Shown here: one piece after another, positions 1-64,000 of the stretch
Numbering within the stretch: the stretch's first letter is position 1
How the letters are laid out: the number at the start of each line of letters is the position of its first letter
Notes under the pieces: generated by a model
Told to the model about the DNA's origin: nothing
What the model saw: only the letters and a program-made list of their open reading frames with translations
The model's database searches: none
Sequence record: OK076929.1
Source of the DNA: Escherichia phage vB_EcoM_C2-3
Direction: 5' to 3' (one strand)
DNA: 64,000 nt
Program-made: the position numbers and the translations under genes

Positions 1-147
1 GTTAAATTAGTGAAGGAAGAACGTAAATTTAATACAGTAAATTTTGATTTCTTTATTGAAACAGAAAAAGGTCCTCTTGAATATGATATTTTCAAGAATC
101 CTTTGGGTCTTGAATGCATCGTAAATATGTATTATTATAAATGGTAA
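1..147 (+). CDS. hypothetical protein, 3' end (partial, runs off window start)
   Basis: Open frame 1 from window edge to TAA at 145-147; no recognisable motif. Confidence 0.3.
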   Translation, partial: VKLVKEERKFNTVNFDFFIETEKGPLEYDIFKNPLGLECIVNMYYYKW

Positions 148-244
148 ATATGCTTTAAGAATTATTTGTTATTATTAACTCATATCGCACTGATTAATAC
201 CCTCTATCATCAAGGGTTCTTGCTTAAGAGCCTTTGTTAATAAT

Positions 245-317
245 TGGGAATTAGCCAAGTTGGTAAGGCACTGGATTTTGATTCCAGGATGCAAAGGTTC
301 GAGTCCTTTATTCCCAG
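245..317 (+). tRNA. tRNA-Gln (anticodon UUG)
   Basis: Cloverleaf by eye: acceptor tgggaat/attccca, anticodon loop ttTTGat, T-arm ggttcgagtcc. Confidence 0.8.
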
Positions 318-318
318 C

Positions 319-405
319 GCGAGAATGGCCAAATTGGTAAAGGCACAGCACTTAAAATGCTGCGGAATGATTTCCTTGTGGGTTCGAGTCCCACTTCTCG
401 CACCA
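319..405 (+). tRNA. tRNA-Leu (anticodon UAA), type II with long variable arm
   Basis: Acceptor gcgagaa/ttctcgc, anticodon loop ctTAAaa, long variable arm, T-arm ggttcgagtcc, encoded CCA. Confidence 0.8.
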
Positions 406-410
406 AATTT

Positions 411-484
<74 letters not shown>

Positions 485-494
485 ATTTAATTTA

Positions 495-568
495 CTCCGT
501 GTAGCTCAGTTTGGTAGAGCGTCTGCTTTGGGAGCAGAATGTCGTAGGTTCAAATCCTGCCACGGAGA
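495..568 (+). tRNA. tRNA-Pro (anticodon UGG)
   Basis: Acceptor ctccgtg/cacggag, anticodon loop ttTGGga, T-arm ggttcaaatcc. Confidence 0.8.
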
Positions 569-570
569 CT

Positions 571-660
571 GGAGGCGTGGCAGAGTGGTTTAATGCACCG
601 GTCTTGAAAACCGGCAGTCGCTCCGGCGACTCATAGGTTCAAATCCTATCGCCTCCGCCA
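571..660 (+). tRNA. tRNA-Ser (anticodon UGA), type II
   Basis: Acceptor ggaggcg/cgcctcc, anticodon loop ctTGAaa, long variable arm, encoded CCA. Confidence 0.8.
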
Positions 661-665
661 GTTTT

Positions 666-741
666 GCTGATTTAGCTCAGTAGGTAGAGCAACTCACTTG
701 TAATGAGAAGGTCGGCGGTTCGATTCCGTCAATCAGCACCA
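666..741 (+). tRNA. tRNA-Thr (anticodon UGU)
   Basis: Acceptor gctgatt/aatcagc, anticodon loop ctTGTaa, T-arm ggttcgattcc, encoded CCA. Confidence 0.75.
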
Positions 742-742
742 A

Positions 743-817
743 GGCCCTGTAGCTGGAAGGTTCAAGCAAGCGACTCATAATCGCCAGATGGTGGTTCAAT
801 TCCACCCAGGGCCACCA
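743..817 (+). tRNA. tRNA with CAU anticodon (Ile-lysidine type as in T4, or Met)
   Basis: Acceptor ggccctg/cagggcc, anticodon loop ctCATaa, T-arm ggttcaattcc; identity Ile vs Met not decidable by eye. Confidence 0.7.
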
Positions 818-826
818 AATTAATTT

Positions 827-913
827 GGGGAGTTATCCCGTAGAGGTAGCGGTGTGGACTGTAAATTCATTGTCATTGCGACTCGGGTGGTTCGACTCCA
901 CCACTCCCCACCA
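827..913 (+). tRNA. tRNA-Tyr candidate (anticodon GUA), type II
   Basis: Acceptor ggggagt/actcccc, putative anticodon loop ctGTAaa with G-U containing stem, long variable region, T-arm ggttcgactcc. Confidence 0.5.
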
Positions 914-917
914 ATTT

Positions 918-992
918 GGATGTGTAGCTCAATGGCAGAGCGATCGCCTGTTAAGCGATTGGTTATAGGTTCGAATCCTATCACGTCCGCCA
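918..992 (+). tRNA. tRNA-Asn (anticodon GUU)
   Basis: Acceptor ggatgtg/cacgtcc, anticodon stem atcgc/gcgat with loop ctGTTaa, T-arm ggttcgaatcc. Confidence 0.7.
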
Positions 993-1106
993 AATTTGTG
1001 ACAACTGTCACATTAATATCTACTTGACGCGATTATAGGGGTTGAACTGATCACTCTTCTCTTAATTTCGTGTGAAGACATCTTGATTGTTGGAGTAGGT
1101 ATTAAT

Positions 1107-1182
1107 GTGGCCGTAGTTCAGTTGGTAGAACTCGAGATTGTGATTCTCGTAGTCATGGGTTCGACTCCCATCGGTCACCCCA
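1107..1182 (+). tRNA. tRNA-His (anticodon GUG)
   Basis: Acceptor gtggccg/cggtcac, anticodon stem cgaga/tctcg with loop ttGTGat, T-arm ggttcgactcc. Confidence 0.7.
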
Positions 1183-1186
1183 ATTA

Positions 1187-1262
1187 CGGGGCATAGCTCA
1201 GAAGGAAGAGCAAGGACCTTCTAAGTCCTAGGTCGTAGGTTCGATCCCTACTGCCTCGACCA
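1187..1262 (+). tRNA. tRNA-Arg (anticodon UCU)
   Basis: Acceptor cggggca/tgcctcg, anticodon stem aggac/gtcct with loop ctTCTaa, T-arm ggttcgatccc. Confidence 0.75.
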
Positions 1263-1280
1263 ATTATAAGTGAGGAAAAT

Positions 1281-1631
1281 ATGAAAGGTAATGTTTATTT
1301 AGTAGTTCATGATTTAACATTCTATTTTAATCATAATGATACTGTTATTTCTGAACGTGTAATTAATTTGCTTTATCAGCATGCAGATTATGTTTATGTC
1401 GAAAACGAATATGGTCATTGGCAATTTCTCAAAAATCGTTCATTTGGTTTAGATGGTTACGAATATTTTGATCGTAAAGACCTTTTAGATACAATTCCGT
1501 TATCTACACAATATCAAAATCATAAGTCTTTACATAAATGCCGGCTAATTCGAAATGCTGAATCCGCGTATGAAGCAATTGATTTGTGGCGTAAACGCCG
1601 TGAATATATTGATTCTTTAAAAGAATATTAA
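1281..1631 (+). CDS. hypothetical protein (116 aa) immediately downstream of tRNA-Arg
   Basis: ORF track; GAGG Shine-Dalgarno 8 nt upstream of ATG. Confidence 0.55.
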   Translation: MKGNVYLVVHDLTFYFNHNDTVISERVINLLYQHADYVYVENEYGHWQFLKNRSFGLDGYEYFDRKDLLDTIPLSTQYQNHKSLHKCRLIRNAESAYEAIDLWRKRREYIDSLKEY

Positions 1632-1639
1632 GAAACCGG

Positions 1640-1937
1640 GTCGCTACCGGTAAGTCGTCGGACTGATGTTCCCTGGAGTATAGTTTCCTCCCACAGTTTT
1701 ACTGTGTTCTGGCTCTTTACTATCACAGCAGAAACGGCGCACCGAATTATCGATTCGAGGAAATATCTTTGCCGTAAGCCGAGTAGCGTTTTTGACGGAA
1801 CGTTCGGATATGGTCGAGATATGGCCTTTTAAAAATATTGAGTAGCGTCAACTACTTAATAACCGGGTTCGAATCCCGGCGTTTCGTACAAACACTTGCC
1901 TTAGCAGGTGGAACCCCGACAAGGTTGCCGCAAGGCT
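1640..1937 (+). ncRNA. candidate small stable RNA region (tRNA-like T-arm element, no credible ORF)
   Basis: About 300 nt GC-richer segment without ORF, contains ccgggttcgaatcccgg T-arm-like hairpin, ends at intrinsic terminator; T4 encodes small stable RNAs next to its tRNAs. Confidence 0.35.
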
Positions 1938-1966
1938 TAGCCCCGACCGAAAGGTTGGGGCTTTTT
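1938..1966 (+). terminator. intrinsic terminator hairpin (ccccgacc-gaaa-ggttgggg + T-run)
   Basis: 8-bp stem with GNRA loop followed by cttttt. Confidence 0.6.
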
Positions 1967-1968
1967 GG

Positions 1969-1976
1969 TATAAATA
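1969..1976 (+). promoter_or_regulatory. late promoter (TATAAATA)
   Basis: Exact TATAAATA about 40 nt upstream of ATG at 2015. Confidence 0.5.
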
Positions 1977-2014
1977 TTAGTATATTAAATCTACAAATTA
2001 AAACAGGAAATAAG

Positions 2015-2488
2015 ATGAAATCATATACTCAATTTTTAAATGAAGCGGTGTTAAATGAAGCATCTAGCACCGAAATTCAAGCTGTTGCAAAAGCTGCCAT
2101 TGCCGCGGGTAAATATTCCTATAAAGATGCTTCTGATGAATCACGATTCCAGTTTGCACGCGACATGAAAGCGGAAGGATTTACGGGAAATGCAGTTAGT
2201 ATGGCCTGGAAAAGTTTAGTTGCTACTGGCGCTGCTTTTGCAAAGGCTTCGGGTAAACCTGCTCCTAAAGCAGATCCTAAAGCGGCACAAGAAAAAAATA
2301 TCGTTAAAGGAATTATCGCTAAATATGAAGCTATCCTTAAAGAGCTTTTAGTAATCAAAACCGAAGGCCAAAAGTTAGCCCGTGCTTATAGTTTCAAAGA
2401 TAATCCACATGCTCATGACCTAGAGTATGTTGAAGACATCCAAAAAATTATTAAAGACCGCATTTGGTCTGCTAAACAAATCAAATAA
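2015..2488 (+). CDS. internal-protein-like polypeptide with capsid-targeting-sequence-like N-terminus (MKSYTQFLNEA)
   Basis: N-terminus matches T4 internal protein CTS pattern MK-S/T-Y-x-x-F-L/I-x-E; Ala/Lys-rich body; ORF track start 1838 rejected as extension. Confidence 0.55.
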   Translation: MKSYTQFLNEAVLNEASSTEIQAVAKAAIAAGKYSYKDASDESRFQFARDMKAEGFTGNAVSMAWKSLVATGAAFAKASGKPAPKADPKAAQEKNIVKGIIAKYEAILKELLVIKTEGQKLARAYSFKDNPHAHDLEYVEDIQKIIKDRIWSAKQIK

Positions 2489-2495
2489 CATTCTT

Positions 2496-2523
2496 AGCCC
2501 CGACCAAAAGGTTGGGGCTTTTT
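2496..2523 (+). terminator. intrinsic terminator hairpin (second copy of the 1938-1966 hairpin)
   Basis: ccccgacc-aaaa-ggttgggg followed by cttttt; near-identical to 1938-1966. Confidence 0.6.
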
Positions 2524-2656
2524 GGTATCTAGGCCTTTCCGGGCCTCTCTAGGCATCATTTAGTTTCTATCCTTTATAATATATTATCCTATCCTTTGAT
2601 TTCCACTCCCTGCCCTAGAATTCCCCAAAACTTTTTAAAAATTTTTTCACAAAACT

Positions 2657-2690
2657 GTTTACAAGACTGTTCTTCTATGGTACTATACAA
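2657..2690 (+). promoter_or_regulatory. T4-type early promoter (GTTTAC -35, TACTAT -10)
   Basis: gtttacaagactgttcttctatggtactatacaactatc; repeated cassette also at 19201 and 45896. Confidence 0.55.
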
Positions 2691-2717
2691 CTATCAACTA
2701 CTGATATAGAAAACAAC

Positions 2718-2993
2718 TTGGAGAATGAAATGGATAATTACGGTGAACTGTTCAACTTCTTTATGAAATGTGTTTCAGAAGATTTTGGTCGTACGGTGAA
2801 TGATATTAAAGTTATCGGTCCTGACCATCCGATGTTTGAAACTTATGCAGTAATGGGTAATGAAGACGGTCAGTGGTATACTGTAAAGGTTGTGATTAAC
2901 ATGTTCACTGCTGAAGGTTATGTTAAACTGTCTTCTAAAGTTTACTATGATAACGACGAAATCGCAGAAGAATATTTCAATAATATGAAATAA
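2718..2993 (+). CDS. hypothetical protein (91 aa)
   Basis: ORF track; GGAG SD upstream. Confidence 0.55.
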   Translation: MENEMDNYGELFNFFMKCVSEDFGRTVNDIKVIGPDHPMFETYAVMGNEDGQWYTVKVVINMFTAEGYVKLSSKVYYDNDEIAEEYFNNMK

Positions 2994-3023
2994 GTTTACA
3001 CAGGCTCATGATTGAGATATTAT
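2994..3023 (+). promoter_or_regulatory. early promoter (GTTTAC, 18 bp, TATTAT) with -10 inside inverted repeat
   Basis: gtttac 2994-2999, tattat 3018-3023; ggctcat/atgagcc inverted repeat flanks -10. Confidence 0.5.
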
Positions 3024-3049
3024 GAGCCTATAACTTTGAGGAGAACATT

Positions 3050-3382
3050 ATGAAACGTAACTTTAGTAAAGATTTTTGTAATAGAAATTATTATCCTGAA
3101 GAGCTTTTTGAATCTAAGGACTTTAAAGAGTTTAACGAACGTTCTCAAAACATGCCTGTACAATGGGTGTTAGATTATGCCAAACGTATCTTTGAAGGTG
3201 TACGTTGGTTCAGTCCTGATGATGAAGCCCCATATTTTCAAAGGGCATGGTCTATAGTCAATCAAGCTTATATTGATGCTTTAGAAAATATTAATATTAT
3301 GGATGATGATGCTTTGTTAATCATCGATGAGTCTATTAATAATAGTATCGATAAATTTATTGATGAATTGGACGAAGAATAA
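3050..3382 (+). CDS. hypothetical protein (110 aa)
   Basis: ORF track; GAGGAG SD. Confidence 0.55.
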   Translation: MKRNFSKDFCNRNYYPEELFESKDFKEFNERSQNMPVQWVLDYAKRIFEGVRWFSPDDEAPYFQRAWSIVNQAYIDALENINIMDDDALLIIDESINNSIDKFIDELDEE

Positions 3383-3412
3383 GTTTACAAACTCTTGGGA
3401 GTAGAGTATAAT
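3383..3412 (+). promoter_or_regulatory. early promoter (GTTTAC, 18 bp, TATAAT) with inverted repeat around -10
   Basis: gtttac 3383-3388, tataat 3407-3412, gggagta/tactccc repeat. Confidence 0.5.
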
Positions 3413-3456
3413 ACTCCCACGGATTATAAAACCCTTAATTAACTAAAGGAAATGTT

Positions 3457-4050
3457 ATGAACACACTGAAGAAAATTGTTGAGTTTATTCGCACTAAACT
3501 TGGTTCTGCTATGGCTAAAAATCTATCTGTTGAAGAACAGTATACTGCTGCGGCAGCAAAACTACTTGATAAGATTAAAGATCTAAAAACTGCTTCTGTT
3601 AAATCTATTAATGAAGAAAAGCGTATTCGTGAACTTATTGTCGAAAAGAATAAGCAGGCCGAATCAAAAGAGCGTGAAATTCGCAAGCTTCTTTCGGAAG
3701 GTCAAGATGTAACAATGCATGCTAAACTTGGTTTACTATATCGTCGAACAGCTGAGCAGTTGACTACTAAAGCTGATGGTTATGCTGAAATGCGAATTGA
3801 AATCGCCAAGAAAGTAGTTGAGTTAGATGATGCTCGCCAAGAACTTGCAGTTAAATTGGAATATATCCGTGAAACTCGTGCTGCGAATGCCCTTGGAATT
3901 AGTACTGCTGATGATGTAGTTGAAATTGCAGCACTGACTAAAGTTGATATTGAAGATACTCTTGCTCGAGTTGAAACCTTTAATGGCAATATTTCTGGGG
4001 TTGAAACTACCTCTGCTGATGTTCAGGAATACATTAATTCTCTGAAATAA
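3457..4050 (+). CDS. hypothetical coiled-coil protein (197 aa)
   Basis: ORF track; highly charged, heptad-like composition. Confidence 0.55.
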
Positions 4051-4056
4051 TGATAA

Positions 4057-4076
4057 AGGGGCTTCGGCCCCTATTA
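4057..4076 (+). terminator. hairpin (ggggc-ttcg-gcccc), weak T-tract
   Basis: UUCG tetraloop stem directly after stop codon; short U-tract. Confidence 0.4.
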
Positions 4077-4092
4077 CTTGGAGTAAATAGGA

Positions 4093-4701
4093 ATGAAAAT
4101 GCAAAGTGATTTCAATTCAATGTTTGAAGAATTCCAAAGACAAGTTGATGTTCCAGACCAATTATTAAATGCTCTTAAACGTATGGCAGAAGGACGTAAT
4201 TATTATTGGGGTTCTTCATATGAAACTGATGAAAGTCTTTCTGGAAGATTTTCTAGAGGTAAAAAGTCTTTAATACGTCCTGGAATACTTATTAACAGTA
4301 TTGAATCAATTCATTTATTAACATGCGATTTTGATGTTGAATTTACTGATTTTGTTTCTCCTGAATGGACAGTATGTTATTTAAACGACGATTATGATTA
4401 TCTTGGCGTTTATAGTTTAAGTGACGCATGGTTTAAACGTAATTTACAAAAGTCAAATTTATTCTATATTGATACTACGGTAAAATTTCAGGGCAAGAAA
4501 TATTTCTTTACTCTTATAGTTGATTCTGAAACGAAGCATGAAAATAAACGTATTCTTAGTAAAAAGAATATCTTAACTATTGTTGATGATCTTTTTGATA
4601 AATTCGTAGAAAATCCCAATTTTGAAAGCGATTTATTACTAGAAAAATTTGTTAAGGAATGTAGAGAATATGTCAAAACCATCACTATACCTTCCAAGTA
4701 A
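4093..4701 (+). CDS. hypothetical protein (202 aa), first member of tandem family ending in FVKECR motif
   Basis: ORF track; C-terminal KFVKECREY motif shared with next three ORFs. Confidence 0.55.
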   Translation: MKMQSDFNSMFEEFQRQVDVPDQLLNALKRMAEGRNYYWGSSYETDESLSGRFSRGKKSLIRPGILINSIESIHLLTCDFDVEFTDFVSPEWTVCYLNDDYDYLGVYSLSDAWFKRNLQKSNLFYIDTTVKFQGKKYFFTLIVDSETKHENKRILSKKNILTIVDDLFDKFVENPNFESDLLLEKFVKECREYVKTITIPSK

Positions 4702-5062
4702 ACCGTTGAAGTATGAATTAAAGCGCCAGCTAATTCCTACTGATGTATTAGTAGGTCCTGTGACAGCTGTATCATTTATAATCCTAATGATTATTGGAAT
4801 AGTTATAGATGTTACTACTGATATTGAATCAGACGCAGTATTTCTGTTAGTATTAATTCTTCCATTAGTAGTTCCATTTTTATTAGTACCTGTAAATTGG
4901 GTAGGATACTGGTATCAAGGAAGACATTATCGTAAACGCGTACGCGAATGGAAAGCTCAGTGTAAAAAGATTAAAAAGGAACATCAGCTTAAACTTGCTG
5001 CGTATGAATTTAATGAAATTATGAAATTTGTTAAGGAATCACGATGCAAAAGCCAAAACTAA
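4670..5062 (+). CDS. hypothetical membrane protein (about 130 aa), tandem family
   Basis: Start moved to ATG 4670 after AAGGA SD; hydrophobic core; C-terminal FVKESRCK. Confidence 0.5.
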   Translation: MSKPSLYLPSKPLKYELKRQLIPTDVLVGPVTAVSFIILMIIGIVIDVTTDIESDAVFLLVLILPLVVPFLLVPVNWVGYWYQGRHYRKRVREWKAQCKKIKKEHQLKLAAYEFNEIMKFVKESRCKSQN

Positions 5063-5406
5063 ATAAAGTCAAATATTCGTTTCCAGAGGCACTATTAATT
5101 CTTGCCATATCAGCATTTGCAGCTCTTGCAGGTAGTCTTATTGGATTAATGATTGACTGTCTTATTTTAAACATCGACGGCACAGTAAATATAACAGAAG
5201 TTTGGAGTGAGCTTTGTTATACTAAAATTATTTCATTGTTTTCATTCTTTGGTATCATTTTATATTTTCATTATGATAATTTTAAAATAAATTGGCAAAG
5301 AAAAAAGGATTACAAAATACAATTAAAAGAATATAATAACTACATGTCTTATATTGAAAAAGAATCAATGGAAGAGTTTGTGAGTGATTGCAGGAAAATT
5401 AAATGA
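5044..5406 (+). CDS. hypothetical membrane protein (120 aa), tandem family
   Basis: Hydrophobic segments; C-terminal EFVSDCRKIK overlapping next start. Confidence 0.5.
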   Translation: MQKPKLNKVKYSFPEALLILAISAFAALAGSLIGLMIDCLILNIDGTVNITEVWSELCYTKIISLFSFFGIILYFHYDNFKINWQRKKDYKIQLKEYNNYMSYIEKESMEEFVSDCRKIK

Positions 5407-5891
5407 TTTTAAAAACTCGCTGGTATGATTTAGATGATGGAGATGATGGCATTCCAGTTGATAGAGTTGATTGGAATGGCTGTTCCGAAGATATGAAAAA
5501 TTTGTTGATTAGGGAGTTTAGAATGGGATATCAAGCAGTTAAGCCATCTACTGTAACAGACGATAAATTCGTTTGTATTCAAAACGGTCGTGCTAAGTTA
5601 ACGAACGCTGAATGGTTTACGGATAAGAATATGCTTCTGTGGTATATCATTAGTCTTCCTGCGTCATCATTCGTATTTTACTTCTTTGGAAAAAATCCAA
5701 TGGACAGAATAGGAGATTGGGCTCTTTGTACTATATTTGTTAATATTTTTACTGCAGCAATATTATCCGGAATATGGTGTGTGTTCATTGAAATGCCATG
5801 GCGGTTACGCAGACAACAAAAGATTTTTGATGAAAAGAAATATGCTCAAAATTTAAATAACTTTATCACTGAATGCAGGAAATTAAAATGA
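5403..5891 (+). CDS. hypothetical membrane protein (162 aa), tandem family
   Basis: Hydrophobic segments; C-terminal NFITECRKLK; ATGA overlap with upstream stop. Confidence 0.5.
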   Translation: MILKTRWYDLDDGDDGIPVDRVDWNGCSEDMKNLLIREFRMGYQAVKPSTVTDDKFVCIQNGRAKLTNAEWFTDKNMLLWYIISLPASSFVFYFFGKNPMDRIGDWALCTIFVNIFTAAILSGIWCVFIEMPWRLRRQQKIFDEKKYAQNLNNFITECRKLK

Positions 5892-6328
5892 AAACACTAT
5901 CAGCTGGTATTATCTTTATGACAGAAGATAGAGATTTATTTATGGGTCGGGTTACTGGTTCTCGTAAGCCTGGAATGATGGCACATCGCTGGGATATTCC
6001 AAAGGGCCGCGTAGAAAATTCTGATTTAAGCGCACTAGATGCAGCACGAAGAGAATGCTTAGAAGAGACTGGTTTTAGCAATTATAATCCAGACCTTCTA
6101 GAAGACCTAGGTGTATTTAAATATTCTAGTAATAAAGACTTACAGTTATTTTATTATACGATTCCAGTAGAGCATGAGATGTTCAGAAATTGCTATTGTG
6201 AGTCTTATTTTGAAAATAAAGATGGCGTTATGATTCCAGAGATGGATGCTTTTGCTCTTATTCCTCGTACTCAGTGGCAATATGTGATGGGTCCTTCACT
6301 TTACCGAATAATGAACAACCTCTTTTAA
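5888..6328 (+). CDS. nudE: Nudix hydrolase NudE
   Basis: Nudix box RRECLEETG; position immediately upstream of e as in T4; start moved to MKTLSAG. Confidence 0.8.
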   Translation: MKTLSAGIIFMTEDRDLFMGRVTGSRKPGMMAHRWDIPKGRVENSDLSALDAARRECLEETGFSNYNPDLLEDLGVFKYSSNKDLQLFYYTIPVEHEMFRNCYCESYFENKDGVMIPEMDAFALIPRTQWQYVMGPSLYRIMNNLF

Positions 6329-6859
<531 letters not shown>

Positions 6860-6863
6860 AGTT

Positions 6864-6894
6864 GTTTACTTTCTCCTAGAATTGTGATAGTATA
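6864..6894 (+). promoter_or_regulatory. early promoter upstream of denV
   Basis: gtttac 6864-6869, tagtat -10 about 18 bp downstream. Confidence 0.45.
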
Positions 6895-6918
6895 TTCACA
6901 GTTACTTGGAGGGATAAA

Positions 6919-7335
6919 ATGACTCGTATTAATTTGACTTTAGTATCTGAACTTGCTGATCAACATTTAATCGCAGAATACCGTGAATTGCCGCGTGTTT
7001 TTGGTATAGTTCGTAAGCATGTGGCAAACGGTAAGCGCGTTAAAGATTTTAAAATATCTTCTAAATTTATTTTAGGTTCTGGTCATGTTACTTTCTTTTA
7101 CGATAAGTTAGAATTTTTGCGAAAGCGTCAATCGGACATTATAACGGAATGCTTAAAACGCGGGTTCAGTATAAAAGATACTGAAGTTCCTGACATCAGC
7201 GATATTCCAGTAGAATGGAAAAATGATTATAATCCATGCAAATCAGCTATTAAGTTGAGTCAACAACGACTCGATGAAAAAATTTTAATGAAGCCACACT
7301 GGTATAAGTATTACGGCAAAAATATTTACATTTAA
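6919..7335 (+). CDS. denV: endonuclease V (pyrimidine dimer DNA glycosylase)
   Basis: 138 aa, recognised as T4 endo V ([29 protein letters not shown]...). Confidence 0.9.
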
Positions 7336-7481
7336 ATAACATGGGAATAACCTGGACCTCATGATTCTGTGAGGGATTCCCGCCAACCTGTAATAAGGTC
7401 GAGCCCAAGTGCGGTAATGGGTAAATACAGAAATGGACAATTCATGCGCCATGGAATGGCCCAAACCTAGAGAGAACAAAA

Positions 7482-8021
7482 ATGAGAACATTTTTAACTG
7501 GTCCTTATCTATCCCTGATGAATGCTTTTACACACCATTCTGATGCTAGAGTAGAAGAAATTTGTAAAAACGAATATATCCCGCCATTTGAAGACTTACT
7601 TAAACAGTATTGTACACTTCGACTAGATGGTGGGCGTCAATCTGGTAAATCAACTGCAGTAACTAATTTTGCCGCTAATTGGTTGTATGACGGTGGAACA
7701 GTTATTGTTCTTTCTAATACTTCAGCTTACGCTAAAATTTCCGCAGATAATATTAAAAAGGAATTTTCGCGTTATTCTAATGATGATATACGTTTTCGTT
7801 TATTTACTGATTCTGTGCGCAGTTTTATTGGTAATAAAGGAAGCAAGTTCAGAGGTTTATCACTTTCGCGAATTTTGTATATAATTGATGAGCCTGTCAA
7901 ATCTCCTGATATGGATAAGATTTATAGTGTCCATATTGACACTGTACACTGCTGCTGTAATATTAAATGTTGCATTGGTGGTATTACTCGTCCACAGTTT
8001 TTCGTAATCGGAATGCAATGA
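7482..8021 (+). CDS. hypothetical P-loop protein (179 aa)
   Basis: Walker A-like GGRQSGKST; Cys-rich C-terminus. Confidence 0.5.
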   Translation: MRTFLTGPYLSLMNAFTHHSDARVEEICKNEYIPPFEDLLKQYCTLRLDGGRQSGKSTAVTNFAANWLYDGGTVIVLSNTSAYAKISADNIKKEFSRYSNDDIRFRLFTDSVRSFIGNKGSKFRGLSLSRILYIIDEPVKSPDMDKIYSVHIDTVHCCCNIKCCIGGITRPQFFVIGMQ

Positions 8022-8347
8022 TGACAGACACTCAGCTTTTCGAATATCTTTATTTTTCGCCAAAAACTATTAAAAATAAATTGGTGAATCATTTTGAAAT
8101 TTTGGCAAAAAATAACATTTTGAGCGAATTTTATCCCAAGCAATACAAATTACAAAAAGGCGTATTCAAAGGATGCAGAGTTTTGTGCACGGCTCCTAAT
8201 GCACGGCTAATGAATAAAATTCCATATTTTACCATGGAATTTATTGATGGGCCTTTTAAAGGACTAATCACACAGAGTTTAATGGCATATGATTCTGAGC
8301 CATTTTTAATTAAAGAACAATCTTGGATAAATTTATTTTCTAATTGA
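8018..8347 (+). CDS. hypothetical protein (about 109 aa)
   Basis: ORF track frame; start moved to ATGATG overlapping upstream stop. Confidence 0.45.
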   Translation: MMTDTQLFEYLYFSPKTIKNKLVNHFEILAKNNILSEFYPKQYKLQKGVFKGCRVLCTAPNARLMNKIPYFTMEFIDGPFKGLITQSLMAYDSEPFLIKEQSWINLFSN

Positions 8348-8353
8348 GGTTAT

Positions 8354-8716
8354 ATGAAAGCATATCAAATTCTTGAAGGCACACATAAAGGTACTATTTA
8401 TTTTGAAGATGGTATTCAAGCACGAATTATTGTCTCTAAAACCTTTAAAGAGGACTCTTTTGTAGACCCAGAAATTTTCTATGGTTTGCATGCCCGTGAA
8501 ATTGAAATTGAGCAACAGCCTACAGTTAAAATTGAAGGTGGTCAACACCTGAACGTTAACGTTCTGCGTCGTGAAACTCTGGAAGATGCAGTTAAGCATC
8601 CGGAAAAATATCCGCAGCTGACCATCCGTGTATCCGGTTATGCAGTTCGCTTTAACTCTCTGACTCCGGAACAGCAGCGCGACGTTATCGCTCGTACCTT
8701 CACCGAGAGTTTGTAA
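8354..8716 (+). CDS. autonomous glycyl-radical cofactor (GrcA/YfiD-like spare-part protein)
   Basis: C-terminal 60 aa carry glycyl-radical motif [13 protein letters not shown] and match enterobacterial GrcA/PFL C-terminus; 3' half has host-like codon usage. Confidence 0.75.
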
Positions 8717-8937
8717 TGGCAAAGATAATTATTGAAGGTTCTGAAGATGTGCTAAATGCTTTCGCCGAGTGGTTTAGTAATTCAGGCGAACAGCAATTTA
8801 ATGAAGCGTGGAATATGGGTGATATTAGTGGAATTTATCCTATGACAGAAATTTCTGTTCAGGGATATGGCATTCATGAACCTATTCGTTTAGTTGAATA
8901 CGATTTATGTACTGGTGAGGAAGTCAAATATGATTGA
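8716..8937 (+). CDS. hypothetical protein (73 aa)
   Basis: ORF track; ATG overlaps upstream stop. Confidence 0.5.
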   Translation: MAKIIIEGSEDVLNAFAEWFSNSGEQQFNEAWNMGDISGIYPMTEISVQGYGIHEPIRLVEYDLCTGEEVKYD

Positions 8938-9196
8938 AGATATTAAAGGTTATAAGCCACATACCGACGAAAAAATCGGTAAAGTAAATGCTATTAAAGA
9001 CGCTGAAGTTCGTTTAGGACTTATCTTTGATGCTTTATATGATGAATTCTGGGAAGCACTAGATAATTGCGAAGACTTTGAACTCGCGAAGAATTATGCT
9101 GAAAGCCTCGATCAGTTAGCTATTGCTAAAACGAAACTCAAAGAAGCCAGTATGTGGGCTTGTCGTGCTGTGTTCCAACCAGAGGAAAAATACTAA
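8930..9196 (+). CDS. hypothetical protein (about 88 aa)
   Basis: Start moved to ATG after GAGGAAG SD. Confidence 0.5.
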
Positions 9197-9474
9197 TGGC
9201 TCAATTAAGCGCAGGGTTTGGTTATGAGTATTATACTGCCCCTCGTCGTGTGTCTGCTGCTCCTAAGAAAATTCAAAGTCTTGATGACTTCCAGGAAGTA
9301 GTCCGTAACGCTTTCCAGGACTATGCACGGTATCTTAAAGAAGATTCACAGGACTGTCTCGAAGAAGATGAAATTGCTTACTATACGCAGCGTCTTGAAC
9401 AGCTCAAAAATCTACATGAGGTTCGTGCAGAAGTTTCAAAGTCTATGAATAAATTGATTAGATTTAAAGAATAA
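9196..9474 (+). CDS. hypothetical protein (about 92 aa)
   Basis: Start moved to ATG after GAGGAA SD. Confidence 0.5.
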
Positions 9475-9476
9475 CT

Positions 9477-9506
9477 GTTTACTTTTCCTCTTGACTGTGG
9501 TATAAT
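9477..9506 (+). promoter_or_regulatory. early promoter upstream of regB
   Basis: gtttac 9477-9482, 18 bp, tataat 9501-9506. Confidence 0.55.
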
Positions 9507-9533
9507 TTTTCTATCAGTTAAGAGGAGAACAAC

Positions 9534-9995
9534 ATGACTATCAATACAGAAGTTTTTATCCGTCGAAATAAGCTTCGTCGTCATTTTGAGTCGGAGTTTC
9601 GTCAAATTAACAATGAGATTCGTGAGGCATCAAAAGCAGCAGGAGTCTCATCGTTTCATCTAAAATATTCTCAACATCTTCTTGATCGTGCAATTCAACG
9701 GGAGATTGATGAGACATATGTTTTTGAATTATTCCATAAAATAAAAGACCATGTTTTAGAAGTTAATGAATTCCTGAGTATGCCTCCGCGTCCTGACATT
9801 GACGAGGATTTTATTGATGGGGTTGAATATCGTCCTGGACGTTTAGAAATCACAGATGGAAATCTTTGGCTTGGATTTACGGTTTGTAAGCCTAATGAGA
9901 AGTTCAAAAACCCGTCACTTCAATGCAGGATGGCAATTATCAACAGTCGTCGTTTACCAGGAAAGGCTTCTAAAGCAGTAATTAAAACTCAATGA
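9534..9995 (+). CDS. regB: RegB site-specific endoribonuclease
   Basis: 153 aa, recognised as T4 RegB; strong AGGAG SD. Confidence 0.9.
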   Translation: MTINTEVFIRRNKLRRHFESEFRQINNEIREASKAAGVSSFHLKYSQHLLDRAIQREIDETYVFELFHKIKDHVLEVNEFLSMPPRPDIDEDFIDGVEYRPGRLEITDGNLWLGFTVCKPNEKFKNPSLQCRMAIINSRRLPGKASKAVIKTQ

Positions 9996-10002
9996 GGTAA
10001 GC

Positions 10003-10548
10003 ATGAGAAAAGCACTACTCGCTGGTCTATTGGCCATTTCAATGATGGCACATAGCTCCGAGCATACTTTCAGTAATGTCCAACTCGATAACATGCGTTA
10101 CGCGTATCAATTCGGGGAACAATTTTCTAAGGATGGAAAATATAAAACACACAAAAATATCCACAAGAGCGGATTAGGTCATATAATGGCTGCTATTTTA
10201 TGGCAAGAAAGCTCTGGCGGAGTTAATTTAAAATCTAAACCAAAGCATCACGCTTATGGAATGTTCCAAAATTATTTGCCTACTATGCGAGCAAGAGTTA
10301 AGGAACTTGGTTATAATATGACCGATGCTGAAATAAAAAGAATGTTGAATAAACGATCCAATTCAGCTTCCTGGGCGTACATTGAACTTTCTTATTGGTT
10401 AAATATACATAAGGGCGATATAAGAAAAGCAATATCATCTTATAATTCGGGATGGAATGTTAAAGCAGGTTCTAAATATGCTTCTGAAGTCCTAGAAAAG
10501 GCTAATTACCTTAAAAATAATAAACTTTTGGAAATAGTAAATGACTAA
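10003..10548 (+). CDS. periplasmic lytic-transglycosylase-like protein (signal peptide)
   Basis: N-terminal signal peptide; ILWQESSGG ... GMFQ resembles SLT-domain catalytic region. Confidence 0.5.
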   Translation: MRKALLAGLLAISMMAHSSEHTFSNVQLDNMRYAYQFGEQFSKDGKYKTHKNIHKSGLGHIMAAILWQESSGGVNLKSKPKHHAYGMFQNYLPTMRARVKELGYNMTDAEIKRMLNKRSNSASWAYIELSYWLNIHKGDIRKAISSYNSGWNVKAGSKYASEVLEKANYLKNNKLLEIVND

Positions 10549-10888
10549 AATTTTGGTTTTATGTATAGGATTAATTTCATTTTCTGCTTCTGCGTCAGCA
10601 GATACATCATATACTGAAATTAGAGAATATGTAAATCGCACTGCGGCAGATTATTGTGGGAAAAATAAAGCATGCCAAGCTGAATTTGCGCAGAAATTAA
10701 TATATGCATATAAAGACGGAGAAAGAGATAAATCAAGCAGATACAAAAATGATACATTGTTAAAACGATATGCTAAAAAGTGGAATACCTTAGAATGTTC
10801 AGTTGCGGAGGAGAAAGATAAAGCCGCTTGTCATTCAATGGTTGACCGTTTGGTAGATTCTTATAATCGAGGATTGAGTACTAGATGA
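10541..10888 (+). CDS. vs: valyl-tRNA synthetase modifier Vs (secreted, 115 aa)
   Basis: 115 aa with signal peptide, position between regB and tk as in T4. Confidence 0.6.
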   Translation: MTKILVLCIGLISFSASASADTSYTEIREYVNRTAADYCGKNKACQAEFAQKLIYAYKDGERDKSSRYKNDTLLKRYAKKWNTLECSVAEEKDKAACHSMVDRLVDSYNRGLSTR

Positions 10889-11352
10889 TTGTAAAATATA
10901 TCAAGGGCGATATTGTCGCCCTTTTCGCTGAAGGTAAAAATATTGCGCATGGATGCAATTGTTTTCATACTATGGGTTCAGGCGTAGCGGGTCAATTAAC
11001 CAAAGCTTTCCCTAAAATTTTGGAAGCTGATAAATTACAGACTGAATGGGGTGATGTAACTAAACTCGGTTCTTACTCAGTCTATGAAAAATACTTTAGG
11101 ACTCATAAAGCGTATTGCTTCAACCTTTATACTCAATTTCAACCAGGGCCAAATTTTGAGTATTCCGCTTTAATGAATTGTATGTTAGAATTAAATGAGT
11201 TTGGTGAAAATAAACTGATTAAACCTACAATCTATATGCCTAGGATTGGTGCAGGCATAGGTAAAGGGAACTGGGATATTATTGAGGGGATTTTAGATAC
11301 ATATTCCTCTAAATTAGAAATTGTGATTGTTGATTGGGAACCGTTATTATGA
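10885..11352 (+). CDS. macrodomain-like protein (ADP-ribose binding/processing fold)
   Basis: N-terminal GDI...AHGCNCFHTMGSGVAG resembles macrodomain nucleotide-binding motif. Confidence 0.5.
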   Translation: MIVKYIKGDIVALFAEGKNIAHGCNCFHTMGSGVAGQLTKAFPKILEADKLQTEWGDVTKLGSYSVYEKYFRTHKAYCFNLYTQFQPGPNFEYSALMNCMLELNEFGENKLIKPTIYMPRIGAGIGKGNWDIIEGILDTYSSKLEIVIVDWEPLL

Positions 11353-11561
11353 ATATACATTATCCACATCCATATGACCCAAAGAATAAGGCAGTAATTA
11401 TTCGTCAATGGGAACGCATTTGCCGTACTAAATGTCCAATTAATAGTCCGCATGATGTAGATAAAGACTACATTGGAACATTCGTTGAATATACCTTTAT
11501 TGATAAGAAAGGTCGTAAACAGCATGTAGAAGAATACTGCTTAAAGGTTACATGGTTATGA
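11349..11561 (+). CDS. hypothetical protein (about 70 aa)
   Basis: ORF track frame; start moved to MNIHY. Confidence 0.45.
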   Translation: MNIHYPHPYDPKNKAVIIRQWERICRTKCPINSPHDVDKDYIGTFVEYTFIDKKGRKQHVEEYCLKVTWL

Positions 11562-11764
11562 GCCAAACTAGTATTCTTAAAAATGCCCATTGTGAAAAGT
11601 GTAAATGGCCAGTTGTTTTTGCTTTATGCAACGATGAAATGGCTTGTGATTTCGATTATTGGTGCTATTGTTCTAATAAAGGATGCATCAATCATAAAGG
11701 TGAAGGATTTTATTCGGGATTTTATCCTTATCCAGATTTCGTTAAAGAAGGTAAACCGAAATGA
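11552..11764 (+). CDS. hypothetical Cys-rich (zinc-binding?) protein (70 aa)
   Basis: CEKCKWP ... CDFDYWCYCSNKGC cysteine clusters. Confidence 0.5.
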   Translation: MVMSQTSILKNAHCEKCKWPVVFALCNDEMACDFDYWCYCSNKGCINHKGEGFYSGFYPYPDFVKEGKPK

Positions 11765-11934
11765 ATAGTTTTGAGTTACAGTATGAAGTGTTACGTGAGC
11801 TTGATAATTTAATTGAACTCGCTGTCAATAAAGGTTTTGCCATTGGAATCGGTCAAAAAGATACTGGTCATTTAACTATGGAAATATTTAAGCAAAAGCG
11901 AATTATTTTAAAACTCCTGGAAATTAATATATGA
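11761..11934 (+). CDS. hypothetical small protein (57 aa)
   Basis: ATGA-coupled small ORF, below ORF-track size cutoff. Confidence 0.35.
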   Translation: MNSFELQYEVLRELDNLIELAVNKGFAIGIGQKDTGHLTMEIFKQKRIILKLLEINI

Positions 11935-12116
11935 GTCTGAGTAAAGAACAAAAAGATAAATTGTTTGAGCTTATCCATGAACTTCTAGATGAGCATACAG
12001 AAGCAAACACCTTTTATGATGAATACGGCCCGCTATCTCCCGAACAGCAAGAAGAATTTGCTGATCGGTTTGATAAGAAAGAAAACGAATTAATAGCTTA
12101 TGTGAATATGCTTTAA
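11931..12116 (+). CDS. hypothetical protein (61 aa)
   Basis: ORF track; acidic small protein. Confidence 0.45.
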   Translation: MSLSKEQKDKLFELIHELLDEHTEANTFYDEYGPLSPEQQEEFADRFDKKENELIAYVNML

Positions 12117-12125
12117 GAAGGTGAT

Positions 12126-12707
12126 ATGGCGAGTTTAATTTTTACTTACGCAGCAATGAATGCTGGAAAATCTGCTTCTCTTTTGACTGCTGCACATAAT
12201 TATAAAGAACGCGGAATGGGTGTATTAGTTCTTAAGCCTGCTATTGATACTCGCGATTCTGTCTGTGAAGTCGTTTCTCGCATTGGAATTAAGCAGGAAG
12301 CGAATATTATTACGGATGATATGGATATTTTTGAGTTCTATAAATGGGCTGAAGCACAAAAAGATATTCATTGTGTATTTGTAGATGAAGCTCAGTTTTT
12401 AAAAACTGAACAGGTGCATCAATTAAGTCGAATTGTTGATACATATAATGTTCCTGTTATGGCTTATGGGCTAAGGACTGATTTCGCTGGAAAATTATTT
12501 GAAGGTTCTAAAGAACTTTTGGCGATTGCAGATAAACTTATTGAACTAAAGGCAGTTTGTCATTGTGGTAAAAAAGCTATTATGACAGCTCGATTAATGG
12601 AAGATGGAACACCAGTTAAAGAAGGTAATCAAATCTGTATTGGTGATGAAATTTATGTTTCTTTGTGTAGAAAACATTGGAATGAATTAACTAAAAAGCT
12701 CGGTTAG
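12126..12707 (+). CDS. tk: thymidine kinase
   Basis: 193 aa, P-loop MNAGKSAS, recognised as T4 Tk. Confidence 0.9.
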   Translation: MASLIFTYAAMNAGKSASLLTAAHNYKERGMGVLVLKPAIDTRDSVCEVVSRIGIKQEANIITDDMDIFEFYKWAEAQKDIHCVFVDEAQFLKTEQVHQLSRIVDTYNVPVMAYGLRTDFAGKLFEGSKELLAIADKLIELKAVCHCGKKAIMTARLMEDGTPVKEGNQICIGDEIYVSLCRKHWNELTKKLG

Positions 12708-12716
12708 TGCAAAAGT

Positions 12717-12724
12717 TATAAATA
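12717..12724 (+). promoter_or_regulatory. late promoter (TATAAATA)
   Basis: Exact TATAAATA upstream of 12750 ORF and rI. Confidence 0.45.
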
Positions 12725-12749
12725 GGTTTATCTAACTAAAGGGGTATAT

Positions 12750-12962
12750 ATGCTACAATTAACTGAAAAGCAACTTCGCAATCTTACTGTGCTTCAATTA
12801 GATGAAATTCGTAGGGAAGTTGGAAATATCATTTCAGCTTTGCGTCGAGAAGTATCACTCAACCAATCTCCGGCAGACTATACTAGATTGCGAAATTTTG
12901 AAAAATACCTTGATAAAGTTAAGGCCGTGCATCGGCATAAAGTAAATACAGGACAAAAATGA
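12750..12962 (+). CDS. hypothetical protein (70 aa)
   Basis: ORF track; GGGG SD. Confidence 0.5.
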
Positions 12963-12974
12963 TAGGAGGCCTTT

Positions 12975-13268
12975 ATGGCCTTAAAAGCAACGGCACTATT
13001 TGCCATGCTAGGATTAGCGTTTGCTTTATCTCCACCAATTGAAGCGAATGTCGATCCTCATTTTGATAAATTTATGGAATCTGGTATTAGACACGTTTAT
13101 ATGCTTTTTGAAAATAAAAGCGTAGAATCATCTGAACAGTTCTATAGTTTTATGCGAACGACTTATAAAAATGACCCGTGCTCTTCCGATTTTGAATGTA
13201 TAGAGCGAGGCGCGGAGATGGCACAATCATACGCTAGAATTATGAACATTAAATTGGAGACTGAATGA
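12975..13268 (+). CDS. rI: lysis inhibition regulator RI (antiholin)
   Basis: 97 aa with N-terminal signal-anchor, recognised as T4 RI. Confidence 0.85.
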   Translation: MALKATALFAMLGLAFALSPPIEANVDPHFDKFMESGIRHVYMLFENKSVESSEQFYSFMRTTYKNDPCSSDFECIERGAEMAQSYARIMNIKLETE

Positions 13269-13651
13269 AATTCAGCGACTTTTCACAAAGTGGAAAACCT
13301 TCAAAGGCAGATGAATACTTAGGTTTATTAATGGCTGCACAAGCTTATTTTCATTCTGCACATTTTGAAACTAAAAGTTATGCTAGACACAAAGCATACG
13401 ATTTTATTTTCTCCGAGTTGCCAGATTTGATTGATAAATTTGGTGAGCAATATTTGGGGTATTCTGGTAGAAAATACACGCCTTCAATTCCAGATGCCAG
13501 TAAACTTCCTACCGACACAATTAAAATGATTGATCGCATACTAGATCAATCTAACAGCATTTATAAAGAAATGCCTCCAGCCATTCAAAGCACGATAGAT
13601 GATATTACTGGAATGTTTTACCAGAGTAAGTATCTTCTTTCCCTCGAATAA
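13265..13651 (+). CDS. hypothetical protein (128 aa)
   Basis: ORF track; ATGA overlap with rI stop. Confidence 0.55.
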
Positions 13652-13654
13652 CAT

Positions 13655-13679
13655 TAGTCTCCTTCGGGAGACTTTTTTC
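13655..13679 (+). terminator. intrinsic terminator (agtctcc-ttcg-ggagact + TTTTTT)
   Basis: 7-bp stem, UUCG loop, T6 run. Confidence 0.65.
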
Positions 13680-13688
13680 ATTTTACCG

Positions 13689-13718
13689 GTTTACTTTCCG
13701 TTTGAGCTGTGGTACTAT
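13689..13718 (+). promoter_or_regulatory. early promoter
   Basis: gtttac 13689-13694, tggtactatacaactatc cassette. Confidence 0.5.
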
Positions 13719-13746
13719 ACAACTATCGGATAAAGAGGAGAACATC

Positions 13747-13935
13747 ATGAAAATTGAAGCACTTAATCAAGAAGGAAATATCTACGTCATCATTAATGGT
13801 GATTTTTTCGTCGACATGGATGAAGTTACTAGTGAAGAACTTGTAGAACTTCTTAAGAAACGTTATGATATGTGTGATGAAGCTGCAACTCATATGGCGT
13901 GTGCAATATTCTCTCTTTCATATGTGGTGGAATAA
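13747..13935 (+). CDS. hypothetical protein (about 63 aa)
   Basis: Start moved to ATG after AGAGGAG SD. Confidence 0.5.
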
Positions 13936-14138
13936 TGACTAGAATTGAACAAGCAGATAAAATTAAAGAATTGGTAGCTTTAATTCGCAAAGCAGATGAG
14001 GAACTTAGTGACTTTGCTTGGTTTTCGGCAGGCATTGCAAATAAAGGTATTGAAAAATTTGAAGCTAAAGTTGATAATGCTGTAGAAGCTTTAGATATGT
14101 TTCTTGATGAAATTATCGATCATAATACGAGAGTTTAA
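13935..14138 (+). CDS. hypothetical protein (about 67 aa)
   Basis: Start moved to ATG overlapping upstream stop. Confidence 0.45.
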   Translation: MTRIEQADKIKELVALIRKADEELSDFAWFSAGIANKGIEKFEAKVDNAVEALDMFLDEIIDHNTRV

Positions 14139-14140
14139 TT

Positions 14141-14335
14141 ATGCTAACACGTGAACAGTTTGAAAAAATCATTAAATTAGCACGTGATATTGAAATAGAT
14201 TCATACCAATTAGCAGTTGAGCATTGTGAAGGATATTCATACGACGGTATAGAAGCAGCTAAAAAGGATTTGGATAAATCCAAAGCTAAGTTAGTTCAAT
14301 ATCTTGAAATGATTAGGTGGAATAATGAAAACTGA
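14141..14335 (+). CDS. hypothetical protein (64 aa)
   Basis: ORF track. Confidence 0.45.
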   Translation: MLTREQFEKIIKLARDIEIDSYQLAVEHCEGYSYDGIEAAKKDLDKSKAKLVQYLEMIRWNNEN

Positions 14336-14498
14336 AAAGCAGATGTTTTTAATGAAACTAATTGAAGAATATGCTAATGCAGTTTCTGACTATGAGTATT
14401 CTGCTCGGGAAAGAGGTACAGCTTTCGCAAAGGAAGAAATGAAAATCATGGTTGATGCTCACACAAAGCTTCAGAATTTTATTGAAAACGCCATTTAA
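14325..14498 (+). CDS. hypothetical small protein (57 aa)
   Basis: Overlap-coupled small ORF below size cutoff. Confidence 0.35.
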   Translation: MKTEKQMFLMKLIEEYANAVSDYEYSARERGTAFAKEEMKIMVDAHTKLQNFIENAI

Positions 14499-14500
14499 TG

Positions 14501-14537
14501 GTTTACAAGTTGGCAAGATTATGATATAGTAATCTTG
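14501..14537 (+). promoter_or_regulatory. early promoter with -10 inside perfect 8-bp inverted repeat
   Basis: gtttac 14501-14506; caagatta (14514-14521) / taatcttg (14530-14537) flank tgatatag. Confidence 0.5.
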
Positions 14538-14665
14538 TCAACTGCCAAGGAGAAGAGAATGAAAGTTTTGTTTGTTGTGTATGTGATGATTCAATATAAT
14601 TATCCAATGTTTACTTATAATCTGGTGAACAACATTATTGATATTATTCAAAGGAGTATGTAATT

Positions 14666-15223
14666 GTGGGTGAGTCGAAGAGAATCAATATGAAACGATT
14701 AGTATTAGAAGTTAGTCCGCTTTTTGGTGAATTAGCTATAGAAAAAGTAAATAATATGTATCGTTTGACACAAGAAGACGATATGCTATATTTTACGCCT
14801 AGTGAAATCATTCATTTAACCCAAATTGAATATCCTTATACTGATAAAATAGTAAGCATCAATGATGAGCACAAAATTCATTTTTATTCTTCATGCCCAG
14901 GATTTAATATTAAAAGTGAGTCAATGTGTTTATCAGTTATCCATTGGGATAGTTTTATAGATAAGATTAAATATTTTTATTATTCTAATGAAAGAAAACA
15001 TAGTTTAAAATGGCTCAAAAATTGCAATGCTATTATTACTAACGCTTGCAATCAGAATGATGAAACTGTTTTAAACGTATCAAAATGCTATGAAGATGGT
15101 GATGTCTTAACTATTCGTCAAATTGATGATTTTCGATCGTATATTGTCACATTTACCAAAGACGAAGCTATTGCGCTAAAGACTTATCTCGATTCTGTCA
15201 TTCCAACTATGATTTCAAAGTGA
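14666..15223 (+). CDS. hypothetical protein (185 aa), paralog of next ORF
   Basis: GTG 14666 after AAGGAG, or ATG 14690; C-terminal DEAIALKTYLDSVIPTM shared with 15230 ORF. Confidence 0.5.
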   Translation: MGESKRINMKRLVLEVSPLFGELAIEKVNNMYRLTQEDDMLYFTPSEIIHLTQIEYPYTDKIVSINDEHKIHFYSSCPGFNIKSESMCLSVIHWDSFIDKIKYFYYSNERKHSLKWLKNCNAIITNACNQNDETVLNVSKCYEDGDVLTIRQIDDFRSYIVTFTKDEAIALKTYLDSVIPTMISK

Positions 15224-15229
15224 GGAAAT

Positions 15230-15751
15230 ATGTTTATTTCAAGTGGAAGTGGTTTAATTCGTGTTGAATTTAAAAATGACATCTTTCTTATTCAAGGAGA
15301 TGATATTATTAAAATGAGTTATGACGAAATCAAGAAAATTTGTCATGCTCTTGAAAGTCATGGAAAAGTGAACGCTGTTATTGATATTGGCGATTTATGG
15401 GTGACACTTTATGAAGTATCCGAAGGATTTAACATTGAAGATGAAAATAACATTTTAGCTATTGATAAAAGAAGTGATTTGTTTGATGTATTAAAAGTTT
15501 ATGAACAGTCAAATGGCGGAAGAAAAGCTGTATTGATTTATCAAAAACCGCATTCATGTGGAACTGCTTCAATCATTTCAAATATTGAAGATGAAACTGA
15601 TACTTATATGTGTGTTTTAAAAGCCGGTGGTGACCGTCATCCGGATTTTATTTCTATTCGTCAAAACAATGAAGAAATTTCATTATCAAAATCAGAAGCT
15701 GAAGCTATGATTAAGTATTTAACAACTGTTACACCTTCAATGAAAGGATAA
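15230..15751 (+). CDS. hypothetical protein (173 aa), paralog of previous ORF
   Basis: C-terminal SEAEAMIKYLTTVTPSM matches upstream ORF motif. Confidence 0.5.
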   Translation: MFISSGSGLIRVEFKNDIFLIQGDDIIKMSYDEIKKICHALESHGKVNAVIDIGDLWVTLYEVSEGFNIEDENNILAIDKRSDLFDVLKVYEQSNGGRKAVLIYQKPHSCGTASIISNIEDETDTYMCVLKAGGDRHPDFISIRQNNEEISLSKSEAEAMIKYLTTVTPSMKG

Positions 15752-15753
15752 TT

Positions 15754-16215
15754 ATGATTATTAATGAAAACTCTTGGCACTATAAATTATTCAAACTGTT
15801 TAACGACGAATGGAAACGACCTAAGACACTGTGTGCATACTTTTGGTCTATTGTTATCCCTACATTTTTCGTTTCTTTTTTCGGATGTACTATACTCGCA
15901 GGTCTAACTATTATCTGTGCAGAAATCATACAGAAATGGCTTATTTTTGGTAGTTTATGGACTCTTATTCCATCAGCATTTATACTTGCCATTTTGCTTA
16001 TTTTACTTATTATTGGTTCATTTGTTATTCCTGCACAACTGCATGAAAAATATAAAGATTATAAATGGAAAAAGGATTATGCTTTACATGTAGAAAATAT
16101 TGATAGGGCGTATAAAGGTTTACCTCCTATTCAACCCAAGAAATCTATTATCGTCGAATTTTTAAAAGCGCGTAAAGCTAAAGTATGTCCTGTTATTGAA
16201 TATAAGGCTGAATGA
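15754..16215 (+). CDS. hypothetical membrane protein (153 aa)
   Basis: Two long hydrophobic segments; ATGA overlap with downstream gene. Confidence 0.5.
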   Translation: MIINENSWHYKLFKLFNDEWKRPKTLCAYFWSIVIPTFFVSFFGCTILAGLTIICAEIIQKWLIFGSLWTLIPSAFILAILLILLIIGSFVIPAQLHEKYKDYKWKKDYALHVENIDRAYKGLPPIQPKKSIIVEFLKARKAKVCPVIEYKAE

Positions 16216-17225
16216 TGAAAACAGTAATGAAAAGCTATTTTGGTAGTCATCTTTATGGAACTTCTACCCCAGAATCTGATGTAGATTTTAAAGAAATCTT
16301 TGTTCCTCCTGCTCGTGATATTCTTATTGGAAATGTTAAAGAGCACATGAGTAAAAACACTAACAACACATCATCTAAAAACACTAAAGATGATATTGAC
16401 CATGAACTATACAGTCTTAAATATTTCTTTAAATTAGCAGCAGATGGTGAAACTGTAGCGTTAGATATGCTTCACACTCCACCTGAACTAGTGGTTAAAT
16501 CTGATTTGCCTGATGTGTGGAAGTTTATTCAAGACAACCGTTCTCGTTTTTATACGACTAACATGAAATCATATTTAGGATATGTCCGCAAGCAAGCTTC
16601 TAAATACGGCGTCAAGGGTTCTCGTTTGGCTGCATTACGTGATGTATTGAAAGTAGTTAATCAAATCCCTGAGCAATGGGTTGATTACCAAGAAGACGGT
16701 TCCATTAAGCAGCGTCGTACTAAAGTTGAAGATATTAAGCATCGTCTTCCAGAAAACGAATTCTGTGAATGGGTGTTCCATAATCATGAGAAAACAGGCC
16801 CACAAACGTTCTACACTGTGTTGGGTCGTAAATATCAGACAACGCTTTCTCTTATTGAGCTTAAGCAGTCACTGAACAAATTAGATGCTGAATACGGTGA
16901 ACGTGCTCGTAAGGCCGAAGCCAATGAAGGTATTGACTGGAAAGCTCTGAGTCATGCTTGCCGTGGTGGACTCCAACTATTGGAAATTTACAAAACTGGT
17001 GACTTAGTCTATCCACTCAAAGATGCTCCATTTATTCTCGACGTGAAGTTGGGTAAGCATCCATTTAAAACAGTTCAAGAGTTTTTGGAAGATGTGGTCG
17101 ATCAAGTAGAAGCAGCATCTACTGAAGCTTCTAAGAACGGTATGCAGCAAAAAGTGGACATGGGTTTTTGGGATGACTTCCTTGAGAAGGTCTATCTTGA
17201 AAACCACCGAAGTTATTATAAATGA
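16212..17225 (+). CDS. nucleotidyltransferase-fold protein (Pol-beta-like NTase motif)
   Basis: hG[GS]x(9-13)DhD pattern: FGSHLYGTSTPESDVDF near N-terminus; 337 aa. Confidence 0.5.
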   Translation: MMKTVMKSYFGSHLYGTSTPESDVDFKEIFVPPARDILIGNVKEHMSKNTNNTSSKNTKDDIDHELYSLKYFFKLAADGETVALDMLHTPPELVVKSDLPDVWKFIQDNRSRFYTTNMKSYLGYVRKQASKYGVKGSRLAALRDVLKVVNQIPEQWVDYQEDGSIKQRRTKVEDIKHRLPENEFCEWVFHNHEKTGPQTFYTVLGRKYQTTLSLIELKQSLNKLDAEYGERARKAEANEGIDWKALSHACRGGLQLLEIYKTGDLVYPLKDAPFILDVKLGKHPFKTVQEFLEDVVDQVEAASTEASKNGMQQKVDMGFWDDFLEKVYLENHRSYYK

Positions 17226-17226
17226 T

Positions 17227-17257
17227 AGGGAGCCTTCGGGCTCCATTTTTTTTTTTA
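17227..17257 (+). terminator. intrinsic terminator (gggagcc-ttcg-ggctcc + T10)
   Basis: UUCG-loop hairpin followed by ten T. Confidence 0.7.
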
Positions 17258-17280
17258 TTTCAAAAATTTTTCACAAAACT

Positions 17281-17310
17281 GTTTACAAACATAAAGCTTT
17301 ATGGTACTAT
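17281..17310 (+). promoter_or_regulatory. early promoter
   Basis: gtttac 17281-17286, tggtactatacaactatc cassette. Confidence 0.5.
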
Positions 17311-17346
17311 ACAACTATCAAAACAAACACTTAAACGGAAAACAAA

Positions 17347-17496
17347 ATGAAAATTACACCAATTGAAGTAAAAAAGTTGATTGATACAGAAGAAATTTCA
17401 GAGTGTTTTGAAAGTTTCTTAGAAGACGCAACTGAAGATAACGCGGTTTATCTCGCCCAGAAAATTATCGAAACTTATTTGGAGAAGAATCAATGA
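17347..17496 (+). CDS. hypothetical small acidic protein (49 aa)
   Basis: Small ORF, ATGA-coupled to downstream ORF. Confidence 0.35.
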   Translation: MKITPIEVKKLIDTEEISECFESFLEDATEDNAVYLAQKIIETYLEKNQ

Positions 17497-17756
17497 CAGT
17501 TTACGTAGATGTTTTAATGAATCATGGATGGAAACTTCGCGGTCATCCAACTAAAAATTGTCATATGTTCACTGATGGAGATATTGAAGAGCTTCACGAA
17601 ATGGCAGAAGCAATAGGAATGAAACGTTCTTGGTTTCAAGATAAACGCATTAAACATTATGACTTACACGCTCGGCGACGCCAAAAAGCTGTAGAACTTG
17701 GAGCTGTAGAAGTATCTCGTCGCGAAGCAGTAAAAATTTGGCAAACATTAAAATAA
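17493..17756 (+). CDS. hypothetical protein (87 aa)
   Basis: ORF track. Confidence 0.5.
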   Translation: MTVYVDVLMNHGWKLRGHPTKNCHMFTDGDIEELHEMAEAIGMKRSWFQDKRIKHYDLHARRRQKAVELGAVEVSRREAVKIWQTLK

Positions 17757-17759
17757 ATT

Positions 17760-17789
17760 GTTTACAGAAGGGTAGTAGTGTGATACTAT
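17760..17789 (+). promoter_or_regulatory. early promoter
   Basis: gtttac 17760-17765, tactat -10. Confidence 0.45.
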
Positions 17790-17825
17790 TACCCTATCAA
17801 AACAAATGTGAAATTGGAGAATAAA

Positions 17826-18794
17826 ATGAAAACTGTAACTATCAATAAGGGTATCTACTTCGGTAAAGAAATCTCTGGAACTTTTGAGCTCTTAGGCGAA
17901 TGGTTCCCAGATAATGCTCCGGTAGATGCACAAGGAGATGGTAAAGTTTTTGTTGAAATTGACGGTAAACGTCGCGGTGTTTGGGTTTACAAATCAGACA
18001 TTTCATATGATGGTGTAAAAGTTGAAGAAGTTAAAGAATCATATGAAGATATGAAAACCCGCATTAATAAAAGATTTAATGTTATGGGAATGATGACGAA
18101 TGGTATTATTAACGGAAACATTCGTTCATTAATTATCTCGGGAGCAGCAGGTATTGGTAAAACGTATTCTTTAGATAAAGCTTTAAATAAAGCAAATGAT
18201 ATTGGATACATTGAATATAAAAGCATTAACGGTAAAATCTCTGGTATCGGTCTTTATGAACAGCTCTGGAATAATCGTGAAGAGAATTCTGTCCTTTTGA
18301 TTGATGATGTGGATGTTTTCTCTGATATGGACATTCTTAATCTTCTGAAAGCTGCTCTGGACACTGGAGAGACCCGTAAAGTCTGCTGGAGCACTGCATC
18401 TTCTTACTTAGAAGAAAAAGGCATTGAGCGTGAGTTTGAATTTAAAGGAACGATTGTTTTTATCACAAACGTTGACATTGACCGCGAATTAGACCGTGGT
18501 ACTAAACTTGCTCCACATTTACAAGCATTAGTGTCCCGCTCGGTTTATTTGGATTTGGGTGTTCACACTAATGAAGAAATTATGGTCAGGGTTGAAGATG
18601 TTATTCTTTCAACTGACATGATGCAAAAGCGCGGTCTTTCTGATGAAGAAACTTATAAAGCATTATCATGGATGAAAGTCAATGTTAACCGTTTACGCAA
18701 TGTTTCACTGCGTACTGCACTTTATCTTGCTGACTTTATTATGACCGACAAAAACGGTTGGCAAGAAATCGCTGAGGTTACTCTTCTGAAATAA
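17826..18794 (+). CDS. P-loop ATPase (Walker A SGAAGIGKT, Walker B LLIDDVD)
   Basis: Start moved to ATG 17826 after GGAG; Walker A and B motifs in central domain. Confidence 0.55.
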   Translation: MKTVTINKGIYFGKEISGTFELLGEWFPDNAPVDAQGDGKVFVEIDGKRRGVWVYKSDISYDGVKVEEVKESYEDMKTRINKRFNVMGMMTNGIINGNIRSLIISGAAGIGKTYSLDKALNKANDIGYIEYKSINGKISGIGLYEQLWNNREENSVLLIDDVDVFSDMDILNLLKAALDTGETRKVCWSTASSYLEEKGIEREFEFKGTIVFITNVDIDRELDRGTKLAPHLQALVSRSVYLDLGVHTNEEIMVRVEDVILSTDMMQKRGLSDEETYKALSWMKVNVNRLRNVSLRTALYLADFIMTDKNGWQEIAEVTLLK

Positions 18795-18892
18795 TTCATA
18801 AGAGGACTTCTATGACAAAAAGGCAGTTCAGAAATAGATTATATGGACTGCCATTAAAAAGATGACTAGAATTAAACTGGTAAATGGAGGTA

Positions 18893-19198
18893 ATGATGTT
18901 ATACTCAAAGGCTCGTGAAATTTACGAAACTAAGATTAAAGAAGCTGTACTTCAATTCGCAACAACGATGCGATGGACAAATGATTGGGAGTATTCAAAA
19001 AATCATAAGAAGCCCATGGTGACAAGAAAGGCTCATATGTTAGTGTTAATAGACCGTGAGCAGATTAAAGCCCGAGAAGCCCTCCAGAATCATAAAAAGG
19101 CTGCCTTTGAATGGTTTATGGATAACACTGCTCCTGAAACTAAGAAAGCAGTGAGCGCATGGTTCAGTGGAAAAAATTGTGAAAGAAGTTTCTTTTAG
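18893..19198 (+). CDS. hypothetical protein (about 101 aa)
   Basis: Start moved to ATG after GGAGG SD. Confidence 0.5.
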   Translation: MMLYSKAREIYETKIKEAVLQFATTMRWTNDWEYSKNHKKPMVTRKAHMLVLIDREQIKAREALQNHKKAAFEWFMDNTAPETKKAVSAWFSGKNCERSFF

Positions 19199-19200
19199 TG

Positions 19201-19230
19201 GTTTACAAGACTGTTCCTCTGTGGTACTAT
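19201..19230 (+). promoter_or_regulatory. early promoter (repeat cassette)
   Basis: gtttacaagactgttcctctgtggtactatacaactatcaact identical to the 45896 copy. Confidence 0.55.
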
Positions 19231-19258
19231 ACAACTATCAACTACGGAGGAACACAAA

Positions 19259-19786
19259 ATGAACGCTAAAGATATTTTCAACCTGGTAAATTACAACGAT
19301 GGTAAATTTAAATCTGAAGCACAAAGCAAGTTCTTTAATGACATCTCAATCGGAGGTGAAATCACGGTTGATGGAGGACAAATTTACAAATCCCGTTGGA
19401 ATTGGATTGTTATTATCGATGAGATTGGTATTGTAGAAATTTACAAGAATACGAATAAAAATCGTACATTACACTGGTCTCGTGATACTAACGAACAGTA
19501 CAAAAAGGATAAAGCATCTAAGTTATCTCGTGTAACTCAAGAAGATATTGAGTTCATCAAGAAAGATATTTTGATGTATGATAACTTAATTGCTGAAGAG
19601 CAAGCTGTTATTGATAAATTTGATGAGATTAAAGCTTCTCGTGAAATTCCTGATTTTATGAAAGAATCAGTAAATGAACGATACTCTCTCATTTCAGAGC
19701 GTATTGAAACTTACAAAAAGCAAAGAGCTGAACGCCAGAATACTCTTCGGAAGTTTGAAGAACGGTTAAAGACGGTACTCGCATAA
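19259..19786 (+). CDS. hypothetical protein (175 aa)
   Basis: ORF track; GGAGG SD. Confidence 0.55.
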   Translation: MNAKDIFNLVNYNDGKFKSEAQSKFFNDISIGGEITVDGGQIYKSRWNWIVIIDEIGIVEIYKNTNKNRTLHWSRDTNEQYKKDKASKLSRVTQEDIEFIKKDILMYDNLIAEEQAVIDKFDEIKASREIPDFMKESVNERYSLISERIETYKKQRAERQNTLRKFEERLKTVLA

Positions 19787-19841
19787 CCGCTTTATACCAA
19801 GGATGGTATAATGGTTCTAAGCCCTTTTAATTGAGATTATT

Positions 19842-20249
19842 ATGAAACAGTTGATAATTAAAAGATTGAATTTATTGATATGTTGTTTATGTATAGCAAT
19901 TGCATATGGTTATTACGCAATTAATGATTATATGCATTATAAAGATTATGATGTTACTGTAGTTAATACCCTTACAGGAACTCAAGGAAAGGGGTCTAGT
20001 TTATCGTTTATTGCCGTATATGAACTCAAAGACGGTTATAGATTTAGTGAATATATTTCACCAGAGATGTATTCATCAATAGAAAAAGGCGATAATATTA
20101 CTGTAAGTTTACGTCCTTTCGACGTAAAACAGACATTGTTTGATAATATTGTTTGGTTCTTTGGAATGGTATTAGTTCAATCTGTGTGTGGTGCTTATAT
20201 AGTCTGTTCCATCTTATTCTGTATATTTAGTAAAATTGAAATTGAGTGA
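19842..20249 (+). CDS. hypothetical membrane protein (135 aa)
   Basis: N- and C-terminal hydrophobic helices. Confidence 0.5.
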   Translation: MKQLIIKRLNLLICCLCIAIAYGYYAINDYMHYKDYDVTVVNTLTGTQGKGSSLSFIAVYELKDGYRFSEYISPEMYSSIEKGDNITVSLRPFDVKQTLFDNIVWFFGMVLVQSVCGAYIVCSILFCIFSKIEIE

Positions 20250-20256
20250 GGAAAAT

Positions 20257-21144
20257 ATGTCAGTAGTAATTAATAATGTCAATGCAGTAATTAAATCTTT
20301 AGTTAATAAAAAATTAAATGAATGGACTGTACTTCGTCGTGGAGAGCCAGATAAATTTTTTCATAGATTTAACCCAACTTTGGATTTGAATGTTATTGAC
20401 AGAGATGTTCATGCTGAAATTTTAGATAAATTTAAAGTTGATATTGGGTTTGGGTTAGATAAACATTTGCAACGAACAAACGGATCTGGAATGGGTTTAT
20501 CTAATCGCATCATGAAAGCCCTTAATAAAATTGGAGCGTTGTCTCGTATTAATGCGAGTGAAATCCTTCGCAATTATAATAAAGGATATGACCTTTATGG
20601 TCGACTAATGCCGAAATTATCATTTGACCAAATGATTGCGGATTTGTGGGAAAATCAACGACGATTATTAGCATTAGGCGCTCGATTAGCTAAAGGTCTA
20701 GATAAACAAATGATTTTTAAGACCAATAATACAGAAGACCTTAAATGCTTTAAATTTAGTACTCGTGGAGATGATTATTACATCAGAGCTCGCTCTACAG
20801 ATTATGTTAATATGGGGCATCATCTCTGTTTAGCTTTTGAAGTTTTAAAAGAAGCCGGAACATTAGAATATGTGTCTGGTGCTAAATGTCCGATTGGTTC
20901 AAATTGCATTTTAATTTATCGCCCAGATGAATCCAGTTCAACTAAATTACCTACAAAACCTGTACCAGTTCGCAGTAATGAAAAACATTCTGAACAAATT
21001 GCTTATTTTAATAAGCAGATTGAAGAGCTAAATATTTCTATTCAGCAATATGATGATGAAATTTTCAGACTATCTGGATTGAGTAGTAAAGCTAAATCTG
21101 AGCGTGAAAAATTAATTAAAATTGTCGATTTACTTAAATCTTAA
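20257..21144 (+). CDS. hypothetical protein with C-terminal coiled coil (about 295 aa)
   Basis: Start moved to ATG after GAGGAAAA; first of four consecutive coiled-coil-tailed ORFs. Confidence 0.5.
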   Translation: MSVVINNVNAVIKSLVNKKLNEWTVLRRGEPDKFFHRFNPTLDLNVIDRDVHAEILDKFKVDIGFGLDKHLQRTNGSGMGLSNRIMKALNKIGALSRINASEILRNYNKGYDLYGRLMPKLSFDQMIADLWENQRRLLALGARLAKGLDKQMIFKTNNTEDLKCFKFSTRGDDYYIRARSTDYVNMGHHLCLAFEVLKEAGTLEYVSGAKCPIGSNCILIYRPDESSSTKLPTKPVPVRSNEKHSEQIAYFNKQIEELNISIQQYDDEIFRLSGLSSKAKSEREKLIKIVDLLKS

Positions 21145-21152
21145 GGAACACC

Positions 21153-22175
21153 ATGAAAACTCGTTCTCAAATTGAAGATATGGTTCGTAATGCCAGCTAT
21201 ACTCGTGATGTTATGACATTTTTGTGTGAAAATAATTTAGACCCTGATAAAGTTAATCGTGTTATTCATCACTTTAAGTATACGAATAGCAGCGAATGGG
21301 TGCGTAATTTTAGTAAAGCAGGGTATATTACACAAATGACTGCTCGTGAACAGCTCACCGATTTCTGTAAAACTATTGATTATAAAAATCCTTTGATTGT
21401 TCAAGGCGTTGGTCAAAGTAAGGTTGATTTATCATCTGGATTTTTCAATCCAAATCATTATCGTATTGAATGGAGATTTATTGCTCTGTTCCGTAGACAA
21501 TTAAAGCAAATTTTGTCTACTGCTAGTCGATTAAAAGGCTCTGATATTAACTTAAAGAATCTGAAATTTGATGGTTATACTCTTCAGATGGAAGTAAGAC
21601 CGTTAAAAGAAAATAATAGAACTGCACGAATTAGCTTTAAGCCTAATACTAAAAATTCTCTTTCAATTTGTGAATGTCTTAAATCACAGCTGACAGAAGC
21701 ATTTAAGTATATGGATGTTGTTGCTGCTGTTCAATCTAAGATTTTACCTCGTTTTGAGCGAAATTGGGAACATACAACAACATATGAACTTGATATGATC
21801 GTTTCATTTAAATACGATTTTTTGAGAAAGGACGAAGTCCCGCAAGAGAAAAAGCAGGAAGTGCAAGATATCTTAAATTTATCCAATTACTCATCAAACG
21901 ATCCTAAATTTTGGATGTATAGCTCAAGCAATATAGATGCATGTAAACTTAATAAAGTGAGTTTTCTTCCTACTGAAAATTCAAATTTTAAACCTGTAGA
22001 AAAATGGCACGCTGACGCGATTGAGAAGTCTCTTAAGGCAGTAGATGATGAACTCGTTAAAGCGACCAATGAAGTGCTAGAAGCTGAAAAGGCGTTAGAA
22101 CAAGCTCAGTCAAGGGTTCAAAATCTGACAAAGCAACGTTCTAAACTGAACAATGCACTAAATGCACTGAACTAG
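21153..22175 (+). CDS. hypothetical protein with C-terminal coiled coil (340 aa)
   Basis: ORF track; C-terminal heptad-rich tail. Confidence 0.55.
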   Translation: MKTRSQIEDMVRNASYTRDVMTFLCENNLDPDKVNRVIHHFKYTNSSEWVRNFSKAGYITQMTAREQLTDFCKTIDYKNPLIVQGVGQSKVDLSSGFFNPNHYRIEWRFIALFRRQLKQILSTASRLKGSDINLKNLKFDGYTLQMEVRPLKENNRTARISFKPNTKNSLSICECLKSQLTEAFKYMDVVAAVQSKILPRFERNWEHTTTYELDMIVSFKYDFLRKDEVPQEKKQEVQDILNLSNYSSNDPKFWMYSSSNIDACKLNKVSFLPTENSNFKPVEKWHADAIEKSLKAVDDELVKATNEVLEAEKALEQAQSRVQNLTKQRSKLNNALNALN

Positions 22176-22204
22176 TTTACTTTGCCACAAGGATGTGGTA
22201 TAAT
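22175..22204 (+). promoter_or_regulatory. early promoter
   Basis: gtttac 22175-22180, 18 bp, tataat 22199-22204. Confidence 0.5.
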
Positions 22205-22232
22205 GTTTTTACTTTCTACTGAGGAGATTATT

Positions 22233-23234
22233 ATGACTCGTAACGAATATATCAAATCATTCAATAGCGTTATTGATGATAAAGCTATACCGATGTTTGG
22301 CCAAAATAGCGTTCTTTCTATTATCAATCAATGGCTCAATAGTGTTGATGCAAGTATTGTTTCTTCTACTAAATTTATTCATGAAATTCGTAAAATTTCT
22401 AGCCGTGTAGATAAAGATGTTATCAAGAAAACCTTTAAAGAGTCTCGTCTTCTTTCATATTTGGTTAATCGGGATATTCTTGGTAATTTTGGGAAAGAAA
22501 TTAAACGAACCAAAGATGTAGTAGGATATAATTGGTTCGGTGATGTTAATTCTTATCATCTTAATAATAAAGAAGACCCTGAGAATATTTTTACTCGTCG
22601 TTGGATTAGTAATTTTAGACTTTTCAAAGGACAGATTCTAAAATCAGCTTCTAAATTATGTTATGGCGATTATCGTCAAATTCATCCTTTGGCTTCTGAT
22701 ATGATTATCATAAAAGAATATGAACTTGATAAAAATAAAGTATCTATTTTTGTGAATTATGGATTTTTTACACCAGAAACTAACCAAAAGAATATTAATA
22801 AATTTTTCTCAATTGCTAGCACTATAACTCGTCAATTAGAGACCGCATTACTTTGTATGGAAACAGTAGAAAATATTCATACATATCCTTTTAAGAATAT
22901 ATGCGGTTGGGAAGGATATAAACTCGTAATTAGCCTTCGTGAAGTGAAATGTGCTTATTCACCTACTGATAAAGAAATTTACCAACAAAAATGTGATGAA
23001 ATTGTGAATACTCCTAAAGAAGAAACTACCCTTGAGGAACTAATGGAATGTCTTGATGATTCACCTGAACCGATAGAAATTCGTCCAGAAGTTATTGCAC
23101 TAGAAAAAGCTTATAAAGAAGTTCTAGAAATTTCTAATAAAGCGCAGAAAGAATATGAGCAGGCTAAAAGGATTTGGGAAGAATCTGTTAATCGTCTTGA
23201 TCGTCTGGAACAAGCTTTACAGTTAATTAAGTAA
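22233..23234 (+). CDS. hypothetical protein with C-terminal coiled coil (about 333 aa)
   Basis: Start moved to ATG 22233 after GAGGAG and downstream of promoter. Confidence 0.5.
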   Translation: MTRNEYIKSFNSVIDDKAIPMFGQNSVLSIINQWLNSVDASIVSSTKFIHEIRKISSRVDKDVIKKTFKESRLLSYLVNRDILGNFGKEIKRTKDVVGYNWFGDVNSYHLNNKEDPENIFTRRWISNFRLFKGQILKSASKLCYGDYRQIHPLASDMIIIKEYELDKNKVSIFVNYGFFTPETNQKNINKFFSIASTITRQLETALLCMETVENIHTYPFKNICGWEGYKLVISLREVKCAYSPTDKEIYQQKCDEIVNTPKEETTLEELMECLDDSPEPIEIRPEVIALEKAYKEVLEISNKAQKEYEQAKRIWEESVNRLDRLEQALQLIK

Positions 23235-23286
23235 TTTAAAGCCAAGGATGGCTCGGAGTATAAATCATTAACCAAGTGAGAAGAAC

Positions 23287-24213
23287 ATGAAAACTCGTAA
23301 ACATTATATTGATTATTTTGACAGTCTTATTACTAAACATCGTAATTATCAAATCGGACACAGAGCAGTAATCAATAATATTCTTCGTGATTTTTTAGAC
23401 TATATTGGATGGGAAAACCATATTTGTAAAGATACACAAAATGCGTATTCACATTCTCTTGGTTCTTTGCTCGAGTGGTTCAAACGTTCCCGATTACTAT
23501 CTTCTGTGATAGCTGTTAATAATGTTAAAAAATTTATGTATCCAAGCTACATTAAGACTAATGTATCAAATGCTAGTGTTGTTACATTTAATATTATTAA
23601 CGACGTGAAAAGAACTTATTTAGAAGAATGGTTTTCTAAAGATAGTAAAGAAAAATTTGCTAGTGAATTTTCACACGAATTCAATAATAACGTGAATATG
23701 CTTTTTAAGCATTCTCGTAGACTGTTTTGTCATGGTGATAACCGTACTATTAATGTGAATGTAAAAGACTGGGTTACGGCTAAATTCACTCCATCGTCCC
23801 AGAATGGACAATTTGAATTGTCAATTATCGTTTGCGCTCCGCATGAGATATATAAAAATCTTCCGTATATGAAACCACGCGAAGCTAATAAACACAATGA
23901 AACTATTAGTTCTTTGGCTTATAATTTGCGCGTGTTATTATCTGATATGGATGTAGTCAAATCCTTTGATGATAATACGAATTATGGTCTTTCACTGTTT
24001 GAAACTAAATTTGTTATTAAATTAAAGGACCCTAGTGAATTTAAACCTACACCAAAATCCAATCATGGAAATGATACTATGAAAGAAGAACGCGAATATC
24101 TCAGTGCCCGTTTGATTGAAGTTGAAAAACAGATTGAAGAGCATACTAAAGTTCTTAAGGCTTTAACCGCCAAAGCAAATGGTTTACGTAATGCTATTGA
24201 GGTATTGAAATGA
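23287..24213 (+). CDS. hypothetical protein with C-terminal coiled coil (308 aa)
   Basis: ORF track; N-terminus MKTR as in 21153 ORF. Confidence 0.55.
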   Translation: MKTRKHYIDYFDSLITKHRNYQIGHRAVINNILRDFLDYIGWENHICKDTQNAYSHSLGSLLEWFKRSRLLSSVIAVNNVKKFMYPSYIKTNVSNASVVTFNIINDVKRTYLEEWFSKDSKEKFASEFSHEFNNNVNMLFKHSRRLFCHGDNRTINVNVKDWVTAKFTPSSQNGQFELSIIVCAPHEIYKNLPYMKPREANKHNETISSLAYNLRVLLSDMDVVKSFDDNTNYGLSLFETKFVIKLKDPSEFKPTPKSNHGNDTMKEEREYLSARLIEVEKQIEEHTKVLKALTAKANGLRNAIEVLK

Positions 24214-24599
24214 AAAAGCGTTTATTAGAAGACATTGCAGCTTCAAGTAATTCCAGTTTAATTAAAATTATTATGGCTGGTGAGGAAGATGATATGGAAA
24301 TGCGTGGAAAGATTCACGGCTGCGACGATTTAGATTTTAAACCTCCAGCATGGGATGCTATTATGGCTATGGTTGAACGACGTGAAAGAGCTTCTAAAAA
24401 CGTTCCTAATTGCCCTGAATGCGGTACTGAACAAGTTCAATTGATTAACTGGCGTAAACCAGAGCTTGAATATAAATGCCGTCAATGTAAACATAAATTC
24501 AGTAAGCATGCTCCGGAAATGGTTAAATTGCCTGACTCTACTGAGTTCTTTAAAGAACTTGTGAGTGTTCAACCAATGCCTAATAATATTTTGGATTAA
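24210..24599 (+). CDS. hypothetical zinc-ribbon protein (129 aa)
   Basis: CPECG ... CRQCKHKF four-cysteine motif. Confidence 0.5.
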
Positions 24600-24601
24600 A
24601 A

Positions 24602-24844
24602 ATGACCAAGCGTAAAGAATATATGGAGGCTGCTGAAAAGGCAGTCCGTGAATTAGCAATAGCTTATTATAATGAACACGGTAAATTTCCTGATAGATAC
24701 AGCGTGCTTAAATCTGCTTTAACTCGTTCATATAAAAATATGCTATCAGAAGTAAGTGATATTATATACAAACATAAAGAACAAACGGGCCAAAGTCTTG
24801 ATTACGACGAGACTTTTAAACAAGTACTAGGAATTAAGGAATAA
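24602..24844 (+). CDS. hypothetical protein (80 aa)
   Basis: ORF track. Confidence 0.5.
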
Positions 24845-24845
24845 T

Positions 24846-25109
24846 ATGTTTAAAGTATATGGTTATGATAGCAACATCCACAAATGCGTGTATTGCGATA
24901 ATGCAAAACGTCTTTTGACCGTGAAGAAACAGCCGTTTGAATTTATCAACATTATGCCGGAAAAAGGTGTTTTTGATGATGAGAAAATCGCTGAGCTTCT
25001 GACTAAACTAGGTCGTGATACTCAAATCGGCTTAACAATGCCTCAGGTATTTGCTCCTGATGGAAGTCATATTGGTGGATTTGACCAACTGCGAGAATAT
25101 TTTAAATGA
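24846..25109 (+). CDS. nrdC: thioredoxin/glutaredoxin NrdC
   Basis: 87 aa, CVYC redox motif, recognised as T4 NrdC. Confidence 0.85.
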   Translation: MFKVYGYDSNIHKCVYCDNAKRLLTVKKQPFEFINIMPEKGVFDDEKIAELLTKLGRDTQIGLTMPQVFAPDGSHIGGFDQLREYFK

Positions 25110-25321
25110 TGCTCGAAGGAACTGACTATATTCATGATTACCGCGGAAGCGCGGTATATGTAGGTGATGAAGTTGCAGTTTATTATGGGTATGGAACTTT
25201 GATGACAGCCAAGGTTATTCAAATTAAAAATAATCGTGCTAAACTCGAAGTTTATTATTCTAATGGTGAAAAGTCTATTTCTAAGTGGAAATACGGCGAT
25301 TGCATGGTCAAACTGGGGTAA
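25106..25321 (+). CDS. hypothetical protein (71 aa)
   Basis: ORF track; ATGA overlap. Confidence 0.5.
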   Translation: MMLEGTDYIHDYRGSAVYVGDEVAVYYGYGTLMTAKVIQIKNNRAKLEVYYSNGEKSISKWKYGDCMVKLG

Positions 25322-25323
25322 AT

Positions 25324-25494
25324 ATGATATACGATATTAGTGCAGCAAGAGCTCCATCAATGGTTACTATTCCTGTTGAAGAATTAGATCGTCTTCATAA
25401 AATTGAAGAACTTCTTTGGGAAATTGAATGTGACCTGCCATCAGGATTAGAATCCTGGATTGATTATGAAGAACTTAATAAGCTTCGGGGTTAA
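25324..25494 (+). CDS. hypothetical protein (about 56 aa)
   Basis: Start moved to ATG 25324. Confidence 0.4.
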   Translation: MIYDISAARAPSMVTIPVEELDRLHKIEELLWEIECDLPSGLESWIDYEELNKLRG

Positions 25495-25546
25495 ACCTTG
25501 GTGGGCGGCTAGATGGGAAACTGTAGAGCCAGAGCCGGAAGAACCG

Positions 25547-25576
25547 GTTTACACTGATGAAGAAACAGTATATAAT
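25547..25576 (+). promoter_or_regulatory. early promoter
   Basis: gtttac 25547-25552, 18 bp, tataat 25571-25576. Confidence 0.5.
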
Positions 25577-25616
25577 GAACCTACAATAAATGACTTAATT
25601 GATATGGAGATGGGAC

Positions 25617-26102
25617 ATGATTACAGTAGATAAGTGGTTTAGAATTAATCGTGTTGATACAGGGCTATGTAATTACTGGCCGGAACTTAGTGCAGGTACT
25701 GTCTTTAAAGTTCGTGAACTTGCAAAAGAATGCGAAGATGATATAGAACCTGATACTGGAATTATTGAAATTGAACTTTCCGACGGAAAGATTATTAACA
25801 TCTATGATAAGCCAATTACATACTGGTGTTTGTGGAATACTGAATCCGTTGAAAATGGCGAAATTGAAGAAGTTGTAGAGCGAACTAATCAAGTTGTTCA
25901 GAAGCCTAAAGCCGATTTTCAAGGTGAACGTATTTCATACGCATTAGCTAAATTAGCTGCACAAGAAAATAACGATGGCTATGAAGGTAACCTGATGCAA
26001 GCTGCCGCAGAGTACATTGAATGGCTTGAAACTCAAATTTCTTTTTCTGACCAAAAGATTCGGCAATATAAGCGATTGCATCAAATGTTTTATAATACTT
26101 GA
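25617..26102 (+). CDS. pin: protease inhibitor Pin-like protein (161 aa)
   Basis: 161 aa and position between nrdC and gene 49 match T4 pin; assignment by position and length only. Confidence 0.45.
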   Translation: MITVDKWFRINRVDTGLCNYWPELSAGTVFKVRELAKECEDDIEPDTGIIEIELSDGKIINIYDKPITYWCLWNTESVENGEIEEVVERTNQVVQKPKADFQGERISYALAKLAAQENNDGYEGNLMQAAAEYIEWLETQISFSDQKIRQYKRLHQMFYNT

Positions 26103-26138
26103 AAAAACTCAAAATTCTTTTTCTGACAGGACATTTTA

Positions 26139-26315
26139 ATGAAAACCGAATTGGTTTATACTGAAAAGTTAAATGGCGGTAAGGTTTGGAAACTTTTTAT
26201 TAAAGGACATTCTACGGACCCTCATATGACCACTTGCGTAGGAACCTATTCTCGTCCTACTAAAAAGATGATTCGACAGTATAAACGATTGCATCGAATG
26301 TTTTACAATACTTAA
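26139..26315 (+). CDS. hypothetical small protein (58 aa) sharing C-terminal 14 aa with upstream ORF
   Basis: C-terminus IRQYKRLHRMFYNT duplicates IRQYKRLHQMFYNT of 25617 ORF; about 44-bp direct repeat. Confidence 0.4.
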   Translation: MKTELVYTEKLNGGKVWKLFIKGHSTDPHMTTCVGTYSRPTKKMIRQYKRLHRMFYNT

Positions 26316-26326
26316 AAATAATAAAT

Positions 26327-26351
26327 ACCCTTATCTATTTAAGGTAAGGGT
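26327..26351 (+). promoter_or_regulatory. RBS-sequestering hairpin upstream of gene 49
   Basis: accctta / taagggt inverted repeat with AAGG SD in loop/arm, 7 nt before ATG 26358. Confidence 0.4.
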
Positions 26352-26357
26352 TTTATT

Positions 26358-26831
26358 ATGTTATTGACTGGCAAATTATACAAAGAAGAAAAACAAAAAT
26401 TTTATAATGCACAAAACGGTAAATGCTTAATTTGCCAACGAGAACTAAATCCTGATGTTCAAGCTAATCACCTCGACCATGACCATGAATTAAATGGACC
26501 AAAAGCAGGAAAGGTACGTGGATTGCTTTGTAATCTATGCAATGCCGCAGAAGGTCAAATGAAGCATAAATTTAATCGTTCTGGCTTAAAGGGACAAGGT
26601 GTTGATTATCTTGAATGGTTAGAAAATTTACTTACTTATTTAAAATCCGATTACACCCAAAATAATATTCACCCTAACTTTGTTGGAGATAAATCAAAGG
26701 AATTTTCTCGTTTAGGAAAAGAGGAAATGATGGCCGAGATGCTTCAAAGAGGATTTGAATATAATGAATCTGACACTAAAACACAATTAATAGCTTCATT
26801 TAAGAAGCAGCTTAGAAAGAGTTTAAAATGA
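26358..26831 (+). CDS. 49: endonuclease VII (Holliday junction resolvase)
   Basis: 157 aa, recognised as T4 gp49; Cys-rich zinc site CLICQ ... HDHE. Confidence 0.9.
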   Translation: MLLTGKLYKEEKQKFYNAQNGKCLICQRELNPDVQANHLDHDHELNGPKAGKVRGLLCNLCNAAEGQMKHKFNRSGLKGQGVDYLEWLENLLTYLKSDYTQNNIHPNFVGDKSKEFSRLGKEEMMAEMLQRGFEYNESDTKTQLIASFKKQLRKSLK

Positions 26832-28645
26832 CAATTGAAAAAGAAATTGAAGGATTGATTCATAAAACTAATAAAGACCTTTTAAACGAGAATGCTAATA
26901 AAGATTCTCGTGTTTTTCCAACTCAACGGGACCTTATGGCTGGTATTGTGTCTAAACACATTGCCAAAAATATGGTCCCGTCTTTTATTATGAAAGCGCA
27001 TGAAAGCGGAATTATTCATTTCCATGATATTGATTATTCCCCTGCTCTTCCATTTACTAATTGTTGTTTAGTAGATTTAAAAGGAATGCTTGAAAACGGA
27101 TTTAAGCTTGGTAATGCGCAGATTGAAACTCCTAAATCAATTGGCGTTGCTACTGCAATTATGGCACAAATTACTGCACAGGTTGCTTCTCACCAATACG
27201 GCGGAACGACTTTTGCTAATGTAGATAAAGTACTTTCTCCTTATGTTAAACGCACCTATGCAAAACATATTGAGGATGCAGAAAAATGGCAAATCGCCGA
27301 TGCACTGAATTATGCCCAATCTAAAACAGAAAAAGACGTATACGATGCATTCCAAGCTTATGAATATGAAGTAAATACTCTCTTTAGTTCAAACGGACAG
27401 ACTCCTTTTGTAACAATTACATTTGGTACAGGAACTGACTGGACTGAACGAATGATTCAGAAAGCAATTTTGAAAAATCGTATTAAAGGTCTTGGTCGTG
27501 ATGGGATAACTCCTATTTTCCCTAAACTTGTTATGTTCGTTGAAGAAGGTGTTAACCTTTATAAAGACGACCCGAACTATGATATTAAGCAGCTTGCTCT
27601 AGAGTGTGCAAGCAAAAGGATGTATCCTGATATTATTTCAGTTAAGAACAATAAAGCTATCACCGGTTCATCTATTCCTGTTTCTCCAATGGGTTGTCGT
27701 AGTTTCTTGAGTGTATGGAAAGATTCGACTGGTAATGAAATTCTTGATGGACGTAATAATCTTGGTGTTGTAACACTGAATCTTCCTCGTATTGCGTTGG
27801 ATTCTTATATTGGAACACAGTTCAATGAACAGAAATTTACTGAATTGTTCAATGAGCGAATGGATTTATGTTTTGAAGCTTTGATGTGTAGAATTAGTTC
27901 CTTAAAAGGAGTTAAAGCGACTGTTGCTCCTATTCTTTACCAAGAAGGTGCATTCGGGGTTCGTCTTAAACCTGATGACGATATAATTGAGTTATTTAAA
28001 AATGGTAGAAGTTCAGTGTCTTTAGGATACATTGGTATTCACGAATTGAATATTCTTGTCGGTCGTGATATTGGACGAGAAATTTTAACTAAAATGAATG
28101 CTCATCTTAAACAGTGGACTGAAAGAACTGGATTTGCTTTTAGTTTATATTCGACTCCTGCTGAAAACCTTTGTTATCGCTTCTGTAAACTTGATACAGA
28201 AAAATATGGAAGTGTAAAGGATGTTACTGATAAAGGCTGGTACACTAATAGTTTCCATGTTTCAGTAGAAGAAAATATTACTCCGTTTGAAAAGATTTCT
28301 CGTGAAGCCCCATATCATTTCATTGCGACAGGTGGTCACATTTCTTATGTTGAACTTCCTGATATGAAAAATAACCTAAAAGGTCTTGAGGCTGTCTGGG
28401 ATTATGCTGCACAACATTTAGATTATTTTGGTGTTAACATGCCAGTAGATAAATGTTTTACGTGTGGAAGTACCCATGAAATGACTCCTACTGAAAACGG
28501 ATTTGTTTGTTCTATTTGTGGAGAAACTGACCCTAAAAAGATGAACACAATAAGAAGAACATGCGGATATCTTGGAACTCCTAGCGCTGTCCCATGGAAT
28601 TTAGGTAAAATGAAAGAAATGGTAAAACGAGTAAAACATGCATAG
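26828..28645 (+). CDS. nrdD: anaerobic ribonucleoside-triphosphate reductase NrdD (uninterrupted)
   Basis: 605 aa continuous ORF; C-terminal zinc ribbon CFTCG...CSICG and glycyl radical motif RTCGYLG. Confidence 0.95.
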   Translation: MTIEKEIEGLIHKTNKDLLNENANKDSRVFPTQRDLMAGIVSKHIAKNMVPSFIMKAHESGIIHFHDIDYSPALPFTNCCLVDLKGMLENGFKLGNAQIETPKSIGVATAIMAQITAQVASHQYGGTTFANVDKVLSPYVKRTYAKHIEDAEKWQIADALNYAQSKTEKDVYDAFQAYEYEVNTLFSSNGQTPFVTITFGTGTDWTERMIQKAILKNRIKGLGRDGITPIFPKLVMFVEEGVNLYKDDPNYDIKQLALECASKRMYPDIISVKNNKAITGSSIPVSPMGCRSFLSVWKDSTGNEILDGRNNLGVVTLNLPRIALDSYIGTQFNEQKFTELFNERMDLCFEALMCRISSLKGVKATVAPILYQEGAFGVRLKPDDDIIELFKNGRSSVSLGYIGIHELNILVGRDIGREILTKMNAHLKQWTERTGFAFSLYSTPAENLCYRFCKLDTEKYGSVKDVTDKGWYTNSFHVSVEENITPFEKISREAPYHFIATGGHISYVELPDMKNNLKGLEAVWDYAAQHLDYFGVNMPVDKCFTCGSTHEMTPTENGFVCSICGETDPKKMNTIRRTCGYLGTPSAVPWNLGKMKEMVKRVKHA

Positions 28646-29468
28646 GTATTATATAATTTATAAAATAACAAATATAATTAATTCAAAGGAATATATCGGT
28701 GCGCATAGCACCGATAACATAAATGACGGTTATATGGGGTCAGGAACATTGATTCGTGCCGCTTTATTAAAATATGGTAGAAAAAATTTTAATAAAGAAA
28801 TTTTACATGTTTTTGATAATGAAAAACAAATGTATGATAAAGAAGCTGAACTCGTAACCGAAGAGTATTGTCTAAAAGAAAATACATATAATATTAAACC
28901 TGGTGGAAAAGGTGGAACTGCCTATGAACAGACACTTGAACATCGCCGCAAAAATAGTTTAGCAAATAAAGGTAAAAAGAGAACAGAAGAAACTAAAATA
29001 GCTATTTCACGTGCTTTAAAGAAATATAAACGTACGCCAGAGCATCAAGCAAATTTAAATAAAGCCGTAAGCATAGCTATGAAGCGAAAAGATGTTAGAA
29101 GTAAATTAGCTGGAGAGCGGTCTGAGAAAGATAAATTATCTATATCAAACGGTGTTAAAAAATATTACAATTCTTTGAGTGAAGAAGAACGCGAACTTCA
29201 TCGCAAGCGAATTATTGAAGGTAAAAAGAATTCTCCCATGTCATTGGAATCTAGACAAAAGCTTTCAAAAGCTTTAAAAGGACTTCAAGTTGGTTCAAAA
29301 AATCCAATGTATGGAAAAATTTCTCCAACTAGCAAAACCGTTTCAGTTGACGGTATTAAATATGATTCAATTAAAAAGTGCTCAAATGCCATAAAAGTTT
29401 CTAGACATCTTATACTAAAACGCTGTAATTCTACTGATGAAGCTTGGAAAAATTGGATATTATTATGA
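28638..29468 (+). CDS. free-standing GIY-YIG homing endonuclease (Seg-like)
   Basis: N-terminal YYIIYKITN...KEYIGAHS GIY-YIG motif, Lys/Arg-rich DNA-binding tail; overlaps nrdD stop and nrdG start. Confidence 0.7.
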   Translation: MHRYYIIYKITNIINSKEYIGAHSTDNINDGYMGSGTLIRAALLKYGRKNFNKEILHVFDNEKQMYDKEAELVTEEYCLKENTYNIKPGGKGGTAYEQTLEHRRKNSLANKGKKRTEETKIAISRALKKYKRTPEHQANLNKAVSIAMKRKDVRSKLAGERSEKDKLSISNGVKKYYNSLSEEERELHRKRIIEGKKNSPMSLESRQKLSKALKGLQVGSKNPMYGKISPTSKTVSVDGIKYDSIKKCSNAIKVSRHLILKRCNSTDEAWKNWILL

Positions 29469-29935
29469 ATTATGATAGATTTTATCCTTGCGATTTTGTG
29501 AATGGCCCTGGTTGCAGGGTCGTTCTTTTCGTTACAGGTTGTTTGCATAAATGTGAAGGGTGTTATAATAAATCAACATGGAATGCTAGAAATGGTATTC
29601 CATTCACTGGTGAAACACTAGAACAATTAATTGAATGTTTGAATAATGATTATATAGAAGGATTAACTATAACTGGAGGAGACCCTCTCTATCCTGATAA
29701 TCGAGATGTTATTCATTGCATTGTTCAAACAGTAAAAAATCTTTATCCAAATAAAAGCATTTGGTTGTGGACAGGATATAAGTTTGAAGATATTAAACAA
29801 CTAGAAATGCTTAAATATGTTGATGTTATTATTGATGGGAAGTATGAGAAAAATCTTCCGACCAAAAAGCTGTGGAGAGGATCAGATAATCAGCGGCTTT
29901 GGTCAAATACCGATGGGGTGTGGAAACATGATTAA
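29465..29935 (+). CDS. nrdG: anaerobic RNR activating enzyme NrdG (radical SAM)
   Basis: 156 aa from MNYDRFYP; CxxxCxxC radical SAM motif CLHKCEGC. Confidence 0.9.
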   Translation: MNYDRFYPCDFVNGPGCRVVLFVTGCLHKCEGCYNKSTWNARNGIPFTGETLEQLIECLNNDYIEGLTITGGDPLYPDNRDVIHCIVQTVKNLYPNKSIWLWTGYKFEDIKQLEMLKYVDVIIDGKYEKNLPTKKLWRGSDNQRLWSNTDGVWKHD

Positions 29936-30050
29936 ATTGAATTACATTATGGATACTATAAATGATATGATTTTTCATTTTGGTCCAGAATTTTATTCGC
30001 AGTATAGTTTAGTGCTTATCAATGCTTGGTTAATCAATTAAGGGTAAAAT

Positions 30051-30266
30051 ATGTATAAATTTCGTAAAGGTTTAGCTGATTTTCTTACAACTGTAACATT
30101 CTTTCTGTTTATGGCAGTTGGAGCTATTTTCCTTATTCCTTTTATTGCTATATTTTTCGTGATTAGTTTGATTTCTCCAGAAAAGGGTTTATCTTCTAGC
30201 GAGTTCAATGAGCGTCTGGATAAAATTACTAACAAGCTGAATTCTGTTCTTGATAAAAAGGCTTAA
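30051..30266 (+). CDS. hypothetical membrane protein (71 aa)
   Basis: Long hydrophobic helix. Confidence 0.5.
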   Translation: MYKFRKGLADFLTTVTFFLFMAVGAIFLIPFIAIFFVISLISPEKGLSSSEFNERLDKITNKLNSVLDKKA

Positions 30267-30268
30267 TT

Positions 30269-30580
30269 ATGATTAGTTTTGAGCGGTACGTGGTAGAGAG
30301 TTGGAAGGGTTTTGATATGTTCGGTAATGACTATTATTTTTACGAATGTAATCTAAATCCTAGTTTTTGGGCTGGACGTGAACGAGATCTCGAAGAAATT
30401 AATGCTCGTGCCGAATTGTTAGGTGAATTGCCTACGGTTTATTTTACCTTTGATGCGTCTGGATTTGTTATCCAGGTTTATTTTCCTGAAGAAAACTCTG
30501 GTGAGGATTCTGTTAATCCTCCTTATTGGGCTTACCAAGGAATTATTTCTCGTGGAACAAAACTCGAACTTAAAGAATAA
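30269..30580 (+). CDS. hypothetical protein (103 aa)
   Basis: ORF track. Confidence 0.5.
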   Translation: MISFERYVVESWKGFDMFGNDYYFYECNLNPSFWAGRERDLEEINARAELLGELPTVYFTFDASGFVIQVYFPEENSGEDSVNPPYWAYQGIISRGTKLELKE

Positions 30581-30581
30581 G

Positions 30582-30875
30582 ATTGAAGTCTATGGAATTC
30601 CAGATGAAGTAGGTCGTTGTCCTGGATGTCAATCAGTTACAAAACTTCTAAAGGAGCTCAATGCTCCTTTTACTTTCTATAAAGTTCTTACAAATAACGG
30701 TAAGATTGAGTATGATCGTCCTCTGATTGTATCTCTTGCTAAACGCGCTGGATTCACATCTCTTAACATTCGTTATCCAGTCATTTTCATTAATGATTCT
30801 AGACAAAAGAACATTAAACACTTCAAAGAAACTCTCATTTCACTTGGATATGATAGAGATATCATAGAAGATTAA
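30582..30875 (+). CDS. nrdH: glutaredoxin-like NrdH (start codon uncertain, no in-frame ATG)
   Basis: CPGC redox motif and thioredoxin-fold-like sequence; frame opens with ATT after upstream TAA; ORF-track extension 30423 rejected. Confidence 0.5.
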   Translation: MEVYGIPDEVGRCPGCQSVTKLLKELNAPFTFYKVLTNNGKIEYDRPLIVSLAKRAGFTSLNIRYPVIFINDSRQKNIKHFKETLISLGYDRDIIED

Positions 30876-30878
30876 GAC

Positions 30879-30899
30879 GGGCCCTCTGGGCCTTTCTTT
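30879..30899 (+). terminator. intrinsic terminator hairpin (gggcc-ctctg-ggcct + T-rich)
   Basis: GC stem followed by tttctttct. Confidence 0.5.
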
Positions 30900-30973
30900 C
30901 TCACATTCTGTATATTACCATTCTAAGCTATCGTTCCTTTCTTATCATTCCCTAAAATATTTTTCACAAAGTT

Positions 30974-31003
30974 GTTTACAACAAGTTCAAACCGTGGTAT
31001 TAT
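30974..31003 (+). promoter_or_regulatory. early promoter
   Basis: gtttac 30974-30979, 18 bp, tattat 30998-31003. Confidence 0.5.
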
Positions 31004-31033
31004 TAACATATGAATTACCTTTGAGGAATTGAT

Positions 31034-31216
31034 ATGGTTGTGGTTGATAAAGAAATTAAAAAGGGACAATATTATTTTATTAATGGTAATATTGTTCGTG
31101 TTACTTATGTAAACGGTTTTGAAGTTTATTATCTTATACTCAAGTTACATAAACAGATGATTTGTGACCGCGCTGTATTTAGTTCAGTTGCTAAGGAAAT
31201 TAAACTCCATGGGTAA
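31034..31216 (+). CDS. hypothetical protein (60 aa)
   Basis: ORF track. Confidence 0.45.
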   Translation: MVVVDKEIKKGQYYFINGNIVRVTYVNGFEVYYLILKLHKQMICDRAVFSSVAKEIKLHG

Positions 31217-31502
31217 AACGTATCGTCGTAAAGACTTGAAAGTTCGTGATTATGACTATTTTGGAAAGCGTAAAGCTCCAGACGGTGTAAGTCATAAAGA
31301 TATGGTTGAAAACATTTTTCGCTCAGATAAATGGCGTAGAATGAAAGGCATTGATTCAGAAGTTAAAGATGAGTTAAATCGTCAATTACGCGGTGAAGTA
31401 AGAAAGTTGAAAAAATCAGTTTACATTGACGATGATTTTGATTATAATACTTCTCAACGAGTTGCTAAACGTAAATCAAACGAGTGTTATCGTTACAGCT
31501 GA
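31209..31502 (+). CDS. hypothetical basic protein (about 97 aa)
   Basis: Start moved to ATG 31209; Lys/Arg-rich. Confidence 0.45.
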   Translation: MGKTYRRKDLKVRDYDYFGKRKAPDGVSHKDMVENIFRSDKWRRMKGIDSEVKDELNRQLRGEVRKLKKSVYIDDDFDYNTSQRVAKRKSNECYRYS

Positions 31503-31509
31503 GGAAATT

Positions 31510-31641
31510 ATGAATATCAAACGAATGCTTTTTAAGCAGGGGTTATACACTTTAAATGTTACTCCAAAAGGTGATACAACTAAGTGGTCAGTAAATGACT
31601 GGATTAAATTTATTGATGAAAATGGTAACTGGAAAATTTAA
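31510..31641 (+). CDS. hypothetical small protein (43 aa)
   Basis: ATG after GAGGAAA SD. Confidence 0.35.
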   Translation: MNIKRMLFKQGLYTLNVTPKGDTTKWSVNDWIKFIDENGNWKI

Positions 31642-31842
31642 ATGAATCCTGAATCTAAATTATCGCAGCGAATTGCCGAAGCTCGTCGTCAGTTCTTTGA
31701 AAATATGATAGCCCAAGGTATTGATGATGAAGTTTTTCTAAACTGGTTTTGGAATCACAAATATTCAAGTTGCTCAGGAGCAATATTAATATCAGCCGCA
31801 ATGATGTATGAAGGCTGGAAGGGTGCCAAAAAGTTTAGCTAA
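31642..31842 (+). CDS. hypothetical protein (66 aa)
   Basis: ORF track; ATGA overlap. Confidence 0.5.
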   Translation: MNPESKLSQRIAEARRQFFENMIAQGIDDEVFLNWFWNHKYSSCSGAILISAAMMYEGWKGAKKFS

Positions 31843-31860
31843 GGGCTTCGGCCCTTTTTG
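31842..31860 (+). terminator. intrinsic terminator (agggc-ttcg-gccct + TTTTT)
   Basis: UUCG-loop hairpin with T-run. Confidence 0.6.
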
Positions 31861-31894
31861 GATAATAAAATTTTAACGTAATTGAGGATAATGT

Positions 31895-32221
31895 ATGACT
31901 ATTCAAATTAAAAACGTCATTAATTCTTACGCATATGATAAAGTAGTTTCTTTGCTAGAAAAAGGCGATATTGTAACTCCTCAAATTTTGGATAAATGGG
32001 AAAAAGAGCTTCATCAGACGATGAAACAGAATGATCAGAAGATTGGACGCAATACTGTCCGTGAATTGTTGGTTCAATATATCTTGTCAGAATTTGATGT
32101 TAAAGCTTTTGGTGTAGAATCTAAAGCTTATCAAAAGCATGAAATTTCCGATAAAACTATTCGTCGCATGAAAAATCAACGCAAGAAAAAATTTGCAGAC
32201 CTGAAAATTACTAAGGTATAA
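31895..32221 (+). CDS. hypothetical protein (108 aa)
   Basis: ORF track; GAGG SD. Confidence 0.55.
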   Translation: MTIQIKNVINSYAYDKVVSLLEKGDIVTPQILDKWEKELHQTMKQNDQKIGRNTVRELLVQYILSEFDVKAFGVESKAYQKHEISDKTIRRMKNQRKKKFADLKITKV

Positions 32222-32223
32222 TT

Positions 32224-32439
32224 ATGAACGAAGCTCTTATTAACGATTTACGTCTTGCTGGGTATGAAGTAAATACAAATGGCATTGGTTTAACTCAAAT
32301 TGAAGGAAACGGATTCATCCTTGAGTATGAATTTAGCCAATGGTGGTTATATGCCAATTACGGCGAATTGATTGAATATGTTGATCAATTTGATTCACTA
32401 GATGCAGCTCTTGAAGCGGCTAAGTTGATGAATGTATGA
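32224..32439 (+). CDS. hypothetical protein (71 aa)
   Basis: ORF track. Confidence 0.5.
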   Translation: MNEALINDLRLAGYEVNTNGIGLTQIEGNGFILEYEFSQWWLYANYGELIEYVDQFDSLDAALEAAKLMNV

Positions 32440-32705
32440 AATTTATTAATATTTCTATTACTATTGAAAATTATGGCATTTTCTATGTTGACCAATACAT
32501 GAAAATTTCATTTTTCCCAAATAAGACTGGTGTTGGATATTGGGAAAGCCATGTTTCTGAATTAAATGAAAGTGAATATGTTAGTACACATGAAAAGTTT
32601 TTAGACTTTTTATATCATGCTGATCTAACTAGTCATTATATAGATATTCATGAATTTAAAAAGATGATGGAGAAAGTATTCCAAGCATACTGTTTACTTA
32701 GATAA
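32436..32705 (+). CDS. hypothetical protein (89 aa)
   Basis: ORF track. Confidence 0.5.
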   Translation: MKFINISITIENYGIFYVDQYMKISFFPNKTGVGYWESHVSELNESEYVSTHEKFLDFLYHADLTSHYIDIHEFKKMMEKVFQAYCLLR

Positions 32706-32716
32706 CTGATATCCTC

Positions 32717-32755
32717 TATGCTTTAAGATAGATCTTCAAATATTATGATATAATA
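32717..32755 (+). promoter_or_regulatory. candidate MotA-dependent middle promoter upstream of gene 55
   Basis: MotA-box-like taTGCTTTA at 32717-32725; downstream TATTAT/TATAAT; spacing not canonical. Confidence 0.3.
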
Positions 32756-32783
32756 GATCTATGAATTGAGCTAAGAGGTGAAA

Positions 32784-33341
32784 ATGTCAGAAACTAAGCC
32801 TAAATATAATTACGTAAACAATAAAGAGCTTTTACAAGCTATTATTGATTGGAAAACAGAATTAGCAAATAATAAAGACCCAAATAAAGTAGTTCGTCAG
32901 AATGATACTATCGGATTAGCCATTATGCTTATTGCAGAAGGCTTATCTAAACGTTTCAACTTTTCAGGATACACCCAGTCTTGGAAACAAGAAATGATTG
33001 CAGATGGTATAGAAGCTTCTATTAAGGGGCTTCATAATTTTGATGAAACGAAATATAAAAACCCACATGCATATATAACTCAAGCTTGTTTTAATGCATT
33101 CGTCCAGCGTATTAAAAAAGAACGTAAGGAAGTTGCAAAGAAATATAGTTACTTCGTTCACAATGTCTATGACAGTCGTGACGACGATATGGTTGCGTTA
33201 GTAGATGAAACTTTTATTCAAGACATCTACGATAAAATGACGCATTACGAAGAATCAACCTATAGAACACCGGGGGCTGAAAAGAAAAGTGTTGTAGACG
33301 ATTCTCCTAGTTTGGATTTTTTATATGAGGCTAACGATTAA
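32784..33341 (+). CDS. 55: late-transcription sigma factor gp55
   Basis: 185 aa from [10 protein letters not shown], recognised as T4 gp55. Confidence 0.9.
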
Positions 33342-33543
33342 CCTCTCCGGATTCTTGGAAGAAATACCTGAAGTTGAAGCTATTCCCTATTTACTTAAAA
33401 TGTATCTCAGGGAAGTTTTAGCTCTTGACATTGATATTGATCCAGAAAATCCGTATGATACCGCTTTTAAATCTAATGGTGTAGAATTAAATTACAGGTA
33501 TCATTTAACAGATGATGATTTTTATTTTATATTAGAGAAATAA
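33325..33543 (+). CDS. hypothetical protein (72 aa)
   Basis: ORF track. Confidence 0.45.
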
Positions 33544-33544
33544 T

Positions 33545-33862
33545 ATGACTGATAAACCCGAAATTAATGATGAAGTGGAAAAGCTTATTTCTTCTATTGA
33601 AGAAAAGAACCGTCTTGAAGCAGAAAGAAAAGCAAATAAGTTATTGTCTAAAAACAAACGCGAACTGAATCGTCTTTATAAGCACGCTCAGATTGCAGCT
33701 GAAAACAATAATTTTGCTCAATACGAATATGCTATCAAGAAAAGTCGGGATATTCTAAAACAGCCATATAACGATGAACTCATCAGTATTCTTTGGAAGA
33801 CTACTAGATCGCAAATTGAGGATATGATTGATGCTTACACACGTAAAATTCAAGCGTCTTAA
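33545..33862 (+). CDS. hypothetical protein (105 aa)
   Basis: ORF track. Confidence 0.5.
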   Translation: MTDKPEINDEVEKLISSIEEKNRLEAERKANKLLSKNKRELNRLYKHAQIAAENNNFAQYEYAIKKSRDILKQPYNDELISILWKTTRSQIEDMIDAYTRKIQAS

Positions 33863-34034
33863 AATTAATGCAGGATTTACTGAATCTTTGAATGGTCATC
33901 TTTGTGTGAAAATTTCTGAAAAAGAATACCATGATAGTTCAATTAAAGAAGTTAATCCTCCTATTGTAAGAGCAGACCCTAATATGAAAGTGTGGGTTGA
34001 TTCTTATCAAGTCAAAAAATGGTGGCAGTTATGA
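33828..34034 (+). CDS. hypothetical protein (68 aa)
   Basis: ORF track. Confidence 0.45.
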   Translation: MMLTHVKFKRLKINAGFTESLNGHLCVKISEKEYHDSSIKEVNPPIVRADPNMKVWVDSYQVKKWWQL

Positions 34035-34037
34035 AAG

Positions 34038-34211
34038 ATGAACATCCAGACTTCTGAAATAGATTATAATAAAATTCGTTCCTCTAAAGTAGAAATGATG
34101 AGACGCTTTAAAGAGTCTCATGATAAAGCTAAAGCAGAAGGAACTATAAAATATAAGCGCATAAAATTTAAAAGTTCTAACGAGCCTCTGTATGGCGTAT
34201 TATGTGGATAG
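34038..34211 (+). CDS. hypothetical small protein (57 aa)
   Basis: Small ORF below size cutoff ending at hairpin. Confidence 0.35.
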   Translation: MNIQTSEIDYNKIRSSKVEMMRRFKESHDKAKAEGTIKYKRIKFKSSNEPLYGVLCG

Positions 34212-34225
34212 GAGCTTCGGCTCCT
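34211..34225 (+). terminator. hairpin (ggagc-ttcg-gctcc), weak terminator
   Basis: UUCG-loop stem; poor T-run. Confidence 0.35.
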
Positions 34226-34277
34226 ATATTGCTTTATAAATTTTTGGTAAAATAAACCAAAACAAAGAGGATATTAA

Positions 34278-35480
34278 ATGAAAGTATGTATTTTTATGGC
34301 TCGAGGTCTTGAAGGTTGCGGTGTAACTAAATTTTCTCTTGAGCAGCGTGATTGGTTTATTAAAAATGGTCATGAAGTAACTTTGGTTTATGCTAAAGAT
34401 AAATCATTTACTCGTAATTGTGCGCATGATTATAAATCATTTTCAATTCCGGTTTTATTGGCAAAAGAATACGATAAAACACTTAAGCTGGTAAATGATT
34501 GTGATATTCTAATTATCAATTCAGTTCCTGCTACTTCAGTTGAAGAAGACACTATTAATAACTATAAAAAAATTATTGATAACATTAAACCTTCGGTTCG
34601 TGTTGTAGTTTATCAACATGACCATTCTTCTCTTTCTTTGCGCCGAAATTTGGGATTAGAAGAAACTGTTCGTCGAGCTGATGTTATTTTTAGTCATTCT
34701 GATAATGGCGATTTTAATAAAGTTCTGATGAAAGAATGGTATCCTGAAACAGTTTCTCTGTTTGATGATATTGAAGAAGCACCGACAGTATATAACTTTC
34801 AGCCTCCTATGGATATTGCGAAGGTTCGGTCAACCTACTGGAAAGATGTTTCTGAAATTAACATGAATATCAACCGTTGGATTGGTCGTACGACTACATG
34901 GAAAGGTTTTTATCAGATGTTTGATTTTCATGAAAAACATCTTAAACCTGCAGGACTAAGTACTATTATGGAAGGTCTGGAACGTTCTCCAGCGTTCATT
35001 CCTATTAAAGAAAAAGGAATTCCATACGAGTATTATCGTCTTCATCAAGTAGACCAAATTAAAATTGCTCCTAATTTGCCAACGCAAATTCTTGACCGTT
35101 ATGTAAATAGCGAAATGCTTGAACGCATGAGTAAATCCGGATTTGGTTATCAGCTGAGTAAGTTGGACAAAAAATATCTACAACGTTCTTTAGAATATAC
35201 TCATCTCGAGCTTGGTGCATGTGGAACAATTCCGGTATTTTGGAAATCTACTGGCGAAAATTTAAAATTCCGTGTTGATAATACTCCTTTGACCTCGCAT
35301 GATAGCGGTATCATTTGGTTTGATGAAAATGACATGGAATCAACATTTGAACGTATTAAAGAACTGTCATCTGACCGAACTCTTTATGACCGTGAACGCG
35401 AAAAAGCTTATGAATTTTTGTATCAGCATCAAGATTCAAGCTTCTGCTTTAAAGAACAGTTTGACATTATTACAAAATAA
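34278..35480 (+). CDS. a-gt: DNA alpha-glucosyltransferase
   Basis: 400 aa, recognised as T4 alpha-gt. Confidence 0.9.
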   Translation: MKVCIFMARGLEGCGVTKFSLEQRDWFIKNGHEVTLVYAKDKSFTRNCAHDYKSFSIPVLLAKEYDKTLKLVNDCDILIINSVPATSVEEDTINNYKKIIDNIKPSVRVVVYQHDHSSLSLRRNLGLEETVRRADVIFSHSDNGDFNKVLMKEWYPETVSLFDDIEEAPTVYNFQPPMDIAKVRSTYWKDVSEINMNINRWIGRTTTWKGFYQMFDFHEKHLKPAGLSTIMEGLERSPAFIPIKEKGIPYEYYRLHQVDQIKIAPNLPTQILDRYVNSEMLERMSKSGFGYQLSKLDKKYLQRSLEYTHLELGACGTIPVFWKSTGENLKFRVDNTPLTSHDSGIIWFDENDMESTFERIKELSSDRTLYDREREKAYEFLYQHQDSSFCFKEQFDIITK

Positions 35481-35497
35481 AGGGCTTCGGCCCTTTA
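35481..35497 (+). terminator. hairpin (agggc-ttcg-gccct)
   Basis: UUCG-loop stem directly after a-gt stop. Confidence 0.5.
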
Positions 35498-35519
35498 GCT
35501 TTATACGGAGTTTGATATA

Positions 35520-35660
35520 ATGATATTTCTTGGATATGTGATACTTTTTCTTGCATTTTATCTATTCACTAGAGCATGTTGGATTGGGTTCTTTAGCACA
35601 CCAGATGGGTTTATTTCAATAATTTTATTTTGCATTTCAATGACGGTTCTTGATATATGA
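35520..35660 (+). CDS. hypothetical small membrane peptide (46 aa)
   Basis: Hydrophobic small ORF, ATGA-coupled to gene 47. Confidence 0.35.
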   Translation: MIFLGYVILFLAFYLFTRACWIGFFSTPDGFISIILFCISMTVLDI

Positions 35661-36676
35661 AAATTTTAAATTTAGGTGATTGGCATTTAGGCGTTAAAGC
35701 CGATGATGAGTGGGTTCAATCCATTCAGTTGGATGGAATTAAACAAGCAATAGAATATTCTAAGAAAAATGGAATTACTACATGGATTCAATACGGCGAT
35801 ATTTTTGATGTGCGAAAAGCAATCACGCATAAAACTATGGAGTTCGCTCGTGAAATAGTTCAAATGCTTGATGATGCTGGTATTACCCTACATACTGTTG
35901 TAGGAAACCATGATATGCACTTTAAAAATACTTTAACTCCAAATGCCTCTACTGAGCTTTTGGCTAAATATCCTAATGTTAAAGTGTATGATAAGCCTAC
36001 TACAGTAGATTTTGACGGATGTTTAATTGATTTAATTCCTTGGATGTGTGAAGAAAATACTGGTGAAATTCTTGAGCACATCAAAACTTCATCTGCTTCT
36101 TTTTGCGTCGGTCACTGGGAACTGAATGGATTTTATTTTTATAAAGGAATGAAATCTCACGGTCTTGAACCTGATTTCCTTAAGACTTATAAAGAGGTGT
36201 GGTCTGGTCACTTCCATACTATCTCTGAGGCTGCTAACGTCAGATATATTGGGACACCATGGACACTAACTGCAGGTGACGAGAATGACCCTCGTGGGTT
36301 CTGGATGTTTGATACAGAAACAGAACGAATGGAATTTATTCCAAACAACACTACCTGGCATCGTAGAATTCATTATCCATTTAAAGGAAAAATTGACTAT
36401 AAAGATTTTACAAATCTATCAGTACGTGTTATAGTAACTGAAGTAGACAAAAATCTAACGAAGTTCGAATCTGAACTAGAAAAAGTTGTGCATTCATTAC
36501 GAGTTGTGTCAAAGATTGATAACTCTGTCGAGTCAGATGACAGTGAAGAAGTTGAAGTTCAATCTCTTCAGACGTTGATGGAAGAATACATTAATGCAAT
36601 TCCAGACATCACTGATTCTGACCGTGAAGCACTTATTCAATATGCAAACCAGCTATATGTAGAGGCAACACAATGA
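35657..36676 (+). CDS. 47: recombination nuclease subunit gp47 (Mre11-like)
   Basis: 339 aa; phosphoesterase motifs LGDWHLG, GNHD. Confidence 0.9.
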   Translation: MKILNLGDWHLGVKADDEWVQSIQLDGIKQAIEYSKKNGITTWIQYGDIFDVRKAITHKTMEFAREIVQMLDDAGITLHTVVGNHDMHFKNTLTPNASTELLAKYPNVKVYDKPTTVDFDGCLIDLIPWMCEENTGEILEHIKTSSASFCVGHWELNGFYFYKGMKSHGLEPDFLKTYKEVWSGHFHTISEAANVRYIGTPWTLTAGDENDPRGFWMFDTETERMEFIPNNTTWHRRIHYPFKGKIDYKDFTNLSVRVIVTEVDKNLTKFESELEKVVHSLRVVSKIDNSVESDDSEEVEVQSLQTLMEEYINAIPDITDSDREALIQYANQLYVEATQ

Positions 36677-36936
36677 CTTTTGATGAATTTAAAAATGTTA
36701 TGATGAGTCAGCATTTTGAATGCGAAGTAAAAGATGATATTGGGCATAAAGAAATTATTGAATATTGGTTTGAACCGTTAGAGGTTGAAGATAATTGTAT
36801 TAAAAAGGTTACAGTCTGCACTGACTGGGCTGTATCTTTTAACTTCAACATTTTAGATAATGACACACCTAAATCATTACAAGATATGGCTGTATCTTGT
36901 ATTAAGGATGCATACTGTGAAGTTTTCGACATTTGA
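36673..36936 (+). CDS. hypothetical protein (87 aa)
   Basis: ORF track; ATGA overlap with gene 47. Confidence 0.5.
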   Translation: MTFDEFKNVMMSQHFECEVKDDIGHKEIIEYWFEPLEVEDNCIKKVTVCTDWAVSFNFNILDNDTPKSLQDMAVSCIKDAYCEVFDI

Positions 36937-37123
36937 CATTAATGATGAATTCATAGCAAATATTGATTATACCGAAGAAGATTCTAGATATGTTGGAATA
37001 ATTTATATCACATCAAAAGCAGCACAAGGTGTTGTTTGCATGGCTGAATTTGATGAATACTTTTTAGATTATGATGATATGATAGAATGGTCTAAAAGAT
37101 ACATTAAAAGGAATCTTTTGTGA
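36908..37123 (+). CDS. hypothetical protein (about 71 aa) whose N-terminus is duplicated in downstream HNH gene
   Basis: N-terminus FSTFDINDEFI; 19-bp ttgacattaatgatgaatt repeated at 36933 and 37136. Confidence 0.4.
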   Translation: MHTVKFSTFDINDEFIANIDYTEEDSRYVGIIYITSKAAQGVVCMAEFDEYFLDYDDMIEWSKRYIKRNLL

Positions 37124-37974
37124 AGAATTTTAAACTTGACATTAATGATGAATTTTTAATAAAGGAATTAGTTGAAAAATTAGCGTTGAGTGAAGAAGAC
37201 GCCAAGTCTTACATTAATTTTATTTCTATGAATTCAACTGTTAAAACTCCAGGTAAAACGGAAGCACATCACGTGCTTCCTAAATCAATATTTCCTGAAT
37301 ATTTAAAATCTACATGGAATTTAGTTAATTTAAGTCATTTTAATCATTTTAAAGCACATTTCTTATTAGCAAAAGGTAAAAATGGAAAAATGCTAAATGC
37401 TTTAAATAGAATGATGTCAGGAAAAACATATAAAAATTTATCTTTAGCCGAAGTTGATTTAATAGCTGCTGAATATAGTTTTATAAAACAAGATGTAAGT
37501 GACACAATATCAAAAAGGCTTCAACAATATTATTCAAATCCGCAAAATAGAAATGCTGCTAGAGAAAGGGCATTAAAATATTTTTCAGTAGCAAAAAATA
37601 GGAAAGATAACAAAGAAAGATTAAATAGTTTTAAAACAAAACAAAAAATTTCAATGGCTTCAAGGGAATGGTTTAATAACGAAGAAAATAAAATTAAACA
37701 CCAAAAGGCTGTTCGTGCTGCTTTATCAAAACCTGAATATAAAATAGCTATATCAAATTCAGTAGCTGCTAGTTGGAAAAATCCGGAGATTAGAAAAGCT
37801 CATATAGCATCTCGACGAAAAGGCTATCATTGGGATAATAAAGATAAATTGTATGAATTGTGGATATCATATAATCGTCCTAAACATGTGATGTTTAGGA
37901 AAATGTTAGTTAAGAACGGATATCCAATAGAGGCTTCATTACAGGCTTTAGTTAAAGAATTTTCTTCATTGTGA
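37120..37974 (+). CDS. free-standing HNH homing endonuclease
   Basis: HNH-like motif HHVLPKS...NLVNLSHFNHFKAH; GTG start overlapping upstream stop; between 47 and 46. Confidence 0.65.
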   Translation: MKNFKLDINDEFLIKELVEKLALSEEDAKSYINFISMNSTVKTPGKTEAHHVLPKSIFPEYLKSTWNLVNLSHFNHFKAHFLLAKGKNGKMLNALNRMMSGKTYKNLSLAEVDLIAAEYSFIKQDVSDTISKRLQQYYSNPQNRNAARERALKYFSVAKNRKDNKERLNSFKTKQKISMASREWFNNEENKIKHQKAVRAALSKPEYKIAISNSVAASWKNPEIRKAHIASRRKGYHWDNKDKLYELWISYNRPKHVMFRKMLVKNGYPIEASLQALVKEFSSL

Positions 37975-37989
37975 ACAATTGGATACAAA

Positions 37990-39672
37990 ATGAAATCATT
38001 TAAACTTAATAGAGTAAAATATAAAAATATAATGTCAGTTGGTCAAAATGGAGTTGACATTCAATTAGATAAGGTTCAAAAAACTCTTATTACTGGCCGA
38101 AATGGCGGTGGTAAGTCTACTATGTTAGAAGCCATCACATTTGGGCTTTTTGGCAAACCATTTCGTGATGTAAAGAAAGGTCAATTAATAAACAGCACAA
38201 ATAAGAAAGAACTTTTAGTTGAACTGTGGATGGAATATGATGAGAAAAAGTACTATATCAAAAGAGGACAAAAACCAAACGTTTTCGAAATCACCGTTAA
38301 CGGTACACGTCTTAATGAATCTGCCAGCAGTAAAGATTTCCAAGCAGAATTTGAACAGCTTATCGGAATGTCATATGCCAGTTTCAAGCAGATTGTTGTC
38401 CTTGGTACAGCAGGGTATACCCCTTTCATGGGTTTGTCGACCCCTGCGCGAAGAAAGCTTGTGGAAGACCTGCTTGAGGTAGGAACATTAGCTGAAATGG
38501 ATAAGCTTAATAAAGCACTAATACGTGAATTAAATTCACAAAACCAAGTGCTTGATGTTAAAAAAGATAGTATTATCCAACAAATTAAAATATATAATGA
38601 TAACGTTGAACGCCAGAAAAAATTAACGGGTGACAACCTTACTCGTCTACAAAATATGTATGATGATTTGGCAAAAGAAGCTAGAACGCTAAAATCGGAA
38701 ATAGAAGAAGCTAATGAAAGATTAGTTAATATTGTTTTAGATGAAGACCCGACTGATGCATTTAATAAAATCGGTCAAGAAGCAGTTTTAATTAAATCAA
38801 AAATTGACTCGTATAATAAAGTCATTAATATGTATCACGAAGGTGGATTATGTCCAACCTGCTTGTCACAATTAAGTTCCGGTGATAAAGTTGTTTCTAA
38901 AATTAAAGATAAAGTTTCTGAATGTACACATTCGTTTGAACAGCTTTCAACACACCGTGATAATTTAAAAGTTCTTGTTGATGAATACCGAGATAATATT
39001 AAAACCCAACAGTCGTTGGCAAATGATATTCGCAATAAAAAGCAATCTCTAATCACGACGGTAGATAAAGCTAAAAAAGTTAAAGCGGCTATAGAAAAAG
39101 CATCTTCTGAGTTTATTGACCATGCTGATGAAATAGCACTGCTTCAAGAAGAACTTGATAAAATTGTTAAGACAAAAACTAATTTAGTAATGGAAAAATA
39201 CCACCGAGGAATTTTGACTGATATGCTCAAAGATTCTGGTATTAAAGGTGCTATTATTAAAAAGTACATTCCATTATTTAATAAGCAGATTAACCATTAT
39301 CTTAAAATAATGGAAGCGGATTATGTGTTTACATTAGATGAAGAATTTAATGAGACAATTAAATCCCGTGGTCGTGAAGATTTTAGTTATGCTTCATTTA
39401 GTGAAGGTGAAAAGGCACGAATTGATATTGCTCTTTTATTTACTTGGCGTGATATTGCTTCTATCGTATCTGGTGTTAGTATTAGTACATTAATTCTTGA
39501 TGAAGTGTTTGATGGGTCATTTGATGCCGAAGGTATTAAAGGTGTAGCTAATATTATAAATTCAATGAAAAACACTAATGTTTTTATAATTTCGCATAAA
39601 GACCATGACCCGCAAGAATATGGTCAGCATCTTCAAATGAAGAAAGTTGGTCGATTTACTGTAATGGTTTAA
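37990..39672 (+). CDS. 46: recombination ATPase gp46 (Rad50-like)
   Basis: 560 aa; Walker A GRNGGGKST, coiled-coil middle, zinc hook CPTC. Confidence 0.9.
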   Translation: MKSFKLNRVKYKNIMSVGQNGVDIQLDKVQKTLITGRNGGGKSTMLEAITFGLFGKPFRDVKKGQLINSTNKKELLVELWMEYDEKKYYIKRGQKPNVFEITVNGTRLNESASSKDFQAEFEQLIGMSYASFKQIVVLGTAGYTPFMGLSTPARRKLVEDLLEVGTLAEMDKLNKALIRELNSQNQVLDVKKDSIIQQIKIYNDNVERQKKLTGDNLTRLQNMYDDLAKEARTLKSEIEEANERLVNIVLDEDPTDAFNKIGQEAVLIKSKIDSYNKVINMYHEGGLCPTCLSQLSSGDKVVSKIKDKVSECTHSFEQLSTHRDNLKVLVDEYRDNIKTQQSLANDIRNKKQSLITTVDKAKKVKAAIEKASSEFIDHADEIALLQEELDKIVKTKTNLVMEKYHRGILTDMLKDSGIKGAIIKKYIPLFNKQINHYLKIMEADYVFTLDEEFNETIKSRGREDFSYASFSEGEKARIDIALLFTWRDIASIVSGVSISTLILDEVFDGSFDAEGIKGVANIINSMKNTNVFIISHKDHDPQEYGQHLQMKKVGRFTVMV

Positions 39673-39684
39673 TTTATAAGAGAT

Positions 39685-39710
39685 TATGCTTTAATTTATT
39701 AGAGTATAAT
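39685..39710 (+). promoter_or_regulatory. MotA-dependent middle promoter candidate
   Basis: MotA box TGCTTTA at 39687-39693, 11 bp, TATAAT at 39705-39710. Confidence 0.5.
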
Positions 39711-39727
39711 CTCTATGGAGGAAAAAC

Positions 39728-39916
39728 ATGGAATATTCAACTGGACAGCATTTATTAACTTTTCCTGAAATAAAACGATATATTCTGAGAAATAATTTTT
39801 CTAATGAAGAGCATATAGTTACTGAATCTATGCTTAGGAATGCATTTAAAGCAGAATATACAAAAATAATGTCCAATAGAAATGAAGCTTGGACTGTTAC
39901 TGATTATTATGACTAA
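39728..39916 (+). CDS. hypothetical protein (62 aa; T4 45.2 position)
   Basis: ORF track; GGAGG SD. Confidence 0.55.
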   Translation: MEYSTGQHLLTFPEIKRYILRNNFSNEEHIVTESMLRNAFKAEYTKIMSNRNEAWTVTDYYD

Positions 39917-39925
39917 AGGTGTATT

Positions 39926-40315
39926 ATGACTAAAATTACTGTGAATTATACTGTTGATGTAAAAGATATTCAGCCAAAACACGTGCGTTCTGAATCAAAT
40001 CCACAAAACCAAAATAAAATTCGTCGAGCATGGGTTTTGTCTCTTTCTGATAACGCAATGGAAGTTATTCAGAGCAAAATTAAATCTGCACCTGCTCGCC
40101 ATGCGTATTATGAAGCCATCGATCGTGAAGTAAGTAATAAATGGATTGAACTAATGCGCAAACATACTACAGAATCTCTAAACGCCGGTGCTAAATTTAT
40201 TATGACTTCATGTGGTGAACGCCTTGAAGATGAATATTGTGGCAATGCAGATGAACGTCTGATTGTTGCCGCTCAAATTGTTGCGGAAACAATTGCGGCT
40301 GATTTTAATCGTTAA
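39926..40315 (+). CDS. rpbA: RNA polymerase binding protein RpbA
   Basis: 129 aa immediately upstream of gene 45 as in T4. Confidence 0.7.
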
Positions 40316-40370
40316 TTGCTTTATTAAATTAGTTATAAAATTAAATCTCATTTGAATTGAAGGAAATTAT

Positions 40371-41057
40371 ATGAAACTGTCTAAAGATACTACTGCTCTG
40401 CTTAAAAATTTCGCTACTATTAACTCTGGCATTATGCTTAAATCCGGTCAATTTATTATGACTCGCGCAGTTAATGGTACAACTTACGCGGAAGCAAATA
40501 TTTCTGACGTTATTGATTTTGATGTAGCAATTTACGATTTGAACGGTTTTCTCGGTATTCTGTCGCTAGTTAATGATGATGCAGAAATTTCCCAGTCAGA
40601 AGATGGAAATATTAAAATTGCTGATGCTCGTTCAACAATTTTTTGGCCAGCAGCCGATCCGAGTACAGTAGTTGCTCCTAATAAACCAATTCCATTTCCG
40701 GTAGCATCTGTTGTTACTGAAATTAAAGCTGAAGACCTTCAACAACTGTTGCGTGTATCTCGTGGTCTGCAAATTGATACAATTGCTATCACGGTAAAAG
40801 AAGGTAAAATCGTAATTAACGGTTTTAATAAAGTAGAAGATTCTGCTTTGACACGTGTTAAATATTCTTTGACTCTTGGTGATTATGATGGTGAAAATAC
40901 ATTTAATTTCATTATAAATATGGCAAATATGAAAATGCAACCAGGAAATTATAAACTTCTGCTCTGGGCAAAAGGTAAACAAGGCGCTGCTAAATTTGAA
41001 GGTGAACACGCGAATTATGTAGTAGCTCTTGAAGCTGATTCTACCCACGATTTTTAA
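40371..41057 (+). CDS. 45: sliding clamp gp45
   Basis: 228 aa, recognised as T4 gp45. Confidence 0.95.
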   Translation: MKLSKDTTALLKNFATINSGIMLKSGQFIMTRAVNGTTYAEANISDVIDFDVAIYDLNGFLGILSLVNDDAEISQSEDGNIKIADARSTIFWPAADPSTVVAPNKPIPFPVASVVTEIKAEDLQQLLRVSRGLQIDTIAITVKEGKIVINGFNKVEDSALTRVKYSLTLGDYDGENTFNFIINMANMKMQPGNYKLLLWAKGKQGAAKFEGEHANYVVALEADSTHDF

Positions 41058-41060
41058 TAG

Positions 41061-41077
41061 AGGGCTTCGGCCCTTTA
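41061..41077 (+). terminator. hairpin (agggc-ttcg-gccct)
   Basis: UUCG-loop stem after gene 45 stop; modest T-run. Confidence 0.45.
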
Positions 41078-41108
41078 TAATTTACACTAAAACTTGAATG
41101 AGGAAATT

Positions 41109-42068
41109 ATGATTACTGTAAATGAAAAAGAACACATTCTTGAACAGAAATATCGTCCATCTACTATCGATGAATGTATTCTTCCCGCCTTTGATAAAGA
41201 AACCTTTAAATCTATTACAAGTAAAGGTAAGATTCCACATATTATTCTTCATTCTCCTTCTCCGGGAACAGGTAAAACAACCGTAGCAAAAGCATTGTGC
41301 CATGATGTAAATGCTGATATGATGTTTGTGAATGGATCAGATTGTAAAATTGATTTCGTTCGCGGTCCTTTGACTAATTTTGCCAGCGCCGCTTCATTTG
41401 ATGGTCGTCAAAAAGTAATCGTTATTGATGAATTTGACCGCTCAGGATTAGCAGAGTCTCAGCGACATCTTCGTTCCTTTATGGAAGCTTATAGTTCAAA
41501 CTGTAGTATTATTATTACTGCTAATAATATTGATGGTATTATTAAACCACTTCAGTCACGCTGCCGAGTTATTACGTTCGGTCAACCGACCGATGAAGAT
41601 AAAATTGAAATGATGAAGCAGATGATTCGTCGATTGACTGAAATCTGCAAGCATGAAGGAATTGCTATAGCTGATATGAAAGTTGTAGCAGCTTTGGTTA
41701 AAAAGAATTTTCCTGATTTTCGTAAAACTATTGGTGAGCTCGATAGTTATTCATCTAAAGGTGTTTTGGATGCTGGTATTTTATCACTGGTTACTAACGA
41801 TCGTGGTGCTATTGATGATGTTCTTGAGTCTCTCAAAAATAAAGATGTTAAACAGCTCAGAGCTTTAGCACCAAAATATGCAGCTGATTATTCGTGGTTC
41901 GTAGGTAAACTTGCTGAAGAAATCTATACACGCGTAACTCCGCAAAGTATTATTCGTATGTATGAAATTGTTGGTGAAAATAACCAGTATCATGGAATTG
42001 CGGCTAATACTGAATTACATTTAGCATATCTTTTCATTCAATTGGCATGCGAAATGCAGTGGAAGTGA
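41109..42068 (+). CDS. 44: clamp loader large subunit gp44
   Basis: 319 aa from MITVNEKEH; Walker [10 protein letters not shown]; ORF-track start 41094 trimmed. Confidence 0.95.
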
Positions 42069-42069
42069 T

Positions 42070-42633
42070 ATGAGCTTATTTGAAGATGATATTCAATTAA
42101 ACGAGCATCAAGTTGCTTGGTATTCAAAAGATTGGACAGCTGTCCAATCTGCTGCTGATTCTTTCAAGGAAAAAGCTGAAAATGAATTTTTTGAAATAAT
42201 TGGAGCTATTAATAATAAAACTAAATGCTCTATTGCTCAAAAAGATTATTCAAAATACATGGTTGAGAACGCATTATCACAATTTCCTGAATGCATGCCA
42301 GCTGTATATGCTATGAATTTAATTGGATCAGGTTTAAGCGATGAAGCCCATTTTAATTATCTAATGGCTGCTGTTCCTCGGGGTAAAAGATATGGTAAAT
42401 GGGCAAAACTGGTCGAAGATTCTACTGAAGTATTGATTATTAAGTTACTTGCTAAGCGGTATCAAGTTAATACAAATGATGCAATTAACTATAAATCAAT
42501 TCTTACTAAAAACGGAAAACTACCTTTAGTATTAAAAGAACTAAAAGGTTTAGTCACGGATGATTTTTTGAAAGAAGTGACTAAGAACGTAAAAGAACAG
42601 AAACAACTCAAAAAACTAGCATTGGAATGGTAA
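42070..42633 (+). CDS. 62: clamp loader small subunit gp62
   Basis: 187 aa, position and sequence as T4 gp62. Confidence 0.9.
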
Positions 42634-42634
42634 A

Positions 42635-43003
42635 ATGATTGAAATTACTCTTAAAAAACCTGAAGATTTTCTGAAAGTAAAAGAAACTTTGACTCGTATG
42701 GGAATTGCTAATAATAAAGATAAAGTTCTGTATCAGTCCTGTCATATTCTTCAGAAAAAAGGACTATACTATATCGTTCATTTTAAAGAAATGCTTCGTA
42801 TGGATGGTCGCCAAGTTGAAATGACAGAAGAAGATGAAGTTCGTCGTGATTCGATTGCATGGCTGTTAGAAGATTGGGGACTGATTGAAATCGTTCCTGG
42901 TCAAAGAACTTTTATGAAAGATTTAACTAATAACTTCCGAGTTATTTCTTTTAAACAAAAACATGAATGGAAACTCGTTCCTAAATATACGATTGGTAAT
43001 TAA
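42635..43003 (+). CDS. regA: translational repressor RegA
   Basis: 122 aa, recognised as T4 RegA. Confidence 0.95.
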   Translation: MIEITLKKPEDFLKVKETLTRMGIANNKDKVLYQSCHILQKKGLYYIVHFKEMLRMDGRQVEMTEEDEVRRDSIAWLLEDWGLIEIVPGQRTFMKDLTNNFRVISFKQKHEWKLVPKYTIGN

Positions 43004-43005
43004 GC

Positions 43006-43023
43006 AAGGGGCTTCGGCCCCTT
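43006..43023 (+). terminator. hairpin (aagggg-cttcg-gcccctt)
   Basis: UUCG-loop stem after regA. Confidence 0.45.
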
Positions 43024-43081
43024 AATTGGAGTATAATATATCAAGAGCCTAATAACTCGGGCTATAAACTAAGGAATATCT

Positions 43082-45778
43082 ATGAAAGAATTTTATATCT
43101 CTATCGAAACAGTCGGAAATAACATTGTTGAACGTTATATTGATGAAAATGGAAAGGAACGTACTCGCGAAGTAGAATATCTTCCGACTATGTTTAGGCA
43201 TTGTAAGGAAGAGTCAAAGTACAAAGACATCTATGGTAAAAATTGCGCTCCTCAAAAATTTCCATCAATGAAAGATGCTCGAGATTGGATGAAGCGAATG
43301 GAAGACATCGGTCTCGAAGCTCTTGGTATGAACGATTTTAAACTCGCTTATATCAGTGATACGTATGGTTCAGAAATTGTTTATGACCGAAAATTTGTTC
43401 GTGTAGCTAACTGTGACATTGAGGTTACTGGTGATAAATTTCCTGATCCAATGAAAGCTGAATATGAAATTGATGCTATCACTCATTATGATTCAATTGA
43501 TGATCGTTTTTATGTTTTCGACCTTTTGAATTCAATGTACGGTTCAGTATCAAAATGGGATGCAAAGTTAGCTGCTAAGCTTGACTGTGAAGGTGGTGAT
43601 GAAGTTCCTCAAGAAATTCTTGACCGAGTAATTTATATGCCATTTGATAATGAGCGTGATATGCTCATGGAATATATTAATCTCTGGGAACAGAAACGAC
43701 CTGCTATTTTTACCGGTTGGAATATTGAGGGATTTGACGTTCCGTATATCATGAATCGTGTTAAAATGGTTCTCGGTGAACGTAGTATGAAACGCTTCTC
43801 TCCAATCGGTCGAGTAAAATCTAAACTAATTCAAAATGTGTACGGTAGCAAAGAAATTTATTCTATTGATGGCGTATCTATTCTTGATTATTTAGATTTG
43901 TATAAGAAATTCGCATTTACTAATTTGCCGTCATTCTCTTTGGAATCAGTTGCTCAGCATGAAACCAAAAAAGGTAAATTACCGTACGATGGTCCTATTA
44001 ATAAACTTCGTGAGACTAATCATCAGCGATACATTAGTTATAACATCATTGACGTAGAATCAGTTCAAGCAATTGATAAAATTCGCGGGTTTATCGATCT
44101 AGTTTTAAGTATGTCTTATTACGCTAAAATGCCTTTTTCTGGTGTAATGAGTCCTATTAAAACTTGGGATGCTATTATTTTTAACTCATTGAAAGGTGAA
44201 CATAAGGTTATTCCTCAACAAGGTTCGCATGTTAAACAGAGTTTTCCGGGTGCATTTGTGTTTGAACCTAAACCAATTGCTCGTCGATATATTATGAGTT
44301 TTGACTTGACGTCTCTGTATCCGAGCATTATTCGTCAGGTTAACATTAGTCCTGAGACTATTCGTGGACAATTTAAAGTTCATCCAATTCATGAATATAT
44401 CGCAGGAACAGCTCCTAAGCCAAGTGAAGAATATTCTTGTTCTCCGAATGGATGGATGTATGATAAGCATCAAGAAGGTATCATTCCAAAGGAAATCGCT
44501 AAAGTATTTTTCCAGCGTAAAGACTGGAAAAAGAAAATGTTCGCTGAAGAAATGAATGCCGAAGCTATTAAAAAGATTATTATGAAAGGCGCAGGGTCTT
44601 GTTCAACTAAACCTGAAGTTGAACGATATGTTAAGTTCAGTGATGATTTCTTAAATGAACTATCGAATTATACTGAATCTGTTCTCAATAGTCTGATTGA
44701 AGAATGTGAAAAAGCTGCTACACTTGCTAATACAAATCAGCTGAACCGTAAAATTCTCATTAACAGTCTTTATGGCGCTCTTGGTAATATTCATTTCCGT
44801 TACTATGATTTGCGAAATGCTACTGCTATCACAATTTTCGGCCAAGTTGGTATTCAGTGGATTGCTCGTAAAATTAATGAATATCTGAATAAAGTATGCG
44901 GAACTAATGGTGAAGATTTCATCGCAGCAGGTGATACTGATTCGGTATATGTTTGTGTAGATAAAGTTATTGAAAAAGTTGGTCTTGACCGATTCAAAGA
45001 GCAGAACGATTTAGTTGAATTCATGAATCAGTTCGGTAAGAAAAAGATGGAACCTATGATTGATGTTGCATATCGTGAGTTATGTGATTATATGAATAAC
45101 CGCGAGCATCTGATGCATATGGACCGTGAAGCTATTTCTTGCCCTCCACTTGGTTCAAAGGGTGTTGGTGGATTTTGGAAAGCGAAAAAGCGTTATGCTC
45201 TGAACGTTTATGATATGGAAGATAAACGATTTGCTGAACCGCATCTAAAAATCATGGGTATGGAAACTCAGCAGAGTTCAACACCAAAAGCAGTGCAAGA
45301 AGCTCTCGAAGAAAGTATTCGTCGTATTCTTCAAGAAGGTGAAGAGTCTGTCCAAGAATACTACAAGAACTTCGAGAAAGAATATCGTCAACTTGACTAT
45401 AAAGTTATTGCTGAAGTAAAAACCGCGAACGATATAGCGAAATATGATGATAAAGGTTGGCCAGGGTTTAAATGCCCGTTCCATATTCGCGGTGTGCTAA
45501 CTTATCGTCGAGCTGTTAGTGGTCTGGGTGTAGCTCCAATTTTGGATGGAAATAAGGTAATGGTTCTTCCATTACGTGAAGGAAATCCATTTGGTGACAA
45601 GTGTATTGCTTGGCCGTCGGGCACAGAACTTCCAAAAGAAATTCGTTCTGACGTACTGTCTTGGATTGACTACTCAACTTTGTTCCAAAAATCGTTTGTT
45701 AAACCGCTTGCGGGTATGTGTGAATCGGCTGGTATGGACTATGAAGAAAAAGCTTCGTTAGACTTCCTGTTTGGCTGA
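43082..45778 (+). CDS. 43: DNA polymerase gp43 (family B)
   Basis: 898 aa; exonuclease and polymerase motifs (DTDS), recognised as T4 gp43. Confidence 0.97.
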   Translation: MKEFYISIETVGNNIVERYIDENGKERTREVEYLPTMFRHCKEESKYKDIYGKNCAPQKFPSMKDARDWMKRMEDIGLEALGMNDFKLAYISDTYGSEIVYDRKFVRVANCDIEVTGDKFPDPMKAEYEIDAITHYDSIDDRFYVFDLLNSMYGSVSKWDAKLAAKLDCEGGDEVPQEILDRVIYMPFDNERDMLMEYINLWEQKRPAIFTGWNIEGFDVPYIMNRVKMVLGERSMKRFSPIGRVKSKLIQNVYGSKEIYSIDGVSILDYLDLYKKFAFTNLPSFSLESVAQHETKKGKLPYDGPINKLRETNHQRYISYNIIDVESVQAIDKIRGFIDLVLSMSYYAKMPFSGVMSPIKTWDAIIFNSLKGEHKVIPQQGSHVKQSFPGAFVFEPKPIARRYIMSFDLTSLYPSIIRQVNISPETIRGQFKVHPIHEYIAGTAPKPSEEYSCSPNGWMYDKHQEGIIPKEIAKVFFQRKDWKKKMFAEEMNAEAIKKIIMKGAGSCSTKPEVERYVKFSDDFLNELSNYTESVLNSLIEECEKAATLANTNQLNRKILINSLYGALGNIHFRYYDLRNATAITIFGQVGIQWIARKINEYLNKVCGTNGEDFIAAGDTDSVYVCVDKVIEKVGLDRFKEQNDLVEFMNQFGKKKMEPMIDVAYRELCDYMNNREHLMHMDREAISCPPLGSKGVGGFWKAKKRYALNVYDMEDKRFAEPHLKIMGMETQQSSTPKAVQEALEESIRRILQEGEESVQEYYKNFEKEYRQLDYKVIAEVKTANDIAKYDDKGWPGFKCPFHIRGVLTYRRAVSGLGVAPILDGNKVMVLPLREGNPFGDKCIAWPSGTELPKEIRSDVLSWIDYSTLFQKSFVKPLAGMCESAGMDYEEKASLDFLFG

Positions 45779-45790
45779 TAGAATAAATCT

Positions 45791-45812
45791 AGGGACCTCC
45801 GGGTCCCTTTTT
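45791..45812 (+). terminator. intrinsic terminator (agggacc-tccg-ggtccct + TTTTT)
   Basis: 7-bp stem, T-run. Confidence 0.65.
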
Positions 45813-45895
45813 CATACAAGTAATATAAATCTATACTTATGAAAAACAGATGATTCTGGACCTTTAGAATTCCCTAAAAAATTTTTCACAAAACT

Positions 45896-45925
45896 GTTTA
45901 CAAGACTGTTCCTCTGTGGTACTAT
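45896..45925 (+). promoter_or_regulatory. early promoter (repeat cassette)
   Basis: ttttcacaaaactgtttacaagactgttcctctgtggtactatacaactatcaacta; near-identical to 2644-2700 and 19201-19245. Confidence 0.55.
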
Positions 45926-45959
45926 ACAACTATCAACTAATACGGATTTGGAGAATAAA

Positions 45960-46196
45960 ATGAAAATTGTTATGGGATGCTTAGCAGTTTGTTTAGTTGC
46001 ATTAGTAGCAGTTCCATTTGTTAGTGTTGAAAATGATACTCAACCTGTGATTAAATCTAGCACCGTTATTCACACTAATGGTAAAATATCAGTTAAAATT
46101 GATGATAATCTTCATGTGAATACAAATGGATCTTTAGGTGTGCAAATGGGTAATACCTGCATAAGCACTACTGGAGTAATTACTACTTGCATTTGA
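45960..46196 (+). CDS. hypothetical secreted/membrane protein (about 78 aa)
   Basis: Start moved to MKIVMG after GGAG; N-terminal hydrophobic signal-like segment. Confidence 0.5.
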   Translation: MKIVMGCLAVCLVALVAVPFVSVENDTQPVIKSSTVIHTNGKISVKIDDNLHVNTNGSLGVQMGNTCISTTGVITTCI

Positions 46197-46206
46197 GGAA
46201 ATTATT

Positions 46207-46587
46207 ATGAAAATCGCTATTTTGGTTATTGCATTAGGTCTTACTGGTTGTGTAGCTCAAGGACCGGTAGTAAATCAGTCTGATGTAGGAAAAATTGTAA
46301 ACTGTTCAAGCAAGTTTTATAATCCTAATGTCAAGTGTTATAAAGAAGCTCCAAAACAGACAGTAGAACAAATGCAGGCGAATTTTGACGAGGCTATTCG
46401 TCCAGATGAATCTGCTCAAGCATATCGTAATTCTGATGTAATTACACGCGAAGAAAAAATTGAAAACTACTGCGCCGAGCTTTGGGCAAATTGGGCTAAT
46501 AATTACCAATGGCGTACCGGTAAAAATGCTCCGATGGAGTATGTAGTGAATTCTTATAATTCATGTGTAAAAAATTTGACTAAGTGA
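46207..46587 (+). CDS. putative lipoprotein (126 aa)
   Basis: Signal peptide with lipobox LTGC; several Cys in mature part. Confidence 0.55.
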   Translation: MKIAILVIALGLTGCVAQGPVVNQSDVGKIVNCSSKFYNPNVKCYKEAPKQTVEQMQANFDEAIRPDESAQAYRNSDVITREEKIENYCAELWANWANNYQWRTGKNAPMEYVVNSYNSCVKNLTK

Positions 46588-46594
46588 GGAAAAC

Positions 46595-46846
46595 ATGGAA
46601 ACTTTAGTAGCAGGTTCAATTTTTATGGTTTTAGTTTCAGGTGTGTTGGCTATTATTATATACATGCTTCCATGGTTTATCGCCTTGATGCGTGGGTCAA
46701 AATCGACAGTAGGAATCTTTTTCACATCTTTACTGTTTAACTGGTCAATTATTGGTTGGTTTATTACATTTATTTGGTCAATTGCGGGTGAAACTAAAAA
46801 GTCTGCACAACCAAACCAGGTAATTATCATCAGAGAGAAGGAATGA
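46595..46846 (+). CDS. imm: superinfection immunity protein Imm
   Basis: 83 aa two-helix membrane protein, recognised as T4 Imm. Confidence 0.85.
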   Translation: METLVAGSIFMVLVSGVLAIIIYMLPWFIALMRGSKSTVGIFFTSLLFNWSIIGWFITFIWSIAGETKKSAQPNQVIIIREKE

Positions 46847-46992
46847 AAAGCAAAATTATAACAGTGTTGCTTTTAATCTTGATGATTATAATAAGTATAT
46901 ACTATAGTGTAACGGTTCCTCTTATGATTCCAACTATTATTTTAGGTTGGGGTTTATTACTGTTACAAGTTAAATATGAATGTATCAATTGA
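46843..46992 (+). CDS. hypothetical small membrane protein (49 aa)
   Basis: Hydrophobic small ORF, ATGA-coupled to imm. Confidence 0.35.
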   Translation: MKSKIITVLLLILMIIISIYYSVTVPLMIPTIILGWGLLLLQVKYECIN

Positions 46993-46999
46993 GGTTTAA

Positions 47000-47740
47000 A
47001 TGATTAGTGACTCTATGACAGTTGAAGAAATCCGTCTTCATTTGGGGCTTGCATTAAAAGAAAAAGATTTCGTAGTTGATAAAACTGGTGTTAAAACTAT
47101 TGAAATTATTGGCGCATCATTTGTAGCAGATGAACCGTTTATTTTTGGCGCTCTTAATGATGAATACATTCAGCGTGAACTTGAATGGTATAAATCTAAG
47201 AGCTTGTTTGTTAAAGATATTCCAGGTGAAACACCAAAGATTTGGCAGCAGGTAGCATCTTCTAAAGGCGAAATTAACTCGAATTATGGTTGGGCTATTT
47301 GGTCAGAAGATAACTATGCCCAGTATGATATGTGTTTAGCTGAACTTAGTCAAAATCCTGATTCTCGACGTGGTATCATGATTTATACTCGTCCATCCAT
47401 GCAATTTGACTACAATAAAGATGGTATGTCAGATTTCATGTGTACTAATACAGTACAGTACCTGATTCGTGATAAGAAAGTCAATGCGGTTGTTAGCATG
47501 AGAAGCAATGATTGCTGGGCAGGCTATCGTAATGATTATGCTTGGCAAAAATACGTACTAGATAAATTAGTATCTGATTTGAATGCAGGCGACCCATCGC
47601 GGCAATATAAAGCAGGTTCTATTATATGGAACGTTGGAAGTCTTCATGTGTACGAAAATCAGTTTTATTTAGTTGACCATTGGTGGAACACCGGTGAGAC
47701 TCATATTGCTAAAAAGGATTATACTGGAAAATGGAAGTAA
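47000..47740 (+). CDS. 42: dCMP hydroxymethylase gp42
   Basis: 246 aa, recognised as T4 gp42. Confidence 0.95.
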   Translation: MISDSMTVEEIRLHLGLALKEKDFVVDKTGVKTIEIIGASFVADEPFIFGALNDEYIQRELEWYKSKSLFVKDIPGETPKIWQQVASSKGEINSNYGWAIWSEDNYAQYDMCLAELSQNPDSRRGIMIYTRPSMQFDYNKDGMSDFMCTNTVQYLIRDKKVNAVVSMRSNDCWAGYRNDYAWQKYVLDKLVSDLNAGDPSRQYKAGSIIWNVGSLHVYENQFYLVDHWWNTGETHIAKKDYTGKWK

Positions 47741-48372
47741 ATGTGCCACATGTTTATAAGTATAAACATCCTAAAACTAAAAAGTGGTATATAGGAAGTC
47801 ATGATGGTCACAACCCGAATTATGATGGTTCGGGTGTAGTTTGGCAACATGCTAAAAAGAAATATGGAATAAAATCCTTTAATAAAGAAATATTATATGA
47901 AGGACCAATGTTTAGACAGGTTGAAGAAATTATTTTAACTTGTTTAGATGCTGCTAATTGTCCGGATTCATATAATTTAAAGAATGAAGCATGGGGAGGA
48001 AGTTTTCCAGGCAAATTAAATGGAATGTACGGTAAAAAACTATCTCCAGAAGAAAGATATAAGTGCGGAAATGCCTTTCGTGGAATCAAGCGTCCTGATC
48101 ATTCTAAAAGAATGAAAGGCGAAGGTAATCCAATGTATGGTAAAAATGAGCAGGCATATGGAATTATAAATCGAGCCAAGGAAAATTCTGGTAAAACTTA
48201 TGAAGAAATTTTTGGCGTAGAAAAAGCTAAAATAATTAAAGAAACGATGTCTAAAAATCGTAAAGGAAAACCTCATAATTTGATAGAAAAAATATGTCCG
48301 CATTGCGGACTAAAAGGACGTGGGCCAAATATGACAAGATACCATTTTGACAAATGTAAGGCACTTAAATGA
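47731..48372 (+). CDS. free-standing GIY-YIG homing endonuclease (Seg-like)
   Basis: HVYKYKH...KKWYIGSHDG GIY-YIG-like motif, Lys-rich tail, C-terminal CPHCG zinc motif; overlaps gene 42 stop. Confidence 0.6.
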   Translation: MEVNVPHVYKYKHPKTKKWYIGSHDGHNPNYDGSGVVWQHAKKKYGIKSFNKEILYEGPMFRQVEEIILTCLDAANCPDSYNLKNEAWGGSFPGKLNGMYGKKLSPEERYKCGNAFRGIKRPDHSKRMKGEGNPMYGKNEQAYGIINRAKENSGKTYEEIFGVEKAKIIKETMSKNRKGKPHNLIEKICPHCGLKGRGPNMTRYHFDKCKALK

Positions 48373-49211
48373 TTCAATTCGTAATTCCAAGTTATCAGCG
48401 TGTAGGGGCAGTTTCTGCCCTTAATATGTTTCCGACTGATTATGAACCCCATATTGTAGTGCGTGAACACGAAGAAAAAGCTTATTATGATGCTTATGGG
48501 TCTAGAGCTAAAATTGTAACTATTCCTGATGATGTTAATGGAATTGCCGGTACTCGTAAAGCAATTACTGATATGTATGCAGGTCAACGAATCTGGATGA
48601 TTGATGATGATACTACTATTCGTATGAGTTCAATACGAAAGAGAGACGATAAACGGCGTGTAGATAAAATTAATCAATTAACTCGTGAACAGTTCTATGA
48701 ATTGATTCAATATGTTGAAGATGCCATGGATTGCGGGTATTATCACGGTCATGCTCGTCTACCAATTTTTAAAATTACTTCATCTTGGGGTAATTATCGT
48801 GAAAATTCATATGGATTCACGAATACATGGTATGACCTCGGAAAACTTACGACAGAACAAATTGGGTATGGAAAAATTGATTTATGCGAAGATATGTATG
48901 CATTTCTCAATTTAATTAATCAAGGTTATCCGCATTTGGCCTTGTTCAAATATCTAGTTGTATCTGGAAAATCACACGCTCCCGGTGGGTGTAGTTCAAT
49001 TCGTAGTAATTCTAAACATAATAGAGCGCTTGAGCAAATCAATAGAGAGTTTCCAGAGCAAGCTCGTTGGAAAACATCGAATATTGAAAAACGAAAATCG
49101 TTGGGTGAAGAAGACGAGCCATTAAAGGTTCTTCGCATGTGTGTTTCGCGTAAAGAAAAATCAGAAGCATTTCATAAGTTTAATGCTATTCATCCAATAG
49201 CAGTTGATTAA
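48369..49211 (+). CDS. glycosyltransferase, GT-A-like, at the locus occupied by beta-gt in T4
   Basis: VIPSYQR and DDD (DxD-like) motifs suggest GT-A fold; not recognisable as T4 beta-gt. Confidence 0.5.
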   Translation: MIQFVIPSYQRVGAVSALNMFPTDYEPHIVVREHEEKAYYDAYGSRAKIVTIPDDVNGIAGTRKAITDMYAGQRIWMIDDDTTIRMSSIRKRDDKRRVDKINQLTREQFYELIQYVEDAMDCGYYHGHARLPIFKITSSWGNYRENSYGFTNTWYDLGKLTTEQIGYGKIDLCEDMYAFLNLINQGYPHLALFKYLVVSGKSHAPGGCSSIRSNSKHNRALEQINREFPEQARWKTSNIEKRKSLGEEDEPLKVLRMCVSRKEKSEAFHKFNAIHPIAVD

Positions 49212-49288
49212 TGCCTAAATTTATTGTGTTATAATTACTCTATCTTTAACCAGTGAGGAAAATATAATGATGCCTATGGAAAAAATGA

Positions 49289-50470
49289 ATGTCTATTGCA
49301 GATTTAAAATCCCGTTTGATTAAAGCTTCCACTTCTAAAATGACTGCTGAACTGACTACATCTAAATTCTTTAATGAAAAGGATGTAATCCGTACAAAAA
49401 TTCCAATGCTGAATATTGCTATTTCTGGTGCGATTGATGGCGGTATGCAGTCTGGTTTAACTATTTTCGCAGGGCCTTCTAAACACTTTAAATCAAATAT
49501 GTCTTTGACTATGGTTGCGGCATATTTGAACAAATATCCTGACGCGGTTTGTCTATTCTATGATAGCGAATTTGGTATTACTCCAGCTTATTTGCGATCC
49601 ATGGGAGTTGACCCGGAACGTGTAATTCATACGCCAATTCAATCAGTTGAACAGCTGAAAATTGATATGGTGAATCAGCTTGAAGCTATTGAGCGTGGTG
49701 AAAAGGTTATTGTATTCATCGACTCAATCGGTAATATGGCTTCTAAGAAAGAAACGGAAGATGCCTTGAATGAAAAATCTGTGGCAGATATGACTCGTGC
49801 TAAATCACTGAAGTCATTATTCCGTATTGTTACTCCTTACTTTAGCATTAAAAATATTCCGTGTGTTGCGGTTAACCATACAATTGAAACAATTGAAATG
49901 TTTAGTAAAACCGTGATGACAGGTGGTACAGGCGTAATGTATTCGGCTGATACCGTATTCATTATCGGTAAGCGTCAGATTAAAGATGGTTCTGATCTTC
50001 AGGGGTATCAATTTGTTCTAAATGTAGAAAAATCTCGTACCGTTAAAGAAAAAAGTAAATTCTTTATTGATGTTAAATTTGACGGTGGTATCGATCCTTA
50101 TTCTGGATTGTTAGATATGGCTCTAGAATTAGGATTTGTAGTAAAACCTAAGAATGGTTGGTATGCTCGTGAATTTCTTGACGAAGAAACCGGCGAGATG
50201 ATTCGCGAAGAAAAATCTTGGCGTGCAAAAGATACTAACTGCACTACATTCTGGGGTCCTTTATTTAAGCATCAACCATTCCGAGATGCTATTAAACGTG
50301 CTTATCAGTTAGGTGCTATTGATAGTAATGAAATTGTTGAAGCTGAAGTTGATGAATTGATTAACTCAAAGGTTGAAAAATTTAAATCTCCAGAAAGTAA
50401 AAGTAAATCAGCTGCTGATTTAGAAACTGACCTCGAACAGTTAAGTGATATGGAAGAATTTAATGAATAA
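49289..50470 (+). CDS. uvsX: recombinase UvsX (RecA-like)
   Basis: 393 aa, recognised as T4 UvsX. Confidence 0.95.
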   Translation: MSIADLKSRLIKASTSKMTAELTTSKFFNEKDVIRTKIPMLNIAISGAIDGGMQSGLTIFAGPSKHFKSNMSLTMVAAYLNKYPDAVCLFYDSEFGITPAYLRSMGVDPERVIHTPIQSVEQLKIDMVNQLEAIERGEKVIVFIDSIGNMASKKETEDALNEKSVADMTRAKSLKSLFRIVTPYFSIKNIPCVAVNHTIETIEMFSKTVMTGGTGVMYSADTVFIIGKRQIKDGSDLQGYQFVLNVEKSRTVKEKSKFFIDVKFDGGIDPYSGLLDMALELGFVVKPKNGWYAREFLDEETGEMIREEKSWRAKDTNCTTFWGPLFKHQPFRDAIKRAYQLGAIDSNEIVEAEVDELINSKVEKFKSPESKSKSAADLETDLEQLSDMEEFNE

Positions 50471-50807
50471 AGATGATTTAGATTTAGATCTAGAAATTAT
50501 CGATGAATCCCCCTCTTCGGAGGGGGAAGAAGAAAGAAAAGAACGTCTTTTTAACGAGTCTCTTAAGATAATTAAATCTGCCATGGAAAATGTTATCCAG
50601 GAGATTGTCATTAAACTAGAAGATGGTTCTACACACATTGTGTATGTGACAAAATTAGATTGGGTTGATGGAAAGGTTGTAATGGACTTTGCTGTTCTTG
50701 ACCAAGAAAGAAAAGCTGAGTTAGCTCCTCATGTAGAAAAATGTATTACAATGCAACTGCAAGATGCATTTAATAAAAGGTCAAAGAAAAAATTTAAATT
50801 CTTTTAA
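50463..50807 (+). CDS. 40: head vertex assembly chaperone gp40
   Basis: Position between uvsX and 41; start moved to ATG 50463. Confidence 0.7.
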   Translation: MNKDDLDLDLEIIDESPSSEGEEERKERLFNESLKIIKSAMENVIQEIVIKLEDGSTHIVYVTKLDWVDGKVVMDFAVLDQERKAELAPHVEKCITMQLQDAFNKRSKKKFKFF

Positions 50808-50816
50808 GGAGTAAGT

Positions 50817-52244
50817 GTGGTAGAAATTATTCTTTCTCATCTCATATTTGATCAAGCTTATTTTTCAAAAGTTTGGCCATATATGGATTCAGAATATTTT
50901 GAAAGTGGTCCAGCTAAAAATACATTCAAATTAATTAAATCCCATGTTAATGAGTATCATAGCGTTCCATCTATTAATGCGTTAAATGTTGCATTAGAAA
51001 ATAGTTCATTTACTGAAACAGAATATTCTGGTGTAAAAACACTTATTTCAAAACTGGCTGATTCTCCAGAAGACCACAGCTGGTTAGTAAAAGAAACAGA
51101 AAAATATGTTCAGCAAAGGGCGATGTTTAATGCTACGTCTAAAATAATCGAAATTCAAACTAATGCTGAGCTTCCTCCGGAAAAACGAAATAAGAAAATG
51201 CCAGATGTAGGTGCTATTCCTGACATCATGCGCCAAGCATTATCAATTTCATTTGATAGCTACGTTGGTCATGATTGGATGGATGACTATGAAGCGCGTT
51301 GGCTATCTTATATGAATAAAGCTCGTAAGGTTCCATTTAAACTCAGAATTCTAAACAAAATTACTAAAGGCGGAGCTGAGACTGGAACACTGAACGTTTT
51401 AATGGCTGGCGTTAACGTTGGTAAATCATTAGGATTGTGTTCATTAGCGGCAGATTATTTACAGCTCGGACATAATGTTCTTTACATTTCCATGGAAATG
51501 GCAGAAGAAGTCTGTGCTAAACGTATTGACGCTAATATGCTTGATGTTTCTCTTGATGACATTGATGATGGGCATATTTCTTACGCTGAATATAAAGGAA
51601 AAATGGAAAAATGGCGTGAGAAATCTACCCTTGGTCGTTTAATCGTTAAACAGTATCCTACTGGTGGAGCAGACGCTAACACATTCAGGTCTCTCTTGAA
51701 TGAATTGAAGCTCAAGAAGAATTTTGTTCCAACAATCATTATTGTCGACTATCTAGGTATTTGTAAATCTTGCCGCATTAGAGTTTATTCAGAAAATAGT
51801 TACACAACTGTTAAAGCTATCGCAGAGGAATTGCGTGCTCTGGCTGTTGAAACCGAAACTGTTCTTTGGACTGCAGCTCAGGTTGGTAAACAGGCTTGGG
51901 ATTCTTCCGATGTTAACATGAGCGATATTGCAGAATCTGCTGGTCTTCCAGCAACAGCTGATTTTATGCTTGCGGTCATTGAAACCGAGGAGCTAGCAGC
52001 TGCTGAACAACAACTTATTAAGCAAATCAAATCACGATATGGTGATAAGAATAAGTGGAATAAGTTTTTGATGGGTGTTCAAAAAGGAAATCAAAAATGG
52101 GTAGAAATTGAACAAGATTCTACTCCAACTGAAGTGAGTGAAGTAGCAGGTTCACAACAGATTCAGGCTGAGCAGAATCGCTATCAAAGAAATGAATCCA
52201 CTCGAGCTCAGTTAGATGCTTTGGCAAATGAATTAAAATTTTAG
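50817..52244 (+). CDS. 41: replicative DNA helicase gp41
   Basis: 475 aa, Walker A GVNVGKS, recognised as T4 gp41; GTG start. Confidence 0.95.
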   Translation: MVEIILSHLIFDQAYFSKVWPYMDSEYFESGPAKNTFKLIKSHVNEYHSVPSINALNVALENSSFTETEYSGVKTLISKLADSPEDHSWLVKETEKYVQQRAMFNATSKIIEIQTNAELPPEKRNKKMPDVGAIPDIMRQALSISFDSYVGHDWMDDYEARWLSYMNKARKVPFKLRILNKITKGGAETGTLNVLMAGVNVGKSLGLCSLAADYLQLGHNVLYISMEMAEEVCAKRIDANMLDVSLDDIDDGHISYAEYKGKMEKWREKSTLGRLIVKQYPTGGADANTFRSLLNELKLKKNFVPTIIIVDYLGICKSCRIRVYSENSYTTVKAIAEELRALAVETETVLWTAAQVGKQAWDSSDVNMSDIAESAGLPATADFMLAVIETEELAAAEQQLIKQIKSRYGDKNKWNKFLMGVQKGNQKWVEIEQDSTPTEVSEVAGSQQIQAEQNRYQRNESTRAQLDALANELKF

Positions 52245-52280
52245 TTTACAAGCTGACAAGACTATGGTATAGTAGTCTTG
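52244..52280 (+). promoter_or_regulatory. early promoter with -10 inside perfect 8-bp inverted repeat
   Basis: gtttac 52244-52249; caagacta (52257-52264) / tagtcttg (52273-52280) flank tggtatag. Confidence 0.5.
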
Positions 52281-52302
52281 TTGGTTAAATGAGGAGATTG
52301 TT

Positions 52303-52485
52303 ATGGAATTAGTAAAGGTAGTTTTTATGGGGTGGTTTAAGAATGAAAGCATGTTTACTAAAGAAACCACAATGATGAAAGATGACGTTCAATGGGCTAC
52401 TACTCAATATGCTGAAGTTAATAAAGCATTAGTTAAAGCTTTCATTGATGACAAGAAAGTATGTGAAGTAGATTGCCGAGGATAA
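52303..52485 (+). CDS. dmd: Dmd (discriminator of mRNA degradation; antitoxin against RnlA/LsoA)
   Basis: 60 aa, recognised as T4 Dmd. Confidence 0.85.
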   Translation: MELVKVVFMGWFKNESMFTKETTMMKDDVQWATTQYAEVNKALVKAFIDDKKVCEVDCRG

Positions 52486-52486
52486 T

Positions 52487-52744
52487 ATGCATATTGTTTT
52501 ATTTAAACCTACTCCGTATAACGTCAGGAAAAATACTCAATTCAAAGCACTTATTGCCGATACGTGGGAATTGGTGCTAGATATTCCAGCAGAAGAAAGT
52601 CCTCCATTTGGTCGAGTGGAATTTATTAAGTTTGCTGTGCGCCCTACTAAGCGACAGATTCGTCAATGTAAAAGATACTTTCGTAAAATCGTCAAGCTAG
52701 AGAAACAGTTTGTAACATGTGATTACGCAGAAGTTTTAAAATAA
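52487..52744 (+). CDS. hypothetical protein (85 aa; T4 61.4 position)
   Basis: ORF track. Confidence 0.55.
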   Translation: MHIVLFKPTPYNVRKNTQFKALIADTWELVLDIPAEESPPFGRVEFIKFAVRPTKRQIRQCKRYFRKIVKLEKQFVTCDYAEVLK

Positions 52745-52746
52745 CT

Positions 52747-52776
52747 GTTTACTTTTGTTGAAAATTGAGATACTAT
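52747..52776 (+). promoter_or_regulatory. early promoter
   Basis: gtttac 52747-52752, 18 bp, tactat. Confidence 0.45.
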
Positions 52777-52804
52777 ATAAACATAAACTACTGAGGAGAT
52801 TATC

Positions 52805-53098
52805 ATGAAAAAATTTATCTTTGCTACAATTTTTGCTTTAGCTTCTTGTGCTGCTCAGCCTGCTATGGCAGGTTATGATAAAGATTTGTGTGAATGGTCT
52901 ATGACTGCGGATCAGACTGAAGTTGAAACTCAAATTGAAGCAGATATTATGAATATCGTTGAGCGCGATCGTCCTGAAATGAAAGCTGAAGTGCAAAAAC
53001 AGCTTAAGTCTGGTGGTGTAATGCAGTATAATTATGTTCTGTATTGCGATAAAAACTTTAATAACAAAAATATCATCGCTGAAGTGGTAGGTGAGTAA
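52805..53098 (+). CDS. sp: Spackle periplasmic protein Sp
   Basis: 97 aa with signal peptide, recognised as T4 Sp. Confidence 0.8.
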   Translation: MKKFIFATIFALASCAAQPAMAGYDKDLCEWSMTADQTEVETQIEADIMNIVERDRPEMKAEVQKQLKSGGVMQYNYVLYCDKNFNNKNIIAEVVGE

Positions 53099-53110
53099 TT
53101 AGAGGTTAGT

Positions 53111-53467
53111 ATGCATAGTTCTGAATTTTCATATTTAAAAATGGAAAAAATTTCATACGATTTTATAGATGAAAAGGTTTATTACAGTTTCCATGAACCA
53201 CGTTTTAATAGTGAGGTTGGGTTTATTGTAGTAAAAGACAATTTCATTTTAAAGATATATTCGGCATTAAAGGATTTTCACTACGAAAATATTAACCTAA
53301 AATTTGATAAAGAAAACGTTCGTAATTGTGCAGTAACAATTACAGGAAATAAAGGCACATGTGTTATGCTATCTGATGAAATTAATGATTTGCTAAATGA
53401 TGCCGAAAAGGTTGCTATTCCATCTATTGATGACCAAATTTTTAATGCTTTTATGAATAGAGGTTAA
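53111..53467 (+). CDS. hypothetical protein (118 aa; T4 61.2 position)
   Basis: ORF track. Confidence 0.55.
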   Translation: MHSSEFSYLKMEKISYDFIDEKVYYSFHEPRFNSEVGFIVVKDNFILKIYSALKDFHYENINLKFDKENVRNCAVTITGNKGTCVMLSDEINDLLNDAEKVAIPSIDDQIFNAFMNRG

Positions 53468-53468
53468 T

Positions 53469-53633
53469 ATGAAAACATATAAAGAATTTATCAAAGAAGA
53501 TATGGTTGCTGGAGATTCAGGTGGTAATCCTGAAAATATCTCTACTGGAACAACATCAGGTGCTGTAGTAAATAAAGGTCCTGAACAGATTCCTAAAAAG
53601 AAAAAAGAGGAATCTAAAGAAAAAGAAGAGTAA
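53469..53633 (+). CDS. hypothetical small protein (54 aa) with CTS-like N-terminus MKTYKEFIKE
   Basis: Below ORF-track cutoff; N-terminus matches internal-protein capsid targeting pattern. Confidence 0.4.
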   Translation: MKTYKEFIKEDMVAGDSGGNPENISTGTTSGAVVNKGPEQIPKKKKEESKEKEE

Positions 53634-53636
53634 AGA

Positions 53637-54665
53637 ATGTCATCAATACCTTGGATTGATAATGAGTTTGCATATCGTGCATTAGCTCATTTACCTAAAT
53701 TCACACAAGTAAATAATAGTTCAACTTTTAAATTACGGTTTAGATGCCCAGTTTGTGGAGATTCAAAAACCGACCAAAATAAAGCCCGTGGATGGTATTA
53801 TGGTGATAATAATGAAGGAAATATTCATTGTTATAACTGTAACTATCATGCGCCAATCGGAATATATTTAAAGGAGTTTGAACCTGATTTATATCGTGAG
53901 TATATCTTTGAAATAAGAAAAGAAAAAGGTAAAAGTCGTCCAGTAGAAAAACCTAAAGAACTTCCTAAACATCCTGAGAAGAAAATAATTAAATCTCTTC
54001 CGTCATGTGTTAGATTAGATAAACTGACGGAAGACCATCCAATTATAAAATATGTAAAAGCTCGTTGTATTCCAAAGGATAAATGGAAATATCTTTGGTT
54101 TACAACCGAATGGCCTAAATTGGTTAATAGCATAGCACCGGGAACATATAAAAAGGAAATACCTGAGCCTCGTCTTGTTATTCCAATTTATAATGCTAAT
54201 GGAAAAGCTGAGTCTTTTCAAGGACGTGCATTAAAGAAAGATGCTCCTCAAAAATATATCACCATCAAAGCTTATCCTGAGGCAACAAAAATATATGGAG
54301 TCGAACGAGTTAAAGATGGTGATGTATATGTTCTAGAAGGACCTATAGATTCACTTTTTATTGAAAATGGTATAGCTATTACGGGTGGTCAATTAGACCT
54401 AGAAGTTGTTCCATTTAAAGATAGACGTGTGTGGGTTTTAGATAATGAACCTCGTCATCCTGACACTATTAAGCGAATGACTAAATTAGTTGATGCAGGA
54501 GAAAGGGTTATGTTTTGGGATAAATCTCCCTGGAAATCAAAAGATGTTAATGATATGATTAGAAAGGAAGGTGCAACCACTGAACAAATTATGGAATATA
54601 TGAAAAATAATATTGCCCAGGGGTTGATGGCTAAAATGCGGCTATCTAAATATGCTAAGATTTAA
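53637..54665 (+). CDS. 61: DNA primase gp61
   Basis: 342 aa; zinc finger CPVCGDSK...CYNC; recognised as T4 gp61. Confidence 0.95.
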   Translation: MSSIPWIDNEFAYRALAHLPKFTQVNNSSTFKLRFRCPVCGDSKTDQNKARGWYYGDNNEGNIHCYNCNYHAPIGIYLKEFEPDLYREYIFEIRKEKGKSRPVEKPKELPKHPEKKIIKSLPSCVRLDKLTEDHPIIKYVKARCIPKDKWKYLWFTTEWPKLVNSIAPGTYKKEIPEPRLVIPIYNANGKAESFQGRALKKDAPQKYITIKAYPEATKIYGVERVKDGDVYVLEGPIDSLFIENGIAITGGQLDLEVVPFKDRRVWVLDNEPRHPDTIKRMTKLVDAGERVMFWDKSPWKSKDVNDMIRKEGATTEQIMEYMKNNIAQGLMAKMRLSKYAKI

Positions 54666-54862
54666 ATTAACCCAACTAAAGCAAATGCTAAATCTACGAA
54701 TGTATCAAGAGTAATTACTGGAATATTAACACCATGAGCAATAGCAATTGGTGATAAAACAAAATTCCAGAGTAAAATTCCTACCGTAGCAGAAATAGTA
54801 AAAGCTATACGTTTTTTATTACCTTTTATGGCATTAACAAGTGCCATTAATTTTTGTACCAT
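54662..54862 (-). CDS. hypothetical small membrane protein (66 aa), antisense to the early-gene cluster
   Basis: Only credible minus-strand ORF outside + genes; fills 61-56 gap; GGAGGA SD 4 nt before ATG; two hydrophobic segments. Confidence 0.45.
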   Translation of the reverse strand: MVQKLMALVNAIKGNKKRIAFTISATVGILLWNFVLSPIAIAHGVNIPVITLDTFVDLAFALVGLI

Positions 54863-54933
54863 ATGTCCTCCTTATTGCTTTATATATTTATTGTATAATT
54901 AATCTACTAACCCATGAATTGAAAGGAAAAATA

Positions 54934-55452
54934 ATGGCATACTTTAATGAATGTTCACAACTGATTGAAGGCGCTGATAAAGCTCAAAATGAATACTGGG
55001 ATATTCTCGGTGATGAAAAAGACCCGCTGCAAGTTATGCTTGATATGCAGAAATCTCTTCAGGTTCGTTTAGCTAAAGATAAACCTGAATATAACCGTCA
55101 TCCTGATGATTTGGCTACCGCAGGCGAAGTTGTTGATTGGTTGCGTAATCAGAAAGATTATATTGATGATGAATTCCGCGAACTATTGACTTCTCTTGGT
55201 GGTATGAGCAATGGTGAAAAAGATGCATCTGCTGTATGGAAGCCTTGGAAAGCTCAACATGGTGAACGACGTGAAACTCTGATTACTGATTTGTCTCCAC
55301 AAGACCAGTTGGAAATTAAATTCGAAATGATTGATATTCTTCATTTCGTTCTGAACATGTTCCAAGGTCTCGGTCTTACGGCTGAAGAAATCTTTAAACT
55401 TTATTATTTGAAAAATGCTGAAAACTTCGCTCGTCAAGACCGAGGTTATTAA
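54934..55452 (+). CDS. 56: dCTPase/dUTPase gp56
   Basis: Start moved to MAYFNE; recognised as T4 gp56. Confidence 0.9.
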   Translation: MAYFNECSQLIEGADKAQNEYWDILGDEKDPLQVMLDMQKSLQVRLAKDKPEYNRHPDDLATAGEVVDWLRNQKDYIDDEFRELLTSLGGMSNGEKDASAVWKPWKAQHGERRETLITDLSPQDQLEIKFEMIDILHFVLNMFQGLGLTAEEIFKLYYLKNAENFARQDRGY

Positions 55453-55676
55453 TGGCTCGTTTAAATAAACGCCAGCTTAAGAAAGCCCGCAAGAAACGTA
55501 TTGACCAGCTATTTAAAAATTATGACAAAGAGCTCACATACGAGCTCTTATCTAATCAGCTTCGTGCAGTTGATTGGGGTTTAGAAGAAGGTCTTGATGA
55601 AATTTTTGTCAGTAAAGAAGCCTTAAAATTAATTATAGAGCATTCAAATGAAAATATCCAAAGAAGAATTTATTAG
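55452..55676 (+). CDS. hypothetical protein (74 aa)
   Basis: ORF track; ATGA-type overlap with gene 56 stop. Confidence 0.5.
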   Translation: MARLNKRQLKKARKKRIDQLFKNYDKELTYELLSNQLRAVDWGLEEGLDEIFVSKEALKLIIEHSNENIQRRIY

Positions 55677-55821
55677 ACGACAAAAAGCTTTAATTAATTT
55701 ACACGAGTGGTATGCCTATCAACTTAAAGTAGATAGCTCTAATATAAATGCTGTAATGGCTTTATATAAACAAATTCAAGATGAACACGAATTCCTGGCA
55801 CAAGTTTTCATTGAAGACTGA
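55648..55821 (+). CDS. hypothetical small protein (57 aa)
   Basis: Small ORF overlapping upstream gene in another frame. Confidence 0.3.
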   Translation: MKISKEEFIRRQKALINLHEWYAYQLKVDSSNINAVMALYKQIQDEHEFLAQVFIED

Positions 55822-55829
55822 TATAAATA
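55822..55829 (+). promoter_or_regulatory. late promoter (TATAAATA) upstream of soc
   Basis: Exact TATAAATA about 30 nt before soc ATG. Confidence 0.55.
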
Positions 55830-55860
55830 CACCTGTAATTAAACAATAAAGGAGTTTATT

Positions 55861-56097
55861 ATGGGTGGTTTCGTTAACATCAAGACCTTTACTCATCCAG
55901 CAGGTGAAGGCAAAGAAGTTAAAGGTATGGAAGTTTCTGTAGCATTTGATGTATATTCAAATGAACACCGTATTGCAGATTCTCATTATCAAATCTTTCC
56001 GTCAGAAAAAGCAGCTTATTCTGATGTAGTTTCCGATGCAGCAACTTGGAAAACTAAGAATGCTGCAATGTTTACACCTACAGAAATAGGTGGTTAA
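55861..56097 (+). CDS. soc: small outer capsid protein Soc
   Basis: 78 aa, clear similarity to T4 Soc (GYVNIKTF...SVAF...HYQ.FPSEKAAYS). Confidence 0.85.
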   Translation: MGGFVNIKTFTHPAGEGKEVKGMEVSVAFDVYSNEHRIADSHYQIFPSEKAAYSDVVSDAATWKTKNAAMFTPTEIGG

Positions 56098-56105
56098 TAA
56101 TTCAA

Positions 56106-56129
56106 GGACTCCTTCGGGAGTCCTTTTTT
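56106..56129 (+). terminator. intrinsic terminator (ggactcc-ttcg-ggagtcc + TTTTTT)
   Basis: 7-bp stem, UUCG loop, T6. Confidence 0.7.
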
Positions 56130-56138
56130 CATTTTACC

Positions 56139-56169
56139 GGTTTACTTTCCAAAATGAGTATGGTATAAT
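56139..56169 (+). promoter_or_regulatory. early promoter
   Basis: gtttac 56139-56144, tataat 56164-56169. Confidence 0.5.
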
Positions 56170-56195
56170 AAAATTATCTTATAGAGGAGAGCACT

Positions 56196-56402
56196 ATGTT
56201 AAATCGTTGGATTAAACCAAATGAAGATTTAGATATTATCATTTCACGGCATGTAATGAAGAAATATGAATTGCAACCATGGTCTACAGAAGTTGTTGTG
56301 CATTCATTTATGATGTACGCAGATGGTTCTGTTGAATTTAACGCAGAGATTCGATATGATTATGGCGATAAGCAAGTCGAATTCAAAAGAGGCTTTTTGT
56401 AA
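56196..56402 (+). CDS. hypothetical protein (68 aa)
   Basis: ORF track; GAGGAG SD. Confidence 0.5.
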   Translation: MLNRWIKPNEDLDIIISRHVMKKYELQPWSTEVVVHSFMMYADGSVEFNAEIRYDYGDKQVEFKRGFL

Positions 56403-56743
56403 TGTTTATCTTTAATTGGTTTAAAAGTTTCTTTAAAGATTTTTTCTCTACGACTCCTGGAGAAGGTGTAGTTCCTATTTCAAATGACTATCTTCCTTTA
56501 ACTGTAGTTGAATATGTTTATATGGGAGATGGAACAGTAGAAGCAGTTACTATGACTTATGAAGAAGCCCAAGAATATTATAAAAATCCTTGGCGCTGGT
56601 CAACACCTACTACATCATCTAATACGCAGAATACACAGTCTAGTTCTGATTCATATGACACTAATGTTCCTGTTCATGTATGGACGGGCGATTCATGTGG
56701 AAATTCTTGTGATTCTAGTTGTTCATCTACATCTTGTGATTGA
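56402..56743 (+). CDS. hypothetical protein (113 aa), Ser/Cys-rich C-terminus
   Basis: ORF track. Confidence 0.5.
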
Positions 56744-56751
56744 GGAAAATT

Positions 56752-57237
56752 ATGGAAGCGATTTTGTTTGAAATGTATATTAGCAGTAATAGTATGTCGT
56801 TTGCTAAAGACGTTCCAATTACCGTAGCAGTAATGATTGATAAGGGTTATTGTGACCCAATGTATCTCGTAGAAAATTTTGTTTCAATGCCAGTTCCAGA
56901 AGATGCTGAAATAAAACTTAAAAAGATCGGAATTATTGAAACTGTACCAAATATTCCGTTTAGAGCAATTGAAGCATTTACTAAATCCGAATACATCAAT
57001 GTTAGCGCAGAACAATATAATGATAAACCTTTATCTTTCTATTCGTATGATTCAGTATATAGCTGGAAAATAGATAAAGGAAATAAATTTATAATTGTGA
57101 GTGAAGATGCTTTATCATACTTTATTTCTTCTGTATGGAATAGTTTACATCCAAATTTGCTAAAAATTCATGAATTTGATGATGCTCCTACTGTTGTTTT
57201 AGGTAAAACAAATGAAAGTTCTGAAAAAAATGCTTGA
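56752..57237 (+). CDS. mrh: hypothetical protein (161 aa; Mrh-like by position and length)
   Basis: Start moved to MEAILF after GAGG; 161 aa equals T4 Mrh length; positional assignment only. Confidence 0.35.
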
Positions 57238-57415
57238 ATGGTTCAGTAGACCAAACTCAATGTACATTGATGATGGTTGGGTTGAACAAGCAAATAAAGA
57301 AATGCAGAACGAATCAGAAGAATGGATGAAATCAATGATTAGTGCTGAGAAAGAAAAGAAATTAGAACGCTCAGCGCTTAAATTGATGAGAGACATCTAT
57401 GGGGATAAATCGTGA
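57212..57415 (+). CDS. hypothetical protein (67 aa)
   Basis: ORF track. Confidence 0.45.
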
Positions 57416-57568
57416 ACAGAGATATGACGCTAGAAGAGGCCAAGGCTAAAGCAAATGAAGCATTGGATTTGCTTCTTAAAATTGGCAGTAAAATGATGGA
57501 AGAAAATGAGAAATATATCCAGGAAAACAAAATTCCTGACGGCCCATTAGTAGGCAAGAGGAAATCAC

Positions 57569-58039
57569 ATGATTGAAGTAGCAAAACATTATTCAATAGA
57601 ATTTATGTCTAAAGAAGGTAAATCAGTAAATACACTTGACAAAAAGTGCTCATTAATTATTCCTTTAGCAGAAAATCCGGATATTTTAATTAAAGATATA
57701 AAAGAAAGAAAATACCCAGAAAATGTTATTCTAATTATAAAGCATACTGAAGATATTTTGCAGAATACTGATTCACCGTTTTCTTCTTCTGAAGCTTTAA
57801 CTATTAAAGGCTATAAAAGAGCTCATGAATATGGTCTTTTTGACCTGTTTGAAGACGATAAAGTTAAATTAGCGAGTCAACCTTCTAAAAGTAAAACATT
57901 CATTATTGAAGATATTAAAGATATAAATGCATTCGTTAAGATGGTCTGGGCTCATTTTGATGTTGGACTACGCTGGAGAATGTCCGAAGAAGAAAGAAAG
58001 ATTATTGAAGCTAATCGTCAATTTGGTTTTTATCGCTAG
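57569..58039 (+). CDS. hypothetical protein (156 aa)
   Basis: ORF track. Confidence 0.5.
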
Positions 58040-58047
58040 GAATTAAT

Positions 58048-58230
58048 ATGGATTTATTTGAGATGTTAGAAGATAATCATTCTACGAATATCCAGAATGA
58101 TTCTAGTGATTATAAGAAAGAGTACCGTATAGTATTACAGAATTATGGAATTGAAGCCCCAGATGCTCTTCTAGAAGAACTAGCTTCATACCATCTTGAC
58201 CCTCCGCCCTGGGCTCCCTGGGCAAAATAA
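58048..58230 (+). CDS. hypothetical protein (60 aa)
   Basis: ORF track. Confidence 0.45.
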   Translation: MDLFEMLEDNHSTNIQNDSSDYKKEYRIVLQNYGIEAPDALLEELASYHLDPPPWAPWAK

Positions 58231-58241
58231 TTCAAAAAGTT

Positions 58242-58271
58242 GTTTACTTTCCTTTCTAACGATGATATGAT
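58242..58271 (+). promoter_or_regulatory. early promoter
   Basis: gtttac 58242-58247, tatgat -10. Confidence 0.45.
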
Positions 58272-58297
58272 AGCTTCTGAAGTATACGGAGGCTATC

Positions 58298-58921
58298 ATG
58301 ATTATTAATCTTGCAGATGTTGAACAGTTATCTATAAAAGCTGAAAGCGTCGATTTTCAATATGATATGTATAAAAAGGTCTGTGAAAAATTTACTGACT
58401 TTGAGCAGTCTGTTCTTTGGCAATGTATGGAAGCTAAAAAGAATGAAGAGCTTCATCGGCAATTGAATAAAATCATTAAAAAGCATTTAACTAAATCACC
58501 TTATCAATTATATCGTGGTATATCAAAATCGACAAAAGAACTCATTAAAGATTTACAAGTTGGAGAAGTGTTTTCAACGAACAGGGTAGATTCATTTACT
58601 ACTAGTTTGCACACAGCATGTGGGTTTTCTTATGTTGAGTATTTCACTGAAATAATATTTCGCTTAAAAACTGATAAAGCTTTTAATTATTCTGACCATA
58701 TCAGCGATATTATACTTTCTTCTCCTAATACTGAATTTAAGTATACATATGAAGATACTGATGGATTAGATTCAGAGCGTACTGATAACTTAATGATGAT
58801 TGTGCGTGAACAAGAATGGATGATTCCAATTGGAAAGTATAGAATAACTTCTATTTCAAAAGAAAAATTACACGATTCATTTGGAACATTTAAAGTTTAT
58901 GATATTGAGGTAGTTGAATGA
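58298..58921 (+). CDS. modB: ADP-ribosyltransferase ModB
   Basis: 207 aa; R-S-E ADP-ribosyltransferase signature (YRG, STxS region, EQEWMIP). Confidence 0.75.
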   Translation: MIINLADVEQLSIKAESVDFQYDMYKKVCEKFTDFEQSVLWQCMEAKKNEELHRQLNKIIKKHLTKSPYQLYRGISKSTKELIKDLQVGEVFSTNRVDSFTTSLHTACGFSYVEYFTEIIFRLKTDKAFNYSDHISDIILSSPNTEFKYTYEDTDGLDSERTDNLMMIVREQEWMIPIGKYRITSISKEKLHDSFGTFKVYDIEVVE

Positions 58922-59520
58922 AATACTCAGTAATGCAACTAAAAGATTTTAAAATAAAATCAATGGATGCATCGGTGCGTGCTTCTATTCGTGAAGAATT
59001 ACTTTCTGAAGGATTTAATTTATCTGAAATTGAACTTTTAATTCATTGTATTACTAATAAACCAGACGATCATTCTTGGTTAAATGAAATAGTCAAATCT
59101 CGTTTGGTTCCAAACGATAAACCTCTTTGGAGAGGTGTTCCAGTTGAGACTAAACAGATGTTAAATCAAGGAATTGATATTATTACATTTGATAAAGTAG
59201 TATCAGCTTCATGTGATAAAAATATAGCTCTACATTTTGCTTCTGGATTAGAATACAACACACAAGTTATTTTTGAATTCAAAGCTCCTATGGTGTTTAA
59301 TTTCCAGGAGTATGCTATAAAAGCTTTACGTTGTAAAGAATATAGTCCGAGTTTTAAGTTTCCGGATAGCCATCGCTATCGTAATATGGAATTAGTTTCA
59401 GATGAACAAGAAGTAATGATACCAGCTGGAAGTGTATTTAGAATTGCAGATAGATATGAGTACAAAAAGTATTCAACATATACTATCTATACTCTTGATT
59501 TTGAAGGATTTAATCTATAA
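58918..59520 (+). CDS. modA: ADP-ribosyltransferase ModA
   Basis: 200 aa paralog of ModB (WRG, SAS, EQEVMIP). Confidence 0.75.
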   Translation: MKYSVMQLKDFKIKSMDASVRASIREELLSEGFNLSEIELLIHCITNKPDDHSWLNEIVKSRLVPNDKPLWRGVPVETKQMLNQGIDIITFDKVVSASCDKNIALHFASGLEYNTQVIFEFKAPMVFNFQEYAIKALRCKEYSPSFKFPDSHRYRNMELVSDEQEVMIPAGSVFRIADRYEYKKYSTYTIYTLDFEGFNL

Positions 59521-59576
59521 TGGAAGGACTTAGATTCATTATACCATGAAAGTTTTAAAGCATTTTTCATAAAGTT

Positions 59577-59606
59577 GTTTACAAGCTGAAGTAAAAATGT
59601 TATAGT
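59577..59606 (+). promoter_or_regulatory. early promoter
   Basis: gtttac 59577-59582, 18 bp, tatagt. Confidence 0.45.
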
Positions 59607-59636
59607 ATAAGTAGTTAACCCGTCCGTGAGAAAAAT

Positions 59637-60383
59637 ATGAAACTGTCTAAAAATCAAATTCGTAAAATTACACGTCGTCTAGAGCATACCCAGGCATCTG
59701 CTAAAAGACGTTCTAAAGATTTTAACTTAGACTTCAATTACATTAAGAACATTTTAGATCAGAAAGTTTGCGCTTACTCAGGAGAACCTTTTGATAATCG
59801 TATTGAAGGAGAGAAATTATCATTAGAACGTTTTGATAATAACGTTGGATACATTAAAGGGAATGTTATTGCAGTAAAGAAAAAGTACAATACATTTCGT
59901 TCTGATTATACTTTAGAAGAGCTGATTGAAAAGCGTGATTTATTTGCTTTGCGAATTGGTCGTTCATCTGCGAAAAAAGTTCATAAACTAAATTTAGATG
60001 AAAAGAAATGGGCTAAAATCAAAAAGACTTATAATCAAATTAAAGCTATACAGAAAAAACGCGAAAACCGAATTGAACACATTTCTCGGCTTTCTAAATC
60101 AAAACAAACCTCTGACGTTAAGCTAACGATTGTAGCACTCAAAGCTCGTATTGATGGTTCTCGTATAGCAGAAGGCGCTGAAGCTGTTAAATTGAACGTT
60201 CTTCTTAAAGGCTCGGATTGGAAAATTGTGAAAAAGCTGTCAGAAGCAGAAATGCAATATGATATGTGTGATAAAATTATTCAAGGTGTAGAGCGGTATC
60301 AAAATTTGTCTTTTATTGATAAACTTAAACTGAAAAGAGGATACCCGCTAAATTGTTCAATTTTTAAACTTATCCGAGGATAA
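59637..60383 (+). CDS. hypothetical basic protein (248 aa; occupies T4 srd position)
   Basis: ORF track; between modA and dda; identity not verifiable by eye. Confidence 0.5.
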   Translation: MKLSKNQIRKITRRLEHTQASAKRRSKDFNLDFNYIKNILDQKVCAYSGEPFDNRIEGEKLSLERFDNNVGYIKGNVIAVKKKYNTFRSDYTLEELIEKRDLFALRIGRSSAKKVHKLNLDEKKWAKIKKTYNQIKAIQKKRENRIEHISRLSKSKQTSDVKLTIVALKARIDGSRIAEGAEAVKLNVLLKGSDWKIVKKLSEAEMQYDMCDKIIQGVERYQNLSFIDKLKLKRGYPLNCSIFKLIRG

Positions 60384-60384
60384 T

Positions 60385-60696
60385 ATGGTTTATGTATATG
60401 CGATAGTTTACCGAGACAAAGACGGATTTACGGCGCCAGTTCCACTTGATGAACATCGTCCTGCTGTATTTTTTGAAAGGGAGATTGCTGATAAAGTATT
60501 TACTACTCTTAAAGAGCAGTATCGACTAGCTTTAGGTAAAGGAATTCCAAGATTAGTTGAGACTCCACGTAAATTTTGGTTTAATAAAATAGAAGTTAAA
60601 CATGTTAAGCCTGATGTAGATACACAAAGATTATATCAACGAATTCTAGATACTGGGCGTATTGTTAGTATTCCAATTGCAGGGACTTTCCGATGA
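60385..60696 (+). CDS. hypothetical protein (103 aa)
   Basis: ORF track. Confidence 0.5.
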   Translation: MVYVYAIVYRDKDGFTAPVPLDEHRPAVFFEREIADKVFTTLKEQYRLALGKGIPRLVETPRKFWFNKIEVKHVKPDVDTQRLYQRILDTGRIVSIPIAGTFR

Positions 60697-62012
60697 CATT
60701 TGATGATTTGACAGAAGGCCAGAAAAATGCCTTTAACATCGTTATGAGGGCTATTAAAGAAAAGAAACATCATGTAACTATTAATGGACCTGCTGGTACC
60801 GGTAAGACTACTCTTACTAAGTTCATCATTGAAGCTTTAATATCTACGGGTGAAACTGGTATTATTTTAGCAGCTCCTACTCATGCAGCTAAAAAGATTC
60901 TTTCAAAACTATCAGGGAAAGAAGCAAGTACTATTCATAGCATTCTTAAAATTAACCCAGTAACATATGAAGAAAACGTTCTTTTTGAACAAAAAGAAGT
61001 ACCGGATTTAGCTAAATGCAGAGTATTAATCTGCGACGAAGTGTCAATGTATGATAGAAAGCTATTTAAAATTCTGCTTTCAACTATCCCGCCGTGGTGT
61101 ACTATAATTGGAATAGGTGATAATAAGCAGATTAGACCTGTTGACCCAGGAGAAAACACTGCTTATATCAGTCCATTCTTTACACACAAAGATTTTTATC
61201 AGTGTGAACTCACTGAAGTTAAACGCAGTAATGCTCCTATTATTGATGTAGCTACTGACGTTCGTAACGGTAAGTGGATTTATGATAAAATTGTTGACGG
61301 GCATGGAGTACGTGGATTTACAGGTGATACCGCTTTACGCGATTTTATGGTAAATTATTTTTCAATCGTCAAATCTTTAGATGATTTGTTTGAAAATCGC
61401 GTAATGGCATTTACGAATAAATCTGTTGACAAGTTAAATAGCATTATTCGTAAAAAGATTTTTGAAACTGATAAAGATTTTATTGTCGGTGAAATTATTG
61501 TAATGCAGGAACCATTAATTAAAACATATAAAATTGATGGAAAGCCTGTGTCAGAAATTATTTTTAATAACGGACAATTAGTTCGTATTATAGAAGCAGA
61601 GTATACATCGACGTTTGTTAAAGCTCGTGGTGTTCCTGGAGAATACTTAATTCGTCATTGGGATTTAACAGTAGAAACTTACGGCGATGATGAATATTAT
61701 CGTGAAAAGATTAAAATAATTTCATCTGATGAAGAGTTATATAAGTTTAACCTATTTTTAGGTAAAACGGCAGAAACTTATAAAAATTGGAACAAAGGCG
61801 GAAAAGCTCCATGGAGTGATTTTTGGGATGCTAAATCACAGTTTAGTAAAGTGAAAGCACTTCCTGCATCAACATTCCATAAAGCTCAGGGTATGTCTGT
61901 AGACCGTGCTTTCATTTATACGCCTTGTATTCATTATGCAGATGCTGAATTGGCCCAACAACTTCTTTATGTTGGTGTTACCCGTGGTCGTTATGATGTG
62001 TTTTATGTGTGA
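60693..62012 (+). CDS. dda: DNA helicase Dda (SF1)
   Basis: 439 aa; Walker A GPAGTGKT; recognised as T4 Dda. Confidence 0.95.
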   Translation: MTFDDLTEGQKNAFNIVMRAIKEKKHHVTINGPAGTGKTTLTKFIIEALISTGETGIILAAPTHAAKKILSKLSGKEASTIHSILKINPVTYEENVLFEQKEVPDLAKCRVLICDEVSMYDRKLFKILLSTIPPWCTIIGIGDNKQIRPVDPGENTAYISPFFTHKDFYQCELTEVKRSNAPIIDVATDVRNGKWIYDKIVDGHGVRGFTGDTALRDFMVNYFSIVKSLDDLFENRVMAFTNKSVDKLNSIIRKKIFETDKDFIVGEIIVMQEPLIKTYKIDGKPVSEIIFNNGQLVRIIEAEYTSTFVKARGVPGEYLIRHWDLTVETYGDDEYYREKIKIISSDEELYKFNLFLGKTAETYKNWNKGGKAPWSDFWDAKSQFSKVKALPASTFHKAQGMSVDRAFIYTPCIHYADAELAQQLLYVGVTRGRYDVFYV

Positions 62013-62018
62013 GGCTAT

Positions 62019-62279
62019 ATGATTAACATCAATTCAAAATATTTAAATCGTCTAATAGATGGTATAAGGAAGCATACTAATAAGCAAGATAATCTTAATG
62101 TTATGGTAACAGGAGCTGAGCTCCTTCATAAGCTTTATCTTATAAGTGATACTATATTAGCAATTAAACGAATTGAAAAACAATCATATCACAGTAATAC
62201 AGATACGGTAATTACACTAGATGAAAGTGTCTGTAAATTACTAATTAAATTTGAGGAAGCTATTCGTGGAAATAACTAA
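62019..62279 (+). CDS. hypothetical protein (86 aa)
   Basis: ORF track. Confidence 0.5.
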   Translation: MININSKYLNRLIDGIRKHTNKQDNLNVMVTGAELLHKLYLISDTILAIKRIEKQSYHSNTDTVITLDESVCKLLIKFEEAIRGNN

Positions 62280-62511
62280 AGATCAGTTTTATCTTCTTCA
62301 GGATAAAGTTAGCGAAATTTATGAAATAGCTTATAGTAAAAATCGCAAAAACGTGAAAATTGAATCAGGCAAGTTAATGCTTCAATTGGAAGAAATTGAA
62401 CGAGATTTGATTGCGTTAGAATTCTTTTGTGGTGAAGTAAAAACTGTTACAATCAGTGATTACATTTTAGGTGAAATTAGCCATCTTTATAAGGCGGTTA
62501 TTAATGATTGA
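62266..62511 (+). CDS. hypothetical protein (about 81 aa; GTG start)
   Basis: Frame of ORF 62251; GTG 62266 after GAGGA. Confidence 0.4.
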   Translation: MEITKDQFYLLQDKVSEIYEIAYSKNRKNVKIESGKLMLQLEEIERDLIALEFFCGEVKTVTISDYILGEISHLYKAVIND

Positions 62512-62746
62512 ATTAAGTTGGTGTCAGTTTAAATCTCTTATGACAAATGTTAAAGCTGTCATTGAGAAAAATTCTGGTCCTGAAAATATTACTATTCGCG
62601 AAAAAGCTTTAAAGATAATATACAGTCTTGAAGAGATGCAAAAAGATATTGAATCTATGGCAAAATTTATTGATGAACCTATTAATAAAGTTTATATTCA
62701 AGATTATACTGTAGGTCAAATTCGCGATTTAGCAAGGAAAATTTAA
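62504..62746 (+). CDS. hypothetical protein (about 80 aa)
   Basis: Frame of ORF 62471; ATG 62504. Confidence 0.45.
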   Translation: MIELSWCQFKSLMTNVKAVIEKNSGPENITIREKALKIIYSLEEMQKDIESMAKFIDEPINKVYIQDYTVGQIRDLARKI

Positions 62747-63429
62747 TGTTTGATTTTATTATAGATTTTGAAACAATGGGAAGTGGTGAAAAAGCAGCTG
62801 TTATTGATTTAGCTGTAATTGCTTTTGACCCTAACCCAGAAGTAGTTGAAACATTTGATGAATTAGTTTCACGCGGCATTAAAATCAAATTTGATTTAAA
62901 AAGCCAAAAAGGACATCGTCTTTTTACTAAAAGCACTATCGAATGGTGGAAAAATCAGTCTCCTGAAGCTCGAAAAAATATTGCACCATCAGATGAAGAT
63001 GTAAGCACCATCGATGGTATTGCAAAATTTAATGATTACATCAATGCACATAATATCGATCCTTGGAAATCTCAAGGCTGGTGCCGTGGAATGTCGTTTG
63101 ATTTTCCAATTTTAGTCGATCTCATTCGTGATATTCAACGTCTTAATGGTGTTTCTGAGAATGAGCTTGACACATTTAAGTTAGAACCATGTAAATTCTG
63201 GAATCAGCGTGATATTCGTACCAGAATTGAAGCACTTCTGCTTGTTCGTGATATGACCACGTGTCCTCTTCCAAAAGGAACTTTAGATGGATTCGTTGCG
63301 CATGATTCTATTCATGACTGTGCGAAAGATATTCTGATGATGAAGTATGCTTTGCGATATGCTATGGGTCTTGAAGATGCTCCGTCAGAGGAAGATTGCG
63401 ATCCTCTATCTCTTCCAACAAAACGATAA
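62746..63429 (+). CDS. dexA: exonuclease A DexA
   Basis: 227 aa, DEDD-type exonuclease motif FDFETMG, recognised as T4 DexA. Confidence 0.9.
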   Translation: MFDFIIDFETMGSGEKAAVIDLAVIAFDPNPEVVETFDELVSRGIKIKFDLKSQKGHRLFTKSTIEWWKNQSPEARKNIAPSDEDVSTIDGIAKFNDYINAHNIDPWKSQGWCRGMSFDFPILVDLIRDIQRLNGVSENELDTFKLEPCKFWNQRDIRTRIEALLLVRDMTTCPLPKGTLDGFVAHDSIHDCAKDILMMKYALRYAMGLEDAPSEEDCDPLSLPTKR

Positions 63430-63434
63430 AAAGT

Positions 63435-63465
63435 TGTTTACTTCCTCGGTTAGTTGTGGTATTAT
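63435..63465 (+). promoter_or_regulatory. early promoter
   Basis: gtttac 63435-63440, tattat 63460-63465. Confidence 0.45.
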
Positions 63466-63492
63466 AACACCATAGCTACTGAGGATAATAAA

Positions 63493-63993
63493 ATGAAAAT
63501 TTATCGTGTTGAATCATCGTTTAGTATTCTTGATTATGAAGATGCTATAACAATACGTCGAAATCTTTGTGTTCAAATAACGCCGTACAGGAGTATAATA
63601 GATTCATGGAGCGAAGAGTGGCTATTACACGTAGGTTATGACAGACCTAATTTTATGCATCATAGCGATAATAATAAAAGAATTCCTTTACCACACGAAG
63701 ATAAACTATTAGTTAAAAACGCTAATATAGTAATTAATACTAAGTTCAAGAAAGATTATGTTGGAGTAGAATATCATATTCCAGGATGGTTTATAGGTCT
63801 TTATCATTTTGCTTTCGCTAGTGAATATGATATGATGAGATGGTTCACACGAGAAGAGCGGGAAGAATTATCTTCTAAAGGATTTTATCTCGCTGTATAC
63901 GAAGTTCCTGAAGATGAAGTTATCATTGGTGGGCACCAAGTAATGTTCCGCAAATCGCATGCTGAACTCGTAGATTTTATTGAAATGAGATAA
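63493..63993 (+). CDS. hypothetical protein (about 166 aa)
   Basis: Start moved to ATG after GAGGA downstream of promoter. Confidence 0.5.
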   Translation: MKIYRVESSFSILDYEDAITIRRNLCVQITPYRSIIDSWSEEWLLHVGYDRPNFMHHSDNNKRIPLPHEDKLLVKNANIVINTKFKKDYVGVEYHIPGWFIGLYHFAFASEYDMMRWFTREEREELSSKGFYLAVYEVPEDEVIIGGHQVMFRKSHAELVDFIEMR

Positions 63994-64000
63994 TTATGAA

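Follow-up and report, generated by a model that had tools for sequence, protein, structure and literature searches.

An opposite-strand open reading frame between genes 61 and 56

The window, by which we mean the whole 64,000-nucleotide stretch of Escherichia phage vB_EcoM_C2-3 DNA analysed here (OK076929.1), belongs to a Tequatrovirus (T4-like) genome and carries, between the genes for DNA primase and dCTPase/dUTPase, a short open reading frame (ORF) whose polarity is opposite to that of genes 41, 61 and 56. The features of the interval are listed below.

53637–54665, plus strand: gene 61 (DNA primase), convergent neighbour of the 66-aa ORF
54662–54862, minus strand: the 66-aa ORF, MVQKLMALVNAIKGNKKRIAFTISATVGILLWNFVLSPIAIAHGVNIPVITLDTFVDLAFALVGLI, 66 codons plus TAA, stop codon included in the span
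54828–54857, plus strand: weak terminator-like hairpin, ATGGCATTAACAAGTGCCAT then TAATTTTTGT, from pattern scan and folding
54866–54871, minus strand: Shine-Dalgarno sequence GGAGGA, read from the sequence
54872–54899, plus strand: T4-type middle promoter of gene 56, a motif match only
54885–54892, minus strand: T4 late-promoter-like box AATAAATA, ending 22 nt before the ATG of the 66-aa ORF
54934–55452, plus strand: gene 56 (dCTPase/dUTPase), neighbour on the other side of the 66-aa ORF

A preliminary description of the locus had placed a 66-residue minus-strand ORF at 54662–54862 with its end overlapping the gene 61 stop, and both statements were exact: the stop codon of the ORF (54662–54664) overlaps the gene 61 TAA (54663–54665), giving a coding overlap of 4 nt in the shared TTAA at 54662–54665. 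The same description had the ORF exactly filling the 61–56 gap (54666–54933, 268 nt), which needs correction, as the last 71 nt of the gap (54863–54933) lie outside it and hold its Shine-Dalgarno sequence and late-promoter box on one strand and the middle promoter and Shine-Dalgarno sequence of gene 56 on the other. The gaps between plus-strand genes across the 64 kb contained no further ORF with a Shine-Dalgarno sequence or promoter, so the 66-aa ORF is the only credible minus-strand gene among those gaps; the minus-strand gap ORFs at 7285–7491, 26169–26294, 55762–55896 and 57476–57589 have neither signal and were judged spurious.

The interval had also been taken for the oriA region of T4, which is approximately right. 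The rep_origin feature (oriA) of the T4 record stands at position 16763, 22 nt within the 5' end of gene 56 and thus inside that gene, and in the present phage, which lacks dam, the equivalent point (~22 nt into gene 56) lies ~95 bp from the ATG of the 66-aa ORF. In T4, dam sits between the ORF and oriA and the spacing is ~1 kb; the T4 counterpart of the ORF occupies NC_000866 17,738–17,938 on the plus strand, between dam and gene 61. Accessory genes also lie near the ORF in the window, namely dmd (52303–52485) and spackle (52805–53098).

Conservation and selection across Tevenvirinae

Some ~1,000 phage records, covering at least nine genera of the Tevenvirinae, carry an ORF of this family in the gene 61 slot, and tblastn searches with three subtypes returned 692, 129 and 169 phage records, the 692 being those of the window ORF. 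The tail-to-tail arrangement with gene 61 recurred in T4, RB69, JK42, VR26, JS98, PM2 and ZX14, and also in Kosakonia 305, PEi20, KEN37 and metagenomic contigs. Whereas the gene 61 side was constant, the far side of the ORF varied, being occupied by dam (T4), by a small NTP-pyrophosphohydrolase-like gene or by a homing endonuclease. In Krischvirus, a Slopekvirus-like phage, a Tulanevirus and an Acinetobacter phage the slot was missing or had no annotated gene.

The reading frame is kept in related phages: it was intact in 14 diverged lineages, whose versions differ in length by whole codons only. Most within-clade pairs gave a dN/dS of 0.12–0.37, with VR26a–TH40 at 0.55, and between clades the protein was still alignable where dS was saturated. 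Variable sites were distributed 20/7/30 over the three codon positions (p = 0.0009). Protein identity among family members, which span 61–69 residues, fell as low as 18%. Collectively, these comparisons indicate that the 66-aa ORF is a genuine conserved gene under purifying selection, and together with the membrane prediction described below they bear out the earlier proposal of a separate opposite-strand gene for a small membrane protein.

Family assignment and database searches

The window protein matched PHROG 2024 with E = 7.5e-31, residues 2–66 aligning to profile positions 1–65 of 65, and the tested members of subtype A, of subtype B and of the Kanagawavirus type matched the same profile with E = 1.7e-15 to 6.5e-28; all three subtype groups were matched to PHROG 2024 or carry its core motif. 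RB69ORF029w (NP_861719.1), of the same PHROG, agrees with the 66-aa ORF in family, length, slot and orientation, and nothing differs between them. In hundreds of GenBank records of Tevenvirinae, automated pipelines have entered the ORF, beside the primase gene, as a 'hypothetical protein', and it is unannotated in RefSeq T4, JS98, PEi20 and PP01.

Searches against Pfam and NCBIfam gave no match for the window protein even at E <= 10, and a Pfam scan of six relatives yielded only sub-threshold chance matches (YwcE at 16 bits, where the cut-off is 25). None of the 14 family members had a PADLOC match at E <= 1, PDB sequences searched with a profile returned only chance matches (YejA, E = 0.6), and Foldseek against BFVD recovered the protein's own family only. 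When 1.84 billion representative proteins were searched with a profile, 6 matches came up, all from the same family or fragments of it, which leaves no bacterial or distant relatives in that set. A full-text literature search found no paper on the 66-aa ORF, no T4 ribosome-profiling study and no experimental evidence that the ORF is expressed. These searches tied the protein to none of the characterised families, PHROG 2024 itself is without a described function, and the exclusion or lysis-timing factor suggested in the preliminary description is speculative.

A predicted single-span membrane protein

AlphaFold modelled the 66-aa protein with a mean pLDDT of 75 and helices at residues 2–12, 16–42 and 52–62. 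Of the two hydrophobic segments reported for the protein at the outset, the first (~19–42) is the only one that resembles a transmembrane helix, and the second (45–66) did not hold up as a membrane crossing: it contains two conserved Asp residues, makes a poor transmembrane candidate, most of all in subtype B, and was modelled as the short helix 52–62. The data favour a single span over a two-span hairpin. The charge is asymmetric, with +5 at the N-terminus and -2 at the C-terminus, and this asymmetry and the hydropathy pattern are kept across clades.

Residues W32, N33, P38, G44 and P48 are invariant across the family, whose core motif reads W32-N33-[FYL]-x3-P38-x-A-x3-G44-[VL]-x2-P48-x-V-x-[LM]-[DE]. 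Conservation is densest in the predicted periplasm-proximal half of the helix and the juxtamembrane loop, and the N-terminus is variable. The model and the charge pattern suggest that the basic N-terminus would be cytoplasmic, that residues ~19–42 would form one membrane crossing, and that the acidic C-terminal 24 residues would be periplasmic or lie as a short amphipathic helix in the outer leaflet. Due to the only moderate hydrophobicity of the transmembrane segment this topology remains a prediction, and we accordingly describe the product as a predicted tiny inner-membrane protein with a single span.

Expression signals and a putative late promoter

A strong GGAGGA Shine-Dalgarno sequence had been noted 4 nt before the ATG. 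The element is present, and CAT separates it from the ATG, so that the distance is 3 nt counted from GGAGGA and 4 nt from the GGAGG core. GGAG or AGGAG stood at the equivalent site in all 14 lineages examined. Further upstream, AATAAATA, known here as a motif match, corresponds to the late-box consensus TATAAATA, an 8-bp element expected about one helical turn ahead of the transcription start on the coding strand and tolerant of single-base variants. A core ATAAATA followed by a Shine-Dalgarno sequence preceded the ORF in 13 of the 14 lineages, the box ending 14–22 nt before the ATG, and the fourteenth carried a late box with one mismatch, TATTAATA. The T4 late box, GATAAATA, lies at NC_000866 17,709–17,716. 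Position -13 of the box is G in T4 and C in Gaprivervirus, both rarer than A, which is the commonest natural variant and occurs in 9 of 50 listed T4 late promoters (PMC2988020). Within the window ATAAATA is four-fold depleted (10 copies against 41 +/- 6 expected); several plus-strand copies directly precede Shine-Dalgarno–ATG starts, two of them upstream of the lysozyme gene e.

Early and middle transcripts of T4 are of a single polarity and late transcripts run in either direction (PMC2988020). Since early and middle transcripts would all be opposite in polarity to the 66-aa ORF and the late box is conserved, the ORF should be a late gene, and on these sequence signals we regard it as probably late-expressed. 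The leader predicted from the late box is only ~10–16 nt, which counts against this reading, as do the rarer bases at -13 in T4 and Gaprivervirus. The separate regulation earlier read from the convergent arrangement is thus supported by the conserved box and by the restriction of two-way transcription to late transcripts. No intrinsic terminator was found 3' of the ORF on the minus strand, so a late transcript would probably run on as antisense RNA into gene 61.

Closer inspection of the opposite strand revealed that the putative gene 56 middle promoter comprises a MotA box, TTATTGCTTTA, at 54872–54882, an 11 bp spacer and the -10 element TATAAT at 54894–54899, for comparison with a consensus of (a/t)(a/t)(a/t)TGCTTtA placed 12 +/- 1 bp from TAtaaT (PMC2988021). 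The late box of the 66-aa ORF (54885–54892) falls within the spacer of this MotA-type promoter. The weak hairpin at 54828–54857 sits within codons 2–12 of the ORF on the early strand, is identical in the T4 copy, and may attenuate gene 61 read-through; its function is doubtful, as other clades have small hairpins that are only loosely equivalent.

A late inner-membrane micro-protein as the favoured reading

Taken together, these data make it likely that the 66-aa ORF is a bona fide Tevenvirinae gene, missed by the T4 annotation, that encodes a late inner-membrane micro-protein of 61–69 residues. From its own putative late promoter, (N)ATAAATA, and strong Shine-Dalgarno sequence it would be transcribed only after the start of replication, presumably by RNA polymerase with gp55, gp33 and gp45. 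Helix-to-helix contact is the working mode of most characterised membrane micro-proteins, and the invariant Trp-Asn in the helix together with the conserved loop may likewise bind a phage or host membrane protein. The bacterial membrane micro-proteins AcrZ, MgtR and KdpF are of the same size class, have a single span and function through a few conserved intramembrane residues, whose equivalents here would be W32-N33 and P38; the likeness is an analogy of mechanism only, as there is no homology and the 66-aa protein, encoded by a phage, is a predicted late product.

As to role, we offer the tentative guess that the protein fine-tunes late envelope events, such as the triggering of holin T, lysis inhibition or membrane integrity, and is not itself a holin. 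Classical T4 genetics is not known to have mapped any r, lysis or essential mutation between genes 56 and 61, which speaks against a strong effect on lysis or assembly in laboratory culture.

Alternative explanations

A direct role in lysis, in which the 66-aa protein would be a holin or pinholin permeabilising the inner membrane for endolysin release, appears very improbable to us even though the product is small, predicted to be late and membrane-embedded, and near the 68–71 residues of pinholins. Holin labels do occur in databases ('Holin' as the UniRef name of P0025 and for a BFVD match; 'holin family protein'; 'putative holin'), but these occasional labels are unsupported, the holin families of Pfam and NCBIfam giving no match even at E = 10. 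T4 holin T (class III) and the small class I/II holins or pinholins lambda S and phage 21 S68 are also late inner-membrane proteins, and the 66-aa protein has a pinholin-like size and a predicted N-in topology as in T; it differs from all three in showing no sequence or profile similarity to them, in having no adjoining endolysin gene and in probably possessing one span, the second hydrophobic stretch being poorly suited to a further crossing, in subtype B above all. Its C-terminal 24 residues are hydrophobic and acidic, unlike the charged cytoplasmic tail of a holin, and its basic cluster is N-terminal. The lysozyme gene e (6365–6859) is 48 kb away, which places the ORF outside any lysis cassette, and in the genomes examined its neighbours were primase 61 and dCTPase 56 and not endolysin or spanin genes. 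T4 lysis is strictly t-dependent, and t-null mutants fail to lyse despite an intact ORF, so the 66-aa protein does not suffice as a holin. We rejected a dual start of the lambda S kind at M1/M6, which is unconserved outside Tequatrovirus and one metagenomic lineage. We also considered the T4 antiholin RI, which like the 66-aa protein is small and N-terminally anchored with a periplasmic C-terminus (predicted for the ORF), and whose signal-anchor shares the pentapeptide FVLSP with the Tequatrovirus version. The kinship with the SAR-anchored RI that the pentapeptide suggested was rejected: the pentapeptide is unconserved in the family, and hhalign, run with the family profile and T4 RI, gave 0.4% probability and E = 0.16 over 7 columns. 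The periplasmic part, by which RI binds holin T, is ~70 residues in RI, compared with 24 predicted for the 66-aa protein.

A superinfection-exclusion or counter-defence factor at the inner membrane, directed against incoming phage DNA or a membrane-bound abortive-infection system, would agree with the predicted membrane location and with surroundings rich in accessory genes (spackle and dmd). No essential locus is known to lie between genes 56 and 61, so the ORF appears non-essential. We nevertheless hold this role to be unlikely: in T4, Imm and Sp take effect in the first minutes of an infection, to which the predicted late timing is a poor fit; counter-defence genes are usually patchy in presence and fast-evolving, whereas this ORF holds its slot in nearly all the Tevenvirinae sampled and is under purifying selection; and no PADLOC-related signal appeared among the 14 family members. 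It is highly unlikely, in our estimation, that the important product is instead the late antisense transcript, silencing gene 61 and the gene 56/oriA promoter by interference or double-stranded RNA. The missing minus-strand terminator and the nesting of the late box in the spacer of the gene 56 MotA-type promoter (54872–54899) are in keeping with such silencing, and both strands undergo transcription at separate times at several T4 sites (PMC2988020), but an RNA-only role leaves unexplained the amino-acid-level purifying selection, the conserved Shine-Dalgarno sequence and ATG, and the invariant W-N...P...G...P across lineages with saturated synonymous sites. The promoter overlap is also not general, as other genes stand between the ORF and the gene 56 promoter in T4 and several genera, and an antisense effect may well be a side effect. 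The type I toxins hok, tisB and ldr are likewise small hydrophobic ORFs whose mRNA is fully complementary to an RNA from the other strand, which for the 66-aa ORF would be the early 61-to-56 read-through transcript; a search for a dedicated antisense sRNA promoter or terminator gave only chance-level sigma-70-like matches and one weak plus-strand hairpin, and the complementarity is what a late gene lying within an early transcription unit would ordinarily give. Lastly, the ORF might have arisen by chance in an AT-rich spacer or be an artefact of annotation. The shortness of the frame and its absence from the four RefSeq annotations named above speak for this reading, but ~1,000 genomes, spread over at least nine genera, preserve the frame, start, Shine-Dalgarno sequence and promoter box with coding-type substitutions, and these comparative data effectively refute it, leaving it next to no probability.

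Implications for T4 annotation and a possible late envelope role

The late membrane micro-protein that we favour bears on the annotation of T4, which is the reference for its phage family and on whose gene list transcriptomic, proteomic and CRISPRi screens draw; because the ORF is missing from NC_000866, it is invisible to studies built on that list. Adding it would supply a cheap and well-defined target, in the form of a 201-bp gene that is apparently non-essential, predicted to be late and membrane-embedded, and marked by five invariant residues. The practical gain is modest in that automated annotation already records a hypothetical protein at this ORF. The locus also illustrates clearly how a probable late gene can sit tail-to-tail within an early replication-gene cluster, with a putative late promoter that here interlocks with the gene 56 middle promoter near the T4-oriA-equivalent point. 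Beyond this, there is some chance, though a small one, that the protein is an unrecognised late envelope component of T-even phages, for example one that works through its membrane helix as a third modulator of holin T and of lysis inhibition, next to the periplasmic RI and the cytoplasmic RIII, or one directed at some conserved machine of the host inner membrane. On this reading the protein would have escaped notice for 60 years, being encoded on the 'wrong' strand of an early region and left out of the T4 reference annotation.

A minus-strand gene between genes 61 and 56

Megablast with positions 53600-55500 matched 723 phage records, all T4-like Tequatrovirus and the best at 98-99% identity; the + strand of the window is that of the T4 early and middle genes. 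The ORF, a 66-codon minus-strand frame between the primase and dCTPase genes, lies among the following genes and signals.

50817-52244, +, gene 41
52805-53098, +, spackle
local window genes, +, dmd, 61.4, a short 61.2 and 61.1
53637-54665, +, gene 61 (primase)
54662-54862, -, the ORF, 66 codons and TAA, read from sequence
54828-54857, + (early strand), weak hairpin, 8-bp stem and T-run, inside the 5' codons of the ORF
54866-54871, -, GGAGGA Shine-Dalgarno (SD) sequence, then CAT, then ATG
54872-54882, +, MotA box TTATTGCTTTA, 11-bp spacer, then TATAAT at 54894-54899, consensus match
54885-54892, -, late-promoter box AATAAATA, ending 22 nt before the ATG of the ORF
54934-55452, +, gene 56 (dCTPase)

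The preliminary description had placed the ORF exactly, with a strong GGAGGA ahead of its ATG and an end overlapping the gene 61 stop, and we found both, the four bases TTAA at 54662-54665 being common to the two genes. Its claim that the ORF exactly fills the gap had to be amended: 197 of the 268 intergenic bases are taken by the ORF, and the other 71 nt are dense with signals for both strands. Scanning every gap that separates + strand genes across the 64 kb yielded four further minus-strand ATG-ORFs, none of which has an SD or promoter, leaving the ORF as the only credible minus-strand gene among the gaps of the window.

Several differences from relatives were noted nearby and elsewhere. 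The 61.2 homologue (53111-53467) has 118 aa versus 208 aa in T4, and many close relatives have a soc.2 or capsid-like gene annotated 3' of gene 56, where T4 has segF-soc. Eleven tRNA genes cluster at 245-1262 (+; Gln, Leu, Gly, Pro, Ser, Thr, Met(CAT), Tyr, Asn, His, Arg); T4 has eight.

Conservation and coding evidence

Conservation in related phages had been proposed as a check on the gene, and tblastn recovered homologues widely. The subtype of the window protein occurs in 692 phage records, at 90-100% identity within Tequatrovirus (including T4, T2, RB68 and PST) and about 50% in Mosigvirus and Gaprivervirus. A second subtype, first met in phage VR26, where it is a tandem paralogue, is present in 129 records (Dhakavirus JS98, Kanagawavirus, Mosugukvirus PM2, Klebsiella phages) and a third in 169 (Jiaodavirus, Citrobacter phage Merlin, Salmonella phage Melville). 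Proteins of the Kanagawavirus type, like members of the first two subtypes, match the "unknown function" family PHROG 2024, and the core motif of the family is also present in the Jiaodavirus protein.

In all genomes inspected the gene and the primase gene stand tail-to-tail, and their stops usually overlap; insertions always fall on the side away from gene 61: dam in T4, a small NTP-pyrophosphohydrolase-like gene, or a homing endonuclease. The dam gene separates genes 61 and 56 in T4 but is absent here (window 54666-54933 versus 3787-4935 of the T4 locus). Four phages lack the gene: Krischvirus GEC-3S, a Klebsiella phage of Slopekvirus type and an Acinetobacter phage have no such slot, gene 61 abutting the next gene, and an Aeromonas Tulanevirus has a 122-nt gap there with no annotated gene. 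VR26 (Gaprivervirus) carries two tandem diverged paralogues, subtypes A and B, between genes 56 and 61 (2495-2692 and 2701-2901 of its locus); in its relative TH40 the second copy is apparently degraded to a remnant (about 2693-2900).

Nei-Gojobori dN/dS was 0.12-0.37 in most within-clade pairs (0.55 for VR26a-TH40), variable sites at codon positions 1, 2 and 3 numbered 20, 7 and 30 (p = 0.0009), and length changes between lineages were whole codons. Between clades the proteins can still be aligned, with synonymous sites saturated. Judged by these sequence patterns, the ORF is a real protein-coding gene.

Predicted protein

An AlphaFold2 model built on a seven-sequence alignment (mean pLDDT 75) predicts a short N-terminal helix (2-12), a long helix (16-42), a loop (43-51) and a short helix (52-62). 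Both hydrophobic segments reported in the preliminary description are present; the second, with its two conserved acidic residues and, in subtype B, low hydrophobicity, is likely no span, making a single span likelier than a hairpin. With that change, the earlier structural reading was largely right. Net charge in the lineages tested is +4 to +5 over the N-terminal 18 residues and 0 to -2 after residue 42, so the positive-inside rule predicts an N-in, C-out topology.

In an alignment of 14 sequences, W32, N33, P38, G44 and P48 never vary and A40 and G64 hardly do; position 53 is acidic near-universally, and the N-terminus varies freely except in its basic character. Conservation is thus centred on the outer helix half and juxtamembrane loop and includes an intramembrane Asn, a pattern suggesting that the protein would bind a membrane partner helix to helix.

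A probable late promoter upstream of the ORF

T4 early and middle transcripts all have one polarity and late transcripts either, and among 50 listed T4 late promoters 32 have a perfect TATAAATA and nine an A at -13 (Geiduschek and Kassavetis, PMC2988020). A gene on the minus strand can accordingly only be late. The core of the box upstream of the ORF is kept even where the flanking sequence of the lineages cannot be aligned.

Late-promoter box upstream of the ORF in other lineages
T4 (NC_000866 17709-17716): GATAAATA
RB69-like phages: AATAAATA
Gaprivervirus: CATAAATA
JS98, PM2, PEi20: further single-base variants at the first position
Klebsiella phage, Enterobacter ZX14, Kosakonia 305: perfect TATAAATA
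Jiaodavirus: two copies
One metagenomic lineage: TATTAATA in place of the core

The core 7-mer ATAAATA is four-fold depleted in the 64 kb (10 observed versus 41 +/- 6 in shuffles; 1970, 5937, 6332, 6345, 8395, 12718, 26321, 40914, 54885 and 55823), which suggests that chance late promoters are avoided genome-wide in the early region. Several of the + strand copies immediately precede SD-ATG starts, among them two ahead of lysozyme gene e (6365) and one ahead of a soc-like gene (55861). Given this avoidance and placement, the copy upstream of the ORF is unlikely to be accidental. Box and polarity together indicate that the ORF is very probably a late gene.

On the + strand, 54872-54899 matches the MotA-dependent consensus quoted by Hinton (PMC2988021) and is a candidate middle promoter for gene 56. 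The late box falls within its spacer, in the same 28 bp. This overlap is not general, dam or other genes intervening in other phages; early-versus-late promoter competition is conceivable in phages without dam. The T4 record annotates oriA 22 nt inside gene 56, with the gene 56 transcript as primer. The hairpin at 54828-54857, identical in T4 and only loosely matched by small hairpins in other clades, might weakly terminate or attenuate transcription passing from gene 61 to gene 56.

Possible roles and annotation

Pfam, NCBIfam, PADLOC and PDB returned no match to the ORF protein, Foldseek against viral models found nothing beyond its own family, and searching 1.84 billion representative proteins with a profile gave six clusters, all of the family or its fragments. 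A five-residue identity (FVLSP) with the RI signal-anchor was judged coincidental.

We tentatively suggest a role in the timing of lysis or in control of the envelope late in infection. A few records label the protein a holin; it lacks the defining holin features, matches no holin family and has no charged C-terminal tail, and its gene does not adjoin an endolysin gene, lysozyme gene e lying 48 kb away. T4 t mutants fail to lyse despite carrying the ORF. We consider superinfection exclusion or counter-defence, the former already raised for a membrane-acting product, to be less probable than that, and give similarly low weight to a role not yet imagined. No terminator was found 3' of the ORF on the minus strand, so a late transcript would run antisense into gene 61; beside the codon-level signature of the frame, an effect mainly through antisense RNA appears improbable. 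Our favored reading, which we hold to be likely, is a Tevenvirinae-wide, probably late gene for a predicted single-span inner-membrane micro-protein.

The existence of the gene is not new, as databases already contain it: the 2003 RB69 annotation lists RB69ORF029w, and the gene appears as a hypothetical protein in many automated annotations. Our literature search found no paper mentioning it, and RefSeq T4, JS98, PEi20 and PP01 omit it. In the T4 reference, dam and gene 61 are separated by an "empty" interval of 309 bp that contains the ORF (NC_000866 17738-17938, +; 4739-4939 of the T4 locus); the T4 product and the window protein share 93.9% of their amino acids. Since the reference annotation of the best-studied phage lacks it, following the gene up is worthwhile, though of modest weight.
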